Below are positions 1 through 64,000 of a stretch of DNA of 64,000 bases, one piece after another. Numbering within the stretch: the stretch's first letter is position 1; every line of letters starts with the position of its first letter. Position numbers and translations under genes: made by a program. The notes below the pieces were generated by a model. That model was not told the DNA's origin, did not search any database, and worked only from the letters and a program-made list of their open reading frames with translations. Where the stretch lies: assembly GCA_963758635.1 (NCBI GenBank), contig CAVWWD010000003.1, positions 480,001 through 544,000 on the forward strand, in the 5' to 3' direction. This DNA comes from an uncultured Candidatus Rokubacteria bacterium. Lineage in GTDB: Bacteria; Methylomirabilota; Methylomirabilia; Rokubacteriales; CSP1-6.

Positions 1-846
1 GTGGAGGACATCGAGGTTGACCCCGTACGCGGCGAGGTAGCCGGCCTCGGCGGACTGGCGGAACTGGCCGAAGAGGGGCAGGCGGGCCTTGATTGCCTCG
101 CCGGCGATCTGCGCGCGATGGGCGCCGATCATGGCCGTCTCGCCCACCCGGAGCGCCTGCACCCCGTCGCGCTTCGAGGCTTGGAGCAGCCGCGCAAAGT
201 CCGCGGGGCCGCGCACCTCGAAGAAGCGCAGATCCAGGCCGAGGGCGCGCGCGCCCGCGGTCATGGGCTCGACGAAGCGACGGTTCTCGGGCGCGTCGGC
301 GGCTCCGAAGGCGGTGGCGTCCCAGACCGTGCCCACCCGCGTCACGTCCGCCACGGTCTCCTTGATGAGCTCGAGCTGCTTGGCGGGTAGCTCGGGGTAG
401 CTCGCGGTGAGCCCGGTGATGTTTCCGCCGGGGCGGGCCAGGGTCTCGGCGAATCCCTCGGCGACGGGGTCGGCGCCGGCGACCGCGACGATGGGGATGG
501 CCGTGGTCGCCCGCCGCGCGGCGACGCGCGCCTCGGGGCCGATGGCGTAGATCACCGCCACCTTGGCGCGCACCAGCTCGGCGGCCAGCTGGGGCAGCCG
601 CTCGCCGCGTCCCTCGTCGCGCTTCCACTCGATCACGACGGTGCGGCCGTCCTCGTGGCCGAGCGCGCGGAGCTTTTCGGTGAACGGCTGTACGGCTCCC
701 ACGGTACGAGCCATCATCAGCACGCCGACCCGCGGAGGTGGGGCGGCGTTCAGGGGGGGCGACACGGCCAGGCTCAGCAACGCCACCAGGATGGCGCCGA
801 CGAGGGCGCCACGCGAGCGCCCCACCGCCGGAAGGAACTCATTCAT
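1..846 (-). CDS. ABC transporter substrate-binding protein (PF04392-like), runs off window start, frameshifted in signal peptide
   Basis: Manual translation: KLRALGHEDGRTVVIEWK..ERLPQLAAELVRAKV..ATTAIPIV..DPVAEGFAETLARPGGNITGL..KQLELIKE. ATG 846 overlaps the antitoxin stop (ATGA). Not in ORF track. Confidence 0.85.
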   Translation of the reverse strand, partial: MNEFLPAVGRSRGALVGAILVALLSLAVSPPLNAAPPPRVGVLMMARTVGAVQPFTEKLRALGHEDGRTVVIEWKRDEGRGERLPQLAAELVRAKVAVIYAIGPEARVAARRATTAIPIVAVAGADPVAEGFAETLARPGGNITGLTASYPELPAKQLELIKETVADVTRVGTVWDATAFGAADAPENRRFVEPMTAGARALGLDLRFFEVRGPADFARLLQASKRDGVQALRVGETAMIGAHRAQIAGEAIKARLPLFGQFRQSAEAGYLAAYGVNLDVLH

Positions 847-1133
847 CGGCGCGTCTCCTCACCAGCCGGCCGTCCCGCCCCGTCGAACAGGGCGAGAGCA
901 TCGTCGTCCAGGGGCGCGTCGAAGCCTCGCTTCAAGCGAAATCGTCCCTTCCCCTTGCCAGGAACCCGCAGCGCAGTGGCCGGGTCGGCCAGGGGCACGA
1001 GACGGGCTCGAGGCTTCCCGGCCCGGGCCAGGATGATCTCCTCGCCACCGGCCGCCCGCTCGATGAGCTCGGGCAGGCGGGCCTTGGCGTCGGCCACGTT
1101 GACAACGATGCTGGTCGCTCGTCGAGACGCCAC
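843..1133 (-). CDS. Type II toxin-antitoxin Phd/YefM family antitoxin (no adjacent toxin)
   Basis: VNVADAKARLPELIERAAGGEEIILARAGKPRARLVP; GTG 1133 preceded by AAGGAGG. Confidence 0.9.
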   Translation of the reverse strand: MASRRATSIVVNVADAKARLPELIERAAGGEEIILARAGKPRARLVPLADPATALRVPGKGKGRFRLKRGFDAPLDDDALALFDGAGRPAGEETRR

Positions 1134-1146
1134 GGGTACACCTCCT

Positions 1147-1194
1147 TGACCATCCTGGTCATGCGATCGTAGCCGGGCCTGACCATGATGGCCA
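1147..1194 (-). promoter_or_regulatory. Paired palindromic operators flanking a -10 box of the antitoxin
   Basis: TGACCA-TCC-TGGTCA (1147-1161) and TGACCA-TGA-TGGCCA (1180-1194) flank minus-strand TACGAT (1166-1171). Confidence 0.65.
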
Positions 1195-1419
1195 GTCCGG
1201 GTCCCTCGCGGCACGCTGACCGCGCCGGCCCGCCGGGGCGCTTCGCCGGGATCGCCTTGACGCTCTCGCCGGGCGCGGCGCAATATCGGGCGCGTCGGGC
1301 GGCGGCGGCAGGCGAAGCGAGCCGCAGGCGAGCGGAGCGTACATGGAAATGCTGTGGACACAACCGGCGACGCAGGCCGACGCGGCGACGTGACGCCGCG
1401 GGCCGACCAGGAGACTCGC

Positions 1420-2683
1420 ATGGCCTACGACCTCGTGGTCCGCGGTGGACGCGTCATCGACCCCGCTCAGAAGATCGACGGAATCCGCGACGTGGCGATC
1501 CGCGACGGCCGCATCGCGGCGGTGGAGCCATCCATTCCGCGCGAGGCGGCGTCCGAGGTGGTGGACGCGTCCGGCCGGCTCGTGCTGCCCGGGCTGATCG
1601 ACACCCACGCCCACGTGTACCGGTACGTGACGGGGCGCTTCGGTCTCGACGCGGACATGGTGGGCGTCCACTCGGGCGTGACGACGCTCGTGGACCAGGG
1701 GGGCCGAGCTGCATGACGCTGCCCGGCTTCCGGGAGTTCGTGGTGAAGCCGGCGCGGAGCCGGATCCACGCGTTCCTGTCCACGTACCTGGTCGGCGGCC
1801 TCGAGGGCCACTTCTACCCCGCGCTCTACCGGCCGGACTGCGTGGACGTGGACGGCCAGCCGTGCGCGCGGCGCGCGCCAACCCCGACCTGGTGCGGGGC
1901 ATCAAGGCCCACGCCGAGATCGGCGGCATGTCGCGCTGGGGTCTCGACGTCCTGCGGCTGGCCGCCCGCATCGGCCGCGAGGCCGATCTGCCCGTGTACG
2001 TGCACTTCGGCCAGCTCTGGCCCCTGCCCGAGACGGGCGCGGGCGGCGTCGATCCCGACGCCGTGCTGCCGAGCGCGCTCGAGGTCCTCAGGCCGGGTGA
2101 CATTCTCGCGCATCCGTTCACGCGGCATCCCGGCGGCTTCGTCGACCGGAACGGCCGCGTGCACCCGGTGGTCCGGGAGGCCCTCGCGCGAGGTCTGCGC
2201 GTGGACGTGGGCCACGGGTCGCACTGGAGCTTCAAGATGGCCCGCATCGCGCTGGACGCGGGCATCGTGCCGCACACGCTCGGCGCCGACATGCACGGCT
2301 ACAACACCCGCGTGCCGCCGCCCTCCGGCACGCCGGAGGCGCACCCCGACGAGACGCACGCCGCGGCGGGCCAGTCGCCGTTCAGCCTCGCGTCCGCGAT
2401 GACGTCGATGATGGCGTGCGGTGTCTCGCTGGAAGACGTCGTGCCGATGGTCACGTCGAACGCGGCGGCGATGCTGGGCCTCGAGGGCGAGATCGGTACC
2501 CTTCGGCCCGGTGTGGTCGCCGACGTCTCGGTGCTGCACGACGAGCGCGGCCGGTTCCTGCTGCGCGACGGGGAGGGCACCCAGGTGATCGCCGAGCGGC
2601 AGCTCCGCCCCGCCTTCTGCCTGCGCGCCGGGAGCCGGTTCGAGGCGGACGCGCCCATCCTGCCGCGCGCGGTGGCCGCGTAG
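1420..2683 (+). CDS. Amidohydrolase/deacetylase family metallohydrolase (dihydroorotase-like); frameshifts near 1705 and 1860
   Basis: MAYDLVVRGGRVIDP..PGLIDTHAH; GIKAH; YVHFG; DVGHG; GADMHG; RBS AGGAG. Confidence 0.85.
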
Positions 2684-2709
2684 GGCGCGCTGATCCGCCT
2701 CCGCCGCCG

Positions 2710-5028
<2,319 letters not shown>

Positions 5029-5029
5029 G

Positions 5030-5147
5030 TCGTCCTCCGTTGCCGCCGTGGCTACGGGGCGGCTCCGGAAACGACGCGGCCGCCTCGAGCTTCGGGGCGG
5101 CCTGTTGGAATTGCGGTCAGGGCAGGGGCCGCCTCAGGGGAGCGGCC
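5030..5147 (-). promoter_or_regulatory. Ribosome-dependent attenuator of trpS
   Basis: Minus-strand segments GGCCGCTC (5140-5147), GAGGCGGCC (5127-5135), GGCCGCCCCGA (5092-5102), TCGAGGCGGCC (5078-5088), GCCGCCCCGTAGC (5051-5063) and GGCGGC next to the RBS allow alternative pairings. Confidence 0.8.
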
Positions 5148-5184
5148 ACCACCAGCAGGAGCGGAGCAACGTCGCGGTCGGCAT
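5134..5184 (-). CDS. Trp leader peptide MPTATLLRSCWWWPLP
   Basis: 16-codon ORF with three consecutive TGG codons about 105 nt upstream of trpS. Confidence 0.88.
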   Translation of the reverse strand: MPTATLLRSCWWWPLP

Positions 5185-5190
5185 GCGGGA

Positions 5191-5219
5191 ATGGTGTCAC
5201 GGCGCGCACGGGCCGTCAA
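5191..5219 (-). promoter_or_regulatory. sigma70-like promoter giving a leaderless leader-peptide mRNA
   Basis: TTGACG-N17-CACCAT with TG extension, 6 nt before the leader ATG. Confidence 0.65.
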
Positions 5220-5237
5220 CGCGACGCAGCATCGGGG

Positions 5238-5290
5238 GGTCAGGTCTTGATTTCGCACATGCCGACCGTGTTGCATTTCAAGATGTGACC
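5238..5290. repeat. REP-like imperfect inverted repeat
   Basis: GGTCAGGTCTTGA ... TCAAGATGTGACC (11/13 complementary); related to 23497-23534. Confidence 0.55.
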
Positions 5291-5322
5291 GCGGGTGTTG
5301 CACGCGCCGCGGCCGCGGCTCT

Positions 5323-6116
5323 CTAGGGGGCGGGCGCGGTATCGGCGAGGCCCCGGAGGATGGCCCGCTCCACCGCGCACAGCCCGGGACCGTCGCGCAG
5401 GGCGAAGGGCTGACGGTGCGCGATCTCGGGCTGCGCGATGATCCGCGGCCGCGCGCCTCGATGCGGCCAGGTGGCGCGGTGGACGAGGAAGGGGTGGCAG
5501 ACGTACACGTCGCCGGCCTGCCCGGTGGCCCGGACGCGCGGCCGCTCGAAGGTCGCCGCGCCGAGCCGCGGGGCCACGTCGCCGGAGAGCATCCCGCGCT
5601 CGCCGTGCGGCGCGAGCACGCGCGGCACGTCCAGGTGCGACCCCACGATGAGCTCGGTGGGCGCGTCGTCATCGCCGACGTTGGTGAAGAGGAACAGGGC
5701 GAGGAGCGCGCGCCGCCGGCTGTGCACGTTGACCCACCACGCGCCGTCCACGTCGTAGCTGCCGTCGATGTGCCACCCGGCGTCGCCGGGATCGCGCGCG
5801 CTGGGGAACCGGACGGGGATCGTGCCGCCCACCCCGTAACGCTCGAGCCAGCGGGCCTGGCCGCGGAGCGCGTCGTAGGCGCGCCACAGCGCGGGAGACG
5901 TGCCCGGCGGCCGCGAAGGCCGGGCCCTCCGGGCAAGGAATGCGAACGACGGGCTCGTCGCCACGTGGCCGGATCGTCGGCGTCGACGCCGTGACCGCGC
6001 AGCTCGGCCGCGATGGCCTCGACGCACGCGCGGACGACGTCTGGGGCGACGGCGCCGCGCACGATCAGGAAGCCGTCCGCGCAGAACTGCTCGACGTCCG
6101 GCGTGTCGGGTGACAT
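5323..6116 (-). CDS. Phytanoyl-CoA dioxygenase (PhyH) family protein, frameshifted
   Basis: VEQFCADGFLIVRGAV; GWHIDG; ATGQAGDVYVCHPFLVHRA. Confidence 0.8.
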
Positions 6117-6255
6117 CGGTCGAGCTTACCGCATCGCGGGGTCTCGCCTGGAGCGCCCTGCCGAGGCAACTCGCCCCCCGCCACGATACGATTGACGCCG
6201 CGGGCCGCGTGGCCGATCATTCAGGGCGGTACCCGAGGGAATCCGGAGCGCATCC

Positions 6256-6683
6256 ATGTCCGATCAGGCGCTGAACACCGTCCGCGACCGCGCGCGGGAG
6301 AACCTGTTCTGGCGCCATCTGGGCATCGAGGTGGACGACGCCCGCGAGGGGTGGGTGCGCCTGCGCGTGCCCCTGCGTGACCCGCTCCGGAACGCCGCCG
6401 GCGCGCCCGTGCACGGCGGGGTCTACAGCGCGCTGGTGGACACCGCGGTGGGGGGCGCGCTCTCGACCATGCACGATAACGCGGCGGGCGGCGTGGGGCA
6501 GACCACGCTGGACCTGAACGTGAGCTTCATCTCGGAACGAGCGACAGCGACGTGTTCGCGGAGGGGCGCATCCTGCGCCGCGGGCGGACGATCGCGTTCG
6601 GCGAGGCGACCATCACCGACTCGGCCGGACGGCTCCTCGCCGTCGGCCGGGCCACCTACATGATCCTGGCCCCGCGCAGCTGA
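6256..6683 (+). CDS. PaaI family thioesterase; frameshift near 6535
   Basis: NAAGAPVHGGVYSALVDTAVG; TLDLNVSF; second frame gives VFAEGRILRRGRTIAFGEA. Confidence 0.85.
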
Positions 6684-6717
6684 GCGGGGCAGGACGGCAG
6701 AAAAAGGAGACCGAAGC

Positions 6718-7690
6718 GTGCCAAAGATCCTCTTCTCGCCCCCCACCTCCAAGACCATCGTCGACATCGGCCGCGGGATGCTGCCCCAGGGCTACGAGTT
6801 CGAGGTCGCCGAGATGGGCACGCCCGAGTTCGCGAAGGCCATCACGGAAGCGGACTTCTACCTGGGATTCGTCCGCGGCGGCATGGACGCGGCGTTCTAC
6901 AAGTCGGCGCCCAAGCTGAAGCTCATCCAGCTCATCAGCGCCGGCTACGACCGGCTCGACGTGGCGGCGGTGCGCGCGGCGGGCGTGCCCGTGGCCAACA
7001 ACGGCGGCGCCAACTCGGTGGCGGTGGCCGAGCACACGATCATGCTGATCCTGTCCGTGCTCAAGCGGCTGGCCTGGCACCACGCCAACGTCTCGTCGGG
7101 CAAGTGGCGCGTGGGCGACTCTCGGCGAGCAGCGCTGCTACGAGGCCGAGGGCAAGACGCTCGGCATCGTGGGGCTGGGCACCATCGGCAAGAAGGTGGC
7201 GCGGCGCGCGCAGCCCTTCGACATGCACCTCCTGTACTACGACATCGCGCGCCTCACCGAGGACCAGGAGGACGCGCTCGGCGTCCGCTTCGCGCTCCTG
7301 CCCGAGCTGCTGCGTGTCTCGGACATCGTGACGCTCCACGTGCCCTTGAACGACAACACGCGCAACATGATGGGGGCCAAGGAGTTCGCGCTGATGAAGG
7401 ACAGCGCGATCCTCATCAACACGTGCCGCGGCCCGGTGGTGAACGAGGACGCCCTCTACCAGGCCCTCACCACCCAGCAGATCGCCGCCGCCGGCCTCGA
7501 CGTCATGACGGAGGAGCCGCCGAAGACCGACCACCCGCTGTTCAAGCTCGACAACGTCACCCTCACCCCCCACACGGCGGGCCCCACGCTCGAGAACTGG
7601 ACCAAGGCCTTCCGGAACGCGTTCGACAACATCCAGCGGGTGGCCCGCGGCGACAAGCCGCTGTGGGTCATCCCCGAGCTGCGCGCCTGA
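6718..7690 (+). CDS. D-isomer-specific 2-hydroxyacid dehydrogenase; frameshift near 7130
   Basis: SAGYDRLD, VAEH, GLGTIG, INTCRG, AAGLDV, TPHTAG. Confidence 0.9.
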
Positions 7691-7727
7691 GCGCCCGCGA
7701 GGGCAAACCACAAAAGGAGCCAGAGAC

Positions 7728-8230
7728 ATGGCGATCAAGGCTGGTGACAAGCTTCCCGATGGCACCCTCACCGAGTTCGTCGAGGAAGAGCGTCCGGGCT
7801 GCACCGTGGGCCCGAACGCGTTCAAGGTGTCCGACCTCGCGAAGGGCAAGAAGATCGTGATCTTCGGCGTGCCCGGGGCCTTCACCCCGACGTGCTCGGC
7901 CAAGCACGTGCCGAGCTTCACGGCCAACATCGACAAGCTCCGCGCCAAGGGCGTGGACGAGGTCTGGTGCCTGGCCGTGAACGACGCCTTCGTGATGGGG
8001 GCGTGGGGCAAGGACCGAAGGCCGGCGGCAAGGTGCGCATGATGGCCGACGGCAGCGCGAAGTTCACCAAGTCGCTCGGCCTCGAGCTCGACCTGGTCGA
8101 GCGCGGCATGGGCACGCGCTGCCAGCGCTTCTCGCTGCTCGTGGACGACGGCACGGTCAAGAGCGTCAACGTCGAGGCGCCCGGCAAGTTCGAGGTCTCG
8201 GACGCCGACACGATGCTGAAGCAGCTGTAG
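7728..8230 (+). CDS. Peroxiredoxin (Prx5 subfamily); frameshift near 8015
   Basis: VPGAFTPTCSAKHVP; VNDAFVMGAW; ADGSAKFTK. Confidence 0.92.
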
Positions 8231-8257
8231 CCCGCATCTCCGCGCTCTCGCGTCTTC

Positions 8258-8295
8258 CGGGCGCCCTCATCGCGAGGTGAGGGCGCCCGCTTCGT
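8258..8295 (+). terminator. Terminator-like hairpin after peroxiredoxin
   Basis: CGGGCGCCCTCATC-GCGA-GGTGAGGGCGCCCG (GNRA loop); weak U tract. Confidence 0.6.
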
Positions 8296-8311
8296 CCCCG
8301 CCGCCGGCTCC

Positions 8312-8340
8312 TTGCTCGCCCGCGCGCGCCACGCTATAGT
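8312..8340 (+). promoter_or_regulatory. sigma70-like promoter
   Basis: TTGCTC-N17-TATAGT in otherwise GC-rich DNA. Confidence 0.6.
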
Positions 8341-8346
8341 CCAGCT

Positions 8347-8391
8347 GTGCACCACCGCGTGCGAGATCGTCGGGCTGTGCATCGCCGCTGA
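8347..8391 (+). CDS. Candidate leaderless short ORF MHHRVRDRRAVHRR
   Basis: GTG lies 6 nt after TATAGT; rich in His and Arg. Confidence 0.3.
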   Translation: MHHRVRDRRAVHRR

Positions 8392-8646
8392 TCCCAGTAG
8401 GCCGTTCACGCCGACCCGGATCGGACCATCCGACGGGACACGCATCTGCGCGAAGGCCGCGCGGCCGGTCGTCTTCTCACGCATGCGGCGCACGCGCGCG
8501 GCGAACCTCGCCGGGATCGGGACGCCGGGCTAAAGAGCGCGCACGCTGGCCGGCTCGTCAGCGCACCTCACGCCCGGCGGCAAGCGCGGCGACCGGGCAG
8601 TTCCCTCCAGTAGGCCGCGCGCGGGACCCTGACGCCGGAGCTCCAA

Positions 8647-9022
8647 ATGATCGAACACCGTCTGGACACGACGCGCTCGATCCTCCACGTCCGACCGAAG
8701 TCCGCGCTCGCGCGGGAAGACTTCGCTGAGCTCGCCCGGGCGGTCGACCCTCACATCGAGGCGACCGGCGGCCTCGCCGGCCTCATCGTCGAGCTCGACG
8801 CGTTTCCCGGATGGGACAGCCTGGGGGCCATGGTTGCTCACTTCCGCTTCGTTCGCGACCACCACCAGCGCGTCCGGAAGGTCGCCGTGGTCACCGACGC
8901 CGCCCTGGGCGACATCGCCGAGAAGCTGGCGTCTCACTTCGTGGCGGCGAAGATCAGGCACTTCGCCGGCCGGCCACGCCGATGCCGCACGACACTGGAT
9001 CATGAGCGCGGATCCGGCATGA
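8647..9022 (+). CDS. STAS/SEC14 (SpoIIAA-like) domain protein; frameshift near 8965
   Basis: FPGWDSLGAMVAHFRFVRDHHQRVRKVAVVTD; tail ADAARHWI in the next frame. Confidence 0.8.
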
Positions 9023-9052
9023 GCGTTCCGCGGGAGACCTAGCTCGCCGTGG

Positions 9053-9881
9053 TCAGCGGAGGAGCTGGCCGGCGGCGCGGATGCGCGCCGAATCGAACGG
9101 CGGCTCCACGAGCAGGATCACCCGGTCCACGCCGAGGCGCTCCAGCGACTGGCGCGTGGAGGCGTCGGGCCTGAGGTAGGAGTCGCGGAGGCCGCCGAAC
9201 ACCGTCACGACGAGGCCGGCGGGATCGCGCCCGGAGTTGGCGCGCGCCACGCGCGCCACGCCGATCAGGTCGGCGAGCTGCGGATGGCCGGCCTGGGTGT
9301 TGATGCCGTCGGCGTGACTGCCCGCCGATCGCCGCCATGCGCGGGCCGAACCCGCCCACGATGATCGGCGGCGGCGGATCCGGCCGGAGGAAGCCACTCG
9401 GCCGCTCCAGCCGGTAGTGGTCGCCGTGGAAGCTGGACGCGTCGCCCGCCCAGAGCCGCTTCATCACCTGCGCCGCCTCGGCGACCCGCTCCGCGCGGAT
9501 CCGGTCCGGCGCCACCGGGATGCCGAGCGACTCGTGCTCCACGGCGTACGACATGCGCCGGTGCGCGCCGGCGCCGAGCCCCAGGAGCAGGCGGCCGCCG
9601 GAGACCTCCTGGAGCGTGGCCGCCATGTTCGCGAGCAGGCCGGGATGGCGCGCGCTCACGTTCAGGACCAGCGGTCCCAGCATCACGCGTGTCGTGACGG
9701 AGGCCAGCGCGGTCAGCACCGTCCACGCTTCCGGCACCCGCGACGACGCGGCGCCGTCGGGATCGCGCAGGTGATCCCACGTCCAGAGACCATCGAAGCC
9801 GGCTTCTTCCGCGGCGATCGCCGCCTCGCGCATCTGGGACCAGCGCGCGCCCATCGGCATGAAGAGCAGGTCGGTCTTCAC
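9053..9881 (-). CDS. LLM class flavin-dependent oxidoreductase; frameshift near 9320
   Basis: AEEAGFDGLWTWDH; ATLQEVSGGRLLLGLGAG; PPIIVGG; CATACT 6 nt before the GTG. Confidence 0.88.
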
Positions 9882-9952
9882 GGCGGCAGTATGGTCCAGG
9901 GCGGCGTGCCGGTAAAGGCCGAGCCGCCGCTCGCGTCCCGGCGGGACAAGCG

Positions 9953-10166
9953 TTGTGTCCGGCGCCAGGCGCGTGCTATGGTCTCCGCATGAGTCGAATT
10001 AGACCGTCAGCCATAGGCCGGGGAGAGTCCGTGAGCTGACGGTCGTTTGCATCTCTGTTCCATCACACGCGGCCGTCAGGGTTCCCTGGCGGCCGTCGTG
10101 CTTTTCGCTCTCGCGCACGTGGACCGCCGCCGGGAACCCTGACACCGCAGACACGGGGAGCCGGAC
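9953..10166 (+). promoter_or_regulatory. Promoter and ribosome-dependent attenuator of ileS
   Basis: Extended -10 TGcTATGGT (9974-9982); segments GACCGTCAGC (10002-10011), GCTGACGGTC (10035-10044), GGCCGTCAGGG (10071-10081), CCCTGGCGGCC (10084-10094) then GCTTTT, and GCCGCCGGGAACCCTGAC (10126-10143). Confidence 0.75.
9989..10039 (+). CDS. Ile leader peptide MSRIRPSAIGRGESVS
   Basis: ATG 6 nt after TATGGT; Ile codons are ATT and ATA, rare in this window; overlaps attenuator segments 1 and 2. Confidence 0.7.
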   Translation: MSRIRPSAIGRGESVS

Positions 10167-13162
10167 ATGTTCGAGAGACCAGGACCGCTGGACTTCGTGG
10201 CCATCGCCCGCGACACGCTCGCCCAGTGGGATCGCGACCGCGTGTTCGAGCGCCTCGTCGCCCAGAACCGCGGCGGCCCGCGCTTTTCGTTCCTCGACGG
10301 GCCGATCACCGCCAACAACCCCATGGGCGTCCACCACGCGCGGGGCCGCACGTACAAGGACGTCTTCCAGCGCTACAAGGCGATGTGCGGCTTCGACCAG
10401 CGCTACCAGAACGGCTTCGACTGCCAGGGCCTCTGGGTCGAGGTCGAGGTGGAGAAAGCGCTCGGGCTGAACGACAAGCGCGCCATCGAGGAGATGGGGC
10501 TCGAGGCCTTCGCGCGCGCGTGCCGCGAGCGCGTGGTCCGCTTCGCCGCGCAGCAGACCGAGCAGTCACGCCGCCTCGGCCAGTGGATGGACTGGGACCG
10601 CTCGTACTTCACCATGGCGGACGACAACGTCGCGCACATCTGGCACTTCCTCCGGCGATGCCACGAGCGCGGCTGGATCGTGCGCGGCCACCGCGTCATG
10701 CCGTGGTGCACGCGCTGCGGCACGTCGATCTCGCAGCACGAGATGCTCGAGTCGCACGCGGAGCTGACGCACCCGTCCGTGGTCGTGGCCTTCCCCGTGA
10801 AGGATCGCGAGGGCAGCTTCCTCCTCGCGTGGACCACCACGCCGTGGACGCTGCCCGCCAACGTCGCCCTCGCCGTGCACCCGGAGCTGGCCTACGAGGC
10901 CGTGCAGGTGGGCGACCGGCGCTACTACGTGGCCGCGGCGGCCCGCCCGCGCCTGCCCGGCTTCACCGACGTGCGCGAGCGCCTGCCCGGCGCCGCCCTC
11001 GTGGGATGGCGCTACGCGGGGCCCTTCGACGACCTGCCCGCGCAGCAGGGCGTCGAGCATCGGGTGATCGAGTGGGACCAGGTGGCGGCGGACGAGGGCA
11101 CGGGCATCGTGCACATCGCCCCGGGCTGCGGCGAGGAGGACTTCGAGCTGGGCCGGCGCGACGGCCTCGCCGTCCTCGCGCCCGCCGACGAGGGCGGCGG
11201 CTACGTCGCCGGCTACGGTCCGCTCGAGGGCAAGCGCGTGGCCGAGGTGGCGCCCGAGATCGCATCGCGCCTGCGCGCCGCCGGCCTCCTCGTGCGCGAG
11301 GCTCCGCATCGCCACCGGTACCCGACGTGCTGGCGCTGCGGGCACGAGCTGATCTTCCGCGTGGTCGACGAGTGGTTCATCCGCGCCGACGAGGTGCGCC
11401 CCCGCGCCCTCGCCGCCAACGCGGGCGTGACGTGGCTGCCCGAGCACATGCGGCCTTCGCATGAACGACTGGCTCACGAACATGGGCGACTGGTGCATCT
11501 CGCGCAAGCGCTACTGGGGCCTGCCGCTGCCGTTCTACCCGTGCGGCGACTGCGGGCGGCTGACCGTGGTGGGCTCGCGGGCGGAGCTGCGCGCGCTCGC
11601 CGTGGACCCGGCGGCCGTGGACGCGCTGGAGGAGCTCCACCGGCCGTGGATCGACGCCGTCGCCGTCCGCTGCCCGGGCTGCGGCTCATCCGTGGCGCGG
11701 GTCGCCGAGGTCGGCGACTGCTGGCTCGACGCGGGCATCGTGCCCTTCTCCACGCTGCCGTACCTGACGGATCGCGAGGCGTGGGCGCGCTGGTTCCCGG
11801 CCGATCTCGTGGTGGAGATGGCGGCGCAGATCCGCGGCTGGTTCTACGCGCTCCTGTTCATGTCCGTGGCCCTCGAGGACCGCGCGCCGTACCGCGTGGT
11901 GGTGGCCCACGACCGCGTGCTCGGCGAGGACGGGCGCGAGATGCACAAGAGCTGGGGCAACGCGGTGTGGCTGGACGAGGCGCTCGACCGGATGGGGCCG
12001 GACGCCGTCCGCTACCTGTTCGCCGCGCACCCCATGGCCGATCCGATCCGCTTCGGCGAGGGCGCGGCGCGCGAGGTGACGCGCCGGTTCCTCACGCTCT
12101 GGAACGTGCTCGGGCTGTTCGTGACGTACGCGAACCTCGACCGCCCGGCGCTCGCCCCGGATGCCGCCGCGCCGAGCGGCGCCGAGGGGCTCGAGGCGTG
12201 GATCCTCTCGCGCCTGCAGACGACCGTGCGCGAGGTGCGGGGCGCGCTCGACGCGTACCAGCTCCGCCGGGCCCTCGCGGCGATCGAGGACTTCGTGCAG
12301 GAGGACCTGTCGAACTGGTACGTGCGGCGGCGCCGGCGGTGGTTCTGGAAGGGGGAGATGTCGGCGGACAAGGCGCAGGCGTACCGGACGCTCCACCACG
12401 TGCTGGTGCGCGTGGCGCAGCTCCTGGCGCCGGTGACGCCGTTCGTGGCCGAGCGCATGTACCGCACGCTCCTGGGCGACGGAGGCGGCCGGCGCGGAGG
12501 GGCTCGGCGCGGCCGCGGGCGGGATGCCGCCGAGCGTGCACCTCACCCGCTTCCCGGAGGCCGATCCCCGCCTCGAGCGGCCCGATCTCGAGGCCGCGGT
12601 GGCGTTCGTCCGCCGCGCGGCCACGCTCGGCCTCGCCGTGCGCAACGCCGCCGGTGTCCGCGTGCGCCAGCCGCTGGCGCGCGCCGTGGTGCGCGGCCCC
12701 GCGCCCCTGGTCGCGTGGCTTCCCACGTTCGCGGCGGACCTGGCCGACGAGCTGAACGTGGAGGCGGTGGAGGCCGTGGCCACCGACGGCGACGCGCCGT
12801 GGGCGCCGGCCGAGGGCGCGCGCGCGGCCACGGAGGGAGACCTGACCGTCGCCCTCGACCTCGCGCTCACCGACGGCCTCCGGCGCAAGGGGCTCGTGCG
12901 ACAGCTCGTGCACCAGGTCCAGCTCCTGAGGAAGTCGGCGGGCCTCGACGTGGACGACCGGATCCGGCTCGCCGTCGCGGCCGGCCCGGAGAGCCACGCC
13001 GCGTTCGACGAGCACCGCGACTACATCTGCGCCGAGACGCTCGCCCTCGACCTGGTGTTCGGCCCCGCGCCCCCGGGCTTCGTGAGCCGTGACGTGCGGC
13101 TCGACGCCGGCCCCGTCACCCTGGCCCTCGCGCGAGCGGACCGCCAGCAGGCGGCGTCCTGA
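10167..13162 (+). CDS. ileS: Isoleucine--tRNA ligase, type 2, with GVHH motif; frameshifts near 11455 and 12500
   Basis: FSFLDGPITANNPMGVHH; GFDCQGLWVE; WTTTPWTLPAN; GTGIVHIAP; DWCISRKRYWG; EMHKSWGN; LSNWYVRR; type-2-like tail (LRKSAGLDVDDRI). Confidence 0.93.
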
Positions 13163-13164
13163 CG

Positions 13165-13226
13165 GTCGCTCGTTCGGCGATCACGACTTCACGAGTGCCG
13201 ATGAAGGAATACCATCGGCAGGTCAC
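13165..13226 (-). pseudogene. Remnant 5' end of a VapC/PIN toxin
   Basis: GTG overlaps the antitoxin stop; SSALVK (13187-13204) and VIAE (13173-13184) resemble the PIN N-terminus, then sequence meets the ileS 3' end. Confidence 0.5.
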
Positions 13227-13496
13227 CGCTCGCGAGATCGAGAGCGGGCGAGGACGGTGCTGGGCAGCGGCCGGCCGCCGAGGGGCGCCAAGGGCCGGCC
13301 GAGGCCGAGGAGATCGCCGGTCGGGGGGATCACCCGCCCGCGGCGCACGAGGCGCTCGACGTGTCCCGCGCCTCGGAGAGGCACCAGCAGGGCCACCGGC
13401 CGACCGCGCACGGTGATCTCCACGCTGTGCCCGGCCTCGACCTAGCTAGGTATTCCTGGCGCGCTGGCGGAGCTCGCGTACGCCGATGGATTTCAT
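13223..13496 (-). CDS. Phd/YefM family antitoxin, broken near 13445 (probably two 1-nt sequencing deletions)
   Basis: MKSIGVRELRQRA..VEAGHSVEITVRGRPVALLVP; adding two bases restores RASEYLARVEAG. Confidence 0.8.
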
Positions 13497-13499
13497 GGT

Positions 13500-13512
13500 G
13501 CTACATTGTAGC
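13500..13512 (-). promoter_or_regulatory. Palindromic operator overlapping -10 box TACAAT
   Basis: Minus strand GCTACA-A-TGTAGC; TACAAT lies 8 nt before the antitoxin ATG. Confidence 0.65.
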
Positions 13513-13537
13513 CTCACCCTCTGCCCCGACCGCTGCG

Positions 13538-14935
13538 TCAGAGCGGCCAGCCGCTGTCCTCCACCACGCGGGCCACGCGGTCGAGCTCCGCGTCCACCAC
13601 CGCCGGCCACGCGGAGGCCTGACCGCGCCAGCCGAGGCGCTCGAGGAAGCGCTGGCGGTAGGCGGCGTCGTCCATGAGGCCGTGGAGGTACACACCCCAC
13701 ACGTTGCCGGCCTGCCAGCCGAGGCCGTCGCCCAGGTGCGCGGAGAGCGCGGGGCCGGCCTCCGTCCGTCCGTGGTGGATCTCGTAGCCCGCGACCTCGC
13801 CGCCGTCCATCCAGCGCGCGGTGCGCTGCCGCGTGACCTTCTCCGGGCCGAGCGTGGTGACCAGGTCGAGGAGGCCCAGGCCGGGCGCGTCGCCGCCCTC
13901 GACGCCGTCGGGGTCGCGGATCTCGCGCCCGAGGATCTGGAGGCCGCCGCACACGCCGAGCACGGGAATGCCCGCGCGCGCCGCGCGCGTGACCTGGGCG
14001 GCCAGGCCCGTCTCGCGCAGGAAGCCGAGGCTCGCCACCGTGTGCTTGCTGCCGGGCAGCACGATGGCGTCGAACGCGTCGAGGGCCGTGGCCTCGCGCA
14101 CCGGCACGAGCTGCACGCCCGGCTCGAAGCGGAGCGCGTCGAACTCGTCGAGGTTCGACGCGTACGGATAGGCGATCAGCGCGATGTTGATCGCGTCGCG
14201 CGCCGGCGACGCGCGGTGGTGCAGGGTGTCCTCCTCGGGCAGCCGGTGCCGGATCATCGGGACGAGGGCGACGGTGGGCACGCCGGTGCGCGCGCGGAGC
14301 CACTCGCGCGCGTCGCCCAGCAGCGAGGGGTCGCCGCGGAACTTGTTCAGGACGAAGCCGCGGACGCGCGCCTGCTCCTCGGGGGCGAGGCACTGCCAGG
14401 TCCCCAGGAGGTGGGCGAAGGCGCCGCCGCGGTCGATGTCGGCCACCAGGTACACGTCGGCCCGCGCCTCGAGCGCGACCCGCATGTTCACGATGTCGGT
14501 GGCGCGGAGGTTCACCTCGGCCGGGCTGCCCGCGCCCTCGATCACCACCTGCTCGTACTCGGCGAGGAGCCCGTGGAGCGCGGCGCGCACCGCGGGCCAG
14601 AGCGTCTCCGCGCGCTCGCCCCACGGCAGGCCGCTCGCGTGCGCGTCCACCTTCCCCATGACGACGGCCTGGCTCGCGGTGTCGGACATGGGCTTGAGGA
14701 GCACGGGGTTCATGCGCGGCTCGGGCACGACCCGCGCGGCCAGGGCCTGGAGGTACTGGGCGCGGCCGATCTCGCCGCCGCCGGCGGTGACGGCGGCGTT
14801 GTTGCTCATGTTCTGGGCCTTGAAGGGCGCCACCCGCACGCCGCGGTTGGCGAGGGCGCGGCAGAGGCCGGCGACGAGGAACGACTTGCCGGCGTCGCTC
14901 GTGCACCCCATGACCATGATCGGGGGGCGGCGCAC
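13538..14935 (-). CDS. cobQ: Cobyric acid synthase
   Basis: GCTSDAGKS; PFKAQNMSNN; IEGAGSPAEVNLR; DIDRGG; GVCGGLQ; GYEIHHG; GVYLHG. Confidence 0.93.
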   Translation of the reverse strand: MRRPPIMVMGCTSDAGKSFLVAGLCRALANRGVRVAPFKAQNMSNNAAVTAGGGEIGRAQYLQALAARVVPEPRMNPVLLKPMSDTASQAVVMGKVDAHASGLPWGERAETLWPAVRAALHGLLAEYEQVVIEGAGSPAEVNLRATDIVNMRVALEARADVYLVADIDRGGAFAHLLGTWQCLAPEEQARVRGFVLNKFRGDPSLLGDAREWLRARTGVPTVALVPMIRHRLPEEDTLHHRASPARDAINIALIAYPYASNLDEFDALRFEPGVQLVPVREATALDAFDAIVLPGSKHTVASLGFLRETGLAAQVTRAARAGIPVLGVCGGLQILGREIRDPDGVEGGDAPGLGLLDLVTTLGPEKVTRQRTARWMDGGEVAGYEIHHGRTEAGPALSAHLGDGLGWQAGNVWGVYLHGLMDDAAYRQRFLERLGWRGQASAWPAVVDAELDRVARVVEDSGWPL

Positions 14936-14955
14936 GAGGACGCCCGGGCGATCGG

Positions 14956-16296
14956 TCAGCCGAGGAAGTCCCGGCAGAGCGCGTCCCACATGGTGGCGGA
15001 CAGCCGGAGGCTCTCCGTGTCCACGCGCTCGTCGTTGCCGTGGAACATCGCCGGGTACTCGGTGTAGGGGATGCGCATCGAGTGCAGGCCGAACCCGTAC
15101 GAGGGGATGCCGCGCCACCGGAAGAAGCGCGCGTCGGTCCCGCCCGTGGTGAGCGAGGGCACCACGCGGCTGCCCGGCATCAGCGTGCCGGCGACGCGGC
15201 GGATCGCGTCGGCCAGCGGCGTGTCGAACGAGGACATGGAGCCGTCCCACGGCTTGCCGGTGATCTCCACGCGGTCGGCCAGGTCGCCGAGGGCGTGGCG
15301 CAGCATGGCCAGCAGCTCCTCGTTGGTCACGCCGGGCAGCGTGCGGATGTCCACCTCGACCTCCACGCGATCGGGGATCACGTTCACCTTGGTGCCGCCG
15401 TGGACCACGTTGGGCGAGAACGTGGTGTGGGTGCAGGCGTGCGCCTCGCGCGCCAGCGGCATGTTGTCGAGGTCGCGCGCCGCTTCCCAGACGCGGTCGG
15501 GATCGGTGAGGGCGGCGGTCAGCTCGGCGTCGAGGCCGAGCGACTCCACCGACTGCCGCCAGACGTCGAGGATCTGCGCCTTGGGCCGGTACTCGGCCAG
15601 GCGCTGGACGACGCACGCCGCGGTGACCAGGGCGTTGTCGGTGCGGAACGGGCGCGAGCCGTGCCCGGGCGTGCCCTTGATGACGATCTTCCGCCAGTTG
15701 GCGCCCTTCTCGCCGACGGTGGCGCGGAGCACCGGACCCGACGGGGTGGGGATGGGCACGCCGCCGCTCTCCGTGATGACGTAGTCGCACTTCACCGCCT
15801 CGGACTCGCGCTTCACCATGTGGTCGGCGCCGTAGTCGCCGCCCGCCTCCTCGTCGGCCACGGCCAGGTAGATGAGCGTGCCGCGCGGCCGCCAGTCGCT
15901 CTTGGCGAGCCGGCGCGTGGCCACCGCCATCGTCGAGGTCAGGTTGAGCATGTCGATGGCGCCGCGGCCCCACACCACGCCGTCGACCAGCTCGCCGCCG
16001 AACGGGTCGCGGCTCCAGCCCGCGGGGTTCACGGGGACGACGTCGGTGTGGCCCATCAGGAGGAGCGTCGGCGCCTTCGGGTCGCTGCCCTCGATGCGCG
16101 TGATCAGGCTCGTGCGCCCGGGCGAGCTGGTGTAGCGCTCGACGGACAGCCCCGAGCCCGCGAAGAAGTCCTCGAGCGCGTCCACGCTGCGCGTCTCCTG
16201 GCCCGAGGCCTCGGTGCCGTCGTTGACGCACGCGTTCCGGATGAGGGTGCGCAGCAGCTCCGTCGCCTGGGTCTCCACCGCCTGCTCGTCGCTCAC
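14956..16296 (-). CDS. M20/M25/M40 family metallo-hydrolase
   Basis: GHTDVVP; WGRGAIDM; ADEEAGG; GTPGHGS; GGTDARF; FHGNDE. Confidence 0.9.
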   Translation of the reverse strand: MSDEQAVETQATELLRTLIRNACVNDGTEASGQETRSVDALEDFFAGSGLSVERYTSSPGRTSLITRIEGSDPKAPTLLLMGHTDVVPVNPAGWSRDPFGGELVDGVVWGRGAIDMLNLTSTMAVATRRLAKSDWRPRGTLIYLAVADEEAGGDYGADHMVKRESEAVKCDYVITESGGVPIPTPSGPVLRATVGEKGANWRKIVIKGTPGHGSRPFRTDNALVTAACVVQRLAEYRPKAQILDVWRQSVESLGLDAELTAALTDPDRVWEAARDLDNMPLAREAHACTHTTFSPNVVHGGTKVNVIPDRVEVEVDIRTLPGVTNEELLAMLRHALGDLADRVEITGKPWDGSMSSFDTPLADAIRRVAGTLMPGSRVVPSLTTGGTDARFFRWRGIPSYGFGLHSMRIPYTEYPAMFHGNDERVDTESLRLSATMWDALCRDFLG

Positions 16297-16317
16297 GCTC
16301 TCGCCTCCTGGGGATCA

Positions 16318-16410
16318 GGTTGTGACGGACGCAGATTCGACTTCGCCGTGCGGGCCAACACCGCGATTCTGCGTCCACTCGCGGCGCCACCTCGCCAATT
16401 CATTCAAACT
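16318..16410. repeat. About 94-bp dispersed repeat, copy 1 (MITE-like or structured element)
   Basis: Aligns end to end with 26478-26572; identical 25-bp core GCGGGCCAACACCGCGATTCTGCGT. Confidence 0.75.
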
Positions 16411-16494
16411 GGTGATACCGGATCGGGCCGGACGCGGCTCAGCGCCGGCGCCGCCTTGACCGGGCGGCGGGCCTCATCATACCGTCTCCGCGGG

Positions 16495-17439
16495 ATGACG
16501 GGCGCGCCGATCACGCCACGACGCAGCGTGCTGTTCATGCCCGCGTCGAACGCCCGCGCGCTGGAGAAGGCGCGCACGCTCGACGCGGACGCGCTCGCCT
16601 TCGACCTGGAGGACGCGGTGGCGCCCGCCGCCAAGACCGAGGCGCGCGCGCTCGCCGTGGCGGCGGCGGGGAGCGGCGGCTACGGCTCGCGCGAGGTGGT
16701 GGTGCGCGTCAACGCGCTGGCCACGCCGTGGGGACGCGACGACCTCGGCGCGGTGGCGCGGTCGGGCCTGGACGCCGTGCTCCTGCCGAAGGTGGAGTCG
16801 CCGGCCGAGGCGCGCGAGGCGCTGGCCGTCCTCGCCGCGGCCGGCGCGCCCGCGTCCGTCTCGGCTCTGGTGCATGCTCGAGACGCCGCGCGGCATCCTG
16901 GCCGCCGACGCCATCGCCGGGGCCGACCCGCGCGTGGGCGCGCTCGTGATGGGCACCTCGGACCTGACCAAGGACCTCCGGGCGCGCCACGTGCCCGGCC
17001 GCCAGCCGATGCTGACCAGCCTCGGGCTGTGCGTCCTCGCCGCGCGCGCCCACGGCATCGCCGCGCTGGACGGCGTCCACCTGGACCTGGCCGACGACGA
17101 GGGCTTCGCCGCGGCGTGCCGCCAGGCCCGCGACATGGGGTTCGACGGGAAGACCCTGATCCACCCGAAGCAGCTCGCCGTCGCCAACGCGGCCTTCGCG
17201 CCCAGCGCGGAGGAGATCGACTGGGCGCGCCGCGTGATCGCCGCGCACGCCGAGGCCGAGCGCGCCGGGCGCGGCGTGGTGCTCTCGACGGCCGGCTCGT
17301 GGAGAACCTCCACGTCGAGGACGCCCACCGCGTCGCGCGCCTGGCCGAGGCGATCGCTTCCGCCGCGGCAGCCCTGACTCTCCCTCGCAGACCGGTCCGG
17401 CGGCCGCCGCGCCGGTGCCACTCCGTGGCCCGCTCGTAG
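16495..17439 (+). CDS. CoA ester lyase (CitE/malyl-CoA lyase family); frameshifts near 16862 and 17285, 3' end uncertain
   Basis: RRSVLFMPAS; FDLEDAV; VRVN; LPKVES; ETPRG; GTSDL; GFDGKTLIHPKQ. Confidence 0.88.
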   Translation: MTGAPITPRRSVLFMPASNARALEKARTLDADALAFDLEDAVAPAAKTEARALAVAAAGSGGYGSREVVVRVNALATPWGRDDLGAVARSGLDAVLLPKVESPAEAREALAVLAAAGAPASVSALVHARDAARHPGRRRHRRGRPARGRARDGHLGPDQGPPGAPRARPPADADQPRAVRPRRARPRHRRAGRRPPGPGRRRGLRRGVPPGPRHGVRREDPDPPEAARRRQRGLRAQRGGDRLGAPRDRRARRGRARRARRGALDGRLVENLHVEDAHRVARLAEAIASAAAALTLPRRPVRRPPRRCHSVARS

Positions 17440-18780
17440 GCGTGGCCCGCCCGGAGCACGGTGGCCTCGTCGAAGGGCCGTCCCGCGAGCTGGAGCGACA
17501 GCGGCAGCCCGCCGGGCGAGAAGCCGCAGGGAAGCGCGAGCGCGGGCAGCCCCGTCATGTTGAACGGCGGCATGTTGCTCCGCGCGAACGGGAAGTCGGG
17601 GTCCCACACCGTGGCGAAGGACGGCGCGGCGACGATGGCGGTGGGGCTCGCCAGGAGGTCCACCTCGCGCAGCACCGCGTCCACCGACGCGCGCATGCGC
17701 GCCCGGAGCCTGAGCGCCTGGACGTACTCCGCGCCGGTGAAGAGCCCGCCGATCATCATCTTCTCGCGCAGCACGTCTCCGAAGAGCTCGGGCCGCCGGC
17801 GCAGGTCCGCCTCGTGGTACGCGAACGCCTCGGTGAGCATGATGACCATGAACGCGGGCGAGTCGGCGACGTGGGGGACCTCGACGCTCCGCACGTCCGC
17901 GCCGAGCTTGCCGAGCGCACGCACCGCCTCCTCGAAGGCCGACGCCATCTCCGGCGCTATCCCGTCGTGGAAGTACGCGCGCGGCACGCCGATGCGCAGC
18001 CCCTTCACGCCGCCCCCGATGCCCGACACGTAGTCGCCGACGGGCGCGGGGCTCGACGCCGGGTCGGTGGCGTCGTATCCGGCCAGCGCCTGCAGCAGGT
18101 ACGCGCAGTCCTCGACGGTGCGGGCCATCGGCCCGGTGTGGTCGAGCGTCCAGGACAGCGGCACCACGCCGGCCCGGCTCACGCGGCCGTACGTGGGCTT
18201 GAGCCCGGCGATGCCGCAGAACGCCGCCGGCCCGCGGATGGAGCCGCCCGTGTCCGAGCCGAGCGCGCCCACGGTGAGCCCGGCGGCGAGCGCGGCGCCG
18301 GAGCCGCTGGAGGAGCCGCCCGGGATGTGGTCCGTGTTCCACGGGTTGCGGGCGGCGGGGAAGCGATGGCTCGGGAACTGGATGCCGAAGGCGAACTCGT
18401 GGGTGATGAGCTTGCCGAGCATCACCATGCCCGCGTCCTGGAGCCGCGTCACGCACGTCGAGTCCTGGGTGGGCACCCAGTCGGCGAGGAGCGCCGAGCC
18501 CGCGGTGGTCAGGATGCCGCGCGTCGCGTAGAGGTCCTTGTACGCGATGGGCACGCCGGCGAGCGGGCCCGGCGTTGCCGCCGCGGATGGCCGCCTCGGC
18601 CGCGCGCGCGTCGGCGAGCGCCCGCTCCGCCGTGACCGTGAGGAAGGCGTGCAGCGTCTTGTCGATCCGCTCGATGCGCCGGAGGCAGTCGGTCGCGTAC
18701 TCGACGGGCGACAGCTCGCGGCTCCGGAAGAGCCGCGAGAGCTCGGCGACGCCCGCGTAGGCCAGGTCAGGCGCGGCCAC
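17390..18780 (-). CDS. Amidase (amidase-signature, GatA/AtzE-like); frameshift near 18575, 3' end approximate
   Basis: PIAYKDL; GGSSSGSGAALAAG; GSDTGGSIRGPA; GLKPTYGRVSR. Confidence 0.9.
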
Positions 18781-18985
18781 GGCGATGCTCCTCGGCGGCG
18801 GCGTCGAAGGTGACCGCGGGCTCGAGCGGCTGGGCGTCGCGGGGATCCACCGCGCGAAGCGGCCGGAGCGCGTCGGCCAGGAAGCGCTGGACGAGGCGCT
18901 CGCGCGCCTCCGGGATGGGCAGACCGCTCAGGCGGATCCGCGCGCGCGTCTCCTCGAGCGTGATGTCGGGCGTGCTCTCGGGCAT
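18767..18985 (-). CDS. Small amidase-associated protein (AtzG/GatC-like)
   Basis: 72 aa with EPAVTF near the C-terminus; overlaps the amidase start; GGAGG RBS. Confidence 0.55.
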   Translation of the reverse strand: MPESTPDITLEETRARIRLSGLPIPEARERLVQRFLADALRPLRAVDPRDAQPLEPAVTFDAAAEEHRRGRA

Positions 18986-19223
18986 GGCGACCTCCTCCGC
19001 CCGGCCGGGCTCGACCTCGCCGCGCCGGGCTCGTGGTGACTGGCATGCTACCGGCGCCCGCGCGCGGCCACAAGGGCCACGCGGAGCGGAACGCGGCGGC
19101 CGGCTTGACGATGTCGGCGTCGGCAGCGCATAGTCCGCCCGACGCGCGACGACCGCGGCGGCCGCGGCCCCGCGCTCCCGTCACCCGAAAGGACCCTTCG
19201 CTCGTGCCACGAGGAGACATCGC

Positions 19224-20276
19224 ATGAACGCATCGATCTCACGTCGTGGCGTCCGGAGCCTCGTGCTGGCCGGCGCCGTCGCGCTCCTCGCCGCGTCCGG
19301 CGCCGCTCCCGCGCGCGCCCAGGGCACGCTCACGCTCTACTGCAGCGTCCAGCTCGAGTGGTGCCAGGCGGTGGCCAACGAGTTCGGGCGGCAGACGGGC
19401 ATCCGCGTGGCCATGACCCAGAAGGGCTCGGGCGAGGTCTTCGCGCAGGTCAAGGCGGAGGCGGCGAACCCGAAGGCCGACGTGTGGTTCGGCGGCACCG
19501 GCGACCCGCATCTCCAGGCCGCGGAGGAGAACCTCACCGTGGCCTACACGTCGCCGAACCTGGCCCAGCTCCATCCGTGGGCGGTGCGCCAGGCCGAGCA
19601 GTCGGGCTTCCGCACCGTCGGGATCTACGCCGGCGCGCTCGGCTTCAGCTACAACACCGAGATCCTCAAGAAGAAGGGCCTCGATCCGCCGCGGTGCTGG
19701 TCGGATCTGCTGAAGCCCGGCTTCAAGGGCGAGATCCAGATGGCGAACCCGAACTCCTCGGGCACCGCCTACACCGCGGTGGCGACGCTGGTGCAGGTGA
19801 TGGGCGAGGGGCCCGCCTTCGAGTACCTCAAGAAGCTCCACGCGAGCATCAACCAGTACACGAAGTCCGGCGTGGGGCCGGTCAAGGCGGCGGCGCGCGG
19901 CGAGACGACGGTGGGGATCAGCTTCGTGCACGACGTCGTCACCGAGGTGCAGGCCGGCTTCCCGGTGGCGAGCGCCACGCCGTGCGAGGGCACGGGCTAC
20001 GAGATCGGGTCGCTCAGCATCGTGAACCGCGCGCGGAACCTGGACGGCGCCAGGCGCTTCGTGGACTGGGCCCTCACCCCGCCGGCGCAGGCGCTCGGCG
20101 CGAAGAGCAAGCAGTTCCAGGTGCCGTCCAACCGCGGCTCGGAGATCCCGAAGGAAGCGCCGAAGCTCGCGGAGATGAAGCTCATCGACTACGACTTCAA
20201 GAAGTACGGATCCTCCGCGGAGCGCCGGCGGCTCCTCGAGAAGTGGGACAAGGAGGTCAACGCGCTCCCGCGGTGA
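19224..20276 (+). CDS. Fe3+/sugar-phosphate-type ABC transporter substrate-binding protein
   Basis: Signal peptide; KADVWFGGTGDPH; ANPNSSGTAY; PCEGTGYEIG. Confidence 0.9.
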   Translation: MNASISRRGVRSLVLAGAVALLAASGAAPARAQGTLTLYCSVQLEWCQAVANEFGRQTGIRVAMTQKGSGEVFAQVKAEAANPKADVWFGGTGDPHLQAAEENLTVAYTSPNLAQLHPWAVRQAEQSGFRTVGIYAGALGFSYNTEILKKKGLDPPRCWSDLLKPGFKGEIQMANPNSSGTAYTAVATLVQVMGEGPAFEYLKKLHASINQYTKSGVGPVKAAARGETTVGISFVHDVVTEVQAGFPVASATPCEGTGYEIGSLSIVNRARNLDGARRFVDWALTPPAQALGAKSKQFQVPSNRGSEIPKEAPKLAEMKLIDYDFKKYGSSAERRRLLEKWDKEVNALPR

Positions 20277-22420
20277 GCGCGCCCGCCGCGCGGGCGCGCC
20301 GCCCGATCGTCCCCGCGCTCGGCCTCGCGTCGCTCGCCGCCGGCCTGCTCGTCCTGCCCTGGCACGCGCGGCCCGACGGCGCGGCGGCGGGCTGGCTCGC
20401 GTTGTCCTGGGACGCGTCCGCGGCGCCCGCGGCGGTGCTCGCGATCGGGCACGGCCGCGCGTCGCTCGCGCTCCTTGCCGCCCTCGCGCTGGCCGCGGCC
20501 GTCGTCGTCGGCGCCTTCGCCCCGTCACGCGGGCGCGGCGCGTGTCGTCGCCGCGCTGGGCCTCGGCGGCGTCGCCGTGGCGCTCATCCAGGGCTTCGCC
20601 GTTCGCGGCCAGGCCGGCATGGGCGTGGGGGCGGCGCTCGCCGTCGCGGGCTTCCTCCTCCTCGGCGCCGAAGGGATGGCGGCGGCGGGCGCGCTCCGCG
20701 GCGACCGCTTCGCCACCGTCTCGCTCCTCGCCATCGCGCTGCTCGTGGCGCTCTTCGTGTTCCTGCCGCTGGGACGCATGCTGGGGGCCGCCGTCCTCAC
20801 CGCCGATGGCGGCGCGAGCCTGTCCGCCCTCTGGAGCCGGCTCACCGCGGAGAAGATCTGGACGCTCGCGTGCCTCACCTCCGGCCGCCGGTGCGGGGTG
20901 GCCTGGAACACGCTGCTGCTCGCCGTGCTCTGCGCCACCGGCACCACCGCGCTCGGCCTGGCGCTCGCCCTCCTCGTCACGCGCACGGCGCTGCCGTTCC
21001 GCCGCGTCACGCGCCTCATCACGATCCTGCCCGTGGTGACGCCGCCCTTCGTGATCGGCCTCGGGATCATCCTGATCTGCGGCCGCGCCGGCGTGGTCAA
21101 CGCCGTGCTCGAGCAGGCGTTCGGCGTGCCGCCCACGCGCTGGATCTACGGCCTCCCCGGCCTGCTCCTGGCGCAGCTGTTCGCGTTCACGCCGGTGGCG
21201 TTCCTCGTGCTGGTCGGGGTGGTCGAGGGCGTGAGCCCCACGCTCGAGGAGGCGGGCCAGACGCTCGGCGCGCGGTCCGGCGCGGTCTTCCGGACGGTCT
21301 CGCTCCCGCTCATGGCCCCCGGGCTCGCCAACGCCTTCCTCGTCGGCTTCGTGGAGAGCATCGCGGACTTCGGCAACGCGCTCGTCCTGGGCGGCAACTA
21401 CGGCGTGCTCGCCACCGAGGTCTACTTCGCGCTGGTCGGCGCGCAGTTCGACCAGGGCCAGGCCGCCGCTCTCGCGATCATCCTGCTCGGGTTCGCGGTG
21501 GGCGCGTTCGCGCTCCAGCGGCGGGTGGTGCGCGGCCGCGCCTTCACCGCCTTCACCGGCAAGGGCGACCCGGGCATCCCCGCCGCGCTGCCCCGCGGGC
21601 TGGTGCGCCTGATCGTGGCGGTGGCCGTGCCGTGGATCGCGTTCACGGTGATCATCTACGCCATGGCCGTCCTGGGCGGCTTCGTCGAGGTGTGGGGGCG
21701 CGACCACTCCCTCACGCTGCGCCACTTCGCCAAGGCGTTCAGCGTGGAGTGGACCGCCCACGGCCTCCTGTGGACGGGCGGGGCGTGGGCCTCGCTCTGG
21801 AACACGGTGCGCCTGTCCGCGGTGGCGGCGCCGGCGAGCGCGGCGGCCGGCCTCCTGACCGCGTATCTCCTGGACCGGACGCGGTTCCCCGGCCAGCGCG
21901 CCTTCGAGGTGGCCACGCTGCTCTCGTTCGCCGTGCCGGGCACGGTGATCGGCGTGGCGTACGTGCTCGCCTTCAACGTGCCGCCCGTGGAGATCACGGG
22001 CACCGGGCTCGTCATCGTGCTCTGTCTCGTGTTCCGGAACATGCCGGTGGGCGTGCGGGGCGGCGTGGCCGCGCTGGCCCAGATCGACCGGTCGCTCGAC
22101 GAGGCGTCGAGCACGCTGGGGGCGGCGGGCGCGACGACCATCCGCCGGGTGCTGCTGCCGCTGGCGCGGCCCGCCGTCGTCGGCGCCCTCGTCTACGGCT
22201 TCGTCCGCTCGGTGACCACGGTCAGCGCGATCATCTTCCTCGTGTCCGGCGACACCGACATGGCGACCACGTACATCATCGGACGCGTGGTGAACGGGGA
22301 CTACGGCGTGGCCATCGCGTACTCCGCGGTGCTCATCGCGCTGATGGTGGCGGCGATCGTCCTCATCCAGCGCGTGGTCGGCGTCCGCGTCACCTCGACG
22401 CGGGCGGCGGAGGGCACGGC

Positions 22421-22424
<4 letters not shown>
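20273..22424 (+). CDS. ABC transporter permease (two permease domains); frameshift near 20530
   Basis: Two EAA loops (LEEAGQTLGA, LDEASSTLGA); PPFVIG; ADFGN. Confidence 0.9.
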
Positions 22425-23597
<1,173 letters not shown>

Positions 23598-23615
23598 GGG
23601 GGTGTTGGGACTGAC

Positions 23616-25618
23616 ATGAGTGGACTCGGGAGGCGGCGGTTCCTGGTCGGTGGGGCGGCGCTGGCCGCCACGGTCGCGGCGCGCGGTGGCGCGGGCCTGG
23701 CGGCGGGCCGGGCGCTGGTGCGGCGGGAGGTGTTCTTCGGGGACCCGGACGTGGCGGTGGCCCGGATGAGTCCCGATGGCCGGACGGTCGCCTACATCGC
23801 GCCGGTCGACGGGGTGCGCAACGTGTGGGTGGCGCCGCTCGACGACCTCGCCGCCGCGCGCCCGGTGACGCGCGTCACCGCGCGTCCGGTGGCCTGGGGA
23901 TACCGCTGGGCGTACACGAGCCGCCACATCGTCTTCTTCGAGGAGCGCGACGGCGACGAGAACTGGCGCGCGTCCAGCGTCGACGTGGACACCGGCGCCG
24001 TGGTCCCGCTGACGCCGGCGCGCGGCGTGCGCGCCTACGTCCAGGCGGCGAGCCCGCGCTTCCCCCGCGAGATGCTGTTCGCCCACAACGAGCGCGACCG
24101 CCAGCGTAGCGACATCTACCGGATCGACCTCGTCACCGGCCGCTCCGAGCTGGTGTTCCGGAACGAGCGCTTCGCGTGGGTCTTCACCGACAAGGACTTC
24201 CAGGTGCGGTTGGCGTGCCGGTACCTTCCGGACGGCCGCGTCGAGTGGCTGGAGCGGCGGGGCGACGGCGCGTGGGTCCTGTTCTTCACCGTGCCTCTCG
24301 GCGACGTGGACGGCACGCGGCCGGTGGACGTGAGCCACGACGGCCGGACGCTCTACCTGCTCGACTCGCGCGGCCGCGACACGTCCGCGCTCGTGGCCAT
24401 GGACCTGGCGACCCGGCGCACGCGCGTGGTCGCGGCCGACCCCTCGGCGGACCTCCGCGACGTATTCTTCGACGAGGCGACGGGCCATGCGCTCGCCGCC
24501 GGTGGCATGCTCGCCCGCCAGCGCTGGCAGGCCGTCGATCGGCGCTTCGCCGTCGATCTCGCGGCGATCCGCGCGGCGCCCGGGGCGACGTGTACTTGAA
24601 CAGCGTGAGCCGGGACGGCCGCCGGGTGCTGGTCTTCGTCGACCGCGACGACGCAAGCCCCGAGTACGCGCTCTACGACCGCGCCGCGCGGCGCCTGCGC
24701 CCGCTCGTCGCCGTGCGGCGCCGGCTCGCCGGGGCGCCGCTCCGGCCGCTCGAGCCCATCGCGTTCACCGCGCGCGACGGCCTCACCGTCCGCGGCTACC
24801 TCACGCTGCCCGAGCCCGGCGCGCGCGGCGTGCCGATGGTGCTCGCGGTCCACGGCGGCCCGTACTGGCGCGACCGCTGGGGCTTCGAGTCCACGCACCA
24901 GTGGCTCGCCAACCGCGGTTACGCGGTGCTGAGCGTGAACTTCCGCGGTTCCACCGGCTTCGGCAAGTCGTTCGTGACCGCGGCGGACGGCGAATGGGGC
25001 GGCAGGATGCACGACGACCTCATCGACGGCGTGCGCTGGGCGATCCGCCGGCGCGTGGCGGATCCCGCGCGCGTCGGCATCTACGGCGGCAGCTACGGCG
25101 GCTACGCCGCGCTCGTGGGCGCCACCCGCACGCCCGACACCTTCGCGTGCGTCGTCGACATCTTCGGCATCGCCAACCTGCTCACGTTCATGGCGGCGAT
25201 CCCGCCGTACTGGCGGCCGTGGTTCAGCGTGTGGAAGAAGCGCGTGGGCGACCCCGACACCGAGGCGGGACGCGCGTTCCTTCGCGAGCGCTCGCCGCTC
25301 ACCCACATCGGGCGCGCGGCGCGCCCGATCCTCGTCGTCCAGGGCCTGGAGGACGTGCGGGTGACGCGCGCCGAGTCGGAGCAGATCGTGGCCGCGCTCC
25401 GCGAGCGCGGCGTGCCCGTCACCTACATCACGTTCCGCGACGAGGGCCACGGCTTCGACCGCCCGCAGAACCACCTGGCGTTCCGCGCCGTGACCGAGGC
25501 CTTCCTGGCCCGCCACCTGGGCGGCGCCGCCGAGCCGATCGACCGGGCGCGGGACTTCGCGGGCTCCACGCTCGTGGTCGAGACGGGCGCGGAGCTGGTC
25601 CCCGGCCTCGCCGGGTAG
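23616..25618 (+). CDS. S9 family peptidase with Tat signal; frameshift near 24585
   Basis: GRRRFL; VHGGP; NFRGSTGFG; GGSYGG; DEGHGF. Confidence 0.92.
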
Positions 25619-25696
25619 CCGGCGGTCTGCAACGGGGCAGCCTGCTGACCGGACCGTCGCCTTGACCCGGCCGCGCGGCGCCGGGCACTATCCCCC

Positions 25697-26446
25697 GTGG
25701 TGAATGCGCCTCGCGACGCTCCAGCGCCGCCCGGAGCCCTCCTCATCGCGATCCCGACCTACAACGAGCGGGAAAGCATCGACGCGCTCCTCTCGACGCT
25801 GCTCGACCTGCACCCGACCGGCCACGTGGTCGTGGTGGACGACGGCTCGCCCGACGGCACCGGCGATCTCGTCGCGGCGCGCGCCGCGGGCGACGCGCGC
25901 GTGCACCTCATCCGCCGGCCCGGCAAGGCCGGCCTCGGCAGCGCCTACCGCGCGGCCTTCGCCTGGGCGCGCGGGCGCGGCTACGACGTGGTGGCGCAGA
26001 TGGACGCGGACGGCTCGCACGATCCGCGCGACGTGTCGCGGCTCGTCGCGGCCCTCGCCGACGCGGACGTCGTCGTGGGCTCGCGCTACGTGCCGGGCGG
26101 CCGGGTCGAGCACTGGCCGCTGTCGCGCCGCCTCCTGAGCCGCACCGCCAACGTCGTCGCGCAGCTCGTGGTGGGGCGTCAGGTGCACGACTGGACCTCC
26201 GGCTTCCGCGGCTACCGCGCGTCCGTGCTCGAGGCCCTGCCGTTCGGCGCCGGCGGCATCGACTCCGAGGGCTACGCGTTCCAGGTGGACTGCGTCTATC
26301 ACGTCCACCGGTTGGGGTTCCGTGTCCGCGAGATCCCGATCGTCTTCGTCGACCGGACGCTGGGCCGGAGCAAGATGTCGAGCACGGAGGTCCGGCTCGC
26401 CCTCGGCACGCTGGCGCGCATCGGCCGGCGCCGGCTCTTCGGATGA
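25697..26446 (+). CDS. Polyprenol monophosphomannose synthase (GT2)
   Basis: IPTYNE; VDDGSPDGT; GKAGLGSAY; QMDADGSH; VGSRY; TSGFR. Confidence 0.9.
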   Translation: MVNAPRDAPAPPGALLIAIPTYNERESIDALLSTLLDLHPTGHVVVVDDGSPDGTGDLVAARAAGDARVHLIRRPGKAGLGSAYRAAFAWARGRGYDVVAQMDADGSHDPRDVSRLVAALADADVVVGSRYVPGGRVEHWPLSRRLLSRTANVVAQLVVGRQVHDWTSGFRGYRASVLEALPFGAGGIDSEGYAFQVDCVYHVHRLGFRVREIPIVFVDRTLGRSKMSSTEVRLALGTLARIGRRRLFG

Positions 26447-26477
26447 GCCGCGCGCGGCCGTGAGCCCCCCGCTCCCT

Positions 26478-26572
26478 GGTTGTGAAGAGATGCGGATCTT
26501 GACGTCGGCGAGCGGGCCAACACCGCGATTCTGCGTACACGCGGAGTGCCGTCTCGCCATTCATCCACATCC
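26478..26572. repeat. About 94-bp dispersed repeat, copy 2
   Basis: Homologous to 16318-16410; ends GGTTGTGAAG..TTCATCCACATCC are loosely inverted. Confidence 0.75.
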
Positions 26573-26581
26573 GCTCCGGCG

Positions 26582-28153
26582 ATGAGCGCCCTCCTCCGGA
26601 GCGTCCCGGGCGCGGGCGGGGCCGCCGGCGCCACGGCCTGGCTCATCGTCGTCACCGGACTGGCGCGCGTGGCCCTCGCCATCGCGTCGGACCTCTGCTA
26701 CGGCGAGTCCTACTTCTCGGCGTACGTGCGGAGGCCGGAACTCTCGTACTTCGACCATCCGCCGCTGCCGTTCTGGCTGGCCTCGCTCTTCTCCGCCGTC
26801 GCCGGCGGACCCGGTCCGCTCGCCGTGCGGCTGCCCTTCGTGCTCCTCTTCGCCGCCACGACGTGGCTCCTCTTCGTGGTCGGCCGCCGGCTCTGGAGCC
26901 CGTGGGCCGGCTTCCACGCGGCGCTGCTCGCGAACGTCGCCCCGGCCCTGTCGATCCGCGCCGGCTACTGGCTGGGCCCCGACGGGCCGCTGATGCTGTT
27001 CTGGCTGGCGACGGTCTGCGCGCTGATCCCGCTGCTGCTCGATCCTCCGGAGAGTCAGCCGAGCGGCAGCCGGCGGCTCTCGATCTGGACGGCGGCGGGC
27101 GTCTGCCTCGGGCTGGGCCTGCTCAGCAAGTACTCCGCGCTCCTCCTCGTGCCGGGCACCTTCCTGTTCGTCCTCCTCACGCCGGGTCGCCGGCGGATCC
27201 TCCTCGAGCCCGGGCCGTGGGTGGCGCTCGCCGTGGCCGGCCTCGTGTTCTCGCCCGTTGTCGCCTGGAACGCGTCCCACGACTGGATCTCGTTCCTCTG
27301 GCAGGGACACCGTGGCGTCGCCTATCGCGGGATCCGGCTCGACTGGCTCGCGTGGAACGTGTTCGGCCAGACGATCGAGCTGGGCCCGTGGCTGTGGCTC
27401 GCCATCGTGGTGGAGTGCGCGCGCATCCTCGCGCGCTGGTCGCGGGTGGACCCCGCGCGCCGGCTCCTGGTCTGCCTCGGGCTGCCGCCCGTGGTCCTCT
27501 TCACCGTGGTGTCCTCGTACGCGCCGATCGGCAACCACTTCTACTGGGGGATGGGAGGATACCTGCTGCTCGTGCTCCCCCTCGCCGACACCGTTCAGCG
27601 GGCCGCGGCGCGTGGAGGCCGCCTCGCGCGCCGGTGGCGCGCGGTGTCCGTGGTCGCGGGCGTGGCGCTCATGGCGCTCCTGCTGAGCCACACGATGACG
27701 GGATGGGGACGTTCGGTGCCCGGCGTGGCGCGGGCGATCGCCGGCAACGACGACCCCACGCTCGAGTGCATCGACTACACGGCGCTCGTCCCCGCGCTCG
27801 CCGCGCGCGGGCTCCTCGGGCGCCGCGACGTGTTCCTCTTCACGGACCGCTGGTACCAGAGCGGCAAGGTGGAATGGGCCATCAAGGGCGCGCTGCCCGT
27901 GCTCTGCTTCGCGGCCGACCAGCGAGGCTGGGCCGTGTTCGCCCCCTCCGAGCCGTGGGTCGGCCACGAAGGGATCTTCATCACCGTCCTCAAGCGGACG
28001 GAGTCGAGCGCCAGGCAGGCGTACGGGGAGTACTGCGCGAGCCTCGCGGCGCTGACCCCGGTCGTCGTCACGCGGAGCGGCCGGCCCGAGATCACCCTGT
28101 ACCTCTACCGGTGCGAGCGCCTCCTCAAGCCCTACCCTCGGCCCTACGGATGA
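26582..28153 (+). CDS. ArnT/PMT-like (GT39/GT83) membrane glycosyltransferase
   Basis: ESYF..SYFDHPPL; PDGPL; GLGLLSKY; FSPVVAWNASHDW; many TM segments. Confidence 0.85.
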   Translation: MSALLRSVPGAGGAAGATAWLIVVTGLARVALAIASDLCYGESYFSAYVRRPELSYFDHPPLPFWLASLFSAVAGGPGPLAVRLPFVLLFAATTWLLFVVGRRLWSPWAGFHAALLANVAPALSIRAGYWLGPDGPLMLFWLATVCALIPLLLDPPESQPSGSRRLSIWTAAGVCLGLGLLSKYSALLLVPGTFLFVLLTPGRRRILLEPGPWVALAVAGLVFSPVVAWNASHDWISFLWQGHRGVAYRGIRLDWLAWNVFGQTIELGPWLWLAIVVECARILARWSRVDPARRLLVCLGLPPVVLFTVVSSYAPIGNHFYWGMGGYLLLVLPLADTVQRAAARGGRLARRWRAVSVVAGVALMALLLSHTMTGWGRSVPGVARAIAGNDDPTLECIDYTALVPALAARGLLGRRDVFLFTDRWYQSGKVEWAIKGALPVLCFAADQRGWAVFAPSEPWVGHEGIFITVLKRTESSARQAYGEYCASLAALTPVVVTRSGRPEITLYLYRCERLLKPYPRPYG

Positions 28154-28293
28154 GGGCCCGCCACGGGTAAAGCCCCGCACCGCGGCGGGCGCGGCGTCGG
28201 CGTTCTTCGCAGACCCGGCCCCGGCCTGGAGGGCCCGTTCAGGCCTCGAGCCAAGCCCGCACGTGGATTGACTTCACGGCCCGGGACGCGGAA

Positions 28294-28308
28294 TGGCACG
28301 GCGGATGC
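28294..28308 (+). promoter_or_regulatory. Candidate sigma54 promoter upstream of the S8 protease
   Basis: TGGCACGGCGGATGC fits GG-N10-GC. Confidence 0.4.
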
Positions 28309-28414
28309 GCCTCGGAAGCGACTTACCATGGTGACCGGGCACCCGGCGGATCGGACCTACAATGCTCGCGGTCATCCGGACCCAACCCTGCCCTCCTCGA
28401 GGAGACGCCCCCTC

Positions 28415-31400
28415 GTGATACTCCGCCGGCTCGCCGCCGTCTTCGCCGCCGCGCTCTTCTGCGCCTGTCCGGGCTGGGCGGGGGCCGAGGTCCTCTGGGA
28501 GGGCCGCGTCCAGACCCGCGACGGCCGCTGGCTGACCGTGTCCAAGCAGCTCGTGGGCGGCCGCCCGGTGACGATGTACTCGGACGAGGCCGGGCGGCCG
28601 ATCCTCGAATCGGACCTGCGAGACGATGGGGCGCGCCACGGGCCGGCGCGCGTCTCTCCCGCGCTGGCCACGCTCGCCGGCGGTCCACGGGCGGCGGGGT
28701 CGGTTCCGGTGCTCGTGACCCTCCGCGATCAGCCCACGCCGGGGATCGCCGCCGACGTCAAGACGCTCTTCGATCCGCACGTGGACCGGCAGGCGGCGGC
28801 GCTCCGGACCGCGCGCGAGCGTCACGGCGCGGCAACGCCCGCCGAGGAGCAGGCGCGCGAGCAGGAGGTGCACCAGGCGCGCGACACGCTGAAGCAGACG
28901 ATGGCGACTCAGCGGCTCGAGATCGGCCGCCGCGCCCAGGCCGTCATGCCGTCCCTCCAGGCCGGCGTGCGCCAGCACCTCGCGGCGCTCGGCGGCAGGG
29001 TCACACACGCCTACGCCGTCCGGAACATGCTGGCGGCGCGGCTGCCCGCGGCGATGATCCCCGTGCTCGCGCTCCACCCCGACGTGGCGGAGATCTCCGA
29101 GGACGCGGAGATGACCGCGCACCTCGACACGAGCACGGCCTCGCTCGGCGCCCCCACCTGGTGGACCAACGGGATCGACGGCGCCGGCCCGTGGGACGTG
29201 GGCGTGCTCGACACCGGCATGGACCTCACCAACCCGGGGCTCTCCGCGGTGCCGAGCCAGAGCGGCGTGTTCCTGGCCACCGGGTCCGGCCATCCGAGCT
29301 TCCTCGACAACGCGGCGTCCACCGACGACCTGCACTCGCACGGGACCCACACCGGCGGCATCGTGGTCAGCCGGGGCGCCCTCGGCTTCGTCAACCACAA
29401 GGGCGTGGCCGTCGGCGCCGGCATCATCAACCTGAAGGCGGGTTTCCGAACCACGGGCGGCGGCGGGTTGATGTTCAACTCCGACGCCATGGCCGCGGTG
29501 GAGTGGGCGGCGTTCACCGCCGCCTCGCCGGCCGACGTGTTCAGCCTGAGCTTCGGCGGTTGCACGTCCGCCTCCGACTCGCCTTTCGCCCGGTTCTGGG
29601 ACTCCGTCGTGGACGAGCTCGGCATTCCCGTCGCCATCTCCGGGGGCAACGACGGGCCGGACAACCAGACCACCCAGATCAGCGGCTGCCCGCCGCCGCC
29701 GGTCTTCAGCGATCCGGCGACCGCGTACAACGTCCTCGCGGTGGGCGCCATGGCCGACTTCGCCACCACCGACCGCAGCGACGACGCGGTGGCCAGCTAC
29801 AGCAGCCGCGGTCCCGTGCCCGGCGGCCGCAAGAAGCCCGACCTCACCGCGCCGGGGTCGAACATCACGTCGACCTCGAACACGTGGGAGACCGGGTCGG
29901 ACTATGTCGGGAAGAGCGGGACCAGCATGGCCGCCCCGCACATCGCCGGGGCGCTTGCGCTCCTGCTGGACGGCGGGGTCGTCGATGCCAAGGCGCTCAA
30001 GGCGGTGCTGATCAACTCGGCGCAGGACCTGGGCACGACGGGCTGGAGCGCCGACAGCGGCTGGGGCTACGCGGACCTCACCGCGGCGTTCGCGCTCCGC
30101 GCGAGCTACTTCCTGGCGAGCGTGACGCCGCGCGGGCAGCCGGGGAGCGCGCGGTTCTACCGCGGGTCGCTCGGGGCGGGGGAGCGGGCGACGCTCGTCT
30201 GGAACCGGAACGCCGACTACCGCTACCCCCTCTCGTCCACGGCGTTCGCCCTCAACGACCTCGACCTCACGCTGTACCGGATGACCGACGGCGTCGTGCT
30301 CGACTCGTCGGCCTCCGCCATCGACAACGTCGAGCAGGTGCGGGTGGGCGGGGCCACCTCCGGGCTCGTGCTGAAGGTGGGCGCGATCTCCACCGTGTTC
30401 AACGGCGTGAGCGCGGAGGCGTACGCCCTCGCCACGGGCAGCGGCATCGCCGAGGCCACCGGGCCGGCGCTCGCCGTGTCGCTGGCCGCGCCTGGCTCGA
30501 CGGGGCCGGGCAGCCAGTTCTCCGCGACGGCCACCGTGACCAACATCGGCGACCTGACCGCCCACGCCAACTGCGTCACGCTGGCGCTGCCCGCGGGGTT
30601 TTCGGTGGCGTCCGGGGCGAACCCGCAGTGCATAGGATCGATCGCCCCTGCCGCGCAGGCCGTGGCTTCGTGGACCGTGCAGGCCGCCGTCGCCACCGGC
30701 CCCTACGGGCTGACCGCCACCGACGCCAGCACGTCCTATGGCGAGAGCTTCTCCGGCGCGGGGTCGGCGAACGTCACCGTGACCGGGCTGCCCGGGGTCA
30801 CGGTGACCGCGACGACGCCGACCGTGGCCGAGGCAGGCCCCGGCACGGGCCAGTTCACGGTGAGCCGGACGGGCTCCACCGCCTCCGCGCTCACCGTCGC
30901 CTACACGACGAACGGCGGCGCGGGCGCGGGCAGCGACTACCAGGCGCTCTCCGGGAGCGTGATCATCCCCGCCGGCGCGGCGTCCGCGCCCATCGTCGTC
31001 ACGCCGATCGACGACCCGCTGGTGGAGACGGACGAGACGGTGACGGTCACGATCTCGGCCAGCGCCGCCTACGCGGTCGGGAGCCCGTCGAGCGCCACCG
31101 TGACGATCACCAGCGAGGACTCGGCGCTGCCGGTGGTGACAATCGTGGCGAGCGACCCGACCGCCACCGAGGCGGGCGTGACCACGGGCGCGTTCACGCT
31201 GAGCCGGACCGGGTCCACCGCCAGCGCGCTTGCCGTGTCGTGGAGCATCACGGGCACGGCGACGAAGGGCGTGGACCGCCTGCCCGTGCCGGCGGTGCCG
31301 ACGATCCCGGCGGGGGCCAGCTCGGTGGTCGTCGTCGTGACGCCCATCGACGACGCCGTGGTCGAGGGCGACGAGACGGTGATCGCCACCCTGAACCCCG

Positions 31401-31806
31401 GGACGCCGGCTACACGGTGGGCACGCCCGGCAGCGCGACGGTGACCATCGCCGACAACGACACCATCGCGCTGCCCGTGGTGACCATCGCGGCGACCGAT
31501 GCCACCGCGACGGAGGCGGGCGCGACCACGGGGGCGTTCACGATCACCCGGACCGGCTCGACGGCGGCCGCGCTGACGATCACGTGGAGCATCACGGGCA
31601 CGGCGGTGAAGAGCGTGGACCGGCTGCCCGTGCCGGCGACGCCCGTGATCCCGGCGGGGGCGAGCTCGGTGGTGGTCATCGTCACCCCGATCGACGACAC
31701 GCTCGTCGAGGGCAGCGAGACGGTGATCGCCACCCTCGGCGCCAGCGCCGCCTACACCGTCGGCAGCCCCAGCGCCGCGACGATCACGATCCTCGACAAC
31801 GACTGA
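28415..31806 (+). CDS. Secreted S8 serine peptidase with Ig-like domain and three Calx-beta repeats; frameshift near 31405
   Basis: Signal peptide; VLDTG, HGTHTGG, GTSMAAPH; repeated TPIDD..E.DETV; GAGGAG RBS. Confidence 0.9.
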
Positions 31807-32500
31807 TCAGGAGGCGGGTCCGACGGCGCTCCGGCCGGGCGGCGCATCCGCCGCGGGCGCCTCGCCGAGCGGGATGACGCCGCCCGGCTCGCCGGCGAGG
31901 ATCCAGTCCAGCAGCGCACGGTAGCGATCGGCCGGCACCGCGCCCACCAGCGAGAGCTTCTCGTCGAAGACCACCGTGGGCAGCGCGGACACGCCGAACC
32001 ACGCCGCGCCCTCCGCGTAGTCGCGGAGCACCGCCTCGTAGGCGGGGCCCGCGGTGAAGTCGCGCGTGAAGCGATCCACGTCGAGCCCGCACTCGCGCGC
32101 GATCCCGCCCAGGACGTCGAGGCGGCCGATGTCCAGGTTGTCGCCGAAGTGGGCGTCGAAGATCCGGCGATGGAACGTGTCGAACGCCGCGGGACCCTGG
32201 GCCTCCGCGCACTTCGCGGCGGTGAGGGCGGGCACGCTCGACTCGGGCAGCGCGATCCCGAGATCGGGCGGCACGAAGCGGGCGCGCCGCTCCTCGGCGC
32301 CGGCGCGGCGTCGGCCCTCCTGCGTGGCCGCGCTCGCGCGCCGGTCGGGCCGCCGGTCGGGGATGAGCGGAAACGTGCGCCACTGGACCCGCACCCGGTC
32401 CCCGTACGCCTCCGCCACCTCGTCGAGCCGCACCGCGGCGTTGTAGCACCACGGTCAGAGGTAGTCGGAGAAGACGTTCGAGGCGGATCGGCCCGCTCAT
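31807..32500 (-). CDS. DsbA/FrnE family selenoprotein (Sec at 32455-32457); frameshift near 32478
   Basis: In frame with ORF 31807..32433: VFSDYL-TGA-PWCYNAAVRL; cis-Pro loop GVSALPT; ATG overlaps grdB stop. Confidence 0.85.
32427..32439 (-). promoter_or_regulatory. Putative SECIS of the DsbA-like gene
   Basis: GCCGC-GGT-GCGGC hairpin starting 15 nt after UGA. Confidence 0.55.
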
Positions 32501-33858
32501 GCCGGGCCCGGCGGCGTCCCCGGCGCTTCCCGCCCCTCGGGCGCGGGAGCGGCGGCGAAGACGGTCGGCTGGACGACCTCGGTGGACAGCGCACGCAAGG
32601 CGCTCTCGACGATGCGCCGGCGGAGCGCGCGCTCGTCCTCGGCCGACAGGTCGGCGTTGCCCAGCGGATGGATGATGCCGGCGGCGGGAACGATCCGGTT
32701 CGCTCCCACCATCACGGCGACGGGCGTCATCGTGGACACCTGCACGGTCGGCAGGCCCGCGCGCTCCAGCTCCTTGGCGATCGCTGCGCCGCAGCGAGTG
32801 CTGGTCCCTCAGGTGGAGGTCAGGATGACCGCATCCACCCCGGCGGCGCGGAGCTGCTCGGCGATCTCCCGCCCCATGCGCTGGCTGTGGGCGAGGGTGG
32901 TGGCCACGCCGGTCGTCGAGTAGACGGTCTCGTGGAGCTTGCCGATGGCGCCCTGCTGCTCCAGCTCGCGCGCCGCATCCACGGGCACGAGGCGATGCGG
33001 GTCCTGCTTGACGTAGGTCGTGTCGTAGCCGCGGTGCACGTTGTCGTACCGGGCGGGATCGAGGCCGGCCTGCCCCTGGATGGTGTAGGCGCCCCAGCGG
33101 GTGGCGGCGAGCGCCTCGATGCCGTCGGGGTTGCCGAGGGGCACGATGCCGCCGTCGGTCACCAGCGCGATGGTCGCGCGGGACAGCGCCCCGACGGCGG
33201 GTGGCGCGGCCACGCGCGGGAAGTCGGGCAGGGGCACCTCGCTCCGCAGCGGGCGCCCGGCCAGCTTGTCCAGCAGCATGGCCACGGCGCGCTGGGCGGC
33301 CGGCCGCTCGGTGAGCGCGTTCTTCGTGACGCCGCGGGGGAAGGTGCCCTCGGCCTCGGGCGTACCGAGCGACTCGCCCCGGACGAGCCGGAGCCCGAGC
33401 GCGACGAGACGGCGCGCGTCATCGAGCATCCGGGTGGCCTCGGCGCCCGTCCGCACGATGGGCACGTCGCGGCGATGGAGGTCCACGCCGGGGTTCTCGG
33501 CGTGCATGCCGGTGACCGCGGGCACCCCGAGCCGGGCCGTGACCGCCGCGCAGAGCGCGCCGCACGCCACGCCGTAGCGGCCGGCCTGGAAGGCCGGGCC
33601 GGCGATCACCATGTCCGGCCGCTCGGCTTCGACGAGCGCGGCGATCTCGGCCACCGCGGCTTCCCCGCGCTCGGCCACGTAGTTGTCGCCGCAGATCACC
33701 GTCGCCACCACCGTGCCGGCGTCGCCCAGCGCCTGCTGGACCGCGCGTGCCGCCCCCACCGCCCCGGGCTCGGCGATCGGGGGCAGGCCGGCCTTGTCCT
33801 CGCCGCCCTTCTGGCCGAAGAACTGGTTCACGTAGCAGACGACCCTCAGTGCCGACAT
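32497..33858 (-). CDS. grdB: Glycine/betaine/sarcosine/D-proline reductase family selenoprotein B (Sec at 32809-32811)
   Basis: YVNQFFG; ICGDNY; GPAFQAGRYG; ILTST-TGA-GTSTRCGAAIAKELERAG joins ORFs 32809..33858 and 32497..32745 in frame. Confidence 0.92.
32781..32797 (-). promoter_or_regulatory. Putative SECIS of grdB
   Basis: Perfect TCGCTGC-GGC-GCAGCGA hairpin starting 11 nt after UGA. Confidence 0.7.
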
Positions 33859-33875
33859 GTGGCTCTCCTCGCCGC

Positions 33876-33933
33876 TTCGCGGCTCGGTTCATTCGCGGCT
33901 CGGTTCATGTCGCTCGGTTCAGTGCTCGGTTCA
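33876..33933. repeat. Four tandem copies of TGAACCGAGC (minus strand)
   Basis: GCTCGGTTCA four times at spacings of 12, 14 and 16 nt; first copy includes the grdE-like stop codon. Confidence 0.85.
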
Positions 33934-35195
33934 GTGGATCAGGGCCTGCAGGCGCGCGGCGCCCACCTGCTCGATCGAGCCGCAGAGCGCGCCGTAGCTG
34001 GTCAGGATCTCGCCGAGGAACGTGCCCTCGGATCCCTCGGCGCCGACGACGCGCTCCACCGCGGGCAGCCGGAGCTTCTCCTGCCCGCCGCCCACGTTCA
34101 CGAGCGCGTCCATGCCGGGGAAGTTGAACAGCAGCATGCCCTCCTGGCTGCCGTCGGTGGACATGTCCTCGACGATCAGCGTGGTCTTGACCCCGAGGGC
34201 CTCGCACTGGGCCGCGGCCTGCGCCATGTCCACGTGCGGCGCCCCGCCGCCGATCTTGGTGAAGACCGCGCCGTCCGCGCCCAGCACGTGCGCCACCTGG
34301 CCCGCGGCCATCGCCGCCCCGCGCACGCGCTCGGGCTCGGTGGCCTGGGCCACCGTGAGCACCACCCCGGCGAACCACAGCGTGCGCCCGTGCTCGGCGT
34401 AGAGCGCCCGGATCACCGGATGGTTCTGGATGGCGTGGGTCGTGGAGTTCCGTCCCATGAAGCCGCGCACCACGGCGCCGTCGAGCACCTCGTTCGGGTG
34501 GACCACGCGTCGGCAGCATGCGGCGCACCGGATCGCCGTAGAGGATGCCCTCGTCGATGCCGGTGGGCCGCTGGTGCGAGTGGATCTGGAACACGTAGGC
34601 GACGCGGGGCAGGTGCTCGAGCGCGGCCGGCACGCGCGTGGCCGCGGGCAGCTCGAACGTCTCCACGGAGTCGGCGGGCGCGTCACCCGCGGCGCGAGCC
34701 AGGTACACCGCGGCCTTGAGGCCGGCGAGCCGGAGCGCGGCCAGGTACTCGGAGCGGCCGGCGCCCGCCGCGGCCGACGCCGCGATCACGAGCTGGTGGC
34801 TCCCCGCGTACTCGGTGAGCGCCGCTCCCGGGCCCGACATGTCGAGCAGGGCCAGGGCGGAGGGGTTGTCCAGGTCGCGGTCGGTGACGATGACCGACGC
34901 GCCGGCGAGCGCCCGCGTCCGGCCGCTCCCCGCGCGCGCCATGGCGCCGAGCACGCCGGGGAAGTCCTCGCCGCCGTCCATCTTCGCGCGGGGCGCGATC
35001 ACGTCGAAGATGCGCGCGATGCGGCAGGACTCGCCGGGATGGGCGAGGTCCAGGCGCACGCGCGTGAGGCGCGCGTCGGACTCCAGGTGGCGGGCGAGGT
35101 CGTCGAGGTCGAGCTCGAGCCGGCCGCCGGCAAGGCGCGTGGCCGAGCGCGGCGACCATCGAATCGACGCGGGACCAGAGAAGATCGAGGCGCAT
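33931..35195 (-). CDS. Glycine/sarcosine/betaine reductase component B subunit (GrdE/GrdI-like); frameshifts near 35145 and 34510
   Basis: MRLDL; DLAHPGESCRI..DVIAPRAK; GRTRALAG; LDMSGPGA; HPNEVLDGA; QNHPVIRALY; GADGAV..GGG. Confidence 0.85.
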
Positions 35196-35305
35196 GCTCC
35201 GGGGCTCCCTTTCCGAGCGATTCTCGCTGCTTCGTGCTCCCGTGCGCAAGCCGGAGCGGCGGGCCGCCCCCGGCGGCCCGCACGAGGCACGCGGCCTCAC
35301 GCGCG

Positions 35306-35380
35306 TTGACCCCTCTCGCGGGCGAGGCGTACGCTCTCCGCGTGTATCCAATCCGCGGCGTATCGAACATTGGACGCTGA
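35306..35380 (+). promoter_or_regulatory. sigma70-like promoter with candidate leaderless short ORF MYPIRGVSNIGR (35342-35380)
   Basis: TTGACC-N18-TACGCT-ctccgc-GTG; internal inverted repeat TCCAAT..ATTGGA. Confidence 0.4.
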
Positions 35381-35427
35381 CGCCAGGAGGATGGAGACGT
35401 AGCGTGGACGAGCCAGGAGGCGAGGAC

Positions 35428-35993
35428 ATGGCGCTGGCCCTGAGGCGGCATCGCTTCACGGTCGAGGAGTATCACCGGATGGTCGACGCGGGGATTCTCA
35501 CCGCCGACGACCGCGTGGAGCTCATCGAGGGCGAGATCGTCGAGATGACCGCGATCGGTCCGGTTCACGCGAGCGTCGTGGCGAGGCTCAACAGCCTTCT
35601 CGTGCCCCGGCTGACGGGTCGCGCGATCGTCTGGCCCCAGAACCCACTGGTCATGGTCGCGCCAGGCGTCCGAGTTTCAGCCCGACCTGGCGCTCCTCCG
35701 ACCGAAGCCCGACTTCTACGCCTCGGGCAACCCCGGCGCCGTCCGATGCGCTCCTCGTCATCGAGGTCATGGACACGTCCGTGGTGAAGGACCGGCGGGT
35801 GAAGCTCCGGATCTACGCGCGTGCCGGCGTCGCCGAGGTCTGGCTGATCGACGTGAACCGCGCCACCGTCGAGGTCTGCCGCCGCCCGACCGGAGACGAC
35901 TACGCCGAGCGCCGGATCATCGGACGCGAGGGCTCCGTCGCGCCGCGCGCCTTCCCCGACCTCGACCTCCCCGTGTCCGAGATCCTCGGCTGA
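35428..35993 (+). CDS. Uma2 family endonuclease; frameshifts near 35665 and 35740
   Basis: RFTVEEYHRM; RVELIEGEI; QPDL; DRRVKLRIYARAGVAEVWLID. Confidence 0.9.
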
Positions 35994-37178
35994 TCAGCGC
36001 GCGAGGGCGGCGCGCATCACCGCGAGGGCAGTCCGGAGGCCCACCGCCAGCCCGCCCTCGTTCATGACGAACTCCGGCGCGTGGTGCGGCGGGATGGGCC
36101 CCTCGTCCGGAGCGATGCCCACGCGGAAGTAGCAGCCGGGCCGCTCGCGCAGGAACAGGCTCATGTCGTCGCTCGCCATCACGAGCCGCCCGTCCGTCAC
36201 CGACTCCGCGCCGATCTCCTCCGACACGGAGCGCCGCACGAGCTCCGACTCCTTCGGGAGGTTCACCACCGCGGGGCACGAGTAGTCCAGGCGCATGCTC
36301 GCCTCCGCGCGGTAGGCGTGGGCGATGTCCGACACGAACGAGCCCAGGCGCGTCACCAGGTGGTCGCGCACCTTCTGCTCGAAGGCGCGGATGGTGCCGG
36401 TCATGAAGGCGGTGTCCGGGATGATGTTGCCCTTGGTGCCGGAGACGATCTGGCCCACGGTGAGGACGGCGGTCTCGTGCGCCGCGACCTCCCGGGACAC
36501 CAGGCTCTGCATGCCGAGCAGGATGTTCGCCGCGGTGGTGATGGGATCCACCGAGAGGTGCGGCATCGCGCCGTGGCCGCCCTTGCCGCGGATCTCCACG
36601 GTGAAGGCGTCGGCGGAGGCCATGGACGGCCCCGGGCGCACCTGCACCTGGCCCACGCGCTGCAGCGTGGTGAGGTGCAGGCCGTAGATCTCCTCCACGT
36701 GCGGGTTCTCGAGCGCGCCCGCCTCGATCATGGGCCTCGCCCCGCCCAGCACTTCCTCGGCGGGCTGGAAGATGAACACCGCGGTGCCCGGCATCTCCGC
36801 CCGTCGCGCGGCCATGATCTCGGCCAGGGTGATCGCGATCGCGGTGTGGCCGTCGTGGCCGCACGCGTGCATGACGCCTTTCGCGCCGGACGTGAACGGG
36901 GCCTCCAGAAGCTCGGTGAGGGGCAGCGCGTCGATGTCCGCGCGCCAGGCGATCGTCGGCCCGGGGCGGTCGCCGCGCAGCACGCCCACGACCCCGGTGC
37001 CGCCCACGCCGGCGCGCACCTCGACCTTCGCGGCGGAGAGGCGCTCGGCGATGATCTCCGAGGTCCGGCGCTCCTGGTGGGAGAGCTCCGGATGCCGGTG
37101 GAAGTCGCGGCGCAGCGCGACCAGGGCGTCTTCCCGGCTCGCCGCTTCCTCGGTCCATTGAAGGCGCGTCTTGCTCAT
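35994..37178 (-). CDS. M20D amidohydrolase
   Basis: RRDFHRHPEL; RADIDALP; MHACGHDGH; FQPAEE; GKGGHGA; ASDD; PHH. Confidence 0.92.
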   Translation of the reverse strand: MSKTRLQWTEEAASREDALVALRRDFHRHPELSHQERRTSEIIAERLSAAKVEVRAGVGGTGVVGVLRGDRPGPTIAWRADIDALPLTELLEAPFTSGAKGVMHACGHDGHTAIAITLAEIMAARRAEMPGTAVFIFQPAEEVLGGARPMIEAGALENPHVEEIYGLHLTTLQRVGQVQVRPGPSMASADAFTVEIRGKGGHGAMPHLSVDPITTAANILLGMQSLVSREVAAHETAVLTVGQIVSGTKGNIIPDTAFMTGTIRAFEQKVRDHLVTRLGSFVSDIAHAYRAEASMRLDYSCPAVVNLPKESELVRRSVSEEIGAESVTDGRLVMASDDMSLFLRERPGCYFRVGIAPDEGPIPPHHAPEFVMNEGGLAVGLRTALAVMRAALAR

Positions 37179-37256
37179 GTGTGATGTCTCCCCTCGGCCC
37201 GCATCATTCGCGAGCGAATGCGGACCTTGCGCAGACGGTGAGTCCACTGAGCTTGG

Positions 37257-38873
37257 TCATGAATGGGGCGGGTTCTTGGTCACGTAGCCTTCGAGGACGT
37301 CGCGGGCGCGGAGCGCGGGATCGCGCTCCGCGGGCGGACCGTATCCGCCGCCTCCGGGGATGCGGACTTCGACCACCGCGCCGGGATCGAGGAGCTGCTC
37401 GGCCTTGGGGTTCGCCGGGGCATGGCCGTCCACGAGCACGGCGCCGGGGGCGCCCGCCTCGCCGCCGAAGAAGCCTTGGGCGGGGATGCGCGTCCGGTCG
37501 CAGAGGACGGAGCAGAGCCACGGCTCCTGCGTGCGCACGCCGAAGCGGATCACCTGACCGAGGCCGCCGCGGTGCCGCCCGTCGCCGCCGGAGCCGTCGC
37601 GGAGCGACTTTTCCTCCACGACCAGGGGCGAGAGCGTCTCGATCACCTCCACCGGCGTCCCGAGCACGCCCGACGGGAACGCGGTGGCGGAGAGACCGTC
37701 CTTCACCGGCCGCGCTCCGGTGCCGCCCGACGTGAAGAACACGTAGGTGAAGGGCCGCCGCGCCTCGTCCTTGCCCGACACCTGGATGCCCCAGATGTTG
37801 GCCGAGCCCTCGGCCATGACGCTGTCCGGCACGGCCTCGCGCAGCGCGCCGGCCACCGCGTGGGGCAGGAAGTGCCCGACGATGTGGCGGGCCGCCACCG
37901 GCGCGGGCGGCTGCGCGTTCAGGATGGAGCCCCGGGGCGCCGTGATGCGGAGAGGACGGAAGGCGCCCTCGTTGTTCGGCACGTCCGGGCTCACGATCAC
38001 CTTCACGCCGTACGTGGTGTACGCCTCGGTGTAGTTCATCACCACGTTGATGCCGCGCCGGCTCTCCGGCGACGAGCCCGTGTAGTCCACCCACAGCTCG
38101 TCGCCCCGCGCCTCGCAGCGCACCGCGATCGTGATGGGCTCGCCGAAGCCGTCGGAGGTGATCGCGTACGTGTAGACGCCGCGGGCGAGCCGCCCGATGG
38201 ACTCGCGCATGGCCCGCTCCGTGCGCTCGATGATCTCGTCGGCCAGCGGCTCGAGCCGGGCGAAGCCGAACTCGGCCATGAACTCGAGCAGGCGCTCGCC
38301 GCCCACGTCGCCGCCGGCGATCTGGGCGTGGAAGTCGCCCATGACGAGGTCGGGCACCCGGGTGTTGGCGCGGATGAGGGCGGCCAGCGACGCGTCGAGC
38401 TTGCCGCCGGCGTAGAGCTTCATGATCGGGATGAAGAGGCCCTCCTCGTAGACCTCGCGGGCCTCCGCGGAGAGCACGTGGCCCCCGATGTCGGCGGTGT
38501 GGCACGTGGAGGCGAAGAGCGCCACGCAGTCCTTGCCGCGGAACACCGGCGTGCAGATCGTGACGTCGTTCAGGTGGCCCGAGCTCTTCCACGGGTCGTT
38601 GGTGATGAGCACGTCGCCGGGGCCGAGCGTATCCACCGGATGCTCGGCCACCATGTGCTTCACGGCCAGGGCCATCGAGTTGATGTGGCCCGGCGTGCCG
38701 GTCACCGCCTGGGCCACCATGAAGCCGCGGCGGTCGAAGACGCCGGCGGAGAGGTCGCCGGCCTCGCGCACGATCGAGGTGAACGACGTGCGCTGGAGCG
38801 CGGCGGCCTGCTCGTTGACCACGCCGATCAGCCGTTGCCAGCACACGTCGAGCGTGACCGGGTCGAGGGTCAT
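37257..38873 (-). CDS. Hydantoinase B/oxoprolinase family protein
   Basis: IVREAGDLS; TNDPW..GHLND; HTADIGG; EEGL; GGGGYG. Confidence 0.92.
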   Translation of the reverse strand: MTLDPVTLDVCWQRLIGVVNEQAAALQRTSFTSIVREAGDLSAGVFDRRGFMVAQAVTGTPGHINSMALAVKHMVAEHPVDTLGPGDVLITNDPWKSSGHLNDVTICTPVFRGKDCVALFASTCHTADIGGHVLSAEAREVYEEGLFIPIMKLYAGGKLDASLAALIRANTRVPDLVMGDFHAQIAGGDVGGERLLEFMAEFGFARLEPLADEIIERTERAMRESIGRLARGVYTYAITSDGFGEPITIAVRCEARGDELWVDYTGSSPESRRGINVVMNYTEAYTTYGVKVIVSPDVPNNEGAFRPLRITAPRGSILNAQPPAPVAARHIVGHFLPHAVAGALREAVPDSVMAEGSANIWGIQVSGKDEARRPFTYVFFTSGGTGARPVKDGLSATAFPSGVLGTPVEVIETLSPLVVEEKSLRDGSGGDGRHRGGLGQVIRFGVRTQEPWLCSVLCDRTRIPAQGFFGGEAGAPGAVLVDGHAPANPKAEQLLDPGAVVEVRIPGGGGYGPPAERDPALRARDVLEGYVTKNPPHS

Positions 38874-38881
38874 CGGCTCCT

Positions 38882-38945
38882 GCCTTTGCCGCGAGGTGGT
38901 GTCATCGGCCGCCCGCCCTTGCCGTGAGGTGGTGTCATCCGCCCC
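38882..38945. repeat. About 33-bp tandem duplication upstream of the hydantoinase B gene
   Basis: GCCTTTGCCGCGAGGTGGTGTCATCGGCC followed by GCCCTTGCCGTGAGGTGGTGTCATCCGCC. Confidence 0.8.
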
Positions 38946-39020
38946 TCACCCTGCCCTCTCCCCAAAGGGGAGAGGGTTCTTTCGACCCCCTCCCTGGAAG
39001 GGAGAGGGGTGGGGTGAGGG
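38943..39020. repeat. REP-like pair CCCTCACCC..CCCTCTCCC..GGGAGAGGG
   Basis: Two oppositely oriented units; same family as 52429-52550. Confidence 0.75.
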
Positions 39021-39818
39021 TCGGTCGACCACGCCGGTGACGGACGCCTCGTGCATCGTCTGGGACGCGTCCGGCGTCTGCATCCACTCCGTGTAGGCGG
39101 AGAAGGCCTCCTCGCGCTCGGCCTCGCCGAGGACGCCCGCGGCCACCATCTGGCGGCCGCGGCTCTCGGCCACGAGCCGCCACATGCCGGCGGCCCGGAA
39201 GAAGTCGGGATCGCCCGCGCTCACCGTGGCTGCGTTGGCGGTCGCGCGGACCTCGCGCAGGCCGAGGGCCTCGAGCATCGCGGGGAGATGATCGGCGATG
39301 GCGTTGTCGAGGCCGGCGGCGGCCCGCCACTCCAGGAAGGCCGCGTGAAAGCGGGTCCACGCCGCGGGCGGCCGGCTCCACTCCGCCTTCACGTGGTTCC
39401 AGTCCTGGGCCATCACGCGGCCGCCCGGACCCGCCGCGCGCGCCATCGCGGCGAGCGCCACGCCCGCGTCGGGGATCCACTGGAGCACCCGGGAGGCGTT
39501 CACGAGGTCGAACTCGTCCGTCCAGTCGCTCTGGCGGATGTCGCCCCGGTAGAAGACGAGGTTCGGGACCTCGCCGGGCGGGCTCGCCTGCTCGGCCGCC
39601 GCGATCATCTCCGGGTTCACGTCCATCCCCACTGCGGGCGCGGGCGCCACGCGCCGCGCGATCTCCGCGGTGAGCGTGCCCGGCCCGCAGCCCACGTCGA
39701 GCACGGAGAGGCCGGGCCGGAGGTGCGGCAGGAGAGCGGGGTGGCTGTTGGCGAGCGTCCGTGCGGTCAGGATGCCCAGGGCCTCGACGGGGACGTAGGC
39801 GTGGTCCTGGTCGCGCAT
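38946..39818 (-). CDS. Class I SAM-dependent methyltransferase
   Basis: VLDVGCGPG; FDLV..RVLQWI; PGGRV; its tail reads through the REP element. Confidence 0.88.
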   Translation of the reverse strand: MRDQDHAYVPVEALGILTARTLANSHPALLPHLRPGLSVLDVGCGPGTLTAEIARRVAPAPAVGMDVNPEMIAAAEQASPPGEVPNLVFYRGDIRQSDWTDEFDLVNASRVLQWIPDAGVALAAMARAAGPGGRVMAQDWNHVKAEWSRPPAAWTRFHAAFLEWRAAAGLDNAIADHLPAMLEALGLREVRATANAATVSAGDPDFFRAAGMWRLVAESRGRQMVAAGVLGEAEREEAFSAYTEWMQTPDASQTMHEASVTGVVDRPSPHPSPFQGGGRKNPLPFGERAG

Positions 39819-41918
39819 CACGCGGGCTCGACCACGATGGTCAGGGCCGGGTCGACGCGCACCCGCGCGCCCGGCCCGATCACGGTGGTGGACTCGCGTT
39901 CCTCGATCACGGCCGGCCCCGCGAGCTCCGCGCCGGGCCGGAGCGCGTAGCGGTCGTACACCGGCGTGTCGACGTAGCCCGGCGCCTCGGGGAAGTACGC
40001 GCGCCGCGAGGCCTTGGCCGCCGCGGCGGCGCCAGCTCCCGCGACGGCGGAGGCGGCGCTCATCGTGAACGTGGGCGCGGGCCCGCTCGCCACCACGCGC
40101 CAGTTGAGCGCCTCGATGGCCACGCCGAGCGGGCGTGCGGCTGTAGAGCGCGCGGTACGCGGCCTCGAACGCGCCGGTGATGGCGCCGAGGCTCGCCGCG
40201 GCCAGTGGGCCCGCGGGCAGCTCGCATTCCACCTCGTGCCCCTGGCCGACGTAGTGCATCTCCGCGGTGCGCCGGACGCGGATGTCCGCCTCCGCCACGC
40301 CGGAGCCGCGGAGGACGGCGCGGCCCTCCGCCTCCATCTCGACGAACAGGCGGTTCACCTGGTCCCAGTCGGCGGCGTCGAGGCGCTGCGGCGCGGTGCG
40401 GACGAAGTCGAACGCGAGCGGCGCGGCGAGGAGGCCGTACGCCGACATGGCGCCGGCGCCGAAGGGCACGAGCACGCGCGGCACGCGCAGGATCCGGCCC
40501 ACGTGCCAGGCGTGGACGGGGCCGGCGCCGCCGAACGCGAACAGCGGGTAGGCGCGCAGGTCCTTGCCGCGCTCGATGCCGTGGATGCGCGCGGCCGCGG
40601 CCATGTTCTCGTTCACGACACGGTGGATGCCCCACGCCGCCTCGGTGAGGGAGAGGCCCATCGGCCGGGCCACGCGCTCCTCGACGGCGCGCGCGGCGGC
40701 GTCCACGTCGAGCCGCATGCGGCCGCCGAGGAAGAAGCCGGGATCGAGGTACCCGAGGAGCAGGTCGGCGTCGGTCACGGTGGGCTCGCGGCCGCCCAGC
40801 GCGTAGCATGCGGGGCCCGGGTCGGCGCCCGCGCTGTCCGGGCCCACCTTGAGGAGCCCCATGCGGTCCACGCGCGCCACGGAGCCGCCGCCCGCGCCGA
40901 TCTCGATCATCTCGATGACGGGGACGCGGATCGGCAGGCCCGAGCCCTTCTTGAAGCGGTCGGCGCGCGCCACCTCGAACTCGCGGGCCACCAGCGGCTC
41001 GCCCCCGTCGATGACGCAGGCCTTCGCGGTGGTGCCGCCCATGTCGAAGGACAGGAGGCGACCCTCGCCGAGGCTCCGCGCGACGCGCGCGGCGGCGAGC
41101 GCGCCCGCCGCGGGCCCGGACTCCACGAGGCGGATCGGCACGCGCTTGGCCGTGGCCGGCGTGGCGATGCCGCCCGACGAGAGCATCACGTAGAAGGCGC
41201 CGGGCACGCCCATGTCGTGGAGCTTCGCCTCGAGGTCGTCCAGGTAGCGGGCCATGAGCGGCATCACGTAGACGTTGGCCACCGTGGTGGACGTGCGCTC
41301 GTACTCGCGGATCTCCGGGACCACGTCGGAGGAGCACGACACGGGGATGCCGGGCGCGATCTCGCGCGCGAGGGCGGCGAGCGCGCGCTCGTGGTCGGCG
41401 TTCCGGTAGGCGTGGAGCAGGCACACCGCGATGCCCTCGACACCATCCGCGACGAGCGCGCGGATGGCCTCCGCCGCGCCCGCCGTGTCGAGCGGGGTGC
41501 GCACCGAGCCGTCGGCGAGGATGCGCTCGCGCACCTCGCGCCGCAGGTGCCGCGGGGCGAGCGGCGCCGGCGGGTCGATGAACAGGTCGTACATGTCGTA
41601 GCGGCCCTCGCGCCCGATCTCCACCGCGTCGCGGAAGCCCTGGGTGGTGAGGAGCCCGGTGCGCGCGCCCTTGCGCTCGATGAGGGCGTTGGTGGCGAGC
41701 GTGGTGCCGTGGATCAGCGTGCGCACGGTGGCGGGCGCGCTCCCCGCGTCGTGGAGGAGGGTGACCACGCCCTGCTCGACGGCCTGCGCCGGCTCCTTCG
41801 GCGTGGTGAGGAGCTTGCCGACCCGCACCTCGCCGGTGGCGTCGTCCACCCAGACGAGGTCCGTGAACGTCCCGCCGATGTCGACGCCGATGCGGGAGGG
41901 GCCGGCGGTGGGCGTCAT
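39818..41918 (-). CDS. Hydantoinase A/oxoprolinase family protein; frameshift near 40130
   Basis: GVDIGGTFTD; HGTTLATNA; REYERTST; ESGPAAG; FDMGGTT; IGAGGGS; GPAVIEERESTT. Confidence 0.92.
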
Positions 41919-42081
41919 GGGCGCCCAGTTTACCAACAACGGCGCGAGAGCGCGGCCGCCGCCGTTCGCCGCGGCGGCCGAGCAAAGACCTGGGGCAGGG
42001 TGCGGGCGGGCGAAGCCCGGGCGCCCGCACCTGGTGGGCGCCGGGAGCGACCGGGCCGCCGGCGGGCTAGAATTCGAGCCG

Positions 42082-43944
42082 ATGGACGCGCCCGCACTCG
42101 AACGGAAGCTCGTCGCCATCATGAGCGCCGACGCCGAGGGCTACAGCCGCCTCATGGGCGACGACGAGGCGGCGACCGTCCGCACGATCACCGAGTACCG
42201 CGAGGCCATCTCCGCCGCGGTCCGCCGCCACGGCGGGCGGGTCGTGGACGCCCCCGGCGACAACGTCCTCGCCGAGTTCGCGAGCGTGGTCGATGCCGTC
42301 CAGGGGGCGGTGGAGATCCAGGACGATCTCCGGTCACGGAACGCCGCGCTCCCCGAGGCGCGGCGCATGCGCTTTCGCATCGGCATCAACCTGGGCAACG
42401 TCATCGTCGACGGTGCGCGCCTGTACGGCGACGGGCTCAACATCGCCGCCCGCCTCGAGGGGCTCGCCGAGGGCGGCGGCATCTGCGTCTCCGGCACGGC
42501 CTACGACCAGGTGGAGGGCAAGCTGCCGCTCGCCTACGACTTCCTCGGCGAGCACACGGTGAAGAACATCGCCCGCCCGGTGCGCGTGTACCGGATCCGT
42601 CTGGACGCGGACGCTCCGCGGGGCCGCGCCGCCACGCCGCGCCGGGCGCGGTCCCGGTCCCGCGTGGGGCTGGTAAGCGCGCTCGTGGCCCTGGCGTTGC
42701 TCGCCGGCGTCGGGTGGGCCGGCTGGCGCTGGCTCCACGGGCCGGCATCCTCCGCGCTGGCCCTGCCCGACAAGCCCTCCGTCGCCGTGCTGCCGTTCGC
42801 GAACCTGAGCCAGGACCCCGCGCAGGAGTATTTCAGCGACGGCGTCACCGAGGACCTGATCACCGGGCTGTCGAAGCTGTCCGGGCTCTTCGTGATCGCC
42901 AGGAACTCGGCCTTCACGTACAAGGGCCGGGCGGTCAAGGTCGGCGACGTGGGGCGGGACCTCGGCGTGCGCTACGTGCTCGAGGGCAGCGTGCAGCGCG
43001 CCGCCGACCGCGTGCGGATCACCGCGCAGCTCGTGGACGCGGCCACCGGGTACCACATCTGGGCCGAGCGCTACGACCGGGAGGCGCGTGACATCTTCGC
43101 GCTCCAGGACGCGGTGACGCAGCAGATCGTGCAGACCCTCGCGGTGAAGCTCACCGAGGCCGAGCGCGCGCGGCTGGGCCGGCCGCCGCGGGCCGACCCC
43201 GCGGCCTACGACCTCGTGCTCCGCGGACAGGAGGAGCGCTGGCGGACCACGCGCGAGGGCAACATCGAGTCGCGCCGGCTCTTCGTCAAGGCGATCGACC
43301 TCGATCCCGGCTACGCCCGCGCTCACCTGGGGCTCGCCTGGTCGCACCTGCAGAGCTGGCAGTTCGGGTGGAACCGTGACCCCCAGGGCCTCGTGCGGGC
43401 TCGCGAGCTGGCCGAGCGCGCGCTCGAGCTCGACCCCTCCCTCCCGCACGCTCACGGTGTGGTCGCGCAGATCCTCCTCTGGCAGCGCGATCACGACGGC
43501 GCGACCGCCGCCGCGGAGCGCGCGGTGGCCCTGGCCCCGAACGCCGCCGACGGGTACGAGACGCTCGCGGAGGTGCTGACGTGGGGCGGCCGGCCCGAAG
43601 AGGGTATCCGCGCCATCCAGCACGCGATGCGGCTGAACCCGCACTTCCCGTTCTTCTACCGGTGGACCCTCGGCCACGGGTACTTCCTGACGCGGAGGAA
43701 CGCGGACGCCCTCGCCGCGCTCGACCAGGCGGCGAAGGAGAATCCGAACTTTCTCCCGGCGTACGCGTACCGCGCCGTCATCTTCACGGAGATGGGCCGT
43801 GAGGCAGACGCGCGCGCGGCGTGGGCCAGGGCGGGGGAGCTCGAGCCTGGGGCCACGTCCGCCACCATCCGGCAGCGGCTGCCGTACCGCCGCGCCGCCG
43901 ACGTGGACCGCGTGGTCTCGGCCATGCAGCGGGCCGGCCTGTAG
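42082..43944 (+). CDS. Adenylate/guanylate cyclase domain + TM + TolB-like + TPR protein
   Basis: ADAEGYSRLM; RIGINLG; NIAARLE; SVAVLPFANLS; YFSDGVTEDLI; TPR repeats. Confidence 0.9.
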   Translation: MDAPALERKLVAIMSADAEGYSRLMGDDEAATVRTITEYREAISAAVRRHGGRVVDAPGDNVLAEFASVVDAVQGAVEIQDDLRSRNAALPEARRMRFRIGINLGNVIVDGARLYGDGLNIAARLEGLAEGGGICVSGTAYDQVEGKLPLAYDFLGEHTVKNIARPVRVYRIRLDADAPRGRAATPRRARSRSRVGLVSALVALALLAGVGWAGWRWLHGPASSALALPDKPSVAVLPFANLSQDPAQEYFSDGVTEDLITGLSKLSGLFVIARNSAFTYKGRAVKVGDVGRDLGVRYVLEGSVQRAADRVRITAQLVDAATGYHIWAERYDREARDIFALQDAVTQQIVQTLAVKLTEAERARLGRPPRADPAAYDLVLRGQEERWRTTREGNIESRRLFVKAIDLDPGYARAHLGLAWSHLQSWQFGWNRDPQGLVRARELAERALELDPSLPHAHGVVAQILLWQRDHDGATAAAERAVALAPNAADGYETLAEVLTWGGRPEEGIRAIQHAMRLNPHFPFFYRWTLGHGYFLTRRNADALAALDQAAKENPNFLPAYAYRAVIFTEMGREADARAAWARAGELEPGATSATIRQRLPYRRAADVDRVVSAMQRAGL

Positions 43945-43991
43945 CGCGCGCATTGGTTGACACTTCGGAATCGCGCGTGCTATTGGAGCGC

Positions 43992-45467
43992 ATGCCCGGC
44001 GAGGCCGTGCTGCGCACCGACGCCCTCACGCGTCACTTCGGAAGCCTGCTCGCGGTGGATCGGGTCTCGATCTCGATCCCGCGCGGCGAGCTGCGGTCGA
44101 TCATCGGACCCAACGGGGCGGGGAAGACCACGTTCTTCCGCCTGATCTCCGGCGAGATGGCGCCGTCGAGCGGGCGCATCTGGTTCGACGGGCGGGACAT
44201 CACGGGCCTGCCCCAGCACGCGGTGGCGCGGCTGGGCGTGGCCAAGTCCTACCAGATCACCAATATCTTCCCGCACCTCACCGTGCTCGAGAACGTCCGG
44301 GTGGCCGTGCAGGGCCCCGCCCGGGCCTTCGAGTTCTGGTCGCGCGCCGACCGCCTGGACGGGGTGCGCGCGCGCGCACAGGCGCTGCTGCGCACGGTGG
44401 GCCTCGGCGACAAGGCGGAGGTCCTCGCCGCGCACCTCTCGCACGGCGAGAAGCGGCACCTGGAGATCGGGATCGCGCTGGCGACCGAGCCCGCGCTGCT
44501 GCTCCTCGACGAGCCGACGGCGGGCATGAGCCCGGAGGAGACCGACGAGACGATGCTCCTGATCCGCGAGCTCGCCGCCGGCCGGACCGTCGTGCTGGTC
44601 GAGCACAAGATGAAGCTCGTCATGAAGATCTCCGACCGGATCACCGTGCTCCACCAGGGCCAGGTGCTCGCCGAGGGCACGCCCGACGAGATCCGGGCCA
44701 ACACGGCGGTGCAGCAGACCTACCTCGGCGCGTCGCGCTCGACCCGCATGCCGACCGGCGCCACGCTGCTCGCCGTCGAGGACGTGCACACGTACTACGG
44801 CGAGGCCCACATCCTCCAGGGCGTGTCGATCGCCGTGGGCGAGGGCGAGGTGGTCACGCTCATCGGGCGGAACGGGGCGGGCAAGACCACCACGCTCCGC
44901 TCGATCATGGGCATCGCCCGGCCCCGGCGGGGCACCGTGCGGTTCGGCGGCGTGGACCTGACCGGCCTCGAGACCCACGAGATCGTCCGCCGCGGGATCG
45001 CCTGGGTGCCCGAGGAGCGGCGGGTGCTGCCCAACCTCACGGTGCTCGACAACCTCCGGCTCGGCATCCTCGGCGCGGGCGTGAAGGACGGCGCGGACCG
45101 CCTCGAGGAGGCCTTCGAGCTCTTCCCGCGGCTGCGCGAGCGCATCGACCACCGGGGCCGGCAGCTCTCCGGCGGCGAGCAGCAGATGCTCGCCATCGCC
45201 CGCGGCCTCGTGGCGCGGCCGCGGCTGATGCTGGTCGACGAGCCCACCGAGGGCCTCGCCCCGCTGCTCGTGCAGAGCCTCACCGACGTGCTCCGGCGCA
45301 TCAACCAGAGCGGCACCACCATCCTGCTCGTGGAGCAGACGCTCGAGGTGGCGATGTCGCTCTCGCACCGCCTCTACGTGATGGACCAGGGCAAGATCCA
45401 GTTCGAGGGCAGCCCCGATACGCTGGCGAAGGACCCCACCGTCCAGCAGCGCTTCCTTGGCGTTTGA
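43992..45467 (+). CDS. Branched-chain amino acid ABC ATPases LivG and LivF in one frame (second ATG at 44748)
   Basis: GPNGAGKTT/LSHGE/DEPTAG followed by GRNGAGKTT/LSGGEQQM/DEPTEG. Confidence 0.9.
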   Translation: MPGEAVLRTDALTRHFGSLLAVDRVSISIPRGELRSIIGPNGAGKTTFFRLISGEMAPSSGRIWFDGRDITGLPQHAVARLGVAKSYQITNIFPHLTVLENVRVAVQGPARAFEFWSRADRLDGVRARAQALLRTVGLGDKAEVLAAHLSHGEKRHLEIGIALATEPALLLLDEPTAGMSPEETDETMLLIRELAAGRTVVLVEHKMKLVMKISDRITVLHQGQVLAEGTPDEIRANTAVQQTYLGASRSTRMPTGATLLAVEDVHTYYGEAHILQGVSIAVGEGEVVTLIGRNGAGKTTTLRSIMGIARPRRGTVRFGGVDLTGLETHEIVRRGIAWVPEERRVLPNLTVLDNLRLGILGAGVKDGADRLEEAFELFPRLRERIDHRGRQLSGGEQQMLAIARGLVARPRLMLVDEPTEGLAPLLVQSLTDVLRRINQSGTTILLVEQTLEVAMSLSHRLYVMDQGKIQFEGSPDTLAKDPTVQQRFLGV

Positions 45468-46848
45468 CCGCGGCGCGCTCGCCGCCGGCGCCTTCGCGCT
45501 GGCGGCGGTGGCCGTGGCCGTCGTTCCCACCCCCGCCGGCCTCACCCGCGAGGGCCAGATGGTGCTCGCGGTCGTCGTCTTCGCCATCGGGCTCTGGGCC
45601 ACCGGCACGATGGCCCCGGGCGTGACCGGGCTCCTCGTGGTGCTCGCCCTCACGCTGTCCGGCGGCGCGCCCAGCCTGGCCGTGGCGCTGTCGGGCTTCG
45701 CCGAGCCCGTGGCCTACTTCCTCGTGGGCGTGCTCACGCTGGGCCTCGCCGTCTCCAAGAGCGGCCTCGCCGACCGGATCGCGCGCTTCTCGCTGCGCCG
45801 CTCGCGCGGACGCCCGCGCGCGCTCTACGCGCAGATGCTGCTCACCTTCCCGCCGCTCACGCTGCTGCTCCCGTCGGCGACCACCCGCACCGCGATCATG
45901 GTCCACGTGTACGAGCAGGCGCTGTCGATCGCCGGCGTGGCGCGCGGCGCCCCGCTCGCCAAGGCGATCATGCTCGCGCTCAACTCGGTGAATCGCCTGG
46001 CGTCCACCGTGCTGCTCACCGGCGGCATCACGCCGGTGGTGGCCTCGGGGCTGATCGGCGGCATCTCGTGGACGCGCTGGTTCGTGCTGATGAGCGTGCC
46101 GTACCTGGCGCTGCTCGCCGCGGGCGCGGCCATCATCTACTTGCGCCACGCGCGGGGCTTCGGCGACGCGCTCGCGCTGGCCCCGCCCGGCGAGCGGACG
46201 CCGCTGACCGGCGTGGAGATCCGCACGCTCGTGATCACGCTCGGCGCCTCGCTCCTCTGGCTCACCGACGCCTGGCACCACTGGCACCCCGCCATCCCCG
46301 CGCTCCTCGCCTGGGTGGCGCTCCTCGCCCCGGGCATCGGCGTGCTCACGTGGAGCGAGTTCGAGCGCGGGCTCGGCTGGGCCAACCTGTTCGTGCTCGC
46401 CGCCTCGCTCTCGCTGGCCCAGGCCATGATCCGGAGCGGCGCGGGCGCGTGGCTCGCCGGCCTCATCCTGCGCGAAGCGCCCGCACTGGCCGCCGAGCCG
46501 CTGCTCCTCGTGGTGACGCTCCTCGTGTCCGCGGCCGGCATGCGCATGGTCATCCCGAACATCACCGGCTTCCTCGCCCTGACCATCCCGGTGGCGATGG
46601 CGCTCGGGCAGGGGGCCGGGCTCAACCCGACGGCGTGCGGGCTCCTGGTGATGATCGCGGGCGACGCCGTGCTCTACTACCCGGCCCAGAGCGCGTCGTC
46701 GCTCGTGGTGTACGAGCGCGGCCACCTCACCGCGCCGGAGATCTTCAGCTTCGGCATCTGGATGACGCTGATCGCCTTCGGCGTGGTCCTCGGCGTGGCG
46801 CTGCCGTACTGGGCGCTGGTCGGCGAGCCGCTCGTCGTGCCGCGATGA
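45457..46848 (+). CDS. SLC13/DASS family permease
   Basis: KSGLADRIA; LLPSATTR; LWLTD..H; W..LFVLA; many TM segments. Confidence 0.8.
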   Translation: MAFDRGALAAGAFALAAVAVAVVPTPAGLTREGQMVLAVVVFAIGLWATGTMAPGVTGLLVVLALTLSGGAPSLAVALSGFAEPVAYFLVGVLTLGLAVSKSGLADRIARFSLRRSRGRPRALYAQMLLTFPPLTLLLPSATTRTAIMVHVYEQALSIAGVARGAPLAKAIMLALNSVNRLASTVLLTGGITPVVASGLIGGISWTRWFVLMSVPYLALLAAGAAIIYLRHARGFGDALALAPPGERTPLTGVEIRTLVITLGASLLWLTDAWHHWHPAIPALLAWVALLAPGIGVLTWSEFERGLGWANLFVLAASLSLAQAMIRSGAGAWLAGLILREAPALAAEPLLLVVTLLVSAAGMRMVIPNITGFLALTIPVAMALGQGAGLNPTACGLLVMIAGDAVLYYPAQSASSLVVYERGHLTAPEIFSFGIWMTLIAFGVVLGVALPYWALVGEPLVVPR

Positions 46849-46973
46849 CCATCCGCCCCTGAACGTCGCGGGCAGCGCTTGACGCAGTCCGTCGCGCCGG
46901 CCCATGATCGACGCGGCCATCCCGAGAGGCCTGACTCACCCGCGCGATCCCTCGTCGTCACGGGAGACCTTCC

Positions 46974-49900
46974 ATGGTGACGCTCCAGCTCTCCGGCATC
47001 CCCGATCCCCGGCCCGAAGCGTCCGAGCTCGGTCGCGGCCTGCCCGCGGGGGCGGTCACGGTCAAGCACGCCGCGCGTCTCGATCCCGCCCGGGCGGGGG
47101 CCCCGGCTGCGCCTCGACCGTGTCGAGCCGGACGACGTCGTCGAGATCGAGCTCGAGGACGGGCTGCGTCTCTGGAGCCGGGTGGAAGACCTCCAGCGGG
47201 ACTTCGCCTCCCCGCTCGCGCGGCACGGCCGATGTGATCGACCTGCCGGCATACCTGCCCCTCGGCGGGCCCAGTCGCGGCCTCGCCGGCTGGGCGATCA
47301 AGGGGCTGAAGGTCATCGGCATCAACGTCACGAAGGGGATCGCCCGGTTCGTGGCCGATCACGTCGAGGGCAAGCTCCGAGCCCGGTCCCGGACTCTACC
47401 GCTGCTCGGAGGGGAGCGCGGAGCGACTGACGCCGGCGCGCAGCATCGCTGGCGGCCGGTCCGACCCTCGTGTTCCTCCACGGGACCGCCTCCTCCACGG
47501 CCGGCAGCTTCGGAGGGCTGTGGGCGGAGAGCGCGGGTGCCCCCGTCCGTCAGCTCTTCGCGCGCTACGAGGGGCGCGTGCTCGCGCTGCAGCACGAGAG
47601 CGCTCACGAAGAGCCCCATCGACAACGCCGTGGTCCTCGTGGAGCGGCTCCTCGCCGTGCTCGGCAAGGGCGCGGAGGTCCACCTGGTCTCGCACTCGCG
47701 CGGCGGGCTCGTCGGCGAGCTGCTCGCGCGCGGGATGCGAAAGGGCAGCGCGCCGTTCACGCCCGACGATCTCCGCCTCTTCGCCGGGCGCAAGCCGGAC
47801 CAGGACGCGCTCAGAGAGCTGGGGCGCCTGCTCGAGCGGGCCGAGCTCCGGGTCACGAGGTTCGTGCGCGTGGCGTGTCCCGCGCGCGGGACGACGCTGG
47901 CCGGGGGCCGCCTCGACCGCTACGTGTCGATCCTCGTCAACCTGGCCTCGCTGGTCCCCGGGCTCGCGGCGAGCACGGTCTACGACGGGCTCACGAGCCT
48001 GCTCGCCGGCGTGCTGAAGGAGCGCACCGGCCGGAGACGCTGCCGGGGCTCGAGGCCATGATGCCGGAGTCGCCGCTGGTGCGGATGCTGAACCGGCCCG
48101 GCGTCGAGACCGACGCCGACCTCCACGTGCTGGGCGGCGACCTCGAGGGCGCCGGCATCATCGGGCGGCTGAAGACGCTCGTCACCGACCTCTACTACCG
48201 CGAGGACCACGACCTGGTCGTGAACACGCCGGCCATGCTGGGCGGCACCGAGCGCGTGGCGCCGATCCGGTACTGGATCGACACGGGCCCCGACGTGACG
48301 CACTTCAACTACTTCGCGCGCAAGGACACGGCGAGCCGCCTGCGTCGCTGCGCTCGACGGCGGCGGCGCCGACTTCCACGACGCTCGAGGTCAAGCCGTT
48401 CCAGGTCACCGCGGACGACTATCGCAAGCGCGCGCCCGTCGCCCAGCCCGTCGTCTTCGTGCGTGCCCGGCATCATGGGCTCGGCGCTGTCCGTGGCCGG
48501 CGCGTCGATCTGGATGGAGGTGCTGGCCCTCGCGCGCGGCGGGCTCTCCCGGCTGGCCATGGACGCCCGCGGCGTCGAGGCCACCGGCCTCGCTGGAGAG
48601 CGGCTACGCCGCGCTGTGCGAGTACCTCTCGGCGAGCCACGACGTGATCCCGTTCCCGTATGACTGGCGCCAGTCCCTCGACGTGTCGCGCGGAGCGCTC
48701 TGCGCAAGGCGATCGAGGCGCGCCTGCCCAGGCGGAGAGCGAGGAGCCAGCCGATCCGCCTCCTCGCCCACTCGATGGGCGGTCTGGTGGTCCGCGCCAT
48801 GCTGGCGACGCGGGCGGGGCAGGCCACGTGGGAGCGCATGTGCAAGCAGCCCGGCGCCCGCTTCGTGATGCTCGGGACGCCCAACGGCGGCTCGCACGCG
48901 ATCGCCGCCATGCTCATGGGCCGCGACGCGCTGGTGAAGAAGCTCGCGCTGGTCGATCTCACGAACGACCACGCGGTCGCTGATCGAGACCATCGCAGGC
49001 TTCGACGGCGTGCTCGAACCTGCTGCCGTACGCGGGCACGCTCGACCTCTACCAGCCGGCGGGCTGGCAGACGCTGCTACGGAAGCAACGTCCCCTCCGA
49101 GCCGGGGCCTGTTCGGCGGGGAGCGTGGCCTCGACCAAGTCCGCGGGCTTCGCCTGGATGCGTGCCGGCCACGGCGGCCCTGACCCGCGCGCGCCGCATC
49201 CGCGACCTCGTCGCGCAGAGCCCCCTCGACCCGTCGCGGACGGTGTACGTGGCGGGCGTGGCTGACGAGACGGCGGTCGACGTGGTCGTGGACACGGCGG
49301 CCAAGGAGGGACGCCGGGTGAAGGTGCTCGCCTCCGAGTACGGCGACGGGCGCGTGCCCTGGAGCACCGGCATCCCCGCCGGGATCCGCACCTTCTACAT
49401 GGACGCCGTGCACGGCGACCTCGCGAACACGCGCGAGGCCTTCCCGGCCTCTGCCGACCTGCTCGGCGCCGGCACGACGGCGAAGCTGGCCACCACGCCG
49501 CCGCAGCGGCGCGCCGCCGCCGGCGTGACCGTGGAGCTTCACGAGCCGCTGGCGGACATGGTGCCCGACCGCGAGGAGCTGGTCGTTGAGCGCGCTGGGC
49601 GGGCGGCGCCGGCGGCCGCCGCGGCGGGACGCGCGACGCCGCGTCCACGTGCAGGTCGTCCACGACAGCCTGATCAACGCCACATCGCCGATGCTGGTCG
49701 GGCCACTACGAGAACGACGTGATCGTGGCCGCGGAGCGGGTCCTGAACGCGCCGGCTCGACGGGCGGCTCTCCGAGCTCCACCGGATGGAGCTCTACCCG
49801 GGCCCCGTCGGCAGCGCGGTGGCGGTGCTCAACGACGACGCGCCGGGAGCGGCATATCCCGGCGCCATCATCGCGGGGTTGGGGACCGTGGGCGAGCTCA

Positions 49901-52356
49901 CGCCCGGCCAGCTCGCTCGCGCCCTCGCGCAGGCCCTGACCACGTACGGCGCCGAGCGCGTCGGCCGGGAGCGGCGGCGGCGGCAGCGCGGCGGGCAGGA
50001 CGGGCGGCGGCGACGGGGAGTTCGGCGTGCCGGTGAGCGCGGTCCTGGTCGGCTCGGGCGAGGCCGGCGTGAGCTTGAAGGACGCCATGCAGGCGCTCCT
50101 GCGCGGCGTGAGGATCGCCAACGACCGGCTCCGCGCTCCCCCGCCGAGGCGCGCGCCGGCACGGAGGCGGCGACCATCACGGCCCAGATCGACCAGGTGC
50201 GGATCTTCGAGCTGTTCGAGGACCGCGCGATCGACGCCGTCTACGCGCTCAAGAACCTCTCGCGCGCCGCCGACCTCGAGGAGTTCGTGTTCGCCGAGCA
50301 CCTGGAGGTCGGGCCGGAGGGAATCCGCCGCGTCCGGGGGGACGACACCTCCGAGTGGTGGCAGCGCGTCCGCGTCACGAGCGAGGACGGCGCCCTCAGG
50401 TTCGAGGCCCTCACGCAACCTCGCGCGGGCCGAGGCGCGCCTGCTGCCGACGCAGCGTCGCGGTCGTCGACGGATTCGTCGGCGCGCCATCGCCTCCACC
50501 GGCTTCGATCCCAGCCTGGGCCCCACCCTCTTCGAGCTGCTCGTGCCGAACGACTTCAAGACGTTCGCTCCCGATCGCCGCAACCTGGTCCTGCTCCTGA
50601 ACTCGGGCGCGGCGACCCTGCCGTGGGAGCTGCTGCACGACCGCTACGACCGAGCGGGGCGTCCCATGGCCGTGGCCAGCGGCATGGTCCGGCAGCTCCT
50701 CGACGCCCGCGGGCGCGTTCAGCGTGGCGCGGGCGCCCGGCCGCACCGCGCTCGTCGTCGGCAACCCCCAGGTGGCCGACCCGAGGTTTCCGCTCGCTGC
50801 CCGGCGCGGCCGAGGAAGCCCGGACCGTGGCGCGATGCTCCAGGATCAGGGCTACGAGGTCCTGTCGCTCGTCGAGGACTCGGCGCAGCCGATGGCCGTG
50901 CTCGCGGCGCTCCACGAGCAGCCCTGGCGGGTGCTGCACCTCGCCGCCCACGGCGTCTTCGAATTCGAGCTGACCCCGGGCGAGCCGAAGGCCACGGGCC
51001 TCGTGCTCGACGACGGCATCGTGCTCGGAGCATCCGAGGCCGAGCAGATGCGCTACGTGCCCGAGGTCGTCTTCATCAACTGCTGCCACCTCGGCCAGAC
51101 GGAGGGGAGACGCGCCCGCCCACGGCGTTCCCCGACCTCGCCGCCAACCTGGCGACGCAGTTCATCCGGATGGGCGCGCGCGTGGTCGTGGCGGCGGGCT
51201 GGGCCGTGGACGACGCGGCCGCGCAGACGTTCGCCCGCGTCGTTCTACGAGGAGATGTTCGCGGGGAGCCCATTCGGCGAGGCCGTCGTGCGGGCTCGCG
51301 AGCGCGTGTTCACCGGCGCACGGCGCCAGCAACACGTGGGGGGCCTACCAGTGCTACGGCGACCCGCAGTTCTCGCTGCAGGCGGCCGAGACCCGGCGGA
51401 CCGCGGAGGCGTTCGTGGCTGCCGCCGAGGTCGCCGTCTTCGCCGAGGGCGTGAGCCGGGCCGCCCGCTCGGCGGACGGGCCGGCGCGCGAGGCGAGGCT
51501 CCTCGAGCTCAAGAACGCCGTGGGCACCGTGCCCGAGGCGTGGTGGCGGCGGTCCTCGGCGCTGTGCGCGGCGGTGGCCCAGGCGTTCGGCGACCTCGAC
51601 GACTTCGCCCAGGCCGACCAGTACTTCTCGCGCATGGCCGCGTCCGACCGGGCCGACGCTCCGATGTCCGCGCTCGAGCAGCTCTCGAACATCCGCGTAC
51701 GCCACGCCGCCGCGCTGGCCGGGGAGGATCCGCGCAAGGTACGCGAGGCGCTTCGCCTCCTGCGTGAGACGGAGAGGGTGCTCGGGAACCTCGTGGCCAT
51801 CGGCGCCAGCTCCGAGCGCTACTCGTTGCTGGGCAGCCTGTACAAGCGCCGGGCCATCCTCGTCCGCGGCCGGGCCCGCCGGGCCGCGCTGGAGGAGATG
51901 CAGCGGGCCTATGCCCGGGCATTCGACCTCGCCGGCCGCGACGATTCCTCCGTCCGCGCCTATGCCCTCGGCAACCGGCTGGCCTCGGACGTGATCCTGG
52001 GCTGGAGCGGCCGGGGGCGACGAGGGGGCGACGAGCTCCGGAAGGGGCTGCGCACGTATGCGGAGATCGCCGAGGAGCTGCGGCGCAAGAGCACCGCCTT
52101 CTTCGAGCTCGCGGCCACCGCCGATTACCTCCTCCTCTCGGAGCTGGCCAAGGGCGCGCTCTCGACGGCGGCCCGCCGGCGGGTCCAGGAGGCGTTCGTG
52201 CAGGCGGGCCTTCGCGGCGTGGTGCCGCGCCACCGCGCGTCGTTCCGCGACCAGCTGGGCTTCTACGCGGCGATGAGCGTCACCGAGCTGCGAGGCGCGC
52301 GCGGCCGGGCCCTGAAGGCTTCCCTGGACGAGCTGGCCTCCGCCTTCGCCGACTGA
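46974..52356 (+). CDS. Large protein: two alpha/beta-hydrolase (lipase-like) domains, CHAT peptidase and TPR-like tail; many frameshifts
   Basis: FLHGTASS; VSHSRGG; PGIMGS; PYDWRQ; LAHSMGG; GTPNGGS; GDGRVPW; LPWELL; LHLAAHG; FINCCHLG; AGWAVDD; YQCYGDP. Confidence 0.8.
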
Positions 52357-52428
52357 CCAAGGCCCGACCGCACCCCCAGCGGCCGTCGACGACCGAGTGG
52401 TGTCTCGGTTGCGAATGGAACCGTCGTT

Positions 52429-52550
52429 CCCTCTCCCCTCTCTGGGGAGAGGGCAGGGCGAGGGGCGGTCGGTACCGCGCACGCGGAACGTCTGGCCGCG
52501 AGGTAGTGCTGCCGACCCTCACCCCGGCCCTCTCCCTCGAAGGGAGAGGG
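52429..52550. repeat. REP-like pair (CCCTCTCCC..GGGAGAGGG family)
   Basis: Units at 52429-52465 and 52516-52550 in opposite orientation. Confidence 0.75.
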
Positions 52551-52687
52551 AGAGAGGCGAGCATCGGCGCCTCAAACTGCGACACGACCGATGATCGCCG
52601 TCGGTTGACACCCCCGGAAGGTGGGCCGCATAGTTTCGGGGCATGGCACGGGCGGCCGGCGAGGTCGGGCGGGAGGGCGGCCGGGAG

Positions 52688-52951
52688 ATGATCGGCGTGA
52701 GCGTCACGCTCTTCGCCGACATGCGCCGGTACCTGCCGCCCGGCGTGGACGGCCCGCACCGGCGGGTCGTGCCCGCGGGGTCGACGGTGGCCGAGCTGCT
52801 TGAGGTCATCGGCATCCCCGCGGACGCCGACATCACCGTGGGCGTGGACGGCGAGCTGGCCGACCGCGCCACGCCGCTCCGCGACGGCGCCAACGTCATG
52901 GTGCTGAGCCCGATGGAAGGCGGATGCGTTCCCCCCTGGGTGATCGAATGA
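52688..52951 (+). CDS. MoaD/ThiS family protein with an 8-aa extension after Gly-Gly
   Basis: VTLFADMRRY; TVAELL; LRDGA; SPMEGG-CVPPWVIE. Confidence 0.85.
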   Translation: MIGVSVTLFADMRRYLPPGVDGPHRRVVPAGSTVAELLEVIGIPADADITVGVDGELADRATPLRDGANVMVLSPMEGGCVPPWVIE

Positions 52952-53920
52952 TGCAGCGGCGCGCGTTCCTTGCCGGGCTGGGTTCTGTGCTCGCGGGCCC
53001 GCTCGCTGCCACGGCGCAGCAGCCCGCCGGCAAGGTGCCCCACGTCGGGCTCCTGGGCCGCGGCGAGACGCCCTTTGTGACCTTCTTTCGCCAACGCTTG
53101 CGGGACCGCGGCTACGCGGAGGGCCGTACCGTCACCATCACGCACCGCTGGGACGAGGGAAACGACGAGCGCCGCCTGACGGACCTGGCCGCCGACCTGG
53201 TGCGTCTGAAGGTCGACGTGATCGTCGCATGCACCGCTCCGGCTAGCCGCGCCGCCAAAGCGGCGACTGCGACCATCCCCGTGGTCTTCATCGTTGTACT
53301 TTGCGCGATTTCGGTCTCACTTCGGCCCTTGCGCATCCCGCTTCAAACCTTACAGGCTTCACGCTAGCCGACGACGGGATTACGGGAAAGCAATTGCAGC
53401 TCCTCAAGGAGATGGTGCCGACAGCGACCCACGTCGCGCTCCTCATGCGACCGGGCTTGGTGAACCACGAGTACTCTCTTCCCGAGAGCGTGGCTGCCGC
53501 CAAGCAGTTGAACCTTCGGGCTCCTCGTCCTCAAGGCGATCACCGCCGAAGAGATCGAACGTGCATTCACGACAGCCGTTAACGCCCGCGTCGACGCCAT
53601 ACATGTTTACGGTCATTCCGATTTCGGTGCGGACGGCTCGCGGATTCCGGCCCTCGCCTTGAGCCTAAGACTCCCCTCGATGTCCTACCTCACCACATAT
53701 GCGGAGAGCGGCGGACTGATGACGTATGGCCGAGTCTCGGGGGATTATCCGTGGCATGGCCGACTACGTCGACCGGATCCTCAAGGGAGCACGCCCCAGC
53801 GATCTCCCTATTGAGCAGGCGACCGAGTACGATCTCGTCATCAATCTGCGAACGGCCAAAGAGCTTGGCCTCCAGGTCCCGGCGTCGTTGCAGGCGCGGG
53901 CCACAAGGATCATCGAATGA
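52948..53920 (+). CDS. ABC transporter substrate-binding protein (PF04392-like), lower GC, frameshifted
   Basis: MQRRAFLAGL; LAADLVRLKVDVIV; ATATIPVVF; KQLQLLKE; DRILKGARPSDLPIEQ..INLRTAKELG..RIIE. Confidence 0.88.
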
Positions 53921-53927
53921 TGGGCTC

Positions 53928-53953
53928 TGGACTTGCCAGATTTGGTGGACACC
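53928..53953 (+). mobile_element. Possible orphan IS3-family-like terminal inverted repeat
   Basis: TGGACTTGCCAGATTTGGTGGACACC resembles IS3-type ends (TG..GTGGACAC); no transposase nearby. Confidence 0.3.
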
Positions 53954-53980
53954 CGTTCTCTTGGCTACCGAGGAGACCTC

Positions 53981-55792
53981 ATGAGCCGATTCGGATACTG
54001 GAACAAGATCCTCCACGTCGAGCTGGGCGATCACACCACGTGGATCGAGGAGCCGGGCGACGAGTTCTACCGGCGCTACGGCGGCGGGCGCGGCCTCATC
54101 GGCCACTACCTGCTCAAGTACGTGCCCACCGGCGCCGACCCGCTCGGGCCCGACAACATCCTCGTCATCGCGCCCGGCGTGGTGACGGGCGCCGCCGTGC
54201 CGGGCGCGGGCCGCCACAGCGTGGGCGCCAAGTCGCCGCTGACCGGCGGCTTTGGCGAGTCCGAGTCGGGCGGCTTCTGGGGCGCCGAGCTGAAGCGGGC
54301 GGGCTGGGACGCGATCGTCTTCCACGGCGTGTCGCCGACGCCGGTGTACCTCTGGATCAACGACGGCGCGGTGGAGCTGCGGGACGCCGCCCACCTCTGG
54401 GGCCGGATCACCGGCGAGGTCGAGGAGGCCATCCTCGAGGAGCTGGGGGACCCGCGCATCCGCGTGGCCCAGATCGGGCCGGCGGGCGAGAATCTCGTCC
54501 GCTTCGCCTGCATCGCCAACGACCTGAACGAGGTGGCCGGCCGCACCGGCATGGGCGCGGTGATGGGCAGCAAGCGCCTCAAGGCCATCGCGTGCGCGGG
54601 AAGATGCCGGTGAAGGTGGCCGACCAGAAGGGGCTCACGGCGACGGCGAAGTGGGTGTCCTCCACGATGGACCAGAACCACCGCGCCTTCCACGAGTTCG
54701 GCACCGGCGCCGCCATGCAGGGCAAGAGCCTGGAGGGCGGCATGCCGACGCTGAACTACCGGCTCGGCGCCTTCGAGCAGACGGCGAAGGTGGACGCCAT
54801 CGCGGTGCGCGATCAGATGCGGGTGGAGATGAAGGCGTGCTACGCGTGCTCGGTGCGCTGCAAGAAGGTGGTGCACATCGAGAAGAAGGAGGAGCGGCCG
54901 CGCGAGCGTATCGGAGAGCCGCTACGGGGGCAAGGCGCAGGTGGCCTTCGATCCCCTGGGCCGCTACAGCGTGGACCCGAAGTACGGCGGGCCCGAGTAC
55001 GAGTCGCTGGCCGCCCTGGGCGTCAACCTCGGGCTCGAGGACCTCATCGCCATCTGCAAGTCGAACGAGATGTGCAACTACCTCGGCGATGGACACGGTG
55101 TCGCTCGGCTCCACGCTGGCGTGGGCCATGGAGTGCTTCGAGCGCGGCCTCCTCACGCTGCGAGGACACGGGCGGCGTGCCGCTCCGCTTCCGCGACGCC
55201 GACGGCGTGGTGAAGCTCATCGAGATGATCGCGTACCGGCGGGGCGTGGGGGACCTCCTCGCCGAGGGCTCCCGGCGCGCGGCGCAGCGCCTCGGACGTG
55301 GCTCCGAGGCCTACCTGACCACGGTGAAGGGCATGGAGATGGCGATGCACGACCCGCGGCACATGCCGGTCATGCGCGCCTCGTACCTGCTGGCCCCGAC
55401 GGGCGGCGACCACATGCGCCAGACCGGGAACCGCAACGGCCATCGCAACCAGGTCGGCACTGTGCCATTTCCTGGCGTACGACGACCAGCAGTCGCTCGA
55501 CATCCTGAACGCCGTCACGGGCTGGGGCGCCACGGCCGAGGAGATGGTGACCCAGGCGCATCGTGGGCTCACGCTCGCGCGCTTGTTCAACATGCGCGAG
55601 GGATTCACCCGCGCCGACGACGCGCTGCCGCCGCGCTTCGCCGAGGCACTGCCCAAGCACGCCGGGCTCACCGGGGAGCAGCTCGACAAGATCGTCACCG
55701 ACTACTACGTCGAGCAGGGCTGGGACCCGATCACGGGCGCGCCCACCGCGGAGACCATCCGCGCGCTCGACCTCGAGGCCGACGTGAGGTAG
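53981..55792 (+). CDS. Aldehyde ferredoxin oxidoreductase family protein; several frameshifts
   Basis: YGGGRG; KSPLTGG; AELKRAGWDAI; IGPAGEN; GRTGMGAVMGSKRLKAI; CYACSVRC; GPEYES; RLFNMREG. Confidence 0.92.
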
Positions 55793-55822
55793 AGCACCAC
55801 CTCAGGGACGGGGCCAAGGGCA

Positions 55823-56830
55823 TCATTCGATGACCTGGTCCGCCTGCAGTCGCAGAGCTTGGGGGATGGCCAGCCCCGAGCATCCGTGCCGTCTTGCCGT
55901 TGATGACGAGCTCGAACTTCGTCGGCTGCTGGACGGGGAGATCGGCGGGTGTTGGCGCCCTTGAGGATCCGATCCACGTAGGCCGCGGCCCGCCGGTAGT
56001 TGTCGGCGAAGCTCGGCCCGTACGCCGCGAGGCCGCCTGCCTCCGCGAACTCGCGCCGCACGTACATGGCCGGCAAGAGGTTCCGACCGGCCTGCGTCGC
56101 GATCTGCGCTAGCTCGTTGCCGAAGATCGGGTCCGGGAGCACGAGGACGGCGCCGGTCCGCGATGCGGTGAGCGCCGAGAACGCTCCGGCGAGGTCCCTT
56201 GGCTGCTGCGCCTCGAAGACCTGGATCTCCACCCCCAGGGAACGGGCCGCGGCGCGCGTCTCGGCCAGTGACGCGCCCGGCCGCGGGATTGTTCCGGTTG
56301 TACAGGATGGCGACGCGCGTCGACGGCGGGGCACCAGCGGCCTTGAGGAGCTCGAGCTGCTTTCCGCTCAGCTCGGGGCTGAGGAGGGACAGTCCCGTCG
56401 CGTTGCCGCCGGGACGCGCGAGGCTCGCCACCAGCCCGCTGCCGCACCGGGTCGCCGGCGGTGGCGAACACGATGGGCACCGTCCTGGTCTGCGCGCGTG
56501 ACCAGCTGTCGCGGACACGGTCCCCCCGACGAAGAGCACACCGACGTTGAGGCGGATGAGCTCGGCGGCGAGGGCTGGGACCCGGTCGAGCGCCCCGTGC
56601 GCGTGGCGGTACTCGACGACGCAGGCTCTCGCCCTCCGTGTGGCCGAGTTCCCGCAGACCCTGCCTGGAAGGCCGCGATGAACGGATGCGCATGGCGCGA
56701 ACTCATTGATCACCCCGATCCGCGCGGGTCGGGCTCGCCGGCTGGGAGTGGGCGACGAGGGGCGCGACGACGACGGAGAGAACGAGCGAGGGCGAGGCGG
56801 AGCGCCAGACGCTCAACAGGCTGGGCTCAC
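55823..56830 (-). CDS. ABC transporter substrate-binding protein (PF04392-like); several frameshifts, start approximate
   Basis: GLRELG; LAAELIRL; GLVASLARPGGNATG; KQLELLK; EAGGLAAYG; YVDRILKGA; ADQVIE. Confidence 0.85.
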
Positions 56831-57765
56831 GCGAGCGGACGGCGGTGCAGGCCGCTCGTCAGCGTCCCCCAGATCCCCTTGGGCAGGAACAGCACGAAGG
56901 TCATGAAGACGGCGCCCACCACGATGGGCCACCACTCGATGAGGCGGCTGAGCCGCTCCTCGAGGACGAGGAAGGTGAGCGCGCCCACGAAGGGGCCGAA
57001 GAAGGTCCCGGCGCCGCCGAGCAGCGTCATGATCACGACCTGGCCCGACGTGGACCAGTACAGCGCTTCCACCGGCACCACGGTGAGGCGGAGGGCCTCG
57101 AGGCCGCCGGCGAGCCCCGTGAACGCCGCGGAGAACACGAACGAGAGGAGCTTGATCCGGGTCACGTCGTAGCCGCACGCCACCGCGCGGTCGCTGTTCT
57201 CGCGGATGGCCTGAAGCACCGTGCCGAACGGCGAGTCGAGGATGCGGCGGAGCGCGGCCACGGCGAGGAGCACGAGGACGGCCACGAAGTAGTAGAAGAC
57301 GAGCGGCGTGCGGAGCGAGAGCGTGACCCCGGGCAGCGCGAGGGCGGGCAGGGGAATGCCGCGCAGGCCGTCGTCGCCGCCGGTGAGATCGGCGGCGTGG
57401 AAGGCGATGAAGTAGAGCATCTGGGCGAAGGCCAGCGTCAGCATCGCGAAGTAGATGCCCCGCCGCCGGAGGCAGAAGAACCCGGCCAGCGCCCCGCCCA
57501 GCGTCGCCGCCAGCACCCCGATCAGGAGCGCGCCCCACACCGAGCCGATCTTCAGCTTGGCCAGGGCCAGGCCGCATCCGTAGGCGCCGAGGCCGAAATA
57601 GGCCGCGTGTCCGAAGGACAGGAGGCCGGTGTAGCCGTAGAGCAGGTTGAAGCCGAGCGCGATGAGGCCGTAGGTGAGCACCTGGGTGGCGAGCGACGTG
57701 TGCGGCACGATGAACGGGAAGACGGCGAAGAACAGCAGGAACGACGCCACGGGATGGACGGCCAC
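56827..57765 (-). CDS. livM: Branched-chain amino acid ABC permease (LivM-like)
   Basis: GYTGLLSFGHAAYFGLGAY; GIYFAMLTLAF; TGGDDG; SPFG..QAIREN; LLGGAG. Confidence 0.9.
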   Translation of the reverse strand: MAVHPVASFLLFFAVFPFIVPHTSLATQVLTYGLIALGFNLLYGYTGLLSFGHAAYFGLGAYGCGLALAKLKIGSVWGALLIGVLAATLGGALAGFFCLRRRGIYFAMLTLAFAQMLYFIAFHAADLTGGDDGLRGIPLPALALPGVTLSLRTPLVFYYFVAVLVLLAVAALRRILDSPFGTVLQAIRENSDRAVACGYDVTRIKLLSFVFSAAFTGLAGGLEALRLTVVPVEALYWSTSGQVVIMTLLGGAGTFFGPFVGALTFLVLEERLSRLIEWWPIVVGAVFMTFVLFLPKGIWGTLTSGLHRRPLA

Positions 57766-57792
57766 CCATGACGCGACGGCGCGGAGGGCGCG

Positions 57793-58678
57793 TCATTCCG
57801 CGAGGCCGGCCTCGCCGAAGAGCCCGCTCGGCCGGACGAGCAGCACCACCGCCATCACCAGGAAGACCACGATCTCGGTCATCTTGGGCGCGAAGAGCGT
57901 GGTGAGGCTCACCACCTCGCCGATGAAGAGCCCGGCGACGACGGCGCCGACGAGGCTGCCCATGCCTCCGACGACCACCACCACGAAGCACTCGATGATG
58001 ATCTCGACCCCCATCTCCGCGTACACGCCCCGCATGGGGCCGGCGAGGACGCCGGCGAGCCCGGCCAGGCCCACGCCGAGGCCGAAGACGAGGAACCAGA
58101 CCCGCTCGAGGTTGATCCCGAGGGCCCGCACCATGAGGGCGTCCCGGGTGCCCGCCCGGATGATCAGCCCCACGCTCGTCTTCTCGAGGAAGAGCCAGAG
58201 GCGCCACGAGGACGACGGCGGTGACGCCGACCACGAAGAGCCGGTAGACCGGGAAGTTCATGAACCCGAGGTTGACCGCGCCCGCCATCTCGCGCGGGGG
58301 ATCGAGGGTGAGCCCGATCTTGCCCCAGAAGACCTTGACCGTCTCCACCAGCACGAGCGAGAGCCCGAAGGTCAGGAGGAGCGGATCGTCGGGGCCCCGG
58401 CCGTACAGCCGCCGGATGAGCAGTCGCTCGATGAGCAGGCCGAAGACACCCACGAGGAGCGGGGCGAGCACGAGGGAGGCCCAGAAGCTGCCGGTGCGCC
58501 CGAGCACGCTGTAGGCCACGAACGCCCCGATCATGTACAGGGCGCCGTGCGAGAAGTTCACCACCGTCATCAGCCCGAAGATCAGCGACAGGCCGATGGC
58601 CATGAGCACGAGGATCCCGCCCAGCACCAGGCCCGTGAAGGCCTGGGCGGCGAGGACCGTCAGCGAGACGTCGGGCAC
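57793..58678 (-). CDS. livH: Branched-chain amino acid ABC permease (LivH-like); frameshift near 58200
   Basis: AIGLSLIFG..VNFSHG; GLIIRA; VVVVGGMGS; RPSGLFG. Confidence 0.9.
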
Positions 58679-58693
58679 GCCGGGCGACTCAGC

Positions 58694-59927
58694 TCAGGCC
58701 GTGTGCCCCTTCTCCGCGCACGTGCGCTCGAGCTCCTCGTTGGCGGGGAGCCGGGAGATGACCTCGAAGAGGCCCCACTCGCCCTTCACCTGCTGGGGCG
58801 ACCGGACCTTGAGGATCCAGAGGTCCTGGAACGACTTGTTGTCGCAGGCCCGCCAGTACTGCTTGCCCTTGTAGTGGTTGTACTCGCGGTTCTTCCGCAG
58901 CGCGCCCGCCACCTCGTCCGAGTTGGTGGACTTGGCGAGCTCGACGCCGCGCGCGACTTCCTTGATGCCGCTGTAGCCGTAGCCGGAGTACGCGTCGGGC
59001 GGCTGGTTGAACTTCTTGGTGAACGCCTCGACGTAGCGCTTGGCCTCCGGGACGGAGTCGGCCAGCTCGTGGCAGAAGTGCGTGGCCGCCGTAGATGTCC
59101 TGGAAGACCTCGGCCCCGCCCTCCTTCGTGTAGTAGAGGAAGTGGAGCGGCTGGGCGATCTTCGCCTCCTTCTTCAGGCCGAAGCTGATCGCCTGCTTCA
59201 GGAACGGCACGTTGTCGGCGCCCGGCGTGACGGCGTAGATGGCCTCCGGCTTCGCGGCCTGGATCTTCGGCAGGTGGGCGGAGAACTCGGGCTTGCCGAG
59301 CGGGTACGGGGTGCTGCCGAGGATGGTCCCGCCCGCCTTGGTGATGGCCTCGGTGAAGACCGCGTTGTTCTGCTTGCCCCACGCGTAGTCGGCGTAGACG
59401 ATCCACCACTTCTTGCCGAGGTTCTTCATGCCGTAGGCGGCCATGGCCCGGCTCGTGATCGTGGGGTTGAGCGCCTCGTGGAAGGTGAGGGGGCTCGTGT
59501 CGGGCTTGGCGCTGATCTCGTCCGACTGGCTCACCGAGATGTAGAGGACCTTGGAGGCCTTGGTCTGCTCGTTGATGGCCATCTGGACGTGCGCGGCGAG
59601 CCCGCCGACCACGAACTGCACCTTGTCGTTCTCGATCAGCTCCTTGGTGCGCTGGGCGCCGACCGCCGGCTTGAGCTGGTCGTCGCGGAAGAGCACCTCG
59701 AGCTTCCGCCCCATGATGCCGCCCTTGGCGTTCAGCTCGGCCTCGGCGAGCTGGGCGCCCTTCTGCAAGTCGGCGGCGATCGCGGCGAAGGTGCCGGTGA
59801 GCGGCAGCGGGAAGCCGATGCGGATGGGGTCCTTGCTCTGCGCGCGCAGGACGGCGGGGAACGAGAGGCCCGCGGCGGCTCCCGCGGTCGTGATCAGGCC
59901 GGTCGTCAGGAATGTGCGCCGATTCAT
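58694..59927 (-). CDS. Branched-chain amino acid ABC substrate-binding protein with Tat signal; frameshift near 59085
   Basis: MNRRTFL; PLTG; NAKGGIMGRK..RDD; ADYAWG. Confidence 0.9.
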
Positions 59928-60057
59928 CGCGAGGCCTCCTTGCCGTCAGTGAGGGTGGCGGAGTCGTCGCGCGAGCGGGTCGTGGTGAGCGGGCCCGGCG
60001 CGCGCGGATCCCGGAGCTCCATCAGCGTCGCCTCGAATTTCGTCCCGATGCGCCGCG

Positions 60058-60087
60058 ATCATAGAGGCCGCTCCCGGGCAAAGTCAA
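60058..60087 (-). promoter_or_regulatory. sigma70-like promoter of the liv operon
   Basis: Minus strand TTGACT-N18-TATGAT. Confidence 0.55.
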
Positions 60088-60208
60088 TCCACCGAGCCTC
60101 AGCGCACCAGACCAGGCCGAGCGGTTGGATTATAGAGGCCCGTGGCGGCGACCGGAGTCTGCGAACGGACGGCGCCGCCCGGGCGCGTGCTACGATCCGC
60201 GCGCCGCC

Positions 60209-62566
60209 ATGAGCCCGCGCTACGTCGGCCAGCCGGTCAAGCGCCCGGGGGATCCGCGTCTCGTCACGGGGCGAGGCGCGCTACGTGGACGACGTGGCGC
60301 TCCGCCGCATGCTCCACGTGGCCTTCGTGCGGAGCCCGCACGCGCACGCCCGGATCGCGCGGGTGGACGCGGAGGCCGCGCGCCGGGCTCCCGGGGTGGC
60401 GGCGGTGGCCCTCGGGCCCGACGCCGCCCGGCTCTGCCGAGCCTACCGCGGCGTGCTCCTGCACTACACGGGCATGAAGACGGGCGAGATGCGCCCGCTC
60501 GCCGTCGATCGCGTCCGCTGCGTGGGCGAGCCCGTGGCCGCCGTCGCCGCCCGGAGCCGCGCCGAGGCCGAGGACGCCGCCGAGCTGATCGACGTGGAGT
60601 ACGAGCCTCTCCCCGCGGTGCTCACGGCCGAGCACGCGGTGGCGCCCGGCGCGCCGGTCATCCACCCGGAGCTGGGCGACAACGTGATCTACGCCACCCG
60701 GCTCGCCGCGGGGAACGCGGCCGCGGCGATCGCCGGCGCGGCGCGCACGTACCGGCGCGTCTTCACGACGGGCCGGCACACCGGCGTGCCCATCGAGCCG
60801 CGGGGTCTGGTGGCCGACTTCGATCCCGCCACGCGCGCCCTCACGGTGTGGATGTCCACGCAGGTGCCGCACATGATGCAGGCGGTGCTCGCGGAGCTCT
60901 TCGACCTGCCCGAGCAGCGCGTGCGCGTCATCGCCCCCGACGTCGGCGGCAGCTTCGGCATCAAGATCCACGTCTACCAGGACGACCTCGCGGCATGCGC
61001 GCTCGCCATCGCGCTCGGCCGGCCGGTGAAGTTCGTGGCGAGCCGGCGGGAGTCGTTCCTGTCCGACATCCACGCGCGCGAGCAGCGGATAGAGGTGGAA
61101 GTGGCCGCGGACGCCGACGGCGTCCTGCGCGGGATGCGCGCGGCCATCACCGCGGCGGTGGGACCGTACTCCGCGTACCCGCGCTCGAGCGTGGTGGAGG
61201 GCGGGCAGGTGCTCCGGCTCCTGCCCGGGCCCTATCGCCTGCGCGACTACGAGGCCGCGCTCACCGTGGTCGCCCAGAACCGCGGCATCACCTCGCAGTA
61301 CCGGGCGGTGGGGCATCCCATCGCCGCCGCCGTCACCGAGAGCATGCTCGACCACGTGGCGCGCGACCTGGGGCTCGATCCCGCGGAGGTGCGGCGGCGA
61401 AACCTCGTGCGCGCCGACGAGATGCCGTACACGTCGGCCGCGGGCAACGTGTACGACAGCGGCGCCTACCACGCCACGCTCGAGGCGCTGCTCGCCGCCG
61501 GCGACTACGCCGGCCTCCGGGCCCAGCAGGCGCGGGCCCGGGCCGCGGGCCGCCACGTGGGCATCGGCCTCGCGTGCTTCGTGGAGCTCACCGGGCCGGG
61601 GGCGCAGTTCTACGGCGTCGGCGGCGCGCCCATCTCGGGCCAGGAGGGCACGACGGTGCGGCTCGAGCCGTCGGGGTCGGTCACCGCGCTCGTCGGCATC
61701 ACCGACCAGGGGCAGGGCATGCCCACGGCGATCGCCCAGATCGTGGCCGACGAGCTCGGGGTGACGCTCGACGCGGTGGAGGTGCGCTCGGGCGACACCG
61801 CGATGGTGCCCTACGGCGGCGGCACGTGGGCGAGCCGCGGCATGCCCATCGGGGGCGGCGCCACCGTCCTCGCCGCGCGCGCCCTCGCCGAGCGCATCCG
61901 CGCCGTCGCCGGCGTCCTGCTGGAGGCGCCGCCGCCCGACATCGAGCTGGCGGGGGCCGAGCCTCGGTGCGCGGCAGCGCCGACCGCGGCGTGTCGTTTC
62001 GCGACCTCGCCCGCGCCGTGCACTTCCGGTCCACCGAGCTCCGCGGGCTCGAGCCGAGCCTGGAGGCGACGATGCACTTCACGAACCCGGTGGCGTGGAC
62101 CTTCACCGGCGGCGCCCACCTCGCCATGGTCGAGGTGGATCGCGAGACCGGCGTGGTGACGCTCCTGCGCTACGTCGCGGTCGACGACTGCGGGCGCGTG
62201 GTGAACCCCGCGCTGGTGGAGGGACAGGTGGCGGGCGGCGTCGCGCAGGGGATCGGCGGCGCGCTCTCGGAGTGGTCGATCCACGACGAGACGGGCCAGC
62301 TCCTCACCGCGACCCTGATGGACTACGCCGTGCCGCGGGCGGACGACCTGCCCGCGATCGACGTCCACCACCAGGAGACGCCCGCCCCGAGCATCCCCGG
62401 CGGCTTCAAGGGCGCGGGGGAGGGAGGGACGACGGGCGCCCCCGCCGCGGTGCTCAACGCGGTGAACGACGCGCTCGCTCCCCTCGGGGTCGCGCTGTCG
62501 GATCTGCCGCTCACGGCCGAGCGCGTGTGGCGGGCCGTGCACGATCGGGCGACGGCCTCTCGCTGA
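60209..62566 (+). CDS. Xanthine dehydrogenase family molybdopterin-binding subunit; frameshifts near 60278 and 61955
   Basis: RSPHAHARI; STQVPH; DVGGSFGIK; QYRAVG; QGQG; DDCGRVVNP; GGVAQGIG; KGAGE. Confidence 0.9.
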   Translation: MSPRYVGQPVKRPGDPRLVTGRGALRGRRGAPPHAPRGLRAEPARARPDRAGGRGGRAPGSRGGGGGPRARRRPALPSLPRRAPALHGHEDGRDAPARRRSRPLRGRARGRRRRPEPRRGRGRRRADRRGVRASPRGAHGRARGGARRAGHPPGAGRQRDLRHPARRGERGRGDRRRGAHVPARLHDGPAHRRAHRAAGSGGRLRSRHARPHGVDVHAGAAHDAGGARGALRPARAARARHRPRRRRQLRHQDPRLPGRPRGMRARHRARPAGEVRGEPAGVVPVRHPRARAADRGGSGRGRRRRPARDARGHHRGGGTVLRVPALERGGGRAGAPAPARALSPARLRGRAHRGRPEPRHHLAVPGGGASHRRRRHREHARPRGARPGARSRGGAAAKPRARRRDAVHVGRGQRVRQRRLPRHARGAARRRRLRRPPGPAGAGPGRGPPRGHRPRVLRGAHRAGGAVLRRRRRAHLGPGGHDGAARAVGVGHRARRHHRPGAGHAHGDRPDRGRRARGDARRGGGALGRHRDGALRRRHVGEPRHAHRGRRHRPRRARPRRAHPRRRRRPAGGAAARHRAGGGRASVRGSADRGVSFRDLARAVHFRSTELRGLEPSLEATMHFTNPVAWTFTGGAHLAMVEVDRETGVVTLLRYVAVDDCGRVVNPALVEGQVAGGVAQGIGGALSEWSIHDETGQLLTATLMDYAVPRADDLPAIDVHHQETPAPSIPGGFKGAGEGGTTGAPAAVLNAVNDALAPLGVALSDLPLTAERVWRAVHDRATASR

Positions 62567-62979
62567 CCGGTCGCGACGCGGGACGACGTGCTTCGCTCGG
62601 CGGCCTGCGCGAGCGGGCGGCGAGCTTCTGCCGGCGCTGCCGGCGGGATGGCCCGGGCAGAATGCCTTGGCCTTCGGGTGCGGCTCCGGCATAGCGCGGC
62701 CGACCGATCGCAACGTGAGTCAGGGGCCGCGAGCACTTGCCGGCGAGCCGCGCTTGGCGTGCGGTGTGCACCCGCGCAGGCTCAGGTGGAGCCTCTGATG
62801 CTGCGGCAGAGCTTCCGATGAAGCGTCACGCGCCACGAGTACTGTGTTGAAGACTGCCTCGGCATTCTTGACCCTGGGCGCATCTGCATCCGACTCGGGC
62901 CTTCCCTCTCCATGGGGTGAGTTCAAGACAGCGTTGGCGAGTCGCAGCCTTCGCGCCGGACGGAAAGGGAGAATGAGGC

Positions 62980-64000
62980 ATGAGCCAGCAACGTGACGAT
63001 GACGCAGGGGCCGAAATCGGTCAGGCCGGCGCCATGCCTGCGCTCGCGGCGCCAACCGCATCCCCTCTGATCGGTCCCGCCAAGGGGACGTTTCTCGCCC
63101 GCCACATTGCGCGCCTCGCACGCACGCCGGGCGAACGCACGGCTTTTCAGCGTGTGCTCGCAGTGGCGCACGCTCGGGTCAGAGAACTCGAAGAGCTCTC
63201 GCAGGATGCTGATGCGGCGATCGGCGGCGATGCCGCCGCGATCGCTCGCTTCCGGGAAACGCTCACCCGAGCGATACGCAGCGGCATTCAAGGCCGGACC
63301 CGCCGGGCGCCCGAGATCGACGACCCATTGGCGTTCGCGCGCGGCTTCGCCGGGGCAGGTCCTTGCAACGGCGGCCTCCGGCTTGTCGAGCCGGCCGAAG
63401 TTGCTCGGGTCCGGGTAGCCATCGACAGCATCACTGCGCGGGATCCCGCCATGCACAGCCGCTCTCGGGAGACACTCGCCGGACTGTGGGACCGCGGCCG
63501 CGCGCTCGACCGTCTCTACGACGATGCGGTCACGGACAATCCACGGGCCGCGGCCTATGTGCGTAGCGTGGCGGAGCGCATTGGCGTCACGGGCCCCGGG
63601 AGTCCCGACTCTGGTCCACGTGGTCTGCCCGGCGACGACGGAATCTGGCCGCCTCCGGGCAGCGGCGGCCTCGTCGATCCGCCCTGGCCGGACGAGCCGC
63701 CCACGCCGGACATTCCCGACTTCTGTGATCAGGCGCGCCGTTTGTGCGAGGAACTCGTGATCAACGGATTCAGTCCGCGCACTCTGCCCCGCTCTGCGTT
63801 CACGACCGGCATCACCGGCGTTGAGCCGCAGGACGTTTGCCCCGGCGAGATGATCACGATTCGCGGCGCGAGCTTCGGACCGGCTCAGCCCGCCGACGTT
63901 GTGGTGCTGGTGGACAGCTTGATCGCGCAGGTGACGCTCTGGACCGATACCGCCATCACGGTCATCGTGCCCAATCTGGCTCGCAGCGGATGCGTCGGAT
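62980..64000 (+). CDS. Hypothetical IPT/TIG domain protein, lower GC, runs off window end
   Basis: Open frame from ATG 62980 to the end; ITGVEP..CPGEMITIRGASFG..WTDTAITVIVP. Confidence 0.7.
   Translation, partial: MSQQRDDDAGAEIGQAGAMPALAAPTASPLIGPAKGTFLARHIARLARTPGERTAFQRVLAVAHARVRELEELSQDADAAIGGDAAAIARFRETLTRAIRSGIQGRTRRAPEIDDPLAFARGFAGAGPCNGGLRLVEPAEVARVRVAIDSITARDPAMHSRSRETLAGLWDRGRALDRLYDDAVTDNPRAAAYVRSVAERIGVTGPGSPDSGPRGLPGDDGIWPPPGSGGLVDPPWPDEPPTPDIPDFCDQARRLCEELVINGFSPRTLPRSAFTTGITGVEPQDVCPGEMITIRGASFGPAQPADVVVLVDSLIAQVTLWTDTAITVIVPNLARSGCVG

Follow-up and report, generated by a model that had tools for sequence, protein, structure and literature searches.

A predicted leaderless leader-peptide attenuator with one invariant isoleucine codon upstream of an accessory isoleucyl-tRNA synthetase gene in Candidatus Rokubacteria

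The window, as the whole 64,000-nucleotide stretch analysed is called here, comes from an uncultured Candidatus Rokubacteria bacterium with a GC content of 71%, and contains a gene for an isoleucyl-tRNA synthetase (IleRS), ileS2, preceded by a short leader open reading frame (ORF) and five segments capable of alternative pairing (Table 1). The encoded protein has GVHH in place of the class I signature HIGH, and the Pfam domains tRNA-synt_1, Anticodon_1 and DUF5915 are identified on the three pieces into which it is divided. The gene changes frame twice, and several neighbours also appear frame-shifted; because of these neighbours, and because 6 of the 12 orthologs lie in open frames longer than 1000 aa (the intact ortholog in genome G185 has 1042 aa), an assembly error is the likelier cause. 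Within 4069-13162 of the window, several genes, among them trpS, ileS2 and neighbours, appear to change frame, consistent with indel errors in the assembly.

Table 1. Features of the ileS2 leader region, in window positions
Feature	Position	Strand	Remarks
Extended -10-like promoter element TG-n-TAnnnT (here TG-C-TATGGT)	9974..9982	+	Leader ATG follows after 6 nt; a leaderless transcript is predicted
Leader ORF, 16 aa, M-x-R-I...	9989..10039	+	ATG at 9989; open in 53/53 leaders; stop confined to two fixed sites at segment 2
Invariant codon pair CGA-ATT (Arg3-Ile4)	9995..10000	+	53/53 distinct leaders; sensing probably at ATT
Second Ile codon ATA, codon 9	10013..10015	+	Common, dispensable; Ile in 38/53
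Segment 1, pairs with segment 2	10002..10011	+	Least conserved helix; 1:2 paired 84.7% over 53 rows
Segment 2, pairs with 1 or 3, holds leader stop codon	10035..10044	+	Core identical in the 13 protein-found genome leaders; 2:3 paired 97.4%
Segment 3, pairs with 2 or 4	10069..10081	+	From sequence and helix alignment
Segment 4 with imperfect U tail, a predicted terminator	10084..10105	+	3:4 paired 99.8%; segment 4 proper 10084-10096
Segment 5, pairs with 3:4 loop and segment 4	10127..10143	+	Predicted lock of the read-through fold
Shine-Dalgarno-like GGGGAG of ileS2	10155..10160	+	From sequence
ileS2, type-2 isoleucyl-tRNA synthetase	10167..13162	+	GVHH replaces HIGH (10326-10337); three frames in the assembly, shifts near 11462 and 12500-12524

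The leader had been noticed in an earlier, sequence-only reading of this DNA, and the parts then described are all in place: between 9974 and 10039 lie TG-C-TATGGT, a 6-nt spacer, the ATG and a 16-codon ORF with its ATT and ATA codons, segments 1 and 2 are exact reverse complements, and the fifth segment is present at 10127-10143. Segments 3 and 4 form the strong hairpin that had been proposed, with 12 bp and a T-containing tail, CGTGCTTTTC, which is interrupted and has a longest T stretch of only four. This hairpin is the sole terminator-like site within 9800-10250 (shuffle mean 0.0, n=50), and the predicted fold of the leader, at -59.1 kcal/mol (z = -5.5), is equalled by 0 of 200 shuffles. 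The preference for ATC noted in surrounding genes extends to the 2060 long ORFs of the genome, in which Ile is encoded by ATC (97.9%), ATT (1.7%) and ATA (0.4%). The description of the leader's Ile codons as rare therefore suits ATT with respect to usage, but not with respect to a scarce tRNA, since ATT is decoded through wobble by the ordinary tRNA-Ile(GAU), for which the source genome has two genes. A well-conserved GG(AG) sequence lies in the 1:2 loop (leader positions 33-36, window 10021-10024), a few bases 5' of a GTG/CTG codon near the stop.

Orthologs of ileS2 were sought by protein only (E<=1e-65) in 251 genomes of the phylum, and 13 were found, including that of the source genome (G000); all belong to one family and span 6 genera, and all 13 loci carry the leader. 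A scan of metagenomes with a pattern covering segments 2-4 only, the ORF start being left out, returned 121 loci from 27 of 64 collection parts. The hairpin core is present at 49 of these, and the leader at 47 of the 49; the other 72 were dropped for absence of the core, and none has an IleRS match or CGAATT upstream. Two metagenome loci (L184 and L242) have a 3:4-type hairpin with a TTTCGTT tail but neither an M-x-R-I leader nor ileS, and were set aside as probably unrelated terminators. The resulting 60 leaders (13 genome, 47 metagenome) comprise 53 distinct sequences. In 56 of the 60, ileS2 lies downstream, and the remaining four run out within 88 nt. The downstream proteins are 61-84% identical to that of the window; the leaders are thus close kin rather than 53 independent trials, and the counts overstate the independent evidence.

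Beyond these loci, a looser pattern matched 73 of the 251 genomes, mostly by chance, and by eye only the known ileS2 loci are leader-like. Three unpublished genomes (G009, G023 and G115) enter only the denominators and chance matches and support no claim. Among 80 more distant GXHH ileS2 loci of other phyla (from 6 of the 64 collection parts), the M-x-R-I leader is absent from the 330 nt upstream; a T-box-like motif was found by pattern at 8 of them, and Rfam confirmed 3 of the 7 submitted.

Comparison of the 53 distinct leaders reveals which parts are held constant. Codons 1, 3 and 4 are ATG, CGA and ATT in every one, whereas codon 2 takes nine different amino acids; the CGA-ATT bases lay outside both leader-finding searches. 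Codon 9 encodes Ile in 38 leaders (ATA in 34, ATC in 4), and otherwise Met (8), Thr (5), Leu (1) or Trp (1). The peptide is 14-16 aa long. The spacing from TAnnnT to ATG is 6 nt in 47 leaders, 7 nt in five and 5 nt in one, and an SD-like motif precedes the leader ATG in just three. Across the genome, counts of TGnTAnnnT before an ATG peak at spacings of 6-10 nt, with 23-37 occurrences against 1-10 at other spacings, an enrichment suggesting that many mRNAs of the source organism are leaderless or have very short leaders.

The best sequence evidence that the leader frame is translated comes from its stop codon and from one leader with an in-frame 6-nt deletion. The stop lies inside segment 2 in 45 leaders and 5 nt earlier in the eight others, each shorter by one base; all eight retain the earlier TGA, on which they depend, and it is altered in 8 of 44 full-length leaders that do not use it. 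In-frame stops occur in none of the 53 leaders, compared with 39 and 52 of 53 for the other two frames, figures that arise largely from conserved bases and are non-independent.

The controlled gene is an isoleucyl-tRNA synthetase, as the sequence-only reading had assumed, but it is not the housekeeping copy. A second ileS on another contig of the source genome (C10) encodes a protein that is 40% identical, with the canonical HIGH motif and a zf-FPG_IleRS domain, and on these features it is the housekeeping IleRS1. A second ileS is likewise present in 11 of the 12 relatives (all but G193, a genome that is 78% complete), with HXGH readable in 10 of the 11. Immediately ahead of the ATG of the C10 gene is a -10-like element, with no leader ORF in sight; ileS1 looks leaderless in the source genome and in most relatives.

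Several comparisons place the window's protein in the other class. First, the signature motif at the 60 loci is GIHH in 30, GVHH in 20 and unreadable in 10, so that all 50 readable loci have a non-canonical GXHH. Second, DUF5915, the IleRS2-type C-terminus, is found in the window piece and in the G185 ortholog, and zf-FPG_IleRS only in the C10 copy. Third, the top PDB matches (8c8w, 8c9d, 8c8v, 8c8u and 1ile) score 612-630 bits, against 306-316 bits for 8c9f, 8c9e and 1ffy; we take the former to be type-2 and the latter type-1 structures. Fourth, in a quick tree retaining 96 of 97 rows, the leader-bearing proteins, 11 of which were included, group as one clade (SH-aLRT 98) inside the GXHH IleRS2 group. 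A MupA model gives 562 bits for the window-type protein and 341 for the C10 copy; both are far under the cut-off of 1900, which rules out identity as MupA itself. The distribution of ileS2 is patchy (13 of 251 genomes) and its neighbours vary. The window's ileS2 thus encodes an accessory type-2 IleRS that is predicted to resist mupirocin: according to the accessible text of a study of such enzymes, a G/AXHH motif raises the Ki for mupirocin up to 1000-fold (PMC10485003). With an accessory GXHH enzyme beside IleRS1, the likely purpose of the leader shifts from amino-acid homeostasis to inducible inhibitor resistance.

All three alternative helices are retained across the 53 rows (Table 1), including the 2:3 pairing proposed from the window (97.4% paired). 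Covariation is slight, since segments 2-4 are nearly invariant and, for the 47 metagenome leaders, served as the search pattern: the 3:4 helix has one A-U to G-C swap, in two rows, changes on both sides occur in three cells (as high in 2 of 500 shuffles), and the overall score is matched by 65 of 500 shuffles. The alignment of relatives from which the sequence-only reading expected conserved Ile codons and compensatory changes thus bears out codon 4, kept as ATT in 53 of 53, but leaves codon 9 variable and the compensatory changes slight.

Folding predictions were made with a ribosome assumed to block 13 nt past its A-site codon. In transcripts ending after segment 3, helix 2:3 forms in 51 of 53 leaders with the ribosome at codon 4, in all 53 with it at codon 9 and in none with it at the stop. 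Without a ribosome, 26 of the 53 nascent leaders already favour 2:3, indicating that helix 1:2 is weak in half of them. Full-length leaders at equilibrium adopt 3:4 in 53 of 53 under every ribosome mask; the predicted switch must therefore be kinetic, operating co-transcriptionally. When 2:3 is forced, segments 4 and 5 pair in 42 of 45 leaders, the segment 5 duplex is better than shuffles at p<=0.05 in 28 of the 42, and in G191 both the loop and segment 5 are altered in such a way that they still pair. When segment 5 is taken into the calculation, the OFF fold remains the more stable by a median of 3.2 kcal/mol, and the ON fold is favoured in only 3 of 45 leaders.

How the folds would act on ileS2 can be read in two ways. 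The same ribosomal sensor might work without intrinsic termination, the 3:4 hairpin either freeing the pyrimidine tail to pair with the ileS2 Shine-Dalgarno sequence or permitting Rho-dependent termination. The interrupted U tail suits such an output, as do an RNAalifold prediction from the 13-genome alignment, in which the tail pairs with the Shine-Dalgarno region, and the conserved segment 5, which lies 3' of the tail and can act solely on read-through RNA; one Streptomyces trpS leader is also described, in the available part of its source, without a U run (PMC8079986). Against it, the Shine-Dalgarno sequence is predicted to be almost equally accessible in both states (median unpaired 0.33 OFF and 0.37 ON; ON better in 12 of 45 leaders, worse in 5), and all 53 leaders have 5-8 T in the 10 bases 3' of the stem. 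A non-intrinsic output is judged unlikely, and transcription termination at the 3:4 hairpin is preferred. Judged by its sequence and predicted folds, the element works like a classical attenuator, with a short conserved upstream ORF, a conserved codon for the amino acid of the downstream enzyme, mutually exclusive helices and a strong hairpin called as terminator-like; of the features open to comparison, only a clean U run is wanting. RNA data were uninformative: 10 runs matched the leader region of G147, all of them as contigs and with shares <=0.16, and among four examined in detail the three recorded as RNA have almost no cover over the leader and, being contigs, leave starts and ends invisible.

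Genes for ileS are often regulated by T-boxes, and a degenerate or ultrashort T-box riboswitch reading uncharged tRNA-Ile directly could in principle account for the hairpins. T-box control of ileS is reported in Actinobacteria (PMC1262725) and Bacilli (10.1101/2022.02.09.479832), as far as the accessible text of these sources goes, and another ileS2 within the same order, in genome G033, has a T-box. In the window, Rfam at gathering scores gave no match over the whole stretch, and, as the sequence-only reading had predicted, RF00230 gave none around the leader even at E<=10, nor in nine ortholog loci, with positive controls detected. The G033 T-box, which has an AUC specifier, was found at E=1.2e-9 (47.9 bits, under the gathering score, which is 93), so the E-value search that was empty in the window can detect a local T-box. 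The UGGNACC bulge is absent from all 60 leaders proper (two matches sit 96 nt upstream of the ATG), sequence conservation drops to background upstream of the -10 element, and no AUC specifier is conserved: just 15 of 60 leaders have ATC in their 1:2 region. The T-box reading is thus largely refuted on sequence grounds and is scarcely credible for this leader. The ileS2 at the G033 locus (L006:442-697) is of a different subclade and has an AIHH motif; its T-box has no obvious U-rich terminator and is possibly translational.

A ribosome that senses Ile through the leader is, by comparison, very probable, and the proposal of a leaderless upstream ORF, competing hairpins and ribosomal sensing of Ile as the likely signal is supported. 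The proposal of two dispersed Ile codons as the sensor is not: codon 9 is Ile in just 38 of 53 leaders, and eight leaders have one Ile in total. Since codon 4 is invariant in all 53, the sensor would therefore be one codon, ATT at position 4, rather than two.

The invariance of CGA-ATT at the level of bases exceeds what Ile sensing requires. CGAATT might be kept for another reason, as a protein-binding site immediately downstream of the start, as part of an arrest peptide M-x-R or for Arg sensing on CGA, with Ile incidental or half of the signal. Both codons are invariant at synonymous positions despite being uncommon (CGA accounts for 4.1% of Arg and ATT for 1.7% of Ile codons), the stretch is near-palindromic, and a general 5'-end codon bias, which was considered and rejected, provides no explanation, as only one of the 14 Ile codons found at codons 2-5 of putative leaderless genes is ATT. 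On the other side, CGAATTAG occurs just twice in the 6.2-Mb genome with no sign of a regulon, which rejects a repeated operator; the hexamer invariably occupies codons 3-4 in frame, the enzyme encoded downstream is specific for the same amino acid, Ile, and the placement of the hexamer suits the 1:2 versus 2:3 geometry. Conservation of CGAATT for a reason other than Ile sensing is held to be quite improbable. Three further candidates were also rejected: conservation for pairing in the 1:2 transcript (the bases are 0.95 unpaired), forced slow inosine decoding of CGA (the genome has tRNA-Arg(UCG)) and a macrolide-type R-x-R motif (codon 5 is Ser in 36 of 53).

Together, these features probably form an attenuator of transcription, leaderless and operated by the ribosome, through which a backup IleRS2 with predicted resistance is induced when charged tRNA-Ile collapses. 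Transcription would start at the leader AUG, where a ribosome would load. With Ile-tRNA plentiful, the ribosome would reach the stop codon and cover segment 2, so that 3:4 could form and transcription end at the U tail. With IleRS1 inhibited, the ribosome would wait at the invariant AUU of codon 4 and cover segment 1; 2:3 would then pair before segment 4 is synthesised, and 4:5 would keep the read-through fold. The IleRS2 produced would recharge tRNA-Ile, and expression of ileS2 would be self-limiting. A single codon would set a high threshold, as fits an inhibitor rather than mild starvation. It is also conceivable, if tentative, that CGA in the P site and a wobble-read AUU are tuned to ignore a mild shortage of Ile and to fire only upon poisoning of IleRS1.

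The same sensing of Ile-tRNA could instead serve ordinary Ile limitation, or a non-antibiotic stress that disables IleRS1, rather than resistance. A ribosome at an Ile codon cannot distinguish starvation from inhibition; the antibiotic role is one that we infer, and these genomes have no link to a producer organism. The housekeeping ileS1, however, has no such leader, and ileS2 is patchily distributed, has varying neighbours and bears the hyper-resistance motif. In addition, the affinity of characterised IleRS2 enzymes for Ile is lower than that of IleRS1: in the text available from one study, the KM for Ile is 19-49 uM for wild-type IleRS2 and 2.1 uM for PmIleRS1 (PMC10485003). Induction of such an enzyme would be of little help in plain starvation, and inhibitor defence is the better rationale; a purpose in starvation or non-antibiotic stress is considered unlikely, and defence against an IleRS inhibitor, likely a drug of the mupirocin type, remains the preferred role.

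A second leader of this kind lies in the same window. An ORF with WWW and an attenuator-like hairpin, at 5134-5184 on the minus strand, is located upstream of trpS at 5028, which places two accessory synthetases 5 kb apart. This trpS is a second copy in its genome, and orthologs are found in 16 of 251 genomes; at 13 of these loci the leader has two or three consecutive Trp codons, and several of the leaders start with GTG. By eye, these accessory trpS leaders share their layout, an interrupted tail and a fifth segment with the ileS2 leader, traits that thus belong to an unambiguous leader-peptide attenuator of the lineage. The likeness of the two leaders had been drawn from the window: both peptides have 16 aa and both spacers 6 nt, but the Trp -10 element is CACCAT, and the equal length looks coincidental because the Trp leaders of relatives span 13-18 aa. 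One of them, in G187 (L300), is about 35-50 nt shorter than those of its relatives and appears to lack the 3:4 hairpin, with the WWW ORF kept. As in Streptomyces, the accessory trpS may be a resistance copy of the indolmycin type.

The nearest known counterpart is from Streptomyces coelicolor, in which Vecchione and Sello (2010) reportedly described a leader-peptide attenuator before the gene for an auxiliary tryptophanyl-tRNA synthetase resistant to antibiotics. That system likewise places a leader-peptide attenuator upstream of an accessory synthetase, antibiotic-resistant there and predicted to be so here. It differs in amino acid, enzyme, likely drug and lineage, which here are Ile, IleRS2, a mupirocin-type compound and a group outside Streptomyces, and in that the sensing codon here is codon 4 inside an invariant CGA-ATT, with a conserved fifth segment. 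More generally, the classical trpL of enterobacteria is a short upstream ORF with cognate codons and 1:2, 2:3 and 3:4 hairpins. The Streptomyces leaders and trpL share with the present element the short upstream ORF, the cognate codons and the competing hairpins. As described in the accessible portions of the sources, the trpL2 leader of S. lividans trpS is leaderless with a single Trp codon (PMC8079986), and leuS, thrS, alaS and ilvB of Streptomyces have leaderless leader-peptide attenuators (PMC1262725; PMC8079986). Unlike the leuS, thrS, alaS and ilvB leaders and trpL, the present one has one fixed cognate codon rather than a run, and the accessible parts of those sources contain no ileS example.

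Pairs of ileS genes are known from another lineage. Priestia megaterium, in the available text of its report, has IleRS1 and an accessory resistant IleRS2 that is induced about 70-fold by mupirocin and varies in genomic position, and control of ileS2 is there proposed to consist of a T-box and CodY (10.1101/2022.02.09.479832); Bacillaceae alone are named as carrying both genes in the accessible text of a second source (PMC10485003). The arrangement of a housekeeping and an accessory gene is the same as here, whereas P. megaterium has a T-box with CodY and a canonical HVGH, and the present lineage a leader-peptide attenuator and GXHH. Likewise, the ileS T-boxes (translational in Actinobacteria; RF00230 in Firmicutes) act on the same gene class, respond to uncharged tRNA-Ile and use competing hairpins, but the present leader has no Stem I, specifier or UGGN bulge, and its predicted sensor is the ribosome. 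A search of full-text literature, mostly open-access, found no leader-peptide attenuator for ileS.

If the proposed mechanism is correct, ileS, for which the RNA control described so far is the T-box, would here be governed by a leader-peptide attenuator, a different route to the problem solved by the T-box of Bacillus ileS2, in an order that also contains an ileS2 with a T-box. The 53 variants form a natural series in which to study how one codon drives attenuation and what its 5' neighbour codon contributes, and the leader of ~180 nt might serve as a sensor for IleRS inhibitors. The genomes add a second lineage with an IleRS1/IleRS2 pair, here bearing the hyper-resistance motif. A one-codon sensor tuned in this way may, as a speculation for which there is some reason, give a second lineage outside the Bacillaceae an inducible hyper-resistant IleRS2, and point to antibiotics that target IleRS as a selective force on these bacteria.

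Follow-up and report, generated by a model that had tools for sequence, protein, structure and literature searches.

The question raised by this locus is what a glycine-reductase-type selenoprotein does in an uncultured Candidatus Rokubacteria bacterium when it is encoded with a second, thioredoxin-fold selenoprotein, and whether the two belong to a self-contained enzyme or to a larger reductase system. Enzymes of the glycine reductase type are familiar from anaerobes that ferment amino acids, in which GrdC and GrdD make acetyl phosphate. In the window (the whole 64,000-nucleotide stretch of DNA that was analyzed), the layout described in an earlier sequence-only reading was found again: three genes have the same orientation, all on the minus strand (Table 1), grdB reads through a TGA in the context ILTST-U-GTSTRCG, and the third gene (frnE), which encodes DYL-U-PWC, overlaps grdB as ATGA. 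The frnE start (32498-32500) and the grdB stop (32497-32499) form this overlap, so that the two genes are coupled. No tblastn match to GrdA, GrdC, GrdD, TrxA, or TrxB was obtained in the window. The earlier observation stands only in part, however, because its description of an operon "without grdA/C/D" holds for the window but not for the genome, in which grdC and a selenocysteine-encoding grdA are on contig C8 and only grdD was not found.

Table 1. Features of the grdE-grdB-frnE locus (positions within the window)
Feature	Positions	Strand	Remarks
grdE/grdI-like alpha subunit of protein B	33931..35195	-	PF09338
grdB-family selenoprotein, 453 aa, U350	32497..33858	-	PF07355
FrnE-like thiol oxidoreductase, DsbA family, U/C-P-W-C	31807..32500	-	PF01323
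grdB Sec UGA	32809..32811	-	TGA in every ortholog locus displayed
frnE Sec UGA	32455..32457	-	TGA in 16/28, Cys codon in 12/28 ortholog genomes
grdB SECIS-like hairpin, 7-bp stem, GGC loop ~19 nt past UGA	32781..32797	-	
frnE SECIS-like hairpin, 5-bp stem, GGT loop ~21 nt past UGA	32427..32439	-	

As assembled, an additional base at 32477 shifts the frnE ATG by one base relative to the frame of DYL-U-PWC, and two 1-base insertions, at about 35148 and about 34507, interrupt grdE. The earlier reading mentioned none of the three frameshifts. In short-read contigs from near-identical strains, the base at 32477 was absent in at least five of eight runs, the base at 34506-8 in at least six of eight, and the base at 35148 in at least three of four. 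Therefore, the one frameshift in frnE and the two in grdE are likely to be assembly errors. The frnE start is in frame in orthologs, and selA, selD, grdC, and trxB of the same assembly are also split by frameshifts. A decaying pseudo-operon, with real frameshifts and UGAs that are simply stops, would account for the three interruptions in the assembled window. That explanation is hardly credible and already largely refuted, because the extra bases are absent from the short-read contigs, other genes of the assembly are split likewise, and the UGAs are either kept or exchanged for Cys, with conservation of the SECIS-like elements. The assembled sequence places DYL-U-PWC in the grdB frame, and a GrdB-FrnE fusion with three selenocysteines was also considered and rejected, because orthologs and short-read contigs have two genes. 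Contigs from RNA runs span parts of all three genes; such contigs cannot show expression.

The source genome encodes the machinery for selenocysteine that the sequence-only reading had proposed to look for: tRNA-Sec (selC) is located at C10:238999-239096, selA and selB are also on contig C10, and selD is on contig C3. No TGC or TGT allele at either UGA was among the differences listed for the short-read contigs. The grdB TGA is conserved, and the frnE UGA alternates with Cys, not only among ortholog genomes (Table 1) but also among 80 metagenome loci (TGA in 38, Cys in 39, and 3 unread). The frnE hairpin is intact in 15/15 UGA versus 5/12 Cys genome orthologs and in 38/38 UGA versus 15/39 Cys metagenome loci. 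All seven pairs of the grdB hairpin are kept in 56 of 62 GrdB rows, and the arms of this covarying 7-bp stem vary in compensating pairs across paralogs. Folding energies and z-scores of the whole 60-nt windows after the UGAs were not significant. An in-frame UGA at the catalytic Cys position, a SECIS-type hairpin, and sel genes, the features by which bacterial selenoproteins are recognized, are thus all present and support the interpretation that both UGAs behave as selenocysteine codons.

The product of the third gene can be assigned to the FrnE subfamily. It scored 70.9 bits (versus 25.6) against PF01323, its top PDB sequence matches were FrnE, and it has the CP(W/F)C motif, a DsbA-like domain, and no export signal as judged from the N-terminus. 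Ten residues precede the U/C-P-W-C motif in the protein, which starts directly at the Trx-fold strand and is therefore likely to be cytoplasmic. U/C-P-W-C in a DsbA-family domain is shared with form 1 of the DsbA-like selenoproteins (PF01323, UxxC) and with Deinococcus FrnE, but the protein studied here lacks the C-terminal CxxxxC tail and is fixed inside a Grd operon. FrnE has been described as a disulfide reductase of the cytoplasm that acts together with TrxR (PMC8945050), and the DsbA-like family is a listed prokaryotic selenoprotein family whose functions are, according to a review, largely uncharacterized (PMC13188914).

The link between FrnE and one clade of GrdB is conserved, contrary to what would have spoken against the earlier proposal. 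The frnE gene lies directly behind the clade GrdB in 28/28 genomes and in 73/73 metagenome loci with upstream DNA, but behind none of 49 other GrdB rows. The GrdB tree was a quick version from which two frameshifted rows were omitted. Where grdC-grdA is not adjacent (the source genome, G000, and 7/18 relatives, some on short contigs), frnE stays with grdE-grdB. This tie fits the suggestion that the thioredoxin-fold selenoprotein may be a dedicated partner of GrdB, although the clade is one lineage, in which one event in an ancestor may account for the linkage. It was rejected as a general rule that FrnE compensates for a lost CxxC, because 20 of 36 CxxC-less GrdB rows have no frnE, 4 of which carry the same UxxSxxC as the clade.

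Stand-alone FrnE homologs (35-45% identity), almost all of whose matches include a TGA, are found phylum-wide, and 132/251 genomes of the phylum have any FrnE match. These homologs raise the possibility that FrnE entered the operon as a general oxidative-stress reductase and has no particular partner, as does the fact that a stand-alone homolog accompanies the clade match in only 5/27 genomes. Alternatively, the module might be mainly a peroxidase or detoxifier, given a GrdB peroxidase activity named in a title in the reference list of PMC3091704. Either role is very improbable when the clade FrnE is coupled to grdB in 27/27 members with coordinates, with the ATGA-type junction kept in most, and when G000 has a separate FrnE-like selenocysteine gene on contig C11.

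The sequence-only reading had also proposed a different substrate or product, and the sequences of GrdB and GrdE are consistent with a different substrate. GrdB scored well above the cutoff for the glycine/betaine/sarcosine/proline reductase selenoprotein B family (TIGR01918, PF07355; 511.6 bits versus 65.45) but below that for glycine reductase (TIGR01917; 453 versus 602). Its motif is TST-U-GT-S-TR-C, and this UxxSxxC pattern, rather than the UxxCxxC of glycine reductase, is present in 16/16 clade GrdB rows, together with a clade-specific HRGYD loop. Among 65 rows, only the Firmicutes control L140 matched the GrdB motif of PMC9751293; the GrdF motif, for which there was no positive control, matched 0/65. 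GrdE lacks the NCVSAC-type cleavage cysteines from which proprotein GrdE forms its pyruvoyl group: the control L140 has GNCVSACDKN at this site, and 15/15 orthologs have RGFMGR plus a 4-residue gap. The substrate is therefore probably not glycine. Database copies of the clade GrdB end at the UGA and are mostly named "glycine reductase" or "betaine reductase," labels that these features do not support. GrdB had no PDB sequence match and no close fold.

Comparison with characterized systems yielded likenesses but no identity. The glycine and sarcosine reductases of Stickland clostridia (GrdE/GrdB, GrdG/GrdF, GrdA, GrdC/GrdD, and TrxA/TrxB) have homologous alpha and beta subunits of protein B, selenocysteine in ST-U-G, and, in the genome, GrdC and a selenocysteine-containing GrdA with CxxU. 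The Rokubacterial system differs in its GrdE without pyruvoyl cysteines, UxxSxxC, FrnE selenoprotein in the operon, no GrdD found, no local trx, and scores under the family-specific NCBIfam cutoffs, including those for sarcosine reductase (498 versus 800 for NF040794 and 211-226 versus 780 for NF040793). An alpha subunit without cleavage cysteines is shared with betaine reductase GrdH/GrdI (GrdI per PMC10838667), but the score for NF040795 was below the cutoff (478 versus 775), no GrdD was found, and no betaine transporter was seen in the neighborhoods scanned. In the Cloacibacillus farACEB cluster, the protective CxxC is missing from FarB and the cleavage cysteines are missing from FarE; reactivation of the selenocysteine is the role proposed for an additional oxidoreductase, and the prediction is that shared A and C components are fed by the module (PMC10838667). 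Fluoroacetate reductase thus resembles the present module in all four respects, but its helper is a radical SAM protein rather than a Trx-fold selenoprotein. No match to the radical SAM farC was found among 59 neighbor representatives scanned, and intact orthologs scored 174-184 against FarE (NF053623; cutoff, 675). Identity with FarEB, GrdFG, or GrdHI was rejected on these scores. A D-2-hydroxyacid dehydrogenase gene is just upstream in 8/18 relatives and 10/19 metagenome loci; it was discarded as a guide to the substrate because no subfamily cutoff was reached and the closest homolog in G000 is elsewhere (C8:802393).

The sequence-only reading envisioned a minimal reductase, and the genomes argue against that part of it, even though the selenocysteine codons, the clade-tied partner, and the non-glycine substrate fared well. 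GrdA and GrdC, the former with CxxU, are encoded elsewhere in G000 (grdA, C8:179810-180262; grdC, C8:177694-179118), a finding that the earlier reading had itself named in part as grounds for refutation. Both are present in 12/12 ortholog genomes that are at least 90% complete. Among all 62 GrdB-positive relatives, 53 yielded a grdA and 54 a grdC. Of the 53 genomes with grdA, 52 have just one, and GrdB matches number up to five, which agrees with published work in which one A/C system serves several B complexes (PMC10838667). A self-sufficient GrdE-GrdB-FrnE reductase would release its product without GrdA or GrdC, with GrdB Cys356 cleaving the selenoether and FrnE re-reducing the Se-S bond. 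The precedent is D-proline reductase, in which PrdC is proposed to reduce the Se-S bond of PrdB (PMC3091704). Such a dedicated selenoprotein partner for a B selenoprotein resembles what is proposed here, and GrdB retains U and the distal C, like the UxxC of PrdB. However, PrdC is an NADH/FMN/Fe-S protein, PrdA has a pyruvoyl group, PrdB is short, and GrdB scored only 82 against D-proline reductase (TIGR04483; cutoff, 300) and is full length, including the N-terminal domain. The three genes do form a unit apart from grdC and grdA in G000, G165, G211, G135, and G187, and 5/28 ortholog genomes have no grdA match, but those five are only 81-89% complete, and most of the loci that are informative show grdC-grdA in physical linkage with the module. 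A self-sufficient enzyme is thus distinctly unlikely.

It is also possible, although unlikely, that FrnE is a thioredoxin substitute that reduces GrdA for the entire Grd system. An ancestral-looking order, grdE-grdB-frnE-(lysE/araC or ABC)-grdC-grdA, occurs in 10/18 relatives, and in 30/31 metagenome loci with enough downstream DNA, grdC is located no more than 6 kb behind frnE. No trx was found in 80 Rokubacterial grd loci (one Trx-like neighbor was seen in L142), in contrast to the trxA-trxB beside grd in two Firmicutes loci. Yet 35 GrdB-positive genomes outside the clade lack the clade FrnE, and 31 of them have grdA. In split clusters such as that of G000, frnE remains with grdB rather than with grdA. 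Ordinary thioredoxin systems are available as well: trxB was above the cutoff in 12/14 genomes, and G000 has a frameshifted trxB and two trxA matches.

GrdD was detected in none of 63 GrdB-bearing Methylomirabilota genomes (62 relatives and G000, which is 87% complete), whereas 3/3 Firmicutes controls were positive. There was no sign of a divergent GrdD in the guise of a second PlsX, as each of 14 genomes has a single PlsX-family gene versus two in the control. FrnE is unlikely to be a GrdD substitute, because GrdD is absent from all 63 genomes and the clade FrnE is present in 28. GrdC matches FabH by sequence and fold, and its invariant Cys259 occupies the position of the catalytic Cys of FabH in the alignment. 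In canonical systems, Cys359 of GrdD is the acetyl-phosphate thiol.

The reading that we favor, and to which we give about an even chance, is that the locus encodes a substrate-binding protein-B module in which FrnE reduces the GrdB selenocysteine and from which an alkyl intermediate passes to the shared GrdA and GrdC. FrnE would likely keep the Sec350/Cys356 site of GrdB reduced. The GrdB selenolate would first attack an X-CH2-COO- substrate. No Schiff base should be required with this substrate, given that the pyruvoyl-forming cysteines are missing from GrdE, just as they are from FarE and from GrdI of betaine reductase; the clade-specific Arg in HRGYD may hint at a second anionic group on this substrate. 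The carboxymethyl group would then move to the selenocysteine of GrdA, and the FabH-fold GrdC would take the acetyl group. Because neither GrdD nor Pta was found, GrdC would most simply pass the acetyl group to CoA rather than form acetyl phosphate, and the end product might be acetyl-CoA. Finally, FrnE, supplied by the TrxB/Trx of the cell, would reduce the GrdB selenenylsulfide, in the manner proposed for PrdC and PrdB, and ordinary thioredoxin would reduce GrdA. Three observations count against the favored reading: loss of CxxC in GrdB does not predict a frnE neighbor, as the 20 rows without one illustrate; the position of frnE between grdB and grdC-grdA and the near-absence of trx in the loci fit reduction of GrdA equally well; and GrdD is still required in canonical systems, although their GrdC has the same Cys. 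Acetyl phosphate may also arise by another route, given AckA in 11/14 genomes. The complete pathway, a GrdD-less and pyruvoyl-less relay of three selenoproteins (FrnE-GrdB-GrdA) that cleaves a substituted acetate, with GrdC alone yielding acetyl-CoA, is a tentative and rather unlikely extension. Its substrate would possibly be a dianion, for example, a carboxymethyl ether, thioether, or phosphate.

Among the top-ranked matches in the non-subscription literature, none dealt with Grd systems of Rokubacteria, with Grd lacking GrdD, or with an FrnE encoded in a grd operon. In the literature and data searched, the module provides the first clear candidate partner for the DsbA-like selenoprotein family. 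In this abundant soil lineage, GrdA, GrdC, and as many as five B modules are retained without a detectable GrdD, so that the last step must differ from the acetyl-phosphate route of the amino-acid fermenters, and the individual contributions of GrdC and GrdD thereby become open to testing. If it proves true, a GrdD-less relay to acetyl-CoA would be a type of chemistry new to the family and would provide a new route of entry for organic acids from soil.

Three co-oriented genes in the window (positions 480001-544000 of contig C3 in a 6.17-Mb genome, 87% complete) form a real two-selenoprotein module: grdE-like, grdB, and frnE. The read-through of the grdB TGA, the overlap of the frnE ATG with the grdB stop, and the selenocysteine motif of the DsbA-family product, all described in the sequence-only reading, were seen in the window. 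Close relatives of this GrdB are in records labelled Rokuibacteriota or Methylomirabilota, one being labelled Acidoferrum. The gap between grdE and grdB (33859-33935) contains TGAACCGAGC four times, and short-read contigs are 11-13 bases shorter across this repeat stretch. The subtilase gene and frnE converge so that their TGA stops abut; the subtilase gene has a frame break near 31410.

Coordinates of the module and of other features discussed
Feature	Location	Strand	Basis or description
GrdE-family gene	window 35195-33931	-	family match
GrdB-family gene	window 33858-32497	-	family match and translation; ILTST-U-GTSTRCG
DsbA-family gene (frnE)	window 32500-31807	-	family match and translation; DYL-U-PWC
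Subtilase (S8) gene	window 28268-31806	+	Calx-beta repeats
2-Hydroxyacid dehydrogenase paralog	window 6718-7687	+	frameshifted
selD	C3:50900-52010		CGGC motif
Second grd locus (L014)	C8:172296-180262		grdB', grdE', unrelated inserted genes, grdC, Uma2-like gene, grdA
FrnE-like candidate selenoprotein	C11:73705-74187		DYV-U-PWC; hairpin at SECIS distance
Candidate selenoprotein	C5:669051-669488		hairpin at SECIS distance
Candidate selenoprotein	C8:80741-81151		hairpin at SECIS distance
Candidate selenoprotein	C8:861321-861746		hairpin at SECIS distance
UGSC-family gene and its partner (relative)	L056:3498-5047		in-frame TGA
UGSC-family gene and its partner (relative)	L057:13209-14716		in-frame TGA

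The machinery for selenocysteine insertion (tRNA-Sec, selA, selB, and selD) was all found in the genome. The frnE position exchanges TGA (16) with Cys (12) among 28 ortholog genomes, and does so again (TGA 38, Cys 39, unread 3) in 80 metagenome loci, a set selected as the top hits of a Cys-type FrnE alignment and hence biased towards one genus. A 5-bp hairpin with a loop starting GG, about 21 nt past the codon, was intact in 15/15 TGA versus 5/12 Cys genome copies and in 38/38 TGA versus 15/39 Cys metagenome loci, two sets that partly overlap and whose members are kin. In grdB, a 7-bp stem lies 3' of the UGA; 56 of the 62 rows keep all its pairs, and its arms show compensating changes. Whole-window folding energies taken alone gave no significance. 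The selD gene appears fused to an N-terminal domain, a putative oxidoreductase.

In the assembled sequence, a one-base shift separates the frnE ATG from the reading frame of the Sec motif, and grdE has two breaks. These are most likely assembly errors because the frnE orthologs are in frame, because short-read contigs of near-identical strains lack the extra bases (at 32477 in at least 5/8 runs, one base at 34506-8 in at least 6/8, and at 35148 in at least 3/4), and because selA, selD, grdC, and trxB of the same assembly are split likewise.

The linkage of the DsbA-family gene to grdB, on which the sequence-only reading depended, is conserved. Of 251 genomes in the phylum, 63 have a GrdB match and 28 a close ortholog of the window GrdB (about 71-84%); these orthologs form a single clade (support 99 in a quick tree of 16 full-length rows). 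frnE lies directly behind the clade grdB in 28/28 genomes, one copy being cut by a contig end, and all 27 FrnE matches of at least 60% identity sit there. grdB also adjoins frnE in each of the 73 metagenome loci with at least 200 bases upstream (70 by script, 3 by inspection), and none of the 49 other GrdB rows has a frnE neighbor.

The window was correctly read as lacking GrdA, GrdC, GrdD, TrxA, and TrxB, but the genome encodes grdA, grdC, trxA, and trxB elsewhere; GrdD alone was found nowhere in it. The second locus, on C8, carries a Sec-containing grdA (CxxU) and a grdB' with Sec in UxxCxxC (U-GTCNRC). Its insert between grdE' and grdC (about 2.8 kb) encodes an ABC-type substrate-binding protein along with small ORFs that resemble PIN toxin-antitoxin genes. 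Among 62 GrdB-positive relatives, 53 have grdA and 54 grdC; the corresponding counts for the 28 ortholog genomes are 23 and 24, and all 12 of those at least 90% complete have both. The order grdE-grdB-frnE-(lysE/araC or ABC transporter)-grdC-grdA was found in 10 of 18 relatives examined; grdC-grdA was convergent nearby in one and absent from the stretch examined in seven. In the 31 metagenome loci with at least 3.5 kb downstream of frnE, grdC followed in 30 and grdA in 24. Therefore, what lies in the window is half of a grd cluster that has been split, rather than the minimal reductase without grdA, grdC, and grdD that had been proposed.

GrdD, sought with model NF040747, was not found in this genome (87% complete) or in any of the 62 relatives; the model passed its cut-off in all three GrdB-bearing Firmicutes controls. 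tblastn of the genome with two control GrdD proteins returned only the plsX region. Each of 14 Methylomirabilota genomes has one PlsX-family gene, versus two in the control. GrdD bears the thiol that forms acetyl phosphate. Pta was not found in the 14 genomes, the matches being plsX and one short fragment, and AckA was present in 11. The invariant Cys of GrdC aligns with the catalytic Cys of FabH, and a predicted GrdC model (pLDDT 89) resembles FabH and thiolase folds. A general thioredoxin system exists: trxB is above cut-off in 12/14 genomes, and in this genome a trxB with a frameshift was found together with two trxA matches. Within grd loci, trx genes are rare.

The canonical reaction is described in PMC10298544. 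In this system, the Sec of GrdB would most likely be carboxymethylated, the carboxymethyl group would most likely move to the shared GrdA, and GrdC would most likely take the acetyl group, possibly handing it to CoA. FrnE would likely re-reduce the Sec350-Cys356 bond of GrdB. Precedents are PrdC acting on PrdB (PMC3091704) and Deinococcus FrnE, a cytoplasmic disulfide reductase paired with TrxR (PMC8945050). The main case for GrdB as the partner is that, in split clusters, frnE remains beside the clade grdB instead of beside grdA, and that GrdA operates without frnE in genomes whose B modules are of other types. The gene order of many relatives, however, suits GrdA as the partner just as well. 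Two further points count against GrdB: CxxC loss does not predict frnE (20 of 36 CxxC-less GrdB rows have no frnE neighbor), and a single ancestral event may account for the linkage across the clade.

The substrate is inferred to be a substituted acetate that reacts without a Schiff base and may bear a second anionic group. The module GrdE orthologs lack the cleavage cysteines of the Firmicutes control (L140), like GrdI and FarE, alpha subunits that form no pyruvoyl group according to PMC10838667; that paper also reports that FarB lacks the CxxC protecting Sec and that several B complexes can feed one A/C system. The module GrdB has UxxSxxC, and HRGYD versus HGGYD in others; it matches neither the GrdB nor the GrdF motif of PMC9751293. 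It also falls below the cut-offs of the glycine, sarcosine, betaine, and fluoroacetate reductase models. In 8 of the 18 relatives, the module is preceded by a D-2-hydroxyacid dehydrogenase gene. The window has a paralog (57-69%) of the one preceding grdE in relatives, and C8:802393 a closer homolog (85%). In two relatives, a UGSC-family gene and its partner lie a few kilobases upstream of the module.

The four extra candidate selenoproteins comprise one FrnE-like, one exported DsbA-like (DYQ-U-PYC), and two short PrdB-like proteins (U-PLC, U-PVC). PMC13188914 includes both GrdB and the DsbA-like selenoproteins among its families; among the literature matches listed, none concerned a grd module with frnE. 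Firmicutes loci L096, L098, and L141 have the UxxSxxC GrdB of the module and a cysteine-less GrdE, without frnE; grdB of L141 sits with grdA, grdC, and grdD, a natural comparison for substrate. Methylomirabilota genomes have up to five GrdB matches, and their paralog clades (L103-L142) include UxxCxxC, UxxSxxC, UxxGxxC, UxxGxxS, and UxxCxxG; the control's NCVSAC pair is absent from the aligned cleavage region of all their GrdE partners. This variety of GrdB paralogs in Methylomirabilota looks like an unexplored substrate range.
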